Source: Trichosphaerium sp. ATCC 40318
Lineage: Eukaryota; Protista; Tubulinea
Assembly (NCBI GenBank): GCA_038496445.1
Contig: JALMLS010000562.1
Location: 186,001-250,000, forward strand
Direction: 5' to 3'
Length of the DNA stretch: 64,000 bases
Position numbers and translations under genes: made by a program. The notes beneath the pieces were generated by a model, which worked only from the letters and a program-made list of their open reading frames with translations, was not told the origin of the DNA and ran no database searches. This document shows, piece by piece, positions 1 to 64,000 of this stretch (positions are counted from its first letter, which is position 1; every line of letters begins with the position of its first letter).

Positions 1-91
1 GTGCGGTACATGTGAGAATCGTTGTTTAATTTGAAAATCAACAAGGTAAAACGTAGTCAGAATTCACGTATCCTGTACAGTTTGTTCCATA

Positions 92-1692
92 ATGCTGGCT
101 ATAGTGATAACCATACTTGTTTTGGTTATGCCATGCCATTGTAGCACTGACACTATTGCCAAGCTTAACAGGCGCATTGAAGCAATGAAAAATACTCGCG
201 TAGCGTACGAAAGAGCTTTGTGGCATACAAGAGATCAATTACGAGAAATGACAGCGTATATCGAGTCAACAATAACAGACAGCGAAGTACGAGCAAAAAG
301 ACATGTTACAGAGGTATTTAAACTATTTTTTTTGCCATTTCATAACCGAAATAGGTTGATAGACGCTCCAAACTATCATACGTTGAATTCTATCAAGAAT
401 ACGCCATGAAATCAAAACCAGTAATTATAACCGACTACTCCACATCGTTTTTTGCTTCAGGCATCCCATGGACACGAAATCATATAACTGTACCTTGTCC
501 CTAACGTATATTTGGTGTTCACACTGTTTAGCGTACTTGTAAAGGCTCTGAAGTTGAAATAAGTGTGCATGACCCAAAAGCAGAAGTACAAAAACTTTCC
601 CTTTACCTTCTTGCTCTGACGCTTTTTTGCAACTTCTAGATTTGGGCTAAGCTTGCGGAGCACTCAATTATGCCTATTGAGAAGTACATGAAAGAATACG
701 CGAAGGTAAGGCTTTTTTATCACGTGATCACAAAGTTAAACATAAATTGACACCTTTGCCAAACAGCGAGAAAGTTACAAAGATACAAATGAATTATTGT
801 ATTTACATGATGTCCCACTACCTTATACTTGCCCTTCACTACTCGATGATTTTGTAATGCCAAAGTACTTTGCCCCAGGTATCTATCATTTGAGAGTACG
901 TAGCATCTAACTATAGTAGATTTTCTACAAAAGGTTCCTCCAAAGTATGAAGACATTGATGTTAACTATGTAAATTACTGGCCAAGTCTGTATGTTCTTG
1001 TTTTTATCAGTCGCTGCTTTTTTGATTGTCACTAGCTTTGTGGGTCCAAAGGGTTCTCAATCATCACTGCATGTTGATGCTTTTGGTAGTAATTTCTGGA
1101 TGCTGGCACTTGAGGGAAGGAAAGAATGGTAACAGTTAAAATTAAGCCTTGGTATTTATGCATTTAGGAATTTTTTTGCTCCTCAGGATAGACTGTACTT
1201 GTACGAAGACAGAGGTAAATCCTTCTTCAACCTCGACACGTTTTCTCCTCCGCCTGAAGCCAGGCTTTTCGCTAGAACTAAAACTATGCATTGTATTCTT
1301 CAACCTGGAGAGTTACTTGTCGTACCAGGTGGTGCACCTCATCAGGTTTGATTGTTTTTTAAATATTTACTTAACTCGTTCCCTAGGTGAGGAATCTCGA
1401 TGACATAGTTGCCATCGGTACTCTACTCGTATAAATAACGCATTAACAACTCACTAGCTGGTAATTACATTGATGGATCAAACTACAGAAGTGTTGTTTC
1501 TGAATTCGAGTTAGAGGCTCATGCAGGTTCATTTCCTGCTGAAGTAATGTTGGATGAGCTCAGGTAAGCATTCTCATAATATTCTCGTGTATCTAACTGT
1601 CATCAAGGAACCTCGATTTACCCCAACTAATGTCACGTGTACCAAAGGATCTTAAATATGCAGATTTCAAAAAACAACAACCTAGACAATAA
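92..1692 (+). CDS. JmjC-domain (cupin) oxygenase with N-terminal signal peptide; multi-exon
   Basis: The spliced translation gives a hydrophobic leader (MLAIVITILVLVMPCHC), RRSKLSYVEFYQEYAMKSKPVIIT, LFVGPKGSQSSLHVDAFGSNFWMLALEGRKEW and QPGELLVVPGGAPHQVRNL (HxD...H triad). TAA at 1690-1692. Confidence 0.85.
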
Positions 1693-1753
1693 TACAAACA
1701 AAAGGAAGAACGTATCATTTCGTTGTTCTTTTCTTTTTTTTTGAACAATTATT

Positions 1754-7586
<5,833 letters not shown>

Positions 7587-7888
7587 ATTTCTTCAGTAAT
7601 AAATTACCCATCGCGTATACGCGAAAAGGGGGTGCGTTAGAGATGCCCCAACACTTAAAATTGAAATGGTTAACTTAAAATGCAATCTAGCGTGATCCGT
7701 TTTTACTTGACACCGCAACAATAGCAATTTTGGCACGCAGACATCCTTGCATAGCCAATTTTGAGTTCCGTAACAAAGTACCTTTTGGTAACCTGTTACA
7801 ACTTTTTTTTTCCCCCTATTATGAACTAGAATGTGGGGTGGACCTTTAAACAACAATCAACATTTGGCAGTACGTAATTTAACGCAAA

Positions 7889-10800
7889 ATGCCAACGGCA
7901 GGCGACGCGGTGCGTTACAACATCCAAGACGCAGAAGAAGGGTACCTACCATGGAGTTACGCGTTTTGTTGGCCTTACGACTTTTTTCTAGAAAGGTAGA
8001 AGGGCAGCGTTTAAGAGCGATTTCATAGTCATCACAGAGTTTTGCGAACATAAGGGTACAACTTGAAAATAACCAAAACACAACGGATTTTATTCTTTTT
8101 TTCAGTTCCCAACGTACATCATTCGCTGACCCTTCTCCAGGACCAGTATGTCGCAAAATAATAGGAAATCACGGGAATTTTGATTTAAAGACGTACGGTA
8201 CAAAGACTTTGGCTCAGGGAGCTCCTACCGATAACATGGGCGTTCTTGTGGATCTGCCCAATGAATGCGCAGGCGTTTTTTTTCAGCACATGCAATTATA
8301 CGACATACATGCTAGGTAAGCGTGATTTTCACGTGTTTTGTCTTGTGATGCATGTAATTGACTTTTTATTCCAGAGGTTACGTTCGTACAATGACCTTTG
8401 GATATATATCAAGAGATACAAAGAAATTAGCACGCGCTATGCCTCATTTTTTGGCAGGATTTAAAATGGTAGAATTACGATTTTGTTCTCTTTCTTTTCT
8501 TGTTTTTTTTTTATTGTTAGCTTCGCTTGCTTATCGCCCTTCGAGATTGCTGAGATGTTAAAGAAGTCTAACAGATCCCAATTTTTAAAAGAAGCAGAAA
8601 CAAAAGTAAAGAGTATAGCACAAGACGAGGTAATGCGTTTACAATCATAGAAGGATGTGAATTTTTAATCAAATTTATTAAGGACGAACTGCAATTGTTG
8701 CATTCGCTAATAGACAAACTACATAAGCAACGTGAAGAAGTATGTGTTAATGATCATAAATCGGAGCTAATATTGGTTACAGGCATTACACAATTTCCTA
8801 AAAGTAGAAGCTACAGAATTAATAACAGATCCAGTGTTATACGAAACTGACAATATGAGGTTGGGTTCTGTCACCTTTTTTGAATTAAACTAATGTCCAT
8901 AGTGATACATCTAGTATGCCTGCTGCGTCTTTTGAGGGAGAAGATGAACTGGCCAGAGTACGTCACATTATACAAGGCACGCTCTAACAACAACTAGATG
9001 TCTAATGGGTTGAATAAATCCAACGGATTGGATGATGGTACAACTTAACTCTCAGCCAACTTTCTCTAATTACTAAGCAGGATATGGAGTGTTTGAACAC
9101 CGTCCACGAAACGCTTCATTACTTGATTTTGCTACAGTTGATAGTAACAGAAGCAGCTACTCTGTAGATAGTGACACAGAACCTGGTAGTACATCATCCG
9201 ATGTGAGTTTTCTATTCAATTGGTTTTTTCTGTTTGTTACTATGTCTGATTAAATTTATAAAGGATCATGAACAGAACGTACCTATCGACCTACAAACCA
9301 ATGTAACATTGAACAATAAGAGTCTTCGGACTTTGAAACAACTATGTTCAAGCTGGAACGAAGCTATGCGCCAATTAGAGGATATAAAAAAGTATTTTGG
9401 TCGTAGCTCTCCATTGCTACAACTTGAACAACAATCCCTAAATTTCTTCAGTAAGTTTGAGTTGGTTTTTTCCATGCTAATACATGACTAGTTCCTACAT
9501 CTCTTCTCTTTGTAATGGGCAACTCTGGAATCTCCAATTTTTATACAAACTACAATATGCCGCCTAGATCATGGCACGCACTTAATAGCTCAGCAAATGG
9601 CAACGCAAGCAATGAAGCACCAGTAGCACAAAATGTTGACGCCTATGTCAACAATTTTTTTATTCATAAACGCAACAAGTACGCCCTTACACATTACCAT
9701 TAGATGAATTCTTTAATGAAATTAATTATTTGTCACAGGCATTACACTGATAAATTCGGAGGAGTATGGCATAGTTCAAGAAAACGGCCTTCTGGTATTG
9801 GAATCCTTCAATTATTGAAAGATGGTTTTCACTATCTTAAACATATTATTTATTCGCTCCTCATTGGTACGTCAAGGCATATATCCTATAAAAATTATAC
9901 GCTTATGCTTGCTTTAAGGTCGCCCTGTAATTGTTATTGGAAAAGGTGTTGATGGAGAACCTAATCCGTAAGACTGTTGCGTTTTTTGGTTTTGACTTTT
10001 TTTATTAGAGACGTTGAAGCTGCTGTTCAAGCCTTATCAATTTTTGTGCCTGGGTACCATTATAGGTGTAAGCGATGGTACAAAAAGGATATTGTTAATT
10101 GGCAAGTGCTATCAACGATAAAATTGATGGGTCTTGATAACAGTGCGCGTATTCATGAAGGCATAAAGGTGAGTTTGATAAATAACAAAATAAATAAGCA
10201 ATTTCTTTTCTTTGACACTTTATCGCTAGCGGTATATTACAGTTTTTGATATGGACACGAGAGTGATATATTGTCCTGTTTATGAAGGTGAAGGGTTTAT
10301 TAATACACTCTATGATGTCAATCAAACATGGCCTGTAAGTTACTATGAATACACCAAGATGTTGGCAGCGTGGTTCTCACTTTTGTATTTTTTTAGAACG
10401 AAGACATTTACCTCAACAATATCAAACTACAGTTTGAAGAGTTGGCTTTAGAAGTAAGAAAAAAAGTCATAATTTGTTTATTTTGTTAATCACGTTTTAG
10501 GCTTGGAAATATTACCATATATTTTGTTGTATTGATGTTGAAAATGATGCTGAGGGTGTTGAGGAAAGAGCACAGAAAGAAGAAATCCATTTTAAAACTC
10601 ATGGTACACTACCCTGTGATGTACCGATTATAAAGTACATGGCTTTTATTGTAAAAGAACAACAATACCTGGAGTCACGCGGACAAAAGAAGAATTCTCA
10701 GCAAGGTTTCAGGTTGCGCTTAGACTACTCAGAATGCAAAATGGTAAGCGCAACAACGCTCAGCCCAAGCCCTAAAGCTGCACATAAAACAGGGCAATAA
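7889..10800 (+). CDS. SMCR8: SMCR8/folliculin-family DENN-like protein
   Basis: Spliced motifs SDFIVITEFCEHKGP and HMQLYDIHARGYVRTMTFGYISRD match the SMCR8 longin motifs (DFILISEFSEQVGP; HLTLYDLEARGFVRP). The first intron (7910-7991) was inferred from frame. Confidence 0.75.
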
Positions 10801-11017
10801 AAGTCTTCTAAAAATCGTCTTAACATTGCACGTACTCCGGGAAAACAACCCTTCTAATACCGGTTTTATTAACACATATACAACTAATATCCGAAAGCTT
10901 GATTTTCCACAATCTCTACTTCTTGAACAAATAGTGCGAGTTTTCTAGATACAGAATAAAAATGAAGATGAATTTTATTGACTACATATTCACACACTCA
11001 CTAAACACCACACAACA

Positions 11018-12380
11018 ATGGTACGTAATTATAGTTGAGTAACTTGATACAGCTACATGCTTTGTTTTGCAATTACTCGCATCGGAAATCAGTTTATTAA
11101 TTTATGGGTAGACAAGCCTTCATTTCAGCCTAAAAGGTCCCTCTCTTATGCGTACCGCGAGTCAAGCCATTTTTGAAATAAAAGTTACTGCAGACAATGT
11201 GCGTTGTTGCGCAAGAACGCAAGTTAGGCTTGTCCCAACTATTGCCTTTTTTGGAATGTCAAACTAACTTACGGCTAGGGAGGTCCAGCAGATATACCAG
11301 ATCAATTTCAAATTGCTGTCTCAGGACCAAGCACATATTACCCAACAGCAATGCGCCAATCTATTGGTACGAAGACTTTTAACGCCACTATAACCAAAAG
11401 TGTCAAACTATCTCATTTTTCCGTTTGTAGGAGTATACGCTTTTGAATTTACACCATCACCTTCCGGCCACTACGTCGTCACTATTGACAGGTCTGGTAA
11501 ACGTTTATTCAATGAAGGTCATAAACTGGAAGCACGCGACAATGTCAAATCATCAAATGGTGGCAGTGGTGGTGTACCAACTGGCGCTTCCAGCGGTGGT
11601 CGTGTTAGCTTCACAATGGAAGGTATTGGTCTCGCTAATGGGCGCGTGAGAGATAGACGTACATTCACAATAAAAAACACAGGTACTGAACACCTATGAA
11701 GTAATAACCTCTATTAACCATAAAACGAAGGAAACGTAAATGCTTCTGATCTCTCAATTGTTATCAGAGGCCCTGAAACTTGCACAGCCAGCATTAGCGG
11801 AAGCTCAGGATGCTTCCAAGCTACCTACAGCGTAGGTTCACCTGGCGTTTACACTGTTGATTTCAAGTACATTGGTTCAAATGTACTCCAAAAGCAACAC
11901 CAAATGACTATTTCAGCTTGTGAGTATATTCGACATTTTAACTGATTTTTGATGGAAATAACTTCGCGTTTAGATCCAAGGGGTAGTAATAGTGCAGTTT
12001 CTGGTAATGGCCAAATCGGAATAAATCAAGAATACAATTTTAAAGTCATGTCAATTGATGCAAATGGCTACGCCATACCTGTGGGTGGTGATGTCTATGA
12101 GGTGCGATCAAGAGCTATTCAATCGATTTCCTAAAATAACACGCTATAGATGCTAGTTAGTGGTGTTGAAGGAGGCTTTTGTAAACCACAGCTTGTTGAT
12201 AACAAGGATGGCACATACACAGGCAAAATAATATTTTACACAGCGGGAACATACGAACTTACAGTACGTCCTACTCATCAATATTGTTCCTTGTATCTAT
12301 TGTACCTAACCTAGTGGTTGTAGTGCCAGTTCAATGGACAACATCTCAAAAACTCTCCATGGAGTGTACGAGCACAATAA
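11018..12380 (+). CDS. Filamin/ABP120-type Ig repeat protein (3 repeats)
   Basis: ATG-only first exon. Repeats GVYAFEFTPSPSGHYVVTI, GCFQATYSVGSPGVYTVDF and VDNKDGTYTGKIIFYTAGTYEL...GQHLKNSPW. Confidence 0.8.
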
Positions 12381-12698
12381 AAACTCTAGTTTCTATTATT
12401 TACTATTTGAATAATCTCGTAAGACCATCTATACCCAGTTGCAACCAATGACCAAGACTGACATATTTCACAATTGCACAGCACTCAACAACGTGTATGT
12501 CCCAGCCTATTATACAAAATGCTATTGTCACAAAAGAAGCAAAAGCGCCGTTCATTTATTGGCTACCTCGTATTACTTGAAAAGTGCAACTACGCCATAA
12601 TCCTGGTTACTCCAAATTAAAAATAAATAGCAAAGTTGCGTTTTTAGTAGTCTTCCTCCTTATTGTAGGCTACTTAAAGTATTTTACAAATGTTTATT

Positions 12699-15600
12699 TT
12701 ACAAACTTAGCTTATCACTTGTATAATCACTTCTATCACTTTCTTTACCACTTGTTTTAGCGCTTTGTTGTCGCTTTTCACTACTACTTTCTCTTTCCCT
12801 TTGTTCCTTTGCTTCTTCTCTAGCTTTGAGTACTCTATCTTTAATCGTTTGTAATTCTCTAAACTTGAAACGAAGCGATGTTTTAGTTCTTGTTCTTTGA
12901 GATTTTGTTAGGCTCAATAAAGACCTCTTTTTCGAAAGCTCGTCTGAGTCCCTATAGACATACTTAACTTTGTTCTTCCCACAAGATTTGCTTTGACAGA
13001 TTGTGAACGTGTAAATGCCGGTGTGGTAGAAGGTGCAGTTGGATTGAACACAGAAGCTGCATTCCAGTGTCGACGCTTTGCAAGTACAATGCTTTGAATG
13101 ATATTTAATACATAATATGAATATACACAACCCAATCCTAGCAACAGCTAGGAAAGGGATTCTCTAACTACAACACGCCCAAATATGAGATATTACAAAA
13201 GCAGCAGAGTTTGGCAATATCGCGTAAGGGTGACAGGTTTTTTGTTGAAAAAATAAATATCTAGCATCAACATTTTACTTACCCATCTTCGGCATTGCTA
13301 TTGTTCCTTGTGTACACTTGAAGTTTCTTCAATATAAGATTTAAGATTTCAACAGCAGATAAGAAGTTAATAAACCAAACTTCTTCTTGATCATCAAGTT
13401 CAGTATAAAGAGAAATGTAGCTATCGTAAAAAGAAAATGGTAAGTACACTTTAAACACGTGATAGTAAAATGCGTACGCAAGTTGTGATAACAAGTTCTT
13501 TGGCGCCACCTTGCAAATGATGTAACTCATGATTGGCAAATAGTCATCTGGACCACCATTGAGAGGCTTCACATAATTCAATAATACATTCCAGGTATCA
13601 ACAATAACTCTCATCTTATCGTGTGGAGCCTTGAACAATGACATTTTAATAAGCTCTAGAAGTAGGTCGTTAAGTTTAATACTTTTTGAATCATTCAAAA
13701 ATAGAAGCAAGTACCTTGTTGTGCCGGTAACCAAGGCGCTTGATGGTAAAATTTCTGCCTTAGTTCAAGGTCAACAACCTAGTAAAGTTAGCAGAAAATT
13801 CATTACAAATCAACAAGGTTGTACCTTCACTAACGGTCCCTTCTCTTCTAATTCTTGACTGAAGTCTACATCAAGTGCAGTCTGTGGGAATATTTTATCG
13901 TATAGTTTAGATAAGAGAATACGCTCGAGATTGTACATCGCTTGCTGTGTGAGATGGCCTTTACCTTTCCATAACTCATGATTCAAAACTTCTTGTTTTG
14001 ATAATTTCAGGAAGCCACGAACACTCTTTGAGTTGGCGTCACAAGCAACACATGTATTTGGAGTAGTAAGTGATGGATTACACTGACAATTACTGACGTC
14101 TTGAGCTTGTTTTCTAAACCGTGATACAAACCTAAAATACAAAAACTTAGTTTAACAGAAAAAAAAACTTGTTTATCTTTAACTTACGTATCTTGAAGTT
14201 GATCATACGTATCTTCACGGAAACGACGGATCTTTAGATCAGTCAAAAACTCTAGTAACTGACGCTGTTGATCACGAACAAGCGCAATCTGGGACTCAAT
14301 CTGTTTTAAGAACCATACAGCACCTCGTCGCTCTGCTTCACAACCTTGCTTACGAATATTCATGTCCTAATGGCGTTAATCAGAAAAACTCAAAGCAAAT
14401 TACTAGAATTAACAACGTACATTAACCATTTCTTCAAGGAGAAGAGTAAAGTCCTTTTCCGCGTACTTGATCGGTACACGCTCTAAACTTCTGCAAGCTT
14501 CACAAATCTGAGCGTTGAAAATATTTGCAATCTCAAAGGATCGATTTCGCTACGAGTATCTATTGTGAGTTCGCATATCGTTAAGAATTTTAGACATACA
14601 GATAATTGAGCTTGTAATACATCTGATACACTACTTCCAGTAATATCAACTAACTGATCTAAACCACGAAGAACCAACATTAAATTTTGCTTAGCAAATT
14701 GAAGGAATGGATCTGGTTTCGTCTTTTGAACTGACGTTTCCTCTTTCTTTGGCTTCATGTCTTTCACTAAAAGAAATAATTTAGAACTCACTGGATTCCT
14801 ATAGCCATATCGATATACCTTTACTCATGTCCAACATGATAAACTCTGTGCGTTTGCAAAAGTCATCAATAGAAGAGTAGATTTTCTCATTGGTTTCACG
14901 GAGAAGTCCATCAGACCATACTTCATCGTTATTGGCTATTAATGTTACAATAACACGCAAATCGGATGATGATATGAGTAAGAATTGATGAGGTGAAGTC
15001 ACTTTGCCATCAGAATCGCTGAAGTAATCAGATGGTTCTGGCACGTCCCACATTGTTTTATTGTAGAACTCATTTACTTTAGGTGCCAATTCTATGAGTT
15101 CAACCATTTCTTAAACTCGTCAGACGTAATAGCTTCGTAATGATTACTCACCTCTGCGAGACTGAGACCTTGGTCTACCACTAGCTTTGAAATCATTCCC
15201 ACGCCGTTCACCTATCTTCAGAGTACCTCTACAAAACTTTAGAATGGCTAGCATGTTAAGTACACATACGGTCTGTGAGACTTGCTTTCATCCACTTTAT
15301 TAGCCAAGCGCGACTTGTCTTGTTAGATTTTGTATACGTGCGATGAGGTACCTTTTGTCTCATCAAAGGTGTAATGACCGGTAATGGCCTGTTGGTTAAA
15401 TCAACCATGCTCTTCTAAAGTTTTGTTAGCTATTGTAGAGTAATTCGTGTTTTATACCCCTCTAATACGCCCAGAACTTGTTTCGGAATCTTTTGACCCT
15501 AATCTCTGATTTCTGTTAGTACAAGCACCAAACTCATTCGAATACACGTACAACGAGCATAGGTCTCTTAGGTGGAGAAGCTGCATTACCACCGATAGTC

Positions 15601-17665
15601 TCATGCTTCAAAATTTATTAGAGACTCAATGACATAATGACACATACTTGAGTTTCGCTAACTGTTGAACGAGGTATTGGAGGCGTAGGTCGTTGAGGAA
15701 CAGGAGACTTAGGAAATCCTGATCTTGGGGATCCTTGGCCAGAAGATTGCCTAAAAACGTAAGAAAACAAGAAATACAAGCGTTGTTAGTAGCCCGTACT
15801 TGCGTATGTTCGCAGTCATTTTCTTTAGTTGTTGAGCATTCATCGTATTTGCTTTTTTGGGAGGACGAGAGCTACCTGAGGTTGTTAGCGTGTATTACTT
15901 CAACAATAACTACGTACTGACTGTGATATTAGTTGTACGCTTTGGGCTCTAAACACGTTTACTACAACACCATAACATCAACACGTACTTTCACTAATCT
16001 AAAGGTACCAGAGCGACGCTTGTTCTTTCTATCGTCCAGATTTTGAATAGAGTCCAAAGTAGCAATTATTTGATTTTTAGTTTTCTCCAATGTACGTGTT
16101 TTCTCTGAAGAACCAGCACCTTTGGTCTTTTCTTTTTTGTCTGTTCCATAACTGTGTATTTTTCCTGCCAAATCTACCAGGCGAACAGCAAGCTAATAGT
16201 ATTAGCTAGGTACACTAAGCATAGACGCACTTGAATTAAATAGTTGCGCTCCCTGTGACCAATAACACCACCAGAAACAAGTCCATAACTTTCAGGTCTG
16301 ATAATAGCCGGTACCTCAAAAGCGTCAGGATACCCATGCAGCCAAAATACATACCACAAAGTGCTTAAATAATATATTAATAACAATTTTACGCGTCAAG
16401 CGTCGCTTTTCAACTGGATCTTCCATGTCTGCCGTGCACATCCTAAGGTTATTTAATAATAATACCATGTCATTAACTTACTTGATGATACGGTTAGTAA
16501 GCCAACGCAAGCCATAAGGGATTAGCGAAGCATTCTCAGCTATTTGGCTCAATATTTTATAAATGGCATTAAGGAGAAGCATTTGAGGATCAGCTGTCGG
16601 GTGTAAGTAATAATCAATGTATCAACCTAAAATTACCTGCAGATATTGTCTTTGAAGACTGGAACAAAAACCGCTAAACGATACGTCAAATTACAAAAGA
16701 CACAAGCAAATCCAAACCTCAGCATCGTTGGTAGAATAATATTTTGACACCATGTTCTTATGTTCTTGAATAACGTAATTCAAGACATTTCGCAGTACAG
16801 TATACAAGTACGGTTTACCATACGTTAAGCTAACATTCAGCGTTACCAATTTACCCTTTACAGTTTACGTACTTCATATAAGTCGATAGTAGGTCAGAGG
16901 TAAAGCAGGAGCTGCTCAAAAAGCTTGATTTTACGTTCCAATTTGCGTATTGCACCTCTGCTACTTGCTAACAAATATGAGCGCTTGCACTTATTGTAAA
17001 AATCCAGAAGCAATACCTCAATGAATCTCAAGAGTAATGACTCGTCAGGCATCGTGTGACAGTTTCCAAATAGTGTGAACACGATAGCTTGAGATACACC
17101 GTGTTGTTGGCGAGTCTCTGAGAAGGTACCAGCGTGTTTAAGAATTTCAAGAAGGTGACTATTGTCTGCACGCAAGCCAGCTATCAACACACCAGTTGCC
17201 TTCACAAAATAATTATTAATAAAATAATAGCACGTGGTTTTGGTGTAGGTAATTGGCGAAACGGTTGATTAATTGCGGTTTTGTAACCTACCTTACGGAG
17301 AGCAGCTGGTGCTTCTTTAAACCGTTTTGTTTTTTTGACACCACTGAAAGGCATCGCAAAGCCTTTGTTCCATATTTGCCTGTCCAAATCGCGCACGTCA
17401 GAGATAACTTCGAACAATTCAAGCGACTTCTGGTTGATCTTCTTTTTTATCAGAGTGTTGGACTTTTGATCTAAATACTCGGTTACACAGCCTTTGTGTC
17501 GTATTTTGGCAATAATTACGCACCCTGCAGCTGTGATAGCTCTTCATTTTGCAATTCCTCCTGTAATTGCGCTAGCTTGTGCCCATTGCAGTATTTTTCT
17601 TTCGGTTGATTGTTATGCTCTACGTTATTTTGGTTCGCTGGCGTTTTCTCCTTAGTAGCCATCAT
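12699..17665 (-). CDS. RasGAP-like + VPS9 domain protein (GAPVD1/RME-6-like)
   Basis: N-terminal RasGAP-like segments (IVFTLFGNCHTMPDESLLL; IPYGLRWL; PAIIRPESYGL) and a C-terminal VPS9 domain (KAPHDKM...GPDDYLPIMSYIICKVAPKNLLSQL). Confidence 0.8.
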
Positions 17666-17938
17666 TGGGCTGTCATAAAGCTAGTGTTATACCCATAAGC
17701 GTGTTTGAGGCCTTACAAATTTGGCAGCACTTTGTGACCTGCCTTTGACCACCTTTTCTACCACCGAGTAAGCGTAAACCACCTCGTGTACGTTCATTCA
17801 AAACCTCAATTTATACTTTTAATTGCGTAGCGCATCTTTATCAAAACTTTTTGCGTAAAAGCAAAACAACCAACCTTCGGTCCATTCATAGATAGCGCAA
17901 GCTATTCGCACAGCAGAAACTAATCTTTTTTCAAGGCA

Positions 17939-19149
17939 ATGAAACTGTTTCGCGCCACCACTGCTGCCTCAGCGCGTGCTCGTACTGTCTCCTCAAGGTT
18001 TGCTCCAAGAGTAACGACACGCCAAGCTCACAACAACAACCGAACCTCAGGTAACAACAATAGCCCAACGTGCGTTATACTAACATACAGGACAGTTTGG
18101 AACCAGAAGTGGTCGAAAACTGTCGCTCAACAGGCAGAAAAGCTTGCTCCAGCTACACAATTTAAACAACTGTTTAACTACATCGATTTTTGGAGAAACA
18201 GCGTATTTCCTTGTGCGTATTGGATAAATCTTGTCAATTTGTCTAATGAATAACGGTAGCTGCTGAATTAGCCGGTATGGGTCTACGTGCTCCTCTAACA
18301 CCTGCTGAGAATGTACGCACTACACTAATTTTTTTTGAGTAACGATCACCATCTTATGTTTATTCTTTGCACAGGCCGCTTTCCTTTACATGAAGGGTGA
18401 GAATGACGCTGTTTCAAAAGAAATTGAAGATGGTGTTGTCGTTACTGAATCTAAAGATGAACACCCAGAGTATATTACAAAACTCATCGAAACATTCAAA
18501 ACTAGCACGTGGTTATGCACACTCACAGTATTGTATGACGAGAAAGACAAACACTACACATTCAACTTGGGACCTGACCCAGAACTTGAATTTCAACAAG
18601 AAGAAAGTGAGTCTTTGGACTTACCTCCGGAGGACCAAAAAGATGATCAACTTGATGAATTGTGGGAGGATGTATCTGAAGATGTCCGTGATTTCCACTA
18701 CAGAATCGATAAAAAATTTGATTCTGTTACTCACAAATACTTGCCGGACAAGAAGGTAACTTGGGTTTTTCTAACGGTTTTTTCGTTGTTTTTTTTTGTT
18801 TGCAACGCGGAAAACAATCGTCACCCTCACGTATATTAATTTGTTGGTTCTAGGCGTACCTCTACCGTCGTTTGATGATCTACGGAAAGGCAATTGAAAT
18901 GTTGAAGTGTTTAAAACCAACTAACGAGTTTGATTTCTATTATGTTTCACCAAACAAATTTCCAAAGCGTGAGGACATGGTACGGTCTTTACAAAAAGCG
19001 TTCCGTTTACTTACACGTATTTTCAGGAAGGTGATATTCCTGGACATGGTTTTTGCGCAGTCCACAAAGATGGTGTATTTGTTAGAGCCGTATGGGTTCC
19101 AAGACGTTTAGTTTTGCAAGCTCAAGGTAAACTCGATGAAGAAGATTAG
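17939..19149 (+). CDS. Uncharacterised acidic protein with predicted mitochondrial presequence
   Basis: Arg/Ala/Ser/Thr-rich leader without acidic residues (MKLFRATTAASARARTVSSRFAPRV). Exons join in frame through GT-AG introns to TAG at 19147-19149. Confidence 0.65.
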
Positions 19150-19347
19150 GCCGTTTAACCAAAAAAAAAGCGGTTTTCTCATAGTGTTGAGTGTACTGTC
19201 TATGTAAAAGTCATCTATACAATAAAATTGCGGTTATCGTGTTAAGTTGAAGTATTTTTGTGCATTTTTCGTTGGCCTCAAACTTACTTGATTTGTCTTC
19301 TTTATTTTCAATTTTTACCCTGTAGCTCGCTAGTACTACGCTGACAA

Positions 19348-21296
19348 ATGTCAACCAAGGAAGATGAAGCAAGAAGGCAGCGAGTACGAGAAAGGAGACG
19401 CCTAAGGCAAATGAAAGCCAACGCAGCGATAACAGAGACGAACGAGGCACCAACTGAAGATAAAGGCGAGGAAAACGCTACAACAGGTAAACGGCAAATA
19501 ATTTTGTACTACAAAACAAGCAAATACACGCGTGTACTTTTGTTAATTGGACTTGTAGACGAAGCAGTACCCGAACAAACTACAACTACAGATGAAAAGA
19601 GCTATGGCGACTCACAAACATCATACGATGATCCACAAGACCTTTTCACATTACTAGCGGCAGCACCAAAAAAACAGGTTTAAATTCTGTTAAAGGTTGC
19701 CTGAACTGACATTTTTACAAACTACAGGTCAACAGTGAACCTACAGAAGAGCAACGCGCATCTCAACCTTCAACAGATACAAGTCAACATGTGGAAGAAG
19801 CTCATCCAGAAGTTGTAGAAGTTGTTGAAGAACAAGAAGTAGCATCTAATTCATCGGGTGATCCACCTGATCACTTACCTTCAACAAGCTCCAGTCTGTC
19901 AGATTTTATGAATTTCGATTTGGACGATATTTTGGGCACGGTTTTTCTTTGCACTGACACTTTTGTTGATTTTGTTATTACAGCTGATTGTGGTGATATG
20001 CCAGCTGCACCTGTGGTCTCGCCTTCAGCTGACGAATCTGATGGTTCTACTGATATATTGGTAGATAGCACACAGCCAACTAGACACTCTCTAGGCATGT
20101 CACAAGTATGCCAGTTCTCTACGGTGTCACACTTATTGATGATCATTAGGCTACGCCTTCCTACAATACCAACCAATATGTTGCACCGAGGCTACGTACT
20201 CAGTTACATAGTGAAGAAATAGAAGAGGAGGAAGATGACGTTACTCTTACACTACAAGAGCTGACAAAGGAGGTTATGAGAATGAAAAGAAATCAAGTTG
20301 CTTTGGTTACGCTGATTAGAGAGCGCGTGCTTACTGGTGTACGCTCATAAATAAGAGTACTTGTACTAAAAAAAGTCAGGGCACTTTGGAAGAAGTTTTA
20401 CAGCGACATGATACTGATGAGATTAAACGGTATGCACAATTAGGCATTTTCACACAAGCAGAACTAGATAACGCATTGGTTAATGCAACACAAAACCAGC
20501 TTGACATGTTAGGTGCGTTTGAATTCGATGCCTGTGATATTCCCTAATAGTGCTTACCTTGTAGATACTGAGTACTTCGATTTCATGCTTAAGGTACCTT
20601 TTTTGCTTTACCCTTTGGCGGTACATAACTGAACCTAGGCTGGTGCCAATGTAAATGCAAGTCTTCCAGACGGAAAAACACCTCTATTTCGAGCTGCTGA
20701 GGAATTTGTCACAAGTACAATGCGGTTACTAATAGAACATGGTACAATTCTTTTGTTGGCAATTTTCCGGAAAGTTAAAACCACTAACCACAAAAAAGGT
20801 GCAAACGCACATCTACTTTCTGCAACAGGTATGACGCCTTTGTTGGGTGCATTATTTTCTCTTGTAGAAAACAAAAAGGAAAACCACGATATCCCACATC
20901 AAGGTGTGTTCAATACTTTAGCATGTTTATTAGCTCATTCTTGAACGCAGATGTTAAAGATGTGGTTGTTATGTTAATTCAAGCAAATGTTGCACTTGAC
21001 ACTCGTAGTTTGTCAGGTGCCACCGCTCTACACAAGGCCATTGAAGCTGAGGTAACGTAAAGTATGTCACATAACTGTTTTGACATGCGCGTAGAATTGG
21101 GAGGTGTGCAGATTATTAATTGATGCAGGTACGCTTAAATAGAAACTTTGTTGAATAGGAATTTGGCTAATTAATACAACCAGGCGCAAAATGCGACATT
21201 GAAAATAAGGATGGATTTACCGCACTACTATTGGCCGAAGACCACCATGAACTAAGCTTCATGTTTGCCAATACTAACTCTGGCACTGACTTGTAA
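19348..21296 (+). CDS. Ankyrin-repeat protein with acidic low-complexity N-terminus
   Basis: AGANVNASLPDGKTPLFRAA, GANAHLLSATGMTPLLGA, GATALHKAIE and GAKCDIENKDGFTAL. Confidence 0.8.
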
Positions 21297-21398
21297 AGCA
21301 AACTGTAAAAACAAAACTAAAAAATCAAATTCTATTTTATAACTCTATTTCATGTTTCTGCAGCTTCAGTGACTGATTGTAATTTGAATGTTTTATTC

Positions 21399-22536
21399 TT
21401 AAAATATAATATCATCACCATCATCTGGTAGCATTGATGGTGCCGCTTCATGAGCTATGAACTACTTAACCAAACCATAAAAAAAAAGTATATCCAACTT
21501 ACCACTACCACCACAAGCCTCATCCTTCTGGGCTTTACGTTTTTCCTTCTTGGCTTCAGCCTCTAGTTTCTTTTCCTTTACTTTCTTAAGGCGAAAAAAT
21601 TCTTCAATTTCTGTAATAAAATTGAGGACACAGTACGCGTTTATGAATGGACGTACCCATCTCATCCAACTCAGACATAATGTAGGCAATAGTATTCTCT
21701 ATTCTAGGGAGTACTACGTACTCTATAGCATTGACACGTCGATTTGTTAGTTTAATAACTTCATCGAGAGTAAGAAACGTTGTTTGAAGAGAAGCGAGCT
21801 CTACGAGCGCTACAAGAGCTTTGGTGTATGTCAAACGACACTTATTAATCTTTTGCCCTCCTTGACCAAGACCAGCCAAGTCCTTACCTGTTGGGATGCA
21901 TCAGGAACACAATAACAAAAGTGTTGCTTACTTTGTTTTGAGGCCTCATTGGCGGATACGAACGTTGGCAGGTGAACACCAACAATGTTTTCTGTCTCAG
22001 TTTTTACTTTGTACGTAGCAGTGTCTACACTCTCTATAACCATAGCACTACAAGGGTGAGAATGTTACTCGTCTACAATAAATAAAATCAATAGTAACGC
22101 ACGACATATTATCTCCTGCTACGAACTTAGCGGACGTTAAAGAAAACGAAGCGTCTTTCATTTGTTGACCCATTTGCTCTTTACGCTATGCAATTTATTT
22201 AGATCGCAGTGCCTTGAAGCGTGAACATTGCAAGGAATCTACCTCTTTGATTCTCGTGAGTATTGATCTGAACCTCATCATCAAAGCATCAGCCTTCTTT
22301 TTGAGCAAGCCATGGCCTTTTTTCGCTGCCTTGAACTTTATTTGAAGCATTTGAAGTCCCCTAACGCAGTAAGCACCACAAAAACCAAACAACTAAAAAA
22401 AAAGCGTTTTCCACTCGTAAACATTAAATTATAGGGTACAGAACCCCTACGCAAGTGTTAATTGTAAATGCTAGTTAAATAATCAGCGTCATTACATTCT
22501 AGTGGGAACCACATTCAAGCGTTCCTTGGTTGCCAT
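21399..22536 (-). CDS. ATP6V1D: V-type ATPase subunit D
   Basis: MATKERLNVVPTRM, AKKGHGLLKKKADAL and LVELASLQTTFLTLDEVIKLTNRRVNAIEYV. Confidence 0.95.
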
Positions 22537-22636
22537 CCTGTGCAGTAAGTTCTTTGACTGGGGTTGAAAAGCGCTGAAAGGCAAGTAAAAAAGGTTAAGT
22601 AAAAACTCCCTAGAAAATTCGATTGTAGAGCAAACC

Positions 22637-23974
22637 ATGCGACACGCACTGGTTGCCACTGTGGATAAAAGCGTTAGAGACGATGACACAGGCATTATAG
22701 AGGTTATTGATCATTCGTACTCAAGTGTCGAACCTCGTAAACGAGCAGGGCGTAGTAGAGCGCCTAGTTTTGAGGAAAATGAAGCCGGTGACGCAATTAC
22801 AAAAATTATTGAAGTGATAGAGGCAATTCACAAAGAAGACGCCTCAGGTTCAGAAACGCTACGAACGCTCTTAAACTACCTTTCCCTTTTTACAACGGGC
22901 AATTTAAACAAGTACGAAGAGCTCGCAAAATTACACAACGCCACCGGAGGAAGTTTTAGCTTGCATCCCGACGTAATAGAGTCCTTTATAAAAAAGACAA
23001 GCCATTTACGGAATAGCGCATCAGAATCTGTAGCTGCCCACTATTCAATGGTCTTTGCCTTACTGTTCTATCGCTGGGTGTGTAAACCAACTGCGCCATC
23101 AAAGATTTTGGGCAAAGTTTGGGAAACGTGGGTGCTGGGATGTAACAGACTAATGTGGATAGATTTAGAAAATCAAACACACAGGTTTGAGCCAATTTAT
23201 AGACAGTTGCATAAAACTCTAGATGACCTTCATCTCTTTGAGTCTACATACTTGCTACATAACGCACTGGATATAGCAAATATAGTGATGAAGTTCTACT
23301 TCCATTATCAAGATTCTGAGGTAAGTTAACACTCATTGTGATTACGCTTAATTTTTTTTTCTGTTTTGAATTGAAAATTTTTGTTTTTTTGAAAGTGTGC
23401 CAACAATTTTTAACTGAATTTTTTTACAAAAGGTCGATGTGGTAGAATACTTGAACAATGTTCAACAGAAGCTGGTTCAATTAAAAGATCATATCCGCCT
23501 TCCTCGTGACCACTCGAAAATAGTAACAACAAATATGTTTATAAACGAAATTTACAGAATTCTTCAAAACATCTCAAACGAAGCAGCACTTTTAAATTAC
23601 ATGGAGCGATTACGTAAATTAAAGGTACCCTCATTCGAAAGCAATATTAGTTTGAAGACTAATCACATCAATAGATAGAGAACCTTGGAAGAAAAACATC
23701 GCTGAGATTGTCCACTGTGCTTTTAGATTTATGGACGCCTGGCGCGCCACACTATCCAACAAGAACAGTCAGATACGCAGCACTCAAGACTTTAGATGAG
23801 CTTTTTCCTCAAGGATATTACTCACGACGTTTGGTTAATTATGGGTTCAGACTGCTTTCTCCTTTTAATGCTTTTCGATCTTTTTGGTTCACTTTTGTTT
23901 TAATTTTTATGTTATTTTGGAATAAGATATGTTGTTGTACTGGTAAAACGAGAAAGAAATCGAAAGAATTGTAA
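22637..23974 (+). CDS. Uncharacterised helical protein with C-terminal TM segment
   Basis: Three long in-frame exons joined by GT-AG introns. Ends FWFTFVLIFMLFWNKICCCTGKTRKKSKEL*. Confidence 0.7.
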
Positions 23975-24020
23975 AAAAAGAAAAAGAGACTATTATGGTC
24001 TTCATGTAAATACATTGTAT

Positions 24021-26579
24021 TCAAGCTTCAGCATTAAGGTCTCCTCGAACAATTTCTACTTTAGGAGCAAATTGCCATACAATATACTTGTTGTCTCCAT
24101 TGCCTGCAAACGCTGTTCGCATGTTAACATCCTCTCCTTGATTGTATAGAAGTGGTTGATGACTTTTCAAGAACTCATTTACAGTCACCTCCATACCAAG
24201 CTCAGGTATGCACACTCTGTAAATTTGCCTCGAAGCAGCTCTATGAAATTGGTCACTTCGTGGTTGGTAAGCCATAATAACAACTCCATCATAATTTCTA
24301 TCAACAACAATGACTGAGTTTTTCCATTGGTTCTCTAACGCACGTAATTAATAGGCGGCTTTGTAAAGTTACTTTGCGCTGAAACGTACCACAGACACGT
24401 TGAATATTGCGCACATGGCGATCTCGGACATCAAGCCAAGGAAGGGTATGTGAAAGCACAGCATTGCTGAAAGGATACTGAACATCACCTGCAGTGTTAA
24501 GCTGCTTATGCCTCATGTGTGCCTTGATATTTACGTGTGCCAAATAATCTGCAAAACGGCGAATAGGAGAAGTAACACGAACGTAATTCGGCAAATTCAT
24601 AGAATGATGCTTACTCACATCGTTGTCGTGACGTGCACGCCTTTAAAAAATACTAGTTAAACAACAGACGATCAAAGTTTAGCGTTAACGTACTGCATGT
24701 ATTGCATACTCATAGAGGAATAAACCCAAGGATGTTGATCAGTTGGAACCTTCTCGTAGCCTTCTAGAGGTTCATCTTGTACTCTGTATGGTACAGGAAC
24801 TTTATTACGCACTGCATAAGTTCCTGCAATCTCACCAGCAACTATCATCAATTCTTGAACAAGCAGTTGTGATAGAGGATAGGTTTCTGTGGTCAATGAA
24901 ACAGTGCCTTGCTCGTTTACAGTTACGCGATGTTTAGGCATGCGTGATTGCTCGGCTTCGTTTCTGAACTTTTTACGCAATTGCGCTACTTGTAGCATGT
25001 AATGAAGAGGTGTATCCTTCTTTTTTGTCAAAATATGTTCAACTTCTTTGTAGGTCATTCTTTTCACTCTAACCTTCGAGCTAGTTATTGCATACTCTTT
25101 AATAGAACCATCAGTATTCAACCGACCAAAGAAAGCAAACGAATTTGAGAAGCCGTTTTCGTCAGCTTTGTCCAATGAAACGGCCTCTACCAGAGCCTTA
25201 GGTAGCATAGGCACAGCACCATCAGGTTTGTAAACGGTTGATATACGGTTTTCACCAAGCCAACTGTCTTTGGGCTTCATTACGCGCTCTAAGTCTGCTA
25301 CGTGTATGTGTACCCAGAAATTACCGTGTTTGTCAAATCTACATCCTACGGCATCATCTACTTCTGATGTATCAGGAGAATCAATGGCGAAAACTGTTTC
25401 ATCAAGCTTGACACGTGGCAGTGGATCTGCTTTTTCATTCTTGTTAATTTCCGATAACATTCTTTCAGCTGTATCCTGCTCTGTTATTGTTGTAGGTGAC
25501 AGCGTAGCTGGTATAGGTCTAACAAGGTGGGGTGGTCCAGCCAAGAAGCTTTTTTGATTCTTCATCTCAATAGCTAGTGGTGGGTTACCTCCAGCAAGCT
25601 CTGGGTAAACTCCTATTTTGACTAGATTCTGGGAAGAAAAAAATAAGAAAATAAATGTAGCTAAATAGTACGTACTTCGAACAGATTGTCATAAAGCAAC
25701 CTCAGTGGTTTGAGTAATTTGCTGAAAATAACCCATGGTATTGTTTGGTTAGGATCAAGCTCTGCTACATACTTTAAGGTGTCAATATATACACGCATTT
25801 CTGGGTTAACTTTATTGCCAGAACGCCAATGACCTGGTTTTGAGCCTCTAAAGCGCCACCAACCAATAAATTTCTGTAATCCAGCGCTGTCATTCATTGC
25901 TTTCATAATCTGTAAGCGTCTTTGGCTCTCTTCACTGGACACAGGACACCATATGTCGCGCTCAGTCGGATTAAAGTATACCCAATTGTATGACATGATT
26001 CTATTTGACACAATACGCCTGTACCTAATTCAAAAGTGAGCGACCCAAACAGGTTTTGTTAACGCACGGGGAGGAAGTGCCACCCCAAATATGCTTCGCA
26101 ATGTCTTCAATATTATGAGCAGGTTTTGTTCTCAGAGCCTCCCAAAGATCTACTGGCTTTACAAACTGTGGAGGTTTTGGTAAACTTTTGAAATACCCTG
26201 CCAGGTCACTTGTCTACAAGAGAGATAAGCAAAGGACTAAAATGGTTCGAACTAACCTTATCAACGATTGCTGATTTATGCTTTACTGTAGAGTTGGTGT
26301 TTAAACTTAACTGTTTACCGTCAAATGCTACAAAGTGATGCCATGTATCGTCTGTTTCTATAACGCGTGCTAGTTTTCTGTGACAATTAACAATACATAG
26401 GTGATCAATATTACGCACTCGCGGTACGATTGATGGAACTGAGTCATTACAACAATTTCGTTTATCTTCGGTCTGCTTGTATCTTGAATAGGCAGCGTAT
26501 ATTTGGTTCTTACGCTACGTGCTTGTTCTCTACGCTGCGCAATAGCGCTTGTGCGTAGACGGCTGCCAATACGTAACAT
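24021..26579 (-). CDS. RNase II/RNB-family exoribonuclease, probably mitochondrial (Dss1-like)
   Basis: FAIDSPDTSEVDDA, VHIHVAD, STVYKPDGAVPMLP, LVQELMI and YVRVTSPIRRFADYLAH. Presequence-like MLRIGSRLRTSAIAQRR. Confidence 0.9.
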
Positions 26580-26713
26580 TGAGCTTCTACAAGTCTACTG
26601 ATGTGGCATAGCTCCGCGGTGTGGTCGCTGAGGCGATTTTGCAGTACAATGAAAAGGTAACTTAAACATGACTTACAAACTACAGCGCTGCGCACGCGTA
26701 CGCACAACGTGGC

Positions 26714-27316
26714 ATGTCAGCAAAGGCGTCACAAAATAATGGTGCTAAGGTTACGTTACACTCATCACACCAGTTACCAACAACGAAGTAGGGAAAGGAA
26801 GGGTATTTATGGAAACGAGGGCAGATAAATACAAATTGGAAAGAGCGTTGGTAAAAAAACCGCTAAAACGAGCTAAAAACTGTGAATTCTGCTAATAAAA
26901 CATGCAGGTGTAGTTTAAAAAAGGATAGATTAGCATACTACAAAAACCCAGAACAATCTAAATATCTGGACTACATACCGCTAGAACAGGCACTAGTGAG
27001 GGTACCAACGAATTCGCGGACACACTTGACACTTGTTACAGAAAGTAAACCCTGACGGCGATAAAAAGCATTGTTTTGACGTCGTAACCAAACACCGCGC
27101 TTACAGTCTTTGTGCAAACTCTCATGAGGCACGTGGTTATCATAGAAACATTTAACCAACTTTACAATAAAGGAAATGATAGATTGGATGAACTCTTTGG
27201 CCGTGTGTTCTTTGGTACACGTAGAAAACGATGTAATAAGCCAAGCAGAAGAGCGAATTTGCACTATTATGTACAACAAAAGCATACAGCTGGAAATGTC
27301 AGCTCAGCAAAAATGA
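26714..27316 (+). CDS. Small PH-domain protein
   Basis: Spliced KEGYLWKRGQINTNWKERWCSLKKDRLAYYK...IPL and a C-terminal helix with DWMNSL. Confidence 0.85.
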
Positions 27317-27549
27317 CAACCAACGTGCAACAACATAGAGCCCAGGCAAAACGATAGGACGTCGTGTCATTTTACGTTATGTAGCATGTATTTTAGTAAG
27401 GTGTACAAACCGAAAATAGACCAAATAAAAGCTCACCAAAGTAAAATTGTAACGACGCTGTAAATATTTGACCAAAACAAGAACATTGCCTTAAGTAGTG
27501 TACGTGCCTTAACATAACTTGTTTCGCTAATCTTTATCACAAGGACATC

Positions 27550-28569
27550 ATGCCTAAAGTCAGTTCGTTGCGTAGACGTACGTGCCATTTGGAGTATAAC
27601 TGGCCATGTTATGGCGTAGTTCCAGCGTTTTTCTCCTTGTTTGTGTCATCTCGTAGCTGATCGTTTTTCTAGGCTCCAAAGTATCAAAGACGCCCCTCCG
27701 TCCATATGAGAAGGAGCGACTCGACTCAGAAATGAAGCTTCTCGGTCAATACGGCCTAAAGAACAAAAGAGAGATCTGGCGTTTGCAATTAGCTCTTACT
27801 AAGATTCGTCAATCCGCTAGGTAACTAAATTGATTTTTACATCCCTAATACTTACGATCACTTAGAACTTTGCTTACTTTGCAAGAAGACAACCCACGCA
27901 GACAATTAGAGGTATGTTATCGCTCAGGATGTAATACAAGAAAAATTTTGTGTAATTGGCGATATCAGCACGAAATTACCGCTAGCGTTTAAAACGCGAA
28001 CACGCTGGCGCCTTGCCAAACTTTCTTTCGTTTTTCGCTTTTCGCGTCAATAGGCCCAAATCGTGGTTATTTTCACCACCAAAGCCTTTTTCGCTTCAAG
28101 TATTGATAAAACACTGCCTGTCATACAATTTTTTTGTACTATGATCACAAAATTAATAATTTTCTGTAGGGATCTGCTCTTATCCGCAGACTTCACCGTT
28201 ATGGAATCCTTGATGAAGACAGAGATCAATTAGATTACGTACTAGCCCTCAAAATTGAGAACTTGTTGGAGCGTCGCCTTCAAACACTCGTTGCCAAAAG
28301 ACACGCCAAATCGTTCCACCACGCGCGTTGCTTGGTTATCCAAAAACACATCAGGTACGCTAAATTAATGAGCTGTTAATAGAATTTTTTTTTTCTGACT
28401 CGTAAATTTTAGAGTTGGTAAACAAATTGTTGACGTACCATCATTTTTGGTCCGTGTTGACTCTGAGAAACACATTGATTACTCCCTAACCAGCTCCTTG
28501 TCTGGTGGACCACCTGGCCGTGTCAAGAAACGAAAACTTAAATCTGCTGGCGGCAATGATGAAGAGTAA
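27550..28569 (+). CDS. RPS9: 40S ribosomal protein S9 (uS4)
   Basis: [39 protein letters not shown] and [15 protein letters not shown]. Four introns; the third spans 27912-28169. Confidence 0.97.
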
Positions 28570-28759
28570 ACAAAATATATCAAAAAAACAAACTCCTTGT
28601 AATATTCACGCTTGATTCTCTCCCGCACTTTCTATGCGTGTAGATTTTATAAAGTACTGAGCGGACAAATTAGTTTGCTGTTACATTTATACTCCATAGC
28701 GACTTTGTTCAAGTGTTTGGTTTTTATTCAAATTTTTTCTGTGATTATGCTTGTGAGCG

Positions 28760-30121
28760 TTAATCCGCTGACACTACAGCCATTTTTATACCCTCTTTGC
28801 TCACGCTGTAATAATACGTGAGAGGACGGCTTAGTTAGTAACACTTGCCTGTACGTTGTGTAGAAGCGTCCATTGTACGCCATTGTGGTCGGATAGGAAT
28901 AACTACCGATCAAGTCTGGCTCCAGATAAGCGTAGTAGTTCCATGATTTCCCGTTGTCTTTTGATAAAGATAGCTCCAGTGGAGCGCGCTCTATAGTGGA
29001 TGGATTGTAAGCGAGCACGAGCTCCTTATTGTACGACATTAAGAAAATCTTAAGATAGAGTAAGTGGTAGTTTTGGGTTTAAAGCAAACCTTCGAATCCG
29101 GATTCAAAAGTAATAGCTCTGATGCTGGCGTCCACTTGTTACCATTGTCACTTGACGTACTATGCCAGATATGTCCCACTTTAGTACGAAACATTTGGTG
29201 TATAACGCCATCTGACGTTTGTGCTAGAGTGTTTTCTATCAACCACCCTGCCTGATCTTTTCTTAGTCTCAACAATAAAAAACTTTTAGAAGGTACCTTG
29301 TCCGAGTGAATACAATCACGAAGTGACCATGTTTTTCCGTTGTCATCTGATACAAGTACGTCAGAACACGGTAGTCCGGTGTCTGATACTTGGTGCTTCT
29401 CTTGCCAAAATGGTAATAACCAGCGCCCTTGACTAATGTCAGAGGTGCCTCATGTTTATAATTTTACCTGTGTTGGTTATTACGAGTTTGTTCGCTGTTA
29501 CTTTGGAGATATTGCCATGTTGATAGTATGTCAGAAGTGTAGTACGCTCATCCCAAGTGAGTCCAAAATCTTTTGAAGTTATGTATTTTATGTCGCCACC
29601 TGGCCATGATCTTCCAGGCTCTCTACGGTTAAACGGCCCTGATTCTGCAAAAAACAACCACAACACTTTCATTTTAGCGTCAAAATGCAGTACAGGTCCC
29701 CATAGAGCCTTTTGCAGTTGTTAGGAATAAAAACCTCTGATATGAGATACCTGAGGGCCATTTACGATAATTTTGGCATCACTCCACGTGTTTCCACCTA
29801 AAATAAGCGTTTTAAATCTTTTTTATAATTTTCAGTTATGTACCATCTTCTGATTTAGTAAAGTGAATTGCCTGGTCGTCAGCACCTAAAACAGTATGTA
29901 AAGCGTATCAACAATCTACTTTACAAACCTTCCTGGTCTTTACTAGCTTGGAAAGCCACCCAGAAAGTTCCATTTGGAGATGGCTCGATTGTGCTCATGT
30001 GACTGTAGCCAATTTCAGCCGTTTCGTTAAATATAAAATGATATTGCACTGGCACTGATAATGCGTTGCTGTGATAACATATATAAACAATTATTAAAAG
30101 AAGGTAAGCTGCCCTTGTCAT
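28760..30121 (-). CDS. Secreted BNR/Asp-box beta-propeller (sialidase-like)
   Basis: Signal peptide and five Asp boxes (SEDGGNTW, SKDFGLTW, SDDNGKTW, SSDNGNKW, SKDNGKSW), plus R.PL and YSYP motifs. The last intron is GC-AG. Confidence 0.85.
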
Positions 30122-30234
30122 TCTGTAATGTCAAAGTTCAAATTGGGAACGACTTTAAGTTGACTTTTGAGCACGAGTCTCAGAAATCAATCAAAAACAC
30201 TTTTTTACAAAAGACATGCTTTGTACAACTGCCC

Positions 30235-30281
30235 CACGTTATACGCTCTAGGTCAACTACATTATGTTCGCATTTTATTTA
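30235..30281 (+). promoter_or_regulatory. Candidate ncRNA upstream element + TATA-like box (copy 1)
   Basis: CACGttatACGctCTAGGtcAACTACAttATG...TTTATTTA, similar to 55395-55435. Both copies lie just upstream of structured intergenic DNA. Confidence 0.35.
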
Positions 30282-30297
30282 GAAACGCATGCATCTA

Positions 30298-30426
30298 GGG
30301 CCAGTAGAGTACTAACAAATATAGCTGAATGTCTTTGGATTGGCCTATGTCCTTGTGTTTGTACGAATGGCTTCGAGCCCGGATGCGCCGGCAGAAGAGG
30401 AGAGACCGCTCCAGCTCCCACTTTTT
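30298..30426 (+). ncRNA. Unassigned structured small RNA candidate (~130 nt, Pol III-like)
   Basis: GC-rich non-coding island with four hairpins, A-box-like TAGCTGAATG, B-box-like GGCTTCGAGCC and a T5 end. Confidence 0.45.
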
Positions 30427-30721
30427 GAAGAGTTGCAAAGACGCTTTTAAACTAGTTTTTCTCGCTTGAAAAAAAAAGTGGTTTTGTTAAATATGCTTGT
30501 AGACCGCGGCAGTGAACTTTAATATCAGTTTGCGTTGATTTTGTTTTTTGTATAGAAAAACTATCAATCAAAATATTAGTGATTGAAAACTCGCATCTTT
30601 TTGTTCAACACCGTTTGTTGCTTACTCACTGTTTTTTATTAATTAATGCTTTGTGGTTAGTTGCAAGCGTAAAACGTCGAGAATGTAACAAGTAGCATTC
30701 AAGTTTGTTGTTGATAATTTA

Positions 30722-33700
30722 TTAATTTCTATGAGAACCGACTGCAAATCTGTAATTAACTGGTGTTTCAGCGTAATCAGAACTTGATAAGATACTGCTA
30801 TCATCTGAATCGTCGGTGCTTGTGTGCTGTTGTTCAATCATGTCATCAACAGTTAGCGACAATTCTTTCGGTCTACTAGTGAGTGTGCCTCCTGCTGTTA
30901 GGCTGCCGTCTAGTGATGTTGGTTTCTATGTCTTGTAAGTACCAGTAAATAACTTAGTATGTACATACACTAGGAATATCAGGGCTAAGCGGTGTAGGTC
31001 CAGTTTGAGTTTCAGATATTGATGACTGAGTGTAATCATCACTAGGTTTTTTAAATCAAACGCAAAGTATCATTTACTATGTACCTTGGGGTTTCTGAGG
31101 AGTCTTCATCATCGCTTTCACTAAAACTAGAGCTGGAGTAACTCGTTTCCTGTAGAGGACTATTTTGAGATGTCTCTGTGCCGTCATATTCGCTTGAAGA
31201 TACATCGTCGCTCTATTAGGAATGTTACACTGCTTTAAAGGTAGGTTTGGCACACGTACGTCTGATGAGAAAGATGAGCTTGCAAATGATTCTGAATAGG
31301 CACCAGTTTCTTTTTCTTGCCCACTTGCTTTGTGTTGTTGAGCACGGTAAGGTTCTGGTTGCATTTCCCAATTCCTCTTTTTTTCTGCTTTTTCATGTTT
31401 TCTCCCATCGCAATATAGAGCAATAGCAATGATTATTAAGAGTATAGCAACACCACCACAAGCTATAGCGATTATGACACCAATACTATTCAATAGTTAT
31501 TGATAATGTACTACGCAGGATGCGCTTACCTTAGGCCACCATCAGGAGGAGCACTTGTTGGTAGTACAAACGGACCTCCTTCTTTGACTCCCGCTGTGGT
31601 GAAATTAAAACAAACTTTTGGGTGGACTTGAAGTACTTGCCTACAGGAACAAGAGTCGGTTCTTGTGTTACTATTCCTCCAATTTCAGTCTCGATAGACC
31701 GTTTTATTTGGTCTCGTAATGCCGTATCAGCGAAATAAGTTGCCACAGCGGCTGTAAATCTCGGTAAGTTTAAATAGTAGCGTAAAACTATGACTGTACT
31801 TGGGTTATCAGTGATCTCTACTGATAGGGTTATTGTTTGTTGTCTCTTCCTTTGAACGTCTTGAGTCACATTAACAGAGTTGGCATCAATACTTAGTGCT
31901 GATACAAATATTTGTGCTATGGCACCAAGGTTTTCGCTTGATAACACCGGGCTCCTAACCTCTAAATAATCTATGAACACAAATACATAATATCGTAAGA
32001 ACATACGTATTTCGATGACTGAGCTGTCAGGACATGCACTATCAGTATTCGTCGCTCTAACAGCACTTTCAAACAAGTTCCAACGAAGATTTTCACCAGC
32101 TTTAAATTTAACCTATCACGTGATTAAACTCGTTGGGTTTAGTTTTTTCTTTGTACCTTAAAGGCACAGATTGGATACGACAGCGACTCGCTTTGGTTAA
32201 ATTGAGTTATCACTGCGTCTTTATATATAGCGGGTTCAACTGTATTAGTAGTACCTTCATCAAGTTAGTTGTTTTAATCCTTCAATCAATAACGTACCTT
32301 GTTGAACAACAGTATCGGGGCCTTGCTTGCGGTATCCAAAACAAGCTTCAAACTCTACAACAAAGTTGTAAACACCAAAAAAGAAACCTTATGTAAATGC
32401 GGTATACGAAACGCACCATCAGATGGCAGTGTTTTGACACAATACAAAAGTGTAGTGAATGTAGTAACACTACTTGTAGGTCCTAATTTTGAGATTAGAC
32501 AGATGTTGTATGATGATAACCTCACCCATTACTGGTGGGGTTGCTGTTGGTCCAATTGGAGGAAATGTAGGCTCGGAAGTTGGTGCAACCGTAGTTGGTG
32601 CGCTCGTTACATTTACAGGTAGTGTGGGAGCATCGGTCATATTCGTAGCCATAGTAGGTGGTTCGGTTGTGTTTGCAGGCATAGTCGGAGCATCAGTTGC
32701 ATTCGCAGGTAAAGTGGGTGCATCAGTTGCGTTTGCAGGCATAGTCGGAGCAACAGTCACGTTCGATTGTGTTGTGGGCGGATCAGTAGTGTTTGTAGGT
32801 ATTGGAGGGGCTGTGGTGTTGACAGGTATTGGTGCGTTCGTAGGAGGTTCAGTCCCATTGACGGGTATTGGCGCGTTTGTAGGAGGTTCAGTTACGTTGA
32901 CAGGTATAGGTGCGTTCGTAGGAGGTTCAGTTACGTTGACAGGTATTGGTGCGTTCGTAGGAGGTTCAGTTACGTTGACAGGTGTAGGTGCGTTCGTAGG
33001 AGGTTCAGTTCCATTGACGGGTATTGGCGCGTTTGTAGGAGGTTCAGTTGGTGCGTTTGTAGGAGGTTCAGTTACGTTAATTGGAATAGTTGGTGCCTCA
33101 GTTGTTGGAGCATCCGTTGGCATTGCCGTAGGCATTTCTGTTGGTGCTTCAGTCGTTGGAGCATCTGTTGTCGGTTGATTTGTTGGGGCAACTGTTGGTG
33201 CTTCGGTTGTAGGCATTTCCGTTGGTGCTTCAGTTGTGGGTACTTCTGTTGGCACTCCAGTTGGTGCTTCCGTTGTCGGTTGATTTGTTGGCGCAACTGT
33301 TGGTGCTTCAGTTGTGGGTACTTCTGTTGGCGCTTCAGTTGTTGGTTGATTTGTTGGCGCAACTGTTGGTGCTTCAGTTGTGGGTACTTCTGTTGGTGCT
33401 TCCGTTGTTGGTTGATTTGTTGGCGCAACTGTTGGTGCTTCGGTTGTAGGCATTTCCGTTGGTGCTTCAGTTGTGGGTACTTCTGTTGGAGCTTCAGTTA
33501 GAGCTTCAGTTGGTGCTACTGTTGGTGCTTCTGTTGGCTCACTTGTAGGAGTAACAGTGGGTGGATCTGTCATTGTTGGTGGTTGGGTCATTCCTTCTAC
33601 AGAACGCACGTGTTTTGGCGCTGGTACGAGGTATCTCTTATCGCGTATAAGCGCCGTTTCGAAATCGGCAAAAATAAGTAAAATATGCCATTGATCGCTT

Positions 33701-34145
33701 ATAGTTGGACCTTCGCAGATAAACTGTAATTCACCTCGTGTTTGTGGTGTAGTTGATTGCCTAGAAAAATTAAATCGAAAAATCAGAAAAACTACTTACC
33801 AAGCTTTACCAGAAGCATTTACATCCAGTTTCATCCAACGGTAATTCTCAAGAAACGTCTTAGGCCACGTGGATGGAGGAACAATCGAAATTAGAGATAA
33901 AGGCGTGTCGTCATTATCTACGGTTGAAAACGAAGCGTGACAGTCCTATGTATATTAAAAATCACGTTATTAGATACAGGTGTTCCAAGTCATACATAAA
34001 TAAGGTCACGAGGAAGTCCACAAGTGGTTGTTATGTTTGGGCCATAATACGCATCGATTGTGTAGCTAAAAGACACCTGGCAATTTACGAGTGATAATAT
34101 TGTTATGAGCGTCAAAACGCATACCCGAAGAGCGTTGGGCAGCAT
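30722..34145 (-). CDS. Mucin-like type I membrane glycoprotein
   Basis: Signal peptide (MLPNALRVCVLTLITILSLVNC), Pro/Thr repeat stalk, TM helix IGVIIAIACGGVAILLIIIAIALYC and a Ser/acidic cytoplasmic tail. Confidence 0.8.
32530..33590 (-). repeat. Coding tandem repeats (TEAP/TEVP, TNQP and 39-bp TEPPTNAPIPVNx units)
   Basis: Repeated ggtgcttcagttgt and ggtgcgttcgtaggaggttcagttacgttgaca units on the + strand. Confidence 0.95.
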
Positions 34146-34228
34146 TTATATCACTTTTCTTAAGAGGTATCACGTGATGCAATGTAGATAAAAAAAAATA
34201 AACAGAAAAATCACAACACGCGTTCAAT

Positions 34229-34352
34229 GATTAACAGCATGCCACCCTACCATTTTGGAACTAGGCTACTTAGGGTATCCCTCGCAGTAAACGCCTAGCA
34301 AGTGGTGGCGGTAAAGCGAACTACCTGTTTGTTCATACAAGCATAGTCAATC
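34229..34352. ncRNA. Unassigned structured intergenic element
   Basis: Long hairpin 34241-34309 followed by two small hairpins, lying between divergent genes. Confidence 0.3.
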
Positions 34353-34495
34353 TGCAATTTCTTAAACACTACAACATTAAAGCGCTTCATTGCGACATGA
34401 TGGTAATACGCCTTGCCGTTCGTATAACTTAATTCACATGCTTAAGTACAGTAGTTGCCTTGTGCTTGCTACAAAGTAAATACAGAGAAGTCGTA

Positions 34496-35955
34496 ATGCT
34501 TACACGCGCAAAGGAGGGCCTGTACGGTGTATGGGAAATGGCAAAAAACCATCCCAGACTATTTGCACTTGGTGCTACAGTGGCGGGCGTGACAAGTTGG
34601 TACGGTTACAAACAATGGGCTACAGTTGAAGCTCCAAAAGTATGTGATCAGAAATTACATAATAGTTGTTTTACATCCTGTAGATCGATGATTCCGAAGG
34701 CTTGGCACAATCTGCCTTTGAACTGGAACAAAAACGAGCAGAAGAAGCACGAAGAGATGCACTTGAGAAATTTTTTACTGCTACGCAAGAAACAGCGTCT
34801 AAATTCATCGTGGATCTACTACCAACCGTAACAACAAAAGTAAAGGCAACATGTAACGTCGATGAGACTTTGAGAGCTTTGCGTACTCCAGACCTAACAA
34901 CGCAGCAAAAAATAAGCTTGTGGCAAAATCTAAAGGAGCAAGGTACTGTCTGACACTCAAACAGAAAAAAACGACGTTTCAATTAATGCTAAAATAGCTT
35001 TCGCTCAAACAATTGTTGGTGTATACTCTATGGCACTCATGATAGTATTTCTTAGACTACAAACAAATTTATTATCAAAATACCGTTCCGAAGAGCACAA
35101 AGTGCTTGTCAGAAAGGAGTACATGAAGAGGAGCAGTTACCTTATAGATTTTGGTATTAACATTTTGAGAAACGATGTAAGTCGTAGCGTAGCATCGCAG
35201 CTCTCTGGGTACAACAAAAAAAAGAATATAAACAACAAAGTTGTAACATTTTATTTGTAGTTGGAAAATTAGCCGAAAAGTGTCAGCTGTTGATTTTAGA
35301 GCATTTGTTGAAAGATCCAAAGAAGCTCTAGAGGTGCACTAATTAACTGTTTTTAAACTAAACAACATTGACGCTTTTTTTCTCCAAGGACACTCCCACA
35401 AGCTTATTTCCTTCTGTACGTACAATTACAACAAATTAATTGGTTGTAACGCAATCTTAGTATCTTCTACCTCCTGAAAATGCTAATGAAGAACACTTTT
35501 TCGAAGCCGACATGCGTGGTGCTACATATACAGCTGATTTGGTGGCAGCTTTAGAGCGACAGGCTGCAGATGAATTAACCTTGATGATAAACGAAACAAG
35601 AGATTTTTTAGAAAGGTACTTTAACTCAAAACCAATCACGTGGATGGTTTTTTAACCCTGGGTGTAGACCTGAATTTGAAATTGCTGTTTCTCAATGCGT
35701 GGATTACCTGCTTGAGCCAATAATAAGAGAAATTGATCAAATTTTGCCGTAAGTCACTTCCTAAACACTCTTTGTTCAGTTTTAAATTCTTTTAGTACTG
35801 ACACGCCAATGACTCTTCCCAAATTATTGCCAAAGCTTGATAGGATATATACGCAAGTAGTAGACACCAAGAACGAAAATGAGCACATTAAAAAACTTCT
35901 CAGTCTGGATGTCCTTGATAAATTTTCACATACAGTTTTCTTCGATAATGAATAG
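34496..35955 (+). CDS. PEX3: Peroxin-3
   Basis: N-terminal basic + TM segment. KISLWQNLKEQAFAQTIVGVYSMALMIVFLRLQTNLLSKY, YLLPPE, MINETRDFLE and LPKLLP. Confidence 0.85.
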
Positions 35956-36159
35956 TCAAAAAAGTACAATAACTGACTTTTTTTAAAATGTACAAATAGA
36001 TCACAAAGCCAAGCTGTGAAATAAATAAAGTGACTACCAGTCCATTAAAAAACCTCCTTGTACAAGGTGAATAATAAGCGCAGAAAAAATTATTCAATTC
36101 ACAAAAAAAAACCACTGAGTTTGCTTTTGGATATGTTTGATTTATTTTGGTTGAACAAT

Positions 36160-37621
36160 TTAAGTTGTGTCCATGGCTTCAGCGCCTTCCTCTTCGAATT
36201 CTTCACCTAGTAAAATGTCAAATTGACGTTGTGTCATAAAGATTAGTTTTGATTAAAAACATTTACAAAGCACTGGTTACACAAAATCTTACCTGTTGGT
36301 TGTGCCAATAGAGCAGAAATATCTGCGTCACTATCAGTACTGTAGTCTGATGATACCCAAGGTAATTGAAATGAGTTCAATCGAACAATGTTTTTCTCAA
36401 AAACAAGAATAGTGAATTTGAATTGAGCAACAATGGTGCCTATTAAATGTGTCAGAGCGAGTGTTATACGCAAAAGATTCTCATTTTACCTCCGCGCTCT
36501 TGAAGAACTGGGAACGGTTGTACGCAATCGTGCTTGATGAGTTCGCTAAGGCCAAGTCTGGCTTTACGCTCGTCAGGCATGTTACGAGGATTAAATGGGT
36601 AGTGTTTGTAGTGGCGGTTGATGTTGTTCTTTAAGTGCTTAGCGGCTTGCATGCGCGGGTTGAATGTGTTCTCTGCGTTGTTCATGTAGATGCTAGTCTT
36701 CTCTCCGCTCTCTTTTGTTTTACCCTCACCAGTTGAAACAACGACGTCAAGGGCGTATACTTCATTTGGCATCAATTGATGTTCTTCAACTTGATTGTCA
36801 ATATCGGCCTTTCCAATAATTACATTACGTCCATCGATTGCATATCGGTGGAGAGAATGGCTCAAAACACCTTCAACAGCGTTGCACTTGAAAATGTCAA
36901 TACATTGATTCATTACGCGAGTAATTTCGTTATTGGTTTGTCCTGGACTAGGAATGAAGTGAGAAGGTGTTTGTGCGTTATATAATGTACAAGGGAATAA
37001 TGTAAAAGTGAATTCCTTACCGAAGCATTCTAATTGCGCATTCTGAGGCGAAATAAGCGGCGCAAATAGCGGCAGCCTTATCTCCTCCAATTGCTTCTTG
37101 CTGGCCACCTACAGGAGGTACAATCCAGGTGTGTGCAGTGACAGAAGAGTATCCGTCGAGTTGTGCGGCCATGTCGCTTGAGTAAAAAATTAAGATTATT
37201 TCACTGCAAATTCTCTTTGGCGTACACTTTTACAACGTCGCCTGCTTTGAGCTTGCGATCGCTTACGTTGGCGTTAACTGGGGAATAGTGACCGACAACA
37301 TTGTTTACATTGATGCACGTTGGAAAAGCGATTCCCTTTTTTTACCATTAAATTAACTAATAACAATATGAGAGCGATTCGTACTTTGTCTGTAATCTCT
37401 GTAACGTTGTTGCAACCTTCTTTGATGTAGGCGTCTCCCTTGGCACAAAGAGCGGCTACAGAAGCGCCTGGTACCAATTCTTGTAGGATTGCGTTCATGG
37501 CAGCTAAAAAAGTTACAAAAAGAGACTTTAGTGCTTGCGTACCATTGACAATCTCGCCAGCCTTCATGTACAATTCGACTACGCTTGGGTTCGCAATTGT
37601 TTCCTTGTATTCTTCTTCCAT
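36160..37621 (-). CDS. PA2G4: Proliferation-associated 2G4/EBP1 (MetAP-like fold)
   Basis: [62 protein letters not shown] and VAQFKFTIL. Confidence 0.93.
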
Positions 37622-37821
37622 CTTTTTTTGATAGTTTTTTTGTGTTTGTGGTGATGCCGCTTGTTTTAAAAGACAGTACAACAAATTGGAGACTTTAATT
37701 ACGAATTTGCTTGACGCATGGAGTTTTTTGCGTAGAAAATTCAAAATGTACTTAGCTGTTTTTTTGTTTTTAATTGTCACAAAAGCACCGAACACCTGGT
37801 TAGCATACCGTCGTCGCAATT

Positions 37822-38973
37822 ATGTCAACTGGCAATCAGCCTAAAGGTACAAAGGGGATTATTGGGACACTCACACGCTACACTTGCTCTTTTTTAATCT
37901 AAACGCCGTTGTTCGCTTGTTCCTCATTTTAAAGTAGTAGTTGCGCAACCTATTAGCGCGGATAGAAAACACCGCTTAGAACAGCCTGCTTTACCCACTG
38001 CAAAGAAGCAGAAATTAGAACATACACCAGAGAACAAAGCTCCACCACTAACGGGCACAATGCAGCCGTTAGTTGAGATCAAGGTAGAGGAGGGCGACAA
38101 GGAGCAAAAACGCGCGGAAGCGATCAAAAATATGGAGGTCATAGAGAAAGAGTTTACAAATTTGAAAGAAAAGTATTTTGCGGAGAACATGGCAGATTTG
38201 AACAAAGAGTTAGAGGAGCTACAAAATGGTGCGTGAGAATGTGCCAAGTGTCATCGGGAATTCCGCCTTATGGAACTTATTTTTCCGTCTTTGTACTTTA
38301 CATGCGCCTTAACTAACTTACTTGCAAGGACAATTCGAAGGATATGTACTGAGCGTAAATGAATTAACTGCAGCGCACAAAGAGCGTTTGGAATTGGCCG
38401 ATAAATGGAAAGAGGTGACATATTATTTTTACTTGTCTAAATCTCACGTGATTTTAGCACAAAATGAATTGTATTGAACAAGTCGCAGTTACAGAAAGAA
38501 AATCTGCTATGGATGACTTGGAGGTAGATTTCGCGCTGGCTTTGTTGTTGTTAATATACTACGATAGAACCAGAAGAAGGAGATACAGACCGCAATGATA
38601 AAGGATGTACATCGCCGTGTTAAAAAATTAGAAGAAGAAAAAGATACTATGAATATTACAAGTACGTTGTAGCACGAAGATGACACTAACCCATGTAAGA
38701 TGATGGGCCTGGAAGTGACACAAAAAGAACTCTACGAAAGAGAGGCAAAGATACGCGTCCTAAGTCCCATGACAAGAACAAACTTGGTGAGTGTATCCTG
38801 AGTCAATGCGCATACTAACAGATTCATAGTCGAAACCTTTGTGGTCGAGTTAGCCAGTAAAGAGATTCAAGCCGACATGAAGGATATAGCTAGTCGCATG
38901 GTATGTATACAAAATTTATATTTGACATGTTTTTACTTGTTTATCACAGGCAGCTATAATTAGCAAAAAATAG
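37822..38973 (+). CDS. Sds3/BRMS1-like Sin3-HDAC subunit
   Basis: KRAEAIKNMEVIEKEFTNLKEKYFAENMADLNKELEELQNG, a TKRTLRKR motif and C-terminal LASKEIQADMKDI. Confidence 0.75.
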
Positions 38974-39166
38974 AGGCAGTTTACAAAAGCCGCACTTTGC
39001 GTGTACACTATGTAAAGATTAGACAGATTGTGGACAATAAATTCAATAGAGAAATCGCATTTTTTAGCGTTTTGATTGAGCTGCACGTTTTTTTAAATTG
39101 GAAAAAAACCCAGTGTTGCAATTGCTAGTTACGCACGGAGCTAAAATCCTGTTGTGGGATTCCTTG

Positions 39167-39587
39167 TTACTGAGATTCTTCTTGCTGTTTACGCATGTAT
39201 TGCTTACGTGATTCTACTATTGCCTTGTATCTTCCCAGTGCAGTTTCGTAGTCACTAGAGTTTTCACTAGAAAAAAAAAAACAATGAGCTCCAACAATAT
39301 TATGTAACTTTTCAAGCTCGCGAAAATTAACTGGAAATAAGTACTTGGCGTGAGGAGACCCTACTAACTCTTGTAGCTACAAAAATTCAATAATCACATA
39401 TAAAGCATCCAAAACGTACCGAATTGAGGCTGTGCTCCTTGGTACCAGCGAGGACAGTCCAATCCACGTAACGTATTGCTAAAAAAGCGCCAACACAAAT
39501 AATAGGGTACATAATGCGTGGAAGCATAATTTGCCAGCGTTTTAATTGTGTAGGAGCACTTAGCTCTGTTATTCTCCTTCTTCCCAT
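39167..39587 (-). CDS. Small uncharacterised single-TM protein
   Basis: Three exons join in frame: MGRRRITEL...IMYPIICVGAFLAIRY...RKQQEESQ*. Confidence 0.65.
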
Positions 39588-39692
39588 GGCACTTGAGGAA
39601 TTTTTTATCACAATTTTTTGTTGGCAAGTTTTTTCGTTTAGCAATACGATTGTTGACTGTAAAACAACAAATCCCGGCGACCAACACTAACA

Positions 39693-41473
<1,781 letters not shown>

Positions 41474-41658
41474 ATTGCCAACCAACCAATTAAACGCTGT
41501 TGGAACAGCCACTTGAGTGTAGATATAATCACGTTTATTTCAATTGTTTTTTGTGTGTAACAAAGATAATATTCCATGACGTTTTCCTTGTGTCTTAACT
41601 TGATGTGATTTATTTATTCATAACATTTTTGGTTTTATTGGCCAACGGTTGTTACCTG

Positions 41659-44295
41659 ATGAGCGTAAGCTGCGGGTTTTTTTTCTTCTCCTGTCACAAT
41701 TTCTAAAATATTTGTTTTAGGTACAGTATGGAACTATACAGGTTACAGAAGGCCAAGTGAGTAGTAAAGTAACGTTTGACGTGTTAAATCTTTTTTTAAG
41801 GATGTACAGCATAGAAGTAGTGAAAAGACGAAAAATACGCTTCTTATAACTAAACCATGGACTTGGGCTTGGATTAAAGCAAGTTTTATAGCGTACATCC
41901 TGTCGTTCATCCCACCAATCTTTACAGTGCGTCTACAACCTATATTCTATATTCACAAGTACTAGTGGGTGCCTGGCTACAAATTGGACTTTTTGCGAGG
42001 TGACATTTTCGCTGGTGTCACTGTAGGCGTAATGTTAGTGCCACAGGTACGCGTTTTGGCTCAATAGAAACAACTGAAATTAAAGCGTTAAAAAAGGGAA
42101 TGGCATACGCCACTATAGCTGGACTACCTCCTATCTATGGATTGTACACGTACGACTTTTGATTTGGGAAGCACGCGAATCCATTTCAATTAACTCTGTC
42201 GTTACAGTGCTTTTGTTCCTGCTCTTGTCTACGGATTTCTTGGGAGTTCTAAGCAGCTTATTGTTGGGCCTACTGCAGTCCTCTCCCTTATGGTTGCCAA
42301 CCAAGCATCCAATGAAGGTCTCGTACCGGCAGATGCCGACTATTTGGTACGGCTTTTTTTTCGAAATTTTAAAAGTGACGCATTTGACAGATGACGATAC
42401 TGCGTATCTCTTTTTTATCTGGGTGTATTCTGGTGGTAATGGCGTTGTTGAATGTTGGGTTTCTTGCCAACTTATTATCACATCCAGTCATTTCAGGATT
42501 CACAACTGCCGCAGGGTTTCTTATTGGCAAGAAACTACAATCACTACGCTTGTTCTGATTTTTTCTTTGTTTAGGAGGAAATCAGTTGAAACATTTTTTT
42601 GGCATTGACACTCCAAGAGAGTCAAAGATTATACCTTTATTACAAGAGACTATAGTGAGGCTACAGTATACAAACTTATGGTCTCTACTCCTAGCAATGA
42701 CAGCTTTTGCGTTCATTGTCTTCGTAAAGAGACTTCCAAAGTCAAAATGGATACCTGGTCCTCTTATAGTGACTATTGTTGGTATATTAGTATCTTGGGG
42801 ATTTAAAATGCATGAGAAAACAGGCATCAGGATTGCTGGTGACATCCCAAAAGGGTAAGATATTTTTATTTTGATGTAAATGCTCACGTGCGTTAAAGGT
42901 TACCAAAACCTGAGTCACCATTTGGTGATACTAGCTCGTTGACGAAAGATCTTAGTGCAGCTGTAGTGGTAGCTCTTATTGGGTTTATGGAGGCTATAAG
43001 TATTGGCAAAACTTTTGCCAATAAAAACGGTTATCAACTAAACGCCAATCAAGTACTCATGAGCTCATTCTGTGATGGAACCGTTTAGCCATTCTAACTT
43101 TGCGCCTAGGAACTCTTGGGCTTAGGCCTAGCCAATGTTGCGGGCGCATTCTTCAAGGCATATCCTGCTACTGGTTCATTTACCAGAACTGCTGTAAATG
43201 CGAGTGCTGGTGCCAAGTCTCCAGTTGCGAACATTCTACATTCAGTCATTATTATGTTTACAATCTTGTTCCTTACACGACTATTCTATCATCTTCCATA
43301 TGCTATTCTATCCGCCATAGTAATGGTACGTTAATAGTTGGCTTAATGTTTCATAATTTGAAGTTTTAATTATGCTTTAGAGCGCTGTTATTAATTTAGT
43401 TGACTATAATGAAGCTATCTTTTTGTGGAAGAATAATAAGAGAGATTTACTAGTTTGGATTGCAGCTTTGCTGGGAACATTATTACTTGGTATAGAAGAT
43501 GGCATTTTGGCAGCGATTGCCATACAACTTCTCATGTTCGTGGTTATACCAGCCATTGTACGGCTCTTCTTTTAGTTATTTTTGATGATTTTGCTTTTAA
43601 CTACTGCATGACACATGACTTATTTTCTTGAAGCCGTATATGCCTGTTTTAGCAGGTGTATCCTCGTCCATTCCTCTTGTTGAAGACAAAAGCTTCTCAA
43701 TAGACGACGGACTAGTAGTGATGAGAATGGAAGATTCTTTATTTTTTGGAAATATTAGTGATTTTAGAACGCACGTGATTTTATAAACAACTAATGTTTG
43801 TGTCCTAACAGTATTTTAGTCGAGTAAAGGACATTGCGAATTACTTGATAAGATCTTCAAAACAGAACGATGACGCAGCTGACGAGAAACTTCATGTACT
43901 TTTTGTTTTACATAAACTATATTGACGGTAATATTAGGCGATAGTAGTCGAAGCATCTTCTATTAACGACATAGATTCAACAGCGCTTCATGGCCTAAAA
44001 GGTACCTTTTGAGATACTCGTCAGTGCACGTTTAACTCCCCATCAAGCTGTTATTGAAGAGCTTGATCTGCTAGGCGTAGCATTATTCTTTGCTGGCCTA
44101 AAAATAGATATGCGAGATACCCTCGCAAACGCCAAAGTGGCATCAAAGGTGAGATGGCAAATTTATAAGCACGTGTTTATGTAGTATTTTTAGAGACTTC
44201 AAATCTGCTTCAGTGATATAGCAACAGCCAAGATTTATTATGAAGATGTAAGGACCGAGTACTATACCATCTCTGATGAAACTGAAGTACCATAA
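41659..44295 (+). CDS. SLC26/SulP anion transporter with STAS domain
   Basis: [43 protein letters not shown] and STAS motifs (LFFGN; IDSTAL). Confidence 0.93.
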
Positions 44296-44495
44296 AGTTA
44301 TACTAGAGACAACTTGTAAATTCAGCAATTAAAACCAGTATTTTAGTATTTTGTTGACGTGAATATTTTTAAGTTTAAACATATCTTGTAGACTTTTTCT
44401 TGTTTGTCTCGGCTGTAGGATTAAACAAAGCATACGTTCTACATAGCGATACTACAAGACTGTATCGTTTATTATTGTACAAAGTGGTGTAACGA

Positions 44496-46031
44496 TTACA
44501 TCAATCCATTCCGATGAAGCGCTAATACAAAGATAAGTTTTATGCCAGTTGAAAAACATAGGGTAAAAAAAAAAAGTTTCGATAATACTTACCATCGTGC
44601 ATAATGATACCCTTGACAGCTTTGAATACGACAGTTATATTACGTGTATCAGTAGCGTTCGTTACATGAGGATATACTATCTTATTAGGGTTCTTGTTTC
44701 GGATGAGAAACTTCTCTTTAATGAATGCCACTGCAGTGTCATAATCGCATCGTCCTTTTACTAATTTAGCAACCAAATTAAAGCACAATTTTAAAATAAC
44801 GTACTGTCATAGTCTGAAAAGCAGGTGGAGAGAGGGATCTTGAGTTCTTCAACTTTGTGTTTGAAAATATCGTTTTTGTTCAAAAAGAGTATCATATGAG
44901 TCTCGGTGAACCATCTATTGTTGCAAACGCTCTCGAAAAGGTCAAGTGCCTACAATGCGCGTAAACAAATAATTCACTAATTAATTAACGATGAAATGTA
45001 CCTCATGCATCCTGTTTACTTTCTTGTGTTCGCGAAGCATCATGTCGTACCCAGATAGAGCAGCACAGAAAATAACAGCTGTAACGCCTTCAAAGTGATC
45101 CATCCATTTTCCTAAGCGAAAAAAAAGACGTCAACAACAAAATCTCGTGGTTTTTAACAAAGATCTGCAGAAACAAAGCGAATATTCTACAGTCATTATT
45201 TTTAAAATATATGCATACTGCGCTCCGTTCTTTGGCCGCCGACATCAACGAGATTAATTTCGATCCCGTCAACTTCAAAGCGCGTTTCAACTACGCCACT
45301 AGTTCTTTGTCTAGAGCGTATTATGTCATTGTCCGTTGGCTCGTAATCAGAGCTAGCCAGTCTTTGCAAATCATTAATGAAGCTAAAAGCTGAATTAGTT
45401 TTATTGGGCTCGTTTATAAATGCTTTTTTTGGGAAGTACGTACTACTCGGCAGAGTCGTATAATTGATACTCAGAGGCTCTAGCAAGCGCTGCAGTCCAT
45501 GCAGGATCTTTACTCATAGTTTGGATGGCTGACGCTATTTCTTTGCTCAAAGTATGCGTTTTATCATGTTTCGGTATTGTTTTTGCAAGAGCCTGCAAGA
45601 GCGTATATAAATAAAAATACACAGGGAACGTACGAAATAAAAAAAAATTGTCTACATAAAAAACGAACCTTATTTTCCTTTGATAGTTTCAAATTCATCG
45701 TTTTGATCGCGCCAAGTATTTGAGAGACTGCAAAAAATACATTTTTGAAAACGGTCTCTTTGTAAGCTTGTCTCTCCTTTGGAGTAAATTTGTGCGCGTT
45801 TATAATGCGGAATTGCTTTGCAATTGTCGATTTACCACTTTCGCCCGCACCTGAACAGATTTAGACGTAAGTTTTTTTTCAGCTCCTTTTTTTACCTAAT
45901 AACAGCAGAGTGATCTGTCTCTCACGGTTCTTTCTTTCATTTGCTATTTGTTTGGTAATCTCTCGATTTCTTTTGGTTTCATGCCTTATTACTTTATTAG
46001 TAAGGGTTTTCTTTGCGTTCTCCATGCTCAT
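44496..46031 (-). CDS. Heterotrimeric G-protein alpha subunit
   Basis: [36 protein letters not shown] and TNATDT. Confidence 0.95.
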
Positions 46032-46278
46032 CGACCTCCGGTGTCGTGTTTTAGAGCAGATAAATTTGGATCAAAGAAAGCGCAGTCAAACTCCTTAGTC
46101 GAGTCTCCTTAAAATGCGCACAATGGAACAATAATATTAACACATTGGCAATACAATTATGAGTGCTGTTCGTACAGGTAGTAATTACAAGGTTGACTCC
46201 GTTCCGGTCTTGTCCGCGGCAGTTTTCAAAGTGTGAATCCGTTAACGGTCCCAGTTTAATCCAAACTGGCGGGATGCT

Positions 46279-47908
46279 CTACTTTAACTCCTTAGCCTTC
46301 TTTTTTAATCCCAGGGCGCGTTTAATATTTGATTCAATTCCGTAGGCGTTTTGATACTCTTCAAGTTCTTGAATGTGCAATGCAACACCCAGTACAAAAA
46401 TGTCAGGATCATAGTGAGGTAATCGCACGTCGTCGAAAATATCAAACCGCCACACCTTGTCCGATGTTCGCGCAATGTTATCAATAATCTAGTGACATTC
46501 GTGAGCTAAAAAAAATTCTTGTTCAAGACAAGGAATGGCGCACTCTGTAGAGAAAATTTGATTGGCAATTAGCCTTTGCCAGTATCAAGTTGGGAGGTGG
46601 CGGCGAGCCACCAGGCCTCCAAAGTTGTGACCAGAACATCCTAGCTATTTGCAATTATTAGCAACTTGACATGTATTGATTGCTACTACATACTAATGAA
46701 TGCTGTGCTATGTGTGTACCCCTGAATCATAGGGACAGAGTCTGTAGGATCTGTGATGATGTATCTGGAAATGTCAGTCAAATTGCACTTACTTAAAAAA
46801 CGCAATTCTGAATAAAGAAATTGTGATTGCTTGGTTCGTACTTTGAAGGTCGCCCAGTTTCTTTATCTACAATAGAATAAATGTGCCCAAGAACCTCTCC
46901 TGAAGGCTACCGAAAGCGTTACAATTAACAAAGACGGACAAGCAGTACCCGTTTTATCTGACTTCCGTGTCGTCTTCTAAAAATTGACAACACAGTCTGT
47001 CCATTCCTCACGCAATGCAACTCCTCAAAATTCACCATATAACACGTGGATAAACCAGCGCGATCCCATGTCGGGAGAGGACCAATATTTTTTCGCAGTC
47101 GTATTTCTAGTGGGATAGGCCAATAGCAATCAAGAAGGCACTTAGCGTTTGAATTTGTGTGAAGATATGTTTCATGTTCAAAGTGGCGGTCTTGTCCTAC
47201 TGGAATCTCATCTGCTTCAAACTTCTGTGGATACGGCGTTCTACCTTCAAGCCACTTTACCGAATGTTATTTTATTTAACGCACGTGATTCTTTGACGTA
47301 CTTGTGTCAATCCCCATTTGTGCATGAAGTGTTCCACTTGAGCTTTGCCAGCACTTGCCCTGAACATTGAAACACTTCCTGTTCTACAAAAGTGTTCATA
47401 CTCCTCTTTGTATGCAAAGTTTTCTGCCGGTAAATAGAATCCTTCTGATCCTGTGTACTTTGGTCTTGATCTGTAACGGTATGCTAGAGGATCTACAACA
47501 TCACCATCTTGTGTCATCCCATTAACAACTTTACCCCTTCGCGAATTAATGAGTGTCTGTTACAACAGTAAGCACTTGACCAATGTATTTCGTTTCAAAC
47601 AGTGTCTACGTGCCTCGTACGCTTTCTTCAACTCGATGAAATGGCTCTCTGCATCTTTACGCTTGCTAATGTCCGGATGGTATTTTTTAGCTCTCTGTTG
47701 AGCGTCAGCAAGTGAATGGTAGTAAATGGCGTACCTTAAAGAACGCAGACTTTATTTCCGCAGGTGTTGCGCCTCGTTCAACGCCAATAACCTCATAAGG
47801 GTCCTTCTTGGCGCCCCATGTGTGACATGTACGTAACTTTACACATCGTCGCTTTTGCGCTGCATGTGAAGTGAATAATGTACGTCCAATAACATTTGTA
47901 CGCAACAT
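46279..47908 (-). CDS. J-domain protein with presequence-like N-terminus and unknown C-terminal domain
   Basis: [31 protein letters not shown]...FIELKKAYE. Downstream exons stay in frame to TAG. Confidence 0.8.
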
Positions 47909-48040
47909 TAGGTGACTGCCACACCAACCACTGCAGCCATTTGTCAACCGCATTCTTGCTGTTTTTTTTTTTGTTTTTGCTCAATTTCTTCATACAGAAA
48001 ACTGTTTAATAGTGGAGTCGCTCATTATCGCCCACTAATA

Positions 48041-48915
48041 ATGGAGGAGGATATTCAGGCGCTAGGTACGTAAACAAGACATTTTTACATGAGGTTTGCC
48101 TAATGCTGTGTAGAGTCTATATATGAAGATGATTTCTACGGTACGGAGCTTTGAAAGGGTCCTTACGCTTATTCAGAACAGAAACAGATAAACCTGGTTA
48201 TTATCGCTTGGCTCTCTCCTCTGAAGAAACAGAGCAATGTACTGGCGAAAAAACATCAATTAAAACTAACATCTTTTTAGCTGTAATCATCGAATTTTCT
48301 TTTGGCGACGGTTAGCGACAGGATTTGACACCTTTCATTATCTTAATACGCACATAGGTTACCCCGATGAAGCACCTTTGCTTTCTATAATGCAGGCAAA
48401 AACAAACCCACTTTCAAAAGCACAATGCCAAGAGTTATTAAAAAAATTACAAGAGATGGTTCGTGTCACTCGATGTTACTCTTTCATTTATCTAACGTAT
48501 ACGCCAATAGGCAGAAGAAGAACTTGGTGAACCAATGATGTGCAACATTGCTATGGAAGCAGAGAGCTATTTAAATGAGCAAGATGAAGATGAAACGGGA
48601 GCTGCCGAAGAACAAGACATTGACGAACTACCGGAGAGAGATGAAGATCTGCCTGAATCCAACTTGGGTACACCTGTCACCAAGGAAAGCTTTGCAGAGT
48701 GGCGACGAGAATTTGACATGGAACGAGCAGCGCTTAAAGCATCACAAGTAAAACAACAAAAGAAAAAAGATAAGACACCAAATATTACAGGCAAAGCGTT
48801 CTTTTTGGCGCAGTTCGGGTTAGAAGGCAAAGTAGAGAAACCTCGTATACAATGGGGAATATTCGTTGACGAGCTGTACGACACCGCAGGTAAATTCTTA
48901 CCACTGACGTGCTAA
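48041..48915 (+). CDS. RWDD1: RWD-domain protein 1 (Gir2-like)
   Basis: EDIQALESIYEDDF, YPDEAP and GTPVTKESFAEWRREF...TGKAFF. The 3' end is uncertain. Confidence 0.85.
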
Positions 48916-49125
48916 GTGCCTGTCAAAATAAAAAACAAAATGCAATTAAAAAAATACGCGCTATTCAGTGTAAGAATTTCGTAAAATAACTTGGGCATGG
49001 TACATATTACGTATGGAGCGTTGTAAAAGACAACAAGGCCCAAAATTCAGAAAAAATGCTCAAAGACGACTTAACTGTCCTAACCTTAACGTGGTCATAT
49101 CGATCGGTATCCAATCTCACCACAA

Positions 49126-49852
49126 ATGCCAGCTCGCACAAGAAGATGTGCGTGTAGAATATTAGCGTAATACGTTTACTTATAGGACTTAGCAAGGTCA
49201 TCTCAGCCATCGAAGCAAAAAAAGGCTCACTTTCTTGCCAAAGGTCAAGACCGCTACAAGCGTATGTCTATTAACCTTTCTCGTGACTTGAGAAAAAAAT
49301 ATGGGGTGCGTATTTGCGAAAAACAACATAACACGCGCCAATTACGTTGTTGTGGAGACTCACGCACTTTGGGAAGAAAAAGCCCTGCTCTTCACAAAAT
49401 TATTGTAGTTTTGTTACTTACTTGTGTTTTAGTGCCGTTCTTTGCCTGTGCGTAAAGGCGATGAAGTTATTGTACAACGTGGTCAGTTCAAGAACCGTGA
49501 AGGCCGTGTAATCAATGTATACCGTTTGAAATACTGCATCTACATTGAGAAACTCACAAGAGACAAAGCTAATGGTACGGCAGCGCGCCTCCTTCAAAAA
49601 TTCGCATTAAATTGTTTTTTTTGTTTTTTTTCGTTTTGTGCGCTACTATACGCAATAAACAAGCACTAATAACTGATTTTAGGTCAACAATACGCTGTCC
49701 CAGTTCACCCATCTAACTGCGTTCTCTCCAAACTAAAGCTTACACGTTCTCGTGAGGTTATCCTTGAAAGGAAAAAGGGTGCCGGTGATGTTAAAGGAGA
49801 AATACACGAACAACAAGAAACCGAAGATGTTGCCATGTCAACTGTAGATTAA
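49126..49852 (+). CDS. RPL26: 60S ribosomal protein L26 (uL24)
   Basis: [34 protein letters not shown]...TRDKANG...VHPSN. Confidence 0.95.
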
Positions 49853-50124
49853 ACTTCAATTTTTGTCGCCAATAAAATATACCGATGTACCTTTGCAAAC
49901 AATTCTCTACTCTCCTACCCACCTGCAACATTTGTGCCTATGTACATTGCAGTGTACACCAAAAGTTTTTTTGTTGAAATGGCCTTTTAAAGAAGGGTTC
50001 AGTCTTGTACCGTTAAATAGTAAGTATGGTCCAATCTTGGGCTGCTCATTGAACCAGAGAAGGCGCGCAGACATTCGAAAGCGTTTTTGGAAGTACTTTG
50101 ACTTACATTTCTGAGAAACGCGAC

Positions 50125-50635
50125 ATGCAAAGGAGAGGAAGAAAAAGGCGATTGGATGATACCACAATCTCTCCTGAGAGACGCCATTTTCGTCCTAGGA
50201 AGAATATTAGGAAGGATAACCAAGCAATTTACGGTATTTCTAACCGTTAATTAACACAACGCTCTAAAACCAAATAGAAAGAACCCTGGCTAAGTTAAGA
50301 AAGGCCCAAAAGCCAAAACAGTCTTTTAGGTTTCCCGCTGTCAACACGCCAATGTTTGGTGGCGAAACTTGTCGTATATGCACAAACACACGCTCTTCAA
50401 GCGTTTCTTGCTCATTCTGCGATAAAAGGGCTTGTTCTAGTTGTACTGGTACCTGCGTCACTTGTAATGAACATTTTTGCCCTGTGTGTAGCGTCACACT
50501 GTATCCTAAGCGTTCTAGCTGTTTTATTCTTTTTTAAATCTGTAACTTTTATTTTCTTAACAAAATAGCTATCAATCGTGTGGTGATGTTACGATGTGTC
50601 TAGATTGCCACGCCGAAAATCGCGAAAATTTGTAG
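50125..50635 (+). CDS. SIVA1-like Cys-rich zinc-finger protein
   Basis: QAIYERTLAKL helix followed by CRIC...CSFC...CSSC...CVTC...CPVC...CLDC, the Cys spacing of SIVA. Confidence 0.7.
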
Positions 50636-50936
50636 CGAAATTGATCACCCCTGTAAAACAAGCTGTACATAAAATTGATAAAACAACCCATCCACCTTTA
50701 ATTTGACTTGATTTTTGCAAATCCATTGCCTGTAATAGAGTACCAATGCTGTGGCATATCTGTAACTTGTAAACTGACAAATTCTGTAAAAGAAATTTAC
50801 GTAATGGCTAAATCAATATGTTTATTACAAGTTTTGTAAGTTGTAAATTCCGTGTTCGTCTCCGTTCAGTGTGATTTTGGTTTGTTACAATGTAGTCTGA
50901 TTTGTTTGTACATGCGATCTTGATTGAGAGTTAAAG

Positions 50937-53357
50937 TTATCTCATTTCATTCTTCAATGATTTTAGTTGTCTTGGCAAGCAGCCAGCAGTGGTGGACGGT
51001 CCTGTTTTGATAGGATAATATTACAAGATTCATTACCACGCCACGCGGATAGCAACTGACGCTGATCACCTAGCATGAGTACAAACACACAACAACCGTA
51101 TGCTACACTTGGTTAAGAATTATTGGTAAAAAAAATACTTACTTTGATTTTCTAGTTGTTCACGTGTTTCCTTGTCGAACTGAAGGAACTTTGGATGCTT
51201 TTCGGTTAGCAGCAGAATTGCGTCTTTTTTTGTAATAGTCACTACTCTTTTCGTAAGGAAAGGGTATAATACATTTAATCCTGAAGGTTCAATCCGGTAG
51301 TCACAATTGTCTTGCAGTGAACCATCGATTCGTTTAAATAAGCAAATACCAACTCTGAAAACCTGAATATTGTGACGTGTCAATGGTGATACAAAGATAG
51401 CGTCAAAACAGACAAAACGCACATTTATATTGAGTTGCGTAATGAGGTCGGATGTTCCTTTAGACATTATATAAAGCTTTTTTTTGCCAGCTGAAGACGT
51501 CAATAGTTGTGTATTTGGGAAGTCGTCCTTTATGCCATAGAACTTTCTGAGATTTTTGTTACAAATTGGATGAGGTGAGCCAAAGCGTACTTGATTCTTA
51601 GCCATATTGGATCAATACCAGCAGAGTAAGGAATGAAATCAAAACTACCTTGCGCTTTGTGAGTGGGTGTTTCAGTGTCGCGTAATTTGGTTTCTATTGG
51701 TGCTACAGACGGCAACTTTTCGATAATTGCAACAAAGAAGCCACCAGTATTTTGTTTATGAGGTAAAACTCGAATACTAGAAAGTCGTTATCAGTACAAA
51801 CTCCCGATCAAAGTATGCAATAGAAGTTAGTTGGACCTACCAATGTTTGAGCTCTGGCATTTCTTTTGTTGGAGGAAACAAAGACGCTGGATAATGTTGC
51901 TTCGCAATATCAGGAACTTCTTCAAACTTACTAAAGAGTTTATCTTTCATTGGTACCTAGAACAGTTACACTTCTGATTCCTTCAAAACTTGAATTCACA
52001 ATTACTTACCTTCCAGCTTGTGAGTCCTTTTTCATATAATAATCCTTTGAGGTATGGTGTTGGATCGACTAATCTTATTTGCCCTAAATTGTTGTTGGAT
52101 AATTTTTCTTAGCATTGTTCACCGTGCCTTCGAACTCTGCTAGAGTGGATGCGACTACTGATTCATCTTCAATTGGGTTCAGAGAACATGTAGAGTATAC
52201 AATACGTCCAGAAGGTTTTAAGAGGTCAATGCCTCTATGAAGTATTTTCTTTTGTAACAAATGAAGATCATGTCCTTTTTTTACAGTCCACTTCTTCCAC
52301 AAGTCTGGGTTCTTCCTTATGGTACCGTCTCCTGAGCATGGTACATCTGCAAGTACTCGATCGAACACCTGGCGGCCAGGAAATAGTGCTGCATTGTGCG
52401 CAGTAATAACGCGAAGGGGTGTTTTCTGTTTAGCTGTTTGTGTGTCCAGTATGTTACAACGCTTTTTGTTTATGTCGTTGGCAACTACAGCTCCCCCAAG
52501 TAAGTCCTTTGATTCATCCTCGTTTCGTAACATATTTATAATTTGTGTTGTCTTTGAACCTTTGGTAATTTATGTTATCTAACACATTTCTTTAGAGCAC
52601 GTGTAAATTACCTGGTGCTGCGCACATATCAAGTACTCTATGTCCAGGCTTCACATCTAGACAAAGAGGAGGAAGCATCGATACTGCTTCTTGACGTACA
52701 ATGCTGCCTTTGCTCGCGAGCTCAATCAATAATGAGCGAAATTCCTTTAAACCTTCACAGTTTTTAAGAGTTTTTTTAGAGGCATTGCAAACCCAAGCCC
52801 CAGAATCTGGATACCTACACGTAGGTAAGAGCTAAGCACCATAGCTGGTAAGGTAAATGTAAGTTGACACATACCATGGGAGAGGTTGAGGAGGTGGTAT
52901 GACTTTGCCTTCATGTTCAATTGTTCCCCACTTCAGACTTTTAATGCGATCTATGACATGCTTACTAGTTGATTTGTTTGCAATTCTGAAAGTGGTAGGA
53001 AGCTAAATTGAATGTCATGTCATCAACAATTTATTTTTTAATTACCCTTGTTTATGATTAGCTCAATCGATGTAAAATACCGTGTATACGCGTACCTGTC
53101 CTTTAGAATGCCCATAAATGTGGTAAATTCGCTTTCCTAACCAGAATTAGATTTAATGTCTTTTTAACGTAGTCAAGCATTATGTTCGTGCCTCTACTAT
53201 GCCTTGCGCCTACAAATACGTTAATTATTGGTTGTACTCAACCACTTACCTTGTAATATGCCTCAAACTTCTCATTTTCGTATACAAACTCAGTCCAGGT
53301 GCCTCTTCTCGTTGTTTCGTTTTCTTTTAGTTTTTTGGCTGGTGCTGAGCCCTCCAT
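50937..53357 (-). CDS. NSUN2: tRNA m5C methyltransferase NSUN2/Trm4
   Basis: RQEAVSMLPP, VLDMCAAPGSKT, FDRVLADVPCSGDGT, YSTCSLNPIEDE and LPHKQNTGGFFVA. Confidence 0.95.
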
Positions 53358-53503
53358 ATTGTCCTTTCGTTTCATTACTCGCTATGCAAACGTCTCAAAT
53401 AATATAAACAATCGCTGTGTTGACCGTTATGAGAAAAATCGCAATACAAAAAAAGAATATTTATTTCTACGCTCTACAAAAAAAAATTGTGACAACCTGG
53501 TTT

Positions 53504-54849
53504 TTACATAGAAAAGCTTATTTTGCTTCTTGCGTTGCTTGTATTAAGGAGCTTCTCTTTTCGTTTTTCCTCTTCCATTTTTTCTAAGAGTTCCTTGTAC
53601 CTAGCCTCGTCTTCTCGTCGCTTTTGGTCAACCTAATGGAACGTGAGTGAATGACAGTCTTACTACGGTGCTTTTTTTTTTTTCAGCTATTGCATGATGT
53701 TAGGGGTCGGCCATATTTTCATCCCATTTCGTCACGTGTAGGCAAGTTTACTCTCAGTCACGATATTTTGGCAATTTTAAAATTTTGGTGTAGTTGTTTC
53801 ACATGACAAGTCAAGAACTTCAAAATAAGGCAAGTAACCGAATAAATGTGTACCCGTTCGAGTTCTGCCCTCTCCAACTCTTTCTTGCGCTCTTCATTAA
53901 GTTTTACTTGCTGTTTAGCAAGAGTCTCTTGTTGTAACTTTATCTTTTTTTCATTTTCTTCTATAATTTTGTCCAAGTCTTGTTTCGCTTTTATTCGCTC
54001 TTGGATTGCCTCTTCCTTTTGAAGAAATGTGAGAAAACAGAAAATGAGTTTGCACTTTGTACCTGTTGTTTACGTACTTCGTCTATAATTTGTTGGCGCT
54101 GTTGTTCTGTTTCTTTTAGCACCCATTGCTTTATGTTTTGCATGTCTTTTGCGATAGATTGTTTGACATCTAATACAAATTTTGGGGACGAAATGATCTG
54201 TTCGAACTTGTCTTTGATGAGTTGCTCAAACTGTAACGTTGTCCGTTCGTTGAATAACTCTTGCTCCATTTGTACACGTTTTCTAAAAGCTGTTACAATC
54301 TTTTTTTTTGGTGAAATAGAGAAACTTCTCTGCTGGCTTTTTGTGTTGGTTTATTCTCTTGTTACGGTTTATTAGCACTACGTACTCTGTTAACCGCTCC
54401 TTGGTTGCTGGTGACAAGCTTCGTGGTTTCTGTACTTTGACTTTCGCAGGAGAACGACTGGGAGAAGCCCTTCGCCTACGTTTGCGTCTTCCACGCGATT
54501 TATCTCGTGTACTTGACCTACTTCGTCTTTTGCTCCTTCTATTGTAAACCTTAGGTCTGTTTTCGAGTGTAGTTTGTACAATACAACAAACGAGAATCTT
54601 CAAGATGTAACGCGGTTTAATTTTCTACCAAAGGCCTGCTACGTCACATAGCCAATGAAAGAAGGTAAATAAACGCTTTTTTTTTGTACATCTGACGCTG
54701 AACCAACTGGTGGCGTTTTGTTTGCCCCGCGTTAATGTAGAAAGTACTGCATACCCAAAACGATCTCTACGAGTTCGGCTTCTAGAGCGCGACCTGGAGC
54801 GTGAATAAGAACGTGATCTTGATCTCGACCTAGACGGCGAGCGAGGCAT
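53504..54849 (-). CDS. ARGLU1: Arginine/glutamate-rich protein 1 (RS domain + coiled coil)
   Basis: RS-repeat N-terminus, LDKIIEENEKKI and C-terminal RSKISFSM* (compare RPKLSFSL). Confidence 0.8.
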
Positions 54850-55394
54850 TGGTACACCTACCCAACCTGTAACAATTTGAATGATACGCGTGTTGACCAA
54901 AGTAGCAGTTATTATTGCAAATTGCATAAGGCAAGAAAGTAAAGCATCACAGTTTTCCTCCTCTTCGTTTGTCGGTTTGTTTTTGCCATTGCTGCAATGT
55001 TTTGTATTGCTTTTGGGGGTATGTGCCTCTTAGAGAGCATGGTTGAAAGGTAACAATGAGGTAAGTCCACGGGATATATTGATTAAGTTTGACGTTAGAT
55101 AATAAAATATCTTGAAGTTACAGTGCTAGCCAGTTGCTCAATCACACTTGTGCTTACGCTCAGTGAGCTATCATGGTGAGTAGTTATTATCACTTGCAAT
55201 TGTAGTTATCACAGAGATGTCGAGGTTGCACAGAGGCAACCAAAGGAATTTCTGCAGCATCCCTGATAGTGCAATTACGTATTGTTCCTATTGAAAGGGC
55301 ACGTGGTACTTCATCATAGCACCACACTCTCACCAATAGCGATACTTCAAATCACCGTACCTCATTTAGTACCTGTAATTTGTGAACCGTCGTA

Positions 55395-55435
55395 CACGGA
55401 GAACGACTAGGCTAAACTACAAAATGGTTTATTTA
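55395..55435 (+). promoter_or_regulatory. Candidate ncRNA upstream element + TATA-like box (copy 2)
   Basis: CACGgagaACGaCTAGGctaAACTACAaaATGgTTTATTTA, similar to 30235-30281. Confidence 0.35.
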
Positions 55436-55459
55436 CAGTATTTACAACGTTAAAAAATT

Positions 55460-55800
55460 GCGAAGGCTCCGGTTCAAACGTAAAAAATAACGTCCGTTAG
55501 AACATTGCCAACACGCTCGTTAATCTCCTGCGAAGTGCCTCCCGAAAGGTGCTTAGGCGTTGACAGTCGTGTGGTAGGGAGCTAGAACGCGTTAACAACG
55601 CTGTAAAAAAATTGGCACTATTACCCCTTTAGGTTTTTGTGTGGTGCGAGCATCTCTGGAAAACATAGTCCCTATGAGCGAGCTACGCCACATCTTTGGT
55701 TTTCTGTTAGTAAAAACGAAAATGGTACAAAACTACTCACTGTACGGTATGCATTGGATTGTGGTGCTTTTTGGCTCATTTTAGAATGTTTTGAACTCGA
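55460..55800 (+). ncRNA. Unassigned large structured RNA candidate
   Basis: A 71-nt hairpin (55506-55576), a second hairpin (55640-55692) and several long-range helices. G-U pairs form only on the + strand. No credible ORF. Ends are uncertain. Confidence 0.4.
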
Positions 55801-56163
55801 GTGCGTGGTTGTGGGAACAGAAAGCTGAACAGTGCAGGTGGTCAAATGAAAGTCAATGGTTTTTACAATTTTTTTTATTGTTCTTTAATGGCCATTATGT
55901 TGCCTAAAAAAGCGTGAATAGCACGTCGTTGAATGAGCTGTGCGTAGAAATGGAGAATGCTGCATCAGTACTTTCGTACGTTTGCCAAATAAGTCACTTG
56001 TGATTGTTTGATTAAAACGCACGACATTTTTATTCACATCTAACGTTTACAAAATACTTGTCGTAGTACAGCTATACATAGGAGGTTTGTTACTACAAGT
56101 CAATTACACATTTTTTTTTTCTGAGCTTTTCAAACGAACCCAAGAAAATTTCACTACAATTTA

Positions 56164-58579
56164 TTACAACTTTGCCATCTCATCATCACGCAAGCGCAAC
56201 CACTAGGGCGTAATTTAGAAGACGAAATAAAAAATTACTGTCAAAAAAATCTTACCTGCTTGTATTGCCTCAGATTTTGTGGATTGTACATTTCGAGAGC
56301 AAAAAATAGCAGAGTATCGGAATCGCGTTGCCTGCGAATGTGAGGTATCAACGCTATAAACAAAAAAGAATGAGTATTTTCACGTGATACATTTTTTCTT
56401 TTTTGAATTTAAAAATAGCTACAAAGACGGTTTGGTAGTAGTACCTTTGTACTTGCGCCAGAGAATCTTTTTCAAACTATTTCTATGGTACGATGTACCC
56501 ATAAAGTCAAGTAAATTGTCACAATCCTAAAAATGGTACATGAGCTATAAAAAATTCAAAAAAGAAAAGAATCAGATTTGTTTTCCCGTTTCTTACCCTC
56601 TCATCATTTTCTACGCAACCACAACACGGTACGAGATTCCACGAGTGCGAAGGGCCGCTAGTTGTTATCAATTGTTCTTGCCATGATCCCAAGTCATCTT
56701 TTCGCAGTACTTTCAGGCGACAAATAGGACATCGTCCACCTCTACGCCCTTCATAAATGTCTTCCCATACCTTTTGGTAGCAGTAAGTAACGAGTATGCA
56801 GTATCAGAGTAGTTTAATACGCACTCTTTGGCGTCTAGCTTCAGGACTTAGCCCAGCTGTGTCACGGCGCACTGTATCGAAGTAAGAGTTTGTCCCTTCG
56901 CTCGTTTCTGGGCTATTAGGTTGGCTAAACCCGACTTGTACTTGGCGCTCGATGTGGCCATAGAAATCTCCCGTCCTGACAACTTTGTGCTCTTTTTCTT
57001 TTCCCACAAGGGGAAGATCTGGGGTTTCTGATATGAAGTAAATATAGAGCATAACTAATAGATATGTATACGCACCACGGGGCATATGGGTGTGTAGCGG
57101 ACGGCGACCAGTACTAATGTCTGGACCACTTGTTTTTTTCATCATGTTAGATAGCTGTGCAACTTCTCTCGATGTTAATTCTACGGATTGTGCACGTATC
57201 ATTCGTCTCGTTGGCCTGTAACGATTAGCACGTGACATTTACTCTATGAGCGATACCTTCCAGATCGACCATGCTTAACTCGAGTTTTTGCTGCATCTCG
57301 AGATTTGTGACGAACTATTCCATCTCTACGGTGTTTGTGCGATGAGTGTTCCCGTACTCTATGTTCTTTCTTGCGTCTCCCATCCTTTGATCTTGTAGTT
57401 GAACCAACGTTGTGTTCTGTCCGTCGTCTTCTCCTTCCTTCACTGTGTCTACGTGTTCTTCTCTTGATATCACCCACTGGTGTAGGTTTGGAATCATGGT
57501 GTGCTTTTGGTTGTCCTCCGTTAGGTGTTCTGCGTGCTTGTCTTCTCTTATGTACTTCGTGATGTTGATCAACGGTAGTGGACGCCCTTTGTCGGCTCTC
57601 CCGTGGCTTCGGTATTTCTTTTTTGGGTGGCTTTTCTAGCTTTTCTGTCTTTTCAGGAGCTTCTCGTCTCTGCCAACTGTACATATCAGGTACAGGTTGT
57701 TTCGATTTTTCACAAGCGCCTTAAATTATTGGTTACTTACCACTTTGCTCGTGGTTCTGTTTTTCTTGCGTACGTTTCACTCTTGCTTTAAATTCACCGG
57801 TTAATTCTTCCTTCCAAAATACACTAGGTTTTCCTTTGGGATTCACTGTGGCCATTGCACCCCGTTCTATCTGAAGGCAGTTTTAATAGAGTTCCTTTTT
57901 TTCTCAAGATTTCAAAAAAAAAAAAAAAAGGAGGTTGAGCAAAAAAAATGAGTACCAACGATATGGCCGCGTCATATTGATCGTTTAATATGGCTAAGTG
58001 CAAAGGCTAAGATAATGAGTAAATTAATACAACTGGTCGGAGGTGTAACAAAAAAAGCCTTCAAAAATCACGTGATCACTAGCGTTTCGTTTGTTGTAGA
58101 TGTAATTATTTAAATACGTACTGTGTAATTCTCATTGTCGGGCATATCGAGGCTAAACTGCTTTGCTTTGTATTCCCCAGCTAAGAACTTGATCATTTTT
58201 AACGCTCCCTAATGGTCTTTTGTAAGTATGTTATCATGTGAGCCCATTCGACTTACAGACATTGCAGCGATGTGTAGGAATGTTCTACCGTCATTATTTT
58301 TTGCTTTTAATCCAATACCTACACCAATCACGTTGAGAATTAAAAAACAAGTGGCGTTTCGTTTCTTTCTACCTTTGCTGAGCTGCTTCTTCATTGCGCT
58401 TACTTTGTCTGTGGCTGGAAAGAATAATAATTGAGCAAAAGCTACTTGCGCCCTATGTTTGCGTACTTGGGATTTGCCATAGCTCCATATTGCTCCTAAC
58501 CTACTGGAGACTTGCGTACAGCTAAAGGTTGCGTGGAGAATTTGCGAGAAAGTCCACCGAGGTAAAAAAATTTAACCAT
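56164..58579 (-). CDS. Ankyrin-repeat protein with basic linker and C-terminal HNH-like Zn domain
   Basis: DGRTFLHIAA and NYTPLHLAI ankyrin motifs; C-terminal VWEDIY...CPIC...NLVPCCGC...NLLDFM. The start and first intron are uncertain. Confidence 0.7.
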
Positions 58580-58693
58580 GCTTTTTCGAGCTTTCTCAAA
58601 CAGTTTTCATTTAAAGCATACAAGAATCTGTAATTCCAAAAAACCAAAGTAGCACAAAGAAGACTCGTAGTATATAAATATGCAAACACTCTA

Positions 58694-59735
58694 TTATACA
58701 GTAGCGGCCAAGCTCTCATTGCTGCTTTGCGCTGTGGGTGAATCTACATTGGTTTTGTTGGATGACGCGAACAAGAGCATGGCGCATTCATGTGTGATGT
58801 GTGCTGTGAGTCCCCAAATGTCATGTTTGGATTTATACCGTGGTAAGTAAGTGTTTTTCGCACCACCAATTGCAAAATCATCAATTTCAATTTGGTTTGG
58901 GTCGAAGAGAGACGACAAGCTTAATGTTGATGTGAGAAACTAACCATTTAGTTGTATTATGCAAGTACCTTGTAATAAATACGTCATCAATTTCGTCGTT
59001 TGGTTTCCATGATTGCATCAATGCATCTGCATCTGGTACGAAGCCAATGACAGGTGTCACTAGAAATTACAATGAGAAACAGAAGAATACTTTAAATGCA
59101 GGCCTACCTACTACGCCATGTCGTGATAAAAATTCATGGCCTAATCCCAGAACGTTGACATGTTTTTTTGGCATCCCGAGCTCCTCCTCAGTTTCACGTA
59201 ATGCCGTGTCTGCAATGTCCGTATCCGAGTTTTCCGTCATACCTCCGGGAAATGAAACTTGGCCTTTTATTTACATCACGTCAGTACATATTGAGAGTGA
59301 CGAAGAGACTTTGGTTACCTTTGTGAGTGCTAACTTTTTGCGAGCGCAGAGTAAAAATCAAGCTGGTTACGCCATTGTGGTTGCAAAATGGTACAAGTAC
59401 ACCCTAAGAATAAAGTCACAAACTCAGTTGAAAAGAATGAACCTTACGCCCTGGCGATGTTCTGGCTTCTTCCTTATCTTTCGGCGTGATAATTTATTGA
59501 GCCTACAGCACAAAGTAAGTCAGTGACCGTAGTTTGATCTATAAAGCGTCTACCTGTGCGAAATGTCGTTCAAATGTGGCACTTCAAGCTTCGGCGGTGC
59601 CTTTAAGCTTTTTTCGTAATAATGCGGTGTTAATCCATTGTAAGTTATGTTTCTAGTTCCTTGGCTGGTTTTTGTATTATTTTGAAGCGCTTTCGACAAT
59701 TTGTACTGAGTGCTGCCGATAGTTCGTAACAGCAT
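58694..59735 (-). CDS. Nudix CoA diphosphatase (NUDT7/NUDT8-like), presequence-like N-terminus
   Basis: FTLRSQKVSTHKGQVSFPGG, ALRETEEELG, VTPVIG and IWGLTA. Confidence 0.9.
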
Positions 59736-59886
59736 CACTTAAACGTAGAGAGCATGAAAGGGGGGCGTATAGAACAATCAGCAATGCTGTAGCAGTAGTC
59801 AATGTGCTTCTTTTTTTCTGTTTTTTTTTTTGTAGATTATTTACCAACTATTCATACGACAGAAGCATCAACTACGCGCCTGTATA

Positions 59887-61329
59887 ATGGAACCTGCCTC
59901 TGATTCATCTACGAAGACGTCAACAACAGAATCAACTTATAGTAGGGTATTACGCATTAAATACATTATTAAGACCAATCCGTAGATCCATGGCCAAAAT
60001 TTGGAACAAAACAGAACAAACCCGTGGTAGTTATTCTAATTGGTATGGCGGGCAGTGGTACGTACTAGTGCATCAAAACTAGCAACAACAATGCGTTAAT
60101 AACGCTTTGTAATTTGCACGTTGAATTTGTGCTTACTCATTGGTTATTAGGTAAAACCACATTTGTTCACGTAATTGCAACTATAACGACTCGAACATAA
60201 ACCAACTTCTTTTTTTTGTAGAGACTAAACGCACACGTACATTTAAACAAAATACCAAGTTACTTCATAAACTTGGACCCGGCATGTGCCAAAGTACCAT
60301 TTATGGCAAACATTGACATACGTGACACTCTTGATTACAAAAATGGTAAGTATTGCAACATGTAGAGAACCTGTGCTAACCTGGAACGTAGTGATGAAAA
60401 AATACAACTTGGGTCCAAATGGAGGAATCCTTACGTGTCTCAACTTGTTTGCTACACGTATTGATAAAGTAGTTGAATACGTAGAAAAGAAAGCACCACA
60501 CATACAGTATGTTGATCATATTGGCGAGTATTAATAGCATATAGATATGTCTTTATTGATACACCAGGACAAATAGAAGTATTTAATTGGTCAGTAATGT
60601 TACTTGCTATCATGTCACTAAGTTAACACTTAGGTCTGCTTCTGGTACAATCATCACGGAGGCATTCTCATTTAAATATCCAACCGTATTTGCATACGTT
60701 ATTGACACACCACGTTCTACAAAGCCTACAACGTTCATGTCAAATATGCTATACGCATGCTCTATGCTTTACAAAACTAAGTTGCCCTTCACTTGTGTTT
60801 TTAATAAGGTGCACTTTTATTTGCTTGCTTTGTTTGAAATTCTTAATTTTTTCCTTAGATAGATGTTGTAAGCCATCAATTTGCTCTTGAATGGATGTCG
60901 GATTACAGAAAATTTGAAGATGCTATTTTAGCTGAAAACTCGTACATGAGCGATTTTACTTCGTCACTATCACTCATGCTTGAGGAGTTTTACTCGACAA
61001 TGGGCGCTGTTGGTGTATCAGCTATGTCTGGTGTAGGAGTTGACAAATTTTTAAAACAGCTACAAGTTTGCGCTCACGAATATGAGACGTACGTTGGTTT
61101 AATGTGCCTAAGAGCTAATTGATTTAGTGTATTTAAACCAGAGCTTGAAAAACGCAAAGCCGAGAGGAGTGAGGAAGAAGAGAAAAAGAGACAAGCACAG
61201 CTTGAGAAGCTCCGAAAAGACTTACAAAAAACAAAGGGTCAAACAGTTATTGCCGGTGAAGGTAAAGCAAACAGTAAAACACTATCAGAATCACTTGAAG
61301 GTACTACAGATATTAACGTTGTTGTCTAA
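59887..61329 (+). CDS. GPN1: GPN-loop GTPase 1
   Basis: [39 protein letters not shown] and [11 protein letters not shown]. Confidence 0.95.
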
Positions 61330-61431
61330 GAAATTTATAGCTATGGACATTGATAAGAAATAGACAGGCATTTCAAAACTTTTTCTAAATAAAATTGATC
61401 GTATTATCAAAAATATGTATTTGTTTATCGT

Positions 61432-63841
61432 TTATTGTTTACTCATTAAGGAAGCGTATTTTTGCTGATCTTCGTACATTGCATGAAACACTTGGTGTTT
61501 GCGTTCGTGGAAGTTTACAATTTCTGCATTAGAGTTTGGTGCTATAGTACCTCCAACGTTGTTCATCTGCATCATAGCACTTACAATGTCGCCCATGTCG
61601 CCTGACGCTACAGCGCCCAGAATAGCACTGCCTAGGAGCACTGCATCCTAAAAACATTTAGAGTAGCTAATGAGTGTTACTTGTACATCTTCTTTAGAGG
61701 TGATTATCGGACAGCCAGTTATATCTGCGCACTGTTGCATGAATAAAGGATTCTTTGATAATCCTCCCGTAATGAACACGTTGGAAATCTGTTTACAGCC
61801 CTAAAACAAGTTAGCAACAAGAAATCCAAAGTTGCTCACCTGATCTTCACGTGTTTTATTGATAGTATCGATAATATCACGTGTGCCATGCGCAACAGCC
61901 TGAATTGTAGCCAAGTATTGCAACGAGAGATCATAGAATTGATCTTGTGAGGCTAGTGCTAACCCGCTTATGCAACCCTGAGCAATAGTCATTTAAAGGA
62001 ATAGCTAAATGTTTTGTCGTACTTTCGCAAGAGGGTCTGGGCGTGGTGATCGCCTTCCGTGAAAGTAAGGAAGCACATGTAGATCTTTTACAAGGTAACA
62101 AATGTCATCTTTGCCAACACGTGTTCGGATGGCTTCCAAATTAGAGTTGAGGACCTGAAGCGGCCATTAGACATAAGCAAACAAGTGAACGACTTACAGT
62201 GTAAATAGATTCTCCCTTCTGTTCTGCAACTTTGCAGAGTTCAGGATAATCACTGTGAGTTTTGATGTTGTTGTCTACTAGCGAACCAAACGCAGATTGT
62301 CCACCCTATAAAAGTGTGAGAATGGTACTTACTTGTTGGTTTACCTCAATTAACCACATGCCAGGTACCATTGCAGATTTGTAAGGGCCCCATACGCCAT
62401 CCACAAACTGACACTACAGTACAGTAAATACTTGATGCTGTTTATGTCACTAATACCTTTTGTGTAACTGCCATATGACATGCTGAAGTTCCTATTGAAG
62501 TATTCAATCATCGTCACTGATCAAGTGGCGTACCTGCAATAAGCGCTATACGCTCCTCTAGCGACGTAGTGGTAACTTTTTCTCCAGCAATAGATGCGCC
62601 AATAGTACCTGATTGAGAATATAAATTCTTATACACTTGATAGTTAACATTGCGTGCCTAACCCTCCAGCATGTGCATCGATAATGCCAACGCCTACAAC
62701 AGTTTCGGTTGTTAAACCCAGTTCTTTTGCAGCTTTGCTCGTCAGTGCTCCTATGATACATTAGCGAAAGAGCTGTGAACAACTGCGCACCTAGAGGCTG
62801 ACCCATTGGTCCAATATCTGTTCCTATTTTTTTGTATCCGTCCTTGACGAGATCGTCAAGCCCTATCTCGTTAAAAAAAGAATCCTGCCATCCATAGGTA
62901 GAATCTACAAAGTACAATGAAATTAAATCTAAGTGGTTTCTGTACCTTTAGGCTTTTCTGGTCTTTTATGCTCTAAGTACGTCCACTTACATACGACCGT
63001 ACAAAGGGAGCGCCTATCCACACCTACTCATGTCATTTACGATATTTTAAGCGTTAGAGGGTACCTGTAGCGCGGTACGTTAAGTAGTCAGCCAAATCAA
63101 AAATCTTACATGCCTTTTCCCAGATCTCAGGATTATTTTTTTTTATCCACAGCATTTTGGGCGTTTCCATTTCAGGGATACTTTACCGCCAACGTGCTTT
63201 AATACTAGCGCATGTTAAGGTAAGGAGTGATGGAGTTGAACAACCTTCGTGGTGAGTCCCGTTTATTAGTGCTGTCTATCGTTTGGTAAACAACTTCTTT
63301 TCATTTGCAGATAGGTTGTATTGTACCTCGGCCATAGAACGATGATCCATCCACAATATTATATCATAAACAAGCTCACTGTCCTTGTCTGGGCAAACTG
63401 AAAGTGGTTCGTCGTTGGCACCGAGTACCACTCTGTGAATTGTGAGCTGAAAACGTAGAAAGCACGTGATAAAATAATACTAACAGTGAGCAAGTTGCGT
63501 CGAATCCCACACCTCTAATATCACTTGCACTTACTTTGGATAGCTCTAAGGCTTTCTTAACGGACACGCATATAGCCTACAATGAAAACATTACAAAATG
63601 CTGGGTTTGACGCCACACCTTCCAAATGTCTTCAGAGCTTTGATTGTACCAGTCATTGTTCGTGTTTTTTGTCGAAATGTCATTTTTTGCGCTACCGAGC
63701 AGTTTACCACTGCTATTAAATATCCCTAGCGCGCGTATTGTTAATTTTTTGTAAATTGAGGCTTCGTTTCCGTTTTACAGTGTCCTTACCTGCTCTAGCG
63801 CTTCCTGTACCTACATCTATACCCAGATAGTACTTTGACAT
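61432..63841 (-). CDS. FGGY: FGGY-family carbohydrate kinase (D-ribulokinase-like)
   Basis: [51 protein letters not shown] and [11 protein letters not shown]. Confidence 0.92.
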
Positions 63842-64000
63842 GGTGACAATCAAATTGGAAGATTCTGTAGGCTTAAGTATGTGTTCAACAATTCAAATAA
63901 GTTCACAGCTATTGTTACAATTTTTCTATTCACATTTTTGTAGTAGTAAGCGCATCGTCAGATTCACTGGACACGCGTTTGAGTACTCCTGCCAGCTGCG

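Follow-up and report, generated by a model that had tools for sequence, protein, structure and literature searches.

A long, structured intron in the RPS9 gene of Trichosphaerium sp. ATCC 40318 is a candidate for splicing feedback and bears a short likeness to 18S rRNA

In yeasts, flies, worms, and mammals, ribosomal proteins are documented to feed back on how their own messages are spliced; we know of no documented case in amoebae, and to our knowledge the RNA element that is recognized by eukaryotic uS4 is still poorly defined. Rps9 (uS4) feeds back on its own splicing in both yeast and Drosophila, and RPS9 introns contain conserved structures (PMC3315480). In yeast, the RPS9A intron contains a structured stem with which Rps9 associates and which the authors liken to the protein's binding site in 18S rRNA (PMC4856989), and the yeast RPS9 intron stems covary and raise the fraction of retained intron (PMC12350175). 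Binding of bacterial S4 needs helices 3, 4, and 16 together with junction bases, and truncation of helix 16 cuts binding >380-fold (PMC2665224); autoregulation by another ribosomal protein, uL1, is conserved (PMC4937301). A first-pass annotation of the locus described here had stated that RPS9 regulates itself through its introns in yeast and flies, and the literature agrees (PMC3315480, PMC4856989).

The window, the 64,000-nt stretch of Trichosphaerium sp. ATCC 40318 DNA that was analyzed, contains an RPS9/uS4 gene at 27550-28569 on the forward strand, organized in five exons that are defined by spliced RNA contigs assembled from four public runs of four studies. Exon 1 (27550..27577) starts with the ATG at 27550 and is joined to exon 2 (27673..27820) by contigs of all four runs, which remove the 95-nt intron 1 (joint 27577 to 27673). 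Exon 3 is 46 nt long (27866..27911) and follows the 45-nt intron 2 (joint 27820 to 27866), and exon 4 (28170..28354) and exon 5 (28413..28569, with the TAA at its end) flank the 58-nt intron 4 (joint 28354 to 28413), with all of these joints present in RNA contigs. Exon peptides were searched separately and not as one spliced protein, and those of exons 2 and 4 match uS4 chains in the PDB with E values of 1e-18 (exon 2) to 4e-20. Intron 3 (27912..28169, GT..AG) is three to six times the length of the gene's other introns (95, 45, and 58 nt), and its description as a 258-nt intron that is oversized relative to its neighbors is borne out by the RNA, since contigs of all four runs remove it cleanly at exactly these ends (joint 27911 to 28170). 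It closes with a branch-like TTAAT, a pyrimidine run, and the acceptor AG (28153..28169), as judged by inspection of the sequence and the RNA joints.

The surroundings of RPS9 have several features of their own. Just downstream is a BNR/sialidase-like multi-exon gene on the reverse strand (28728-30121; Pfam BNR_2, E 2e-8), and an exon of an RNB-domain exoribonuclease is nearby on the same strand (24672-25565; E 5e-33). Farther along the window, 32001-34000 is the only 2-kb block with a strong strand asymmetry (GC 0.446, GC skew +0.23, AT skew -0.18) and contains long ORFs that overlap on both strands (32470-33609); its appearance suggests low-complexity or repeat-coding sequence.

A single contig of run X1 (27883-28197) keeps intron 3 whole, at a depth of 3.5 compared with 200-300 for the spliced form, so that the retaining transcript amounts to ~1-2% of spliced depth in this one of the four runs, contigs as such giving no rates. 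Introns 1, 2, and 4 have zero depth in X1 and intron 3 is the only one with a retention contig, which argues that the contig is not DNA carry-over. With the reading frame fixed by the RNA joints, a transcript that retains intron 3 reaches its first in-frame stop, a TAA at 27990..27992, after 27 codons. Contigs of the four runs contain no alternative splice joint of intron 3, contigs being an assembly product that drops rare forms.

Four further observations concern these RNA data and the layout of the intron. The retaining contig has a G in place of the window's A at 27984, which keeps a pair of the second predicted hairpin (A-U to G.U); this is either a strain difference or editing and, as a single event, proves nothing. 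X1 has a second low-depth contig that is ~90% identical to exon 4 only (28174-28354), and a contig of run X7 links 27775 with 28188 at non-canonical ends; the probable source of both is a related organism or a paralogue in the samples. Intron 3 could also be composite, with a 27-nt pyrimidine tract leading to an AG at 28052-28053 and a donor-like GTATTG at 28100, such that 28054-28099 could be a 46-nt frameshifting cassette followed by a 70-nt mini-intron; the RNA contigs contain none of the joints of this putative cassette.

The 5' part of intron 3 is predicted to fold over its own donor. The pairing of TGTTATCGCT (27915-27924) with GGCGATATCA (27958-27967) that the first-pass annotation had described is recovered in the predicted fold at 9 of the 10 positions (8 Watson-Crick pairs and 1 G.U, with one U x U mismatch), as is the AU-rich hairpin that it encloses, which pairs AUACAAGA with UUUUGUGU (27934-27941 / 27946-27953). 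The outer helix extends to G27912-C27969, and the whole GUAUGU donor therefore lies inside the predicted helix, whose strands, taken from the pair list and energy of the fold, span 27912..27927 and 27956..27969. The inner hairpin (27934..27953, loop AAAA) has a predicted probability of 0.77-0.82 in its preferred register. The 59-nt donor hairpin as a unit has a dG of -14.2 kcal/mol and a z of -2.74 (2/200 shuffles), a value that is reached or surpassed by 2% of random 60-nt segments of the 64,000-nt window. The outer helix has a probability of 0.5-0.7 in two flank contexts, and other pairings replace it when the intron is folded alone. The mean donor pairing probability is 0.55-0.71 for intron 3 and 0.54-0.99 for the other three donors, and because these pair as much, the donor fold is a real prediction but not distinctive of intron 3; donor occlusion was rejected as a mark of this intron, the gene's other three donors scoring the same or higher.

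Downstream of the donor hairpin is a second predicted hairpin with a 9-bp stem (CGCUAGCGU/ACGCUGGCG, 27980..28010, probability 0.8-0.95), then an internal pyrimidine tract (28021..28047), which pairs with purine-rich exon 2 in folds although not above shuffles, and a third hairpin (28044..28094) built of GCG / AGGC / GUGGU tiers, with a z of -3.55 (0/200 shuffles; z -3.3 in a scan of the window). The fold of the whole intron is not unusual (z -1.15), and two of ~22 overlapping intron 3 segments are in the lowest 2% of the background, which is a mild excess; beyond chance, the predicted structure of the intron is modest. Exon 2 (27745-27780) is complementary to the middle of intron 3 (28015-28107) in four blocks that are collinear (GCCA, a run of 15 pyrimidines, TAGGCC, and GTATTGAT), and this pairing has a probability of 0.95 in the full pre-mRNA fold, but it was set aside as not significant, its score being reached by 39/1000 shuffles of exon 2 and by 138/1000 when any exon is allowed.

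The likeness of the intron to 18S rRNA was assessed with a comparator (L081) that is yeast-type rDNA (GC 40-47%, 9.3-kb contig) contaminating a bacterial assembly and not this organism's own 18S, which is absent from the window and was not found in a scan of viral contigs. Helices were assigned by aligning L081 to Rfam RF01960 (eukaryotic SSU). The rDNA contigs were located by a pattern based on the 18S motif that the first-pass annotation had named, and within the set L081-L159, some members of which may be human rDNA, only L081 was read and compared, with only GC computed for L092. That set is itself an observation about public assemblies: at least 79 contigs (L081-L159) of genomes labeled as bacterial or archaeal contain 18S rDNA of eukaryotes, i.e., assembly contamination; among them are ~9.2-kb rDNA units of yeast size and numerous 7,682-nt contigs from unrelated "NPDC" actinomycete assemblies.

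The match between intron and 18S is 5 + 9 nt only, a bipartite motif of ATACA at 27934-27938 and TGTAATTGG at 27951..27959, the latter found by motif search and identical over 9 nt to the 3' strand and exit of helix 16 in yeast-type 18S. AAATTACC is present at 27973..27980, as annotated, and by the RF01960 alignment is identical to an 18S junction together with the helix 15 entry; pairing is possible between its UACC and GGUA at the donor. The 18S strings that the first-pass annotation had cited do occur in the real yeast-type gene, but their helix assignments do not hold, both labels being off by one. ATACA...TGTAATTGG, taken for the base of helix 17, is placed by RF01960 at the base of helix 16, CGAUACAGGGCCC-AUUC-GGGUCUUGUA(A)UUG being helix 16 because it comes first among three hairpins located ahead of the closure of helix 3. 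AAAUUACCC, taken for the entry to helix 16, is the junction and 5' strand of the preceding hairpin (helix 15) and is separated from helix 16 in 18S by the 3' strand of a long-range helix. The second motif (AAAUUACC; AAATTACC in the intron) is outside the uS4 five-way junction in RF01960, and it follows the hairpin in the intron but precedes helix 16 in 18S. The sequence of helix 16 is variable among eukaryotes, as it is in lower case in the Rfam consensus (cgaugcggg...cccgcaAucgg), whereas the GAAUGA junction after helix 16 is in upper case (conserved), and the intron has CGAUAU there.

The string ATACA-N(4-34)-TGTAATTGG is expected 0.03 times per window on both strands and is seen once, in RPS9 intron 3; the expectation for TGTAATTGG by itself is 0.79 per window, and the motif was a post hoc choice. 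When the intron is aligned locally and without bias to the whole yeast-type 18S, 273/300 dinucleotide shuffles score as high or higher, and for the five-way-junction region, where the best match is the 9-mer TGTAATTGG, 109/300 do. Taking into account that helices 16-18 offer ~30-35 paired positions and that the motif may be split in different ways, we estimate the chance probability of the 18S match at roughly 0.003-0.03, which is suggestive. The 18S-like register would pair as U.G, A-U, A-U, bulged A, U-A, A-U, C-G, A-U; its bulged A has the same location as the one in helix 16 of yeast-type 18S. Alone it has an energy of -0.3 to +0.9 kcal/mol, and it lies +6.6 kcal/mol above the free ensemble with a population of ~2e-5; in the preferred register the partner of AUACA is instead UGUGU, which lies two nucleotides upstream. 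The cost of shifting into the 18S-like register would fall on a protein, and because the donor-covering helix forms in both registers, binding would add stability and not switch the donor on or off.

Searches for conservation reached only distant RPS9 genes. A metagenome scan yielded 80 RPS9 loci with 51-69% identity (mostly ~69%), probably largely fungal; TGTAATTGG is in none of these 80 loci of other eukaryotes, an intron at the intron 3 position is absent from 66, and none of the motifs occurs in the few loci whose intron is at this position or adjacent to it. Among soil-metagenome sequences, two RPS9 genes (L017 and L024), with six more one base off (L022 and L069-L073), have a 50-130-nt intron at or next to the intron 3 position (...LFE|G...), which may be old or recurrent. 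Word searches with exons 4 and 5 for close relatives gave only proteins that are 60-75% identical, an exact look-up of five neighboring ORFs had no match in the collection searched, and a profile search reached full-length RPS9s, none closer than ~75% to any exon. Contigs P0001, P0011, and P0012 belong to unrelated organisms, and L160 has exons 2-4 fused.

The extra length of intron 3 is not accounted for by a known class of RNA or by a repeat in the collections searched: the intron has no Rfam match on either strand at E <= 10, the whole window has none at gathering scores, and no copy of the intron is present elsewhere in the window. A match to a snoRNA covariance model, named by the first-pass annotation as the alternative, was looked for and none was found. 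A box C/D snoRNA was rejected with the RUGAUGA (C) and CUGA (D) boxes both absent and no Rfam match, and a box H/ACA snoRNA with AAATTA at 27973 followed by a pocket-less 9-bp hairpin that has no ACA, the ACAs at 28111 and 28125 not being beside a stem.

We tentatively favor the reading that intron 3 has a regulatory role and limits splicing in a feedback of the RPS9 type; rRNA mimicry is not required for this. The structured 5' part would slow access of U1 and leave a fraction of transcripts unspliced, this fraction would be degraded by nonsense-mediated decay, and excess free uS4 may raise it, by analogy with RPS9 feedback in yeast and flies. Consistent with this are the retention contig, which exists for intron 3 only, and the in-frame TAA at 27990, the z scores of the 5' hairpin (-2.74) and hairpin 3 (-3.55) in an intron that matches no snoRNA, repeat, or Rfam family, and the established precedent of RPS9 feedback through introns in yeast and Drosophila (PMC3315480, PMC4856989, PMC12350175). 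The evidence is offset by the retention being one contig of one run, as a 258-nt intron in a short-intron genome may just splice more slowly, by donor pairing that is not above that of the other three donors and an outer helix that depends on context, and by the whole-intron z of -1.15 and the lack of an alternative joint in the contigs. Because the likeness to 18S extends over few letters and does not rise above chance in an unbiased test, regulation of splicing by the gene's own product is plausible but not proven, and recognition by uS4 of the helix-16-like letters in intron 3 is unlikely.

Almost as likely as a regulatory intron is an ordinary long intron without function, with hairpins such as any 258-nt AT-rich sequence contains and a resemblance to 18S that is an after-the-fact coincidence. 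Folding that is unremarkable over the whole intron (z -1.15) and matched by 2% of background segments fits this account, as do 18S alignments that are not above shuffles (273/300 and 109/300), a 9-mer that is expected 0.79 times per window by itself, ordinary donor pairing, and clean splicing in all four runs. It explains less well why the gene's other introns are 45-95 nt, why a bipartite motif expected 0.03 times per window has its sole match in an intron of the uS4 gene, and why only intron 3 is seen retained. If intron 3 is no regulatory element, it illustrates the ease with which AT-rich introns produce 9-letter matches to rRNA.

It is considerably less probable that the hairpin at 27932-27958 is a full mimic, a copy of the basal part of a helix at the uS4 site of 18S, such that free uS4 would bind it, lock the donor helix, and block or redirect splicing. 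The placement of the bulged A as in helix 16, the 9 consecutive identical letters of the 3' strand, the bipartite motif (expected 0.03 times per window and seen once, here), the yeast RPS9A intron element that is likened to the Rps9 site in 18S (PMC4856989), and the donor-like GTAATA (27931) and GTAATT (27952) within the hairpin are all compatible with such copying. However, the 18S-like register is +6.6 kcal/mol above the ensemble (population ~2e-5), the GAAUGA junction is absent, and the helix 16 letters are variable in the Rfam consensus, the comparator pair AUACA/UGUAAUUGG being yeast-type and not from the organism's own 18S. Moreover, AAATTACC belongs to helix 15 and is in reversed order relative to 18S, bacterial S4 also needs helices 3 and 4 and junction residues (PMC2665224), and TGTAATTGG is in 0/80 RPS9 loci elsewhere, with the few introns at or next to the position lacking the motifs. 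The rRNA-mimic splice switch of the first-pass annotation is partly supported in its principle, with the oversized intron, donor helix, in-frame stop, and one retention contig in its favor, and weakly supported in its mimic, against which stand the 5 + 9 nt extent of the match, the register cost, the missing GAAUGA, and the shuffles. In its mechanistic form, by which an amoebozoan uS4 would sense its own excess by shifting the 5' hairpin to the helix-16-like register with its bulged A, locking the donor, and sending the transcript to decay, the proposal is similarly improbable; if true, it would place the origin or the retention of uS4 feedback by rRNA mimicry well beyond yeasts and animals.

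Slightly more doubtful still is a role of the stems as a splicing aid, in which they would compact the long intron and bring the donor, branch point, and acceptor together as a zipper stem with no protein sensor. The end of exon 3 (27898-27908) is predicted to pair with the acceptor region (28157-28167) with a probability of 0.92 in the exon 3-exon 4 context, three local hairpins occupy ~140 nt of the intron, and functional zipper stems occur widely in yeast introns (PMC12350175). This long-range helix changes with the flanks and is absent in other contexts, it would hinder rather than aid splicing because it covers the acceptor tract, and no significance test was passed. The least probable of these accounts, and a very unlikely one, is that intron 3 gives rise to an undescribed small RNA, either lineage-specific and snoRNA-like or another non-coding RNA. 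Hairpin 3 is the best-supported local structure (z -3.55), but the intron lacks RUGAUGA and CUGA boxes and an H/ACA layout, neither of its strands matches Rfam at E <= 10, and the only contig that covers it has flat depth and runs on into both exons.

If intron 3 is regulatory, as we tentatively favor, the RPS9 circuit would extend to Amoebozoa, and the compact 60-nt hairpin at the donor would be an easy object for binding and probing experiments; the kind of mechanism is already known, so an amoebozoan case would add one more member. Among the described systems, bacterial S4, which represses the alpha operon and binds the five-way junction of 16S rRNA (PMC2665224), belongs to the same family and shares the principle of competition between rRNA and the protein's own mRNA, with helix 16 as a major determinant, but its control is translational and uses a pseudoknot unlike the rRNA site, and its binding needs far more than the 14 letters matched in intron 3. 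In Drosophila and vertebrate RpS9 (PMC3315480), excess protein shifts splicing toward an isoform with a stop, which nonsense-mediated decay removes, and the same principle is proposed here, although in those genes it operates in the last intron, through cassette exons or alternative splice sites, whereas intron 3 shows whole-intron retention only, in one contig. The yeast RPS9A/RPS9B genes are duplicated and have a single 5' intron each, whereas the intron of Trichosphaerium is one of four and mid-gene, and the functional yeast stem is an upper two-way junction known from covariation, mutants, and chromatin pull-down, while intron 3 is known here from sequence and predicted folds. Yeast RPS9A/RPS9B nevertheless share with the Trichosphaerium gene (Plocik & Guthrie 2012, PMC3315480; Petibon et al. 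2016, PMC4856989; Rangan et al. 2025, PMC12350175) the same protein, uS4, a structured element in an intron of its own message, and a premature stop if that intron is left unspliced, and the conserved yeast stems are near the 5' splice site, where intron 3 likewise has its predicted hairpin at the donor.
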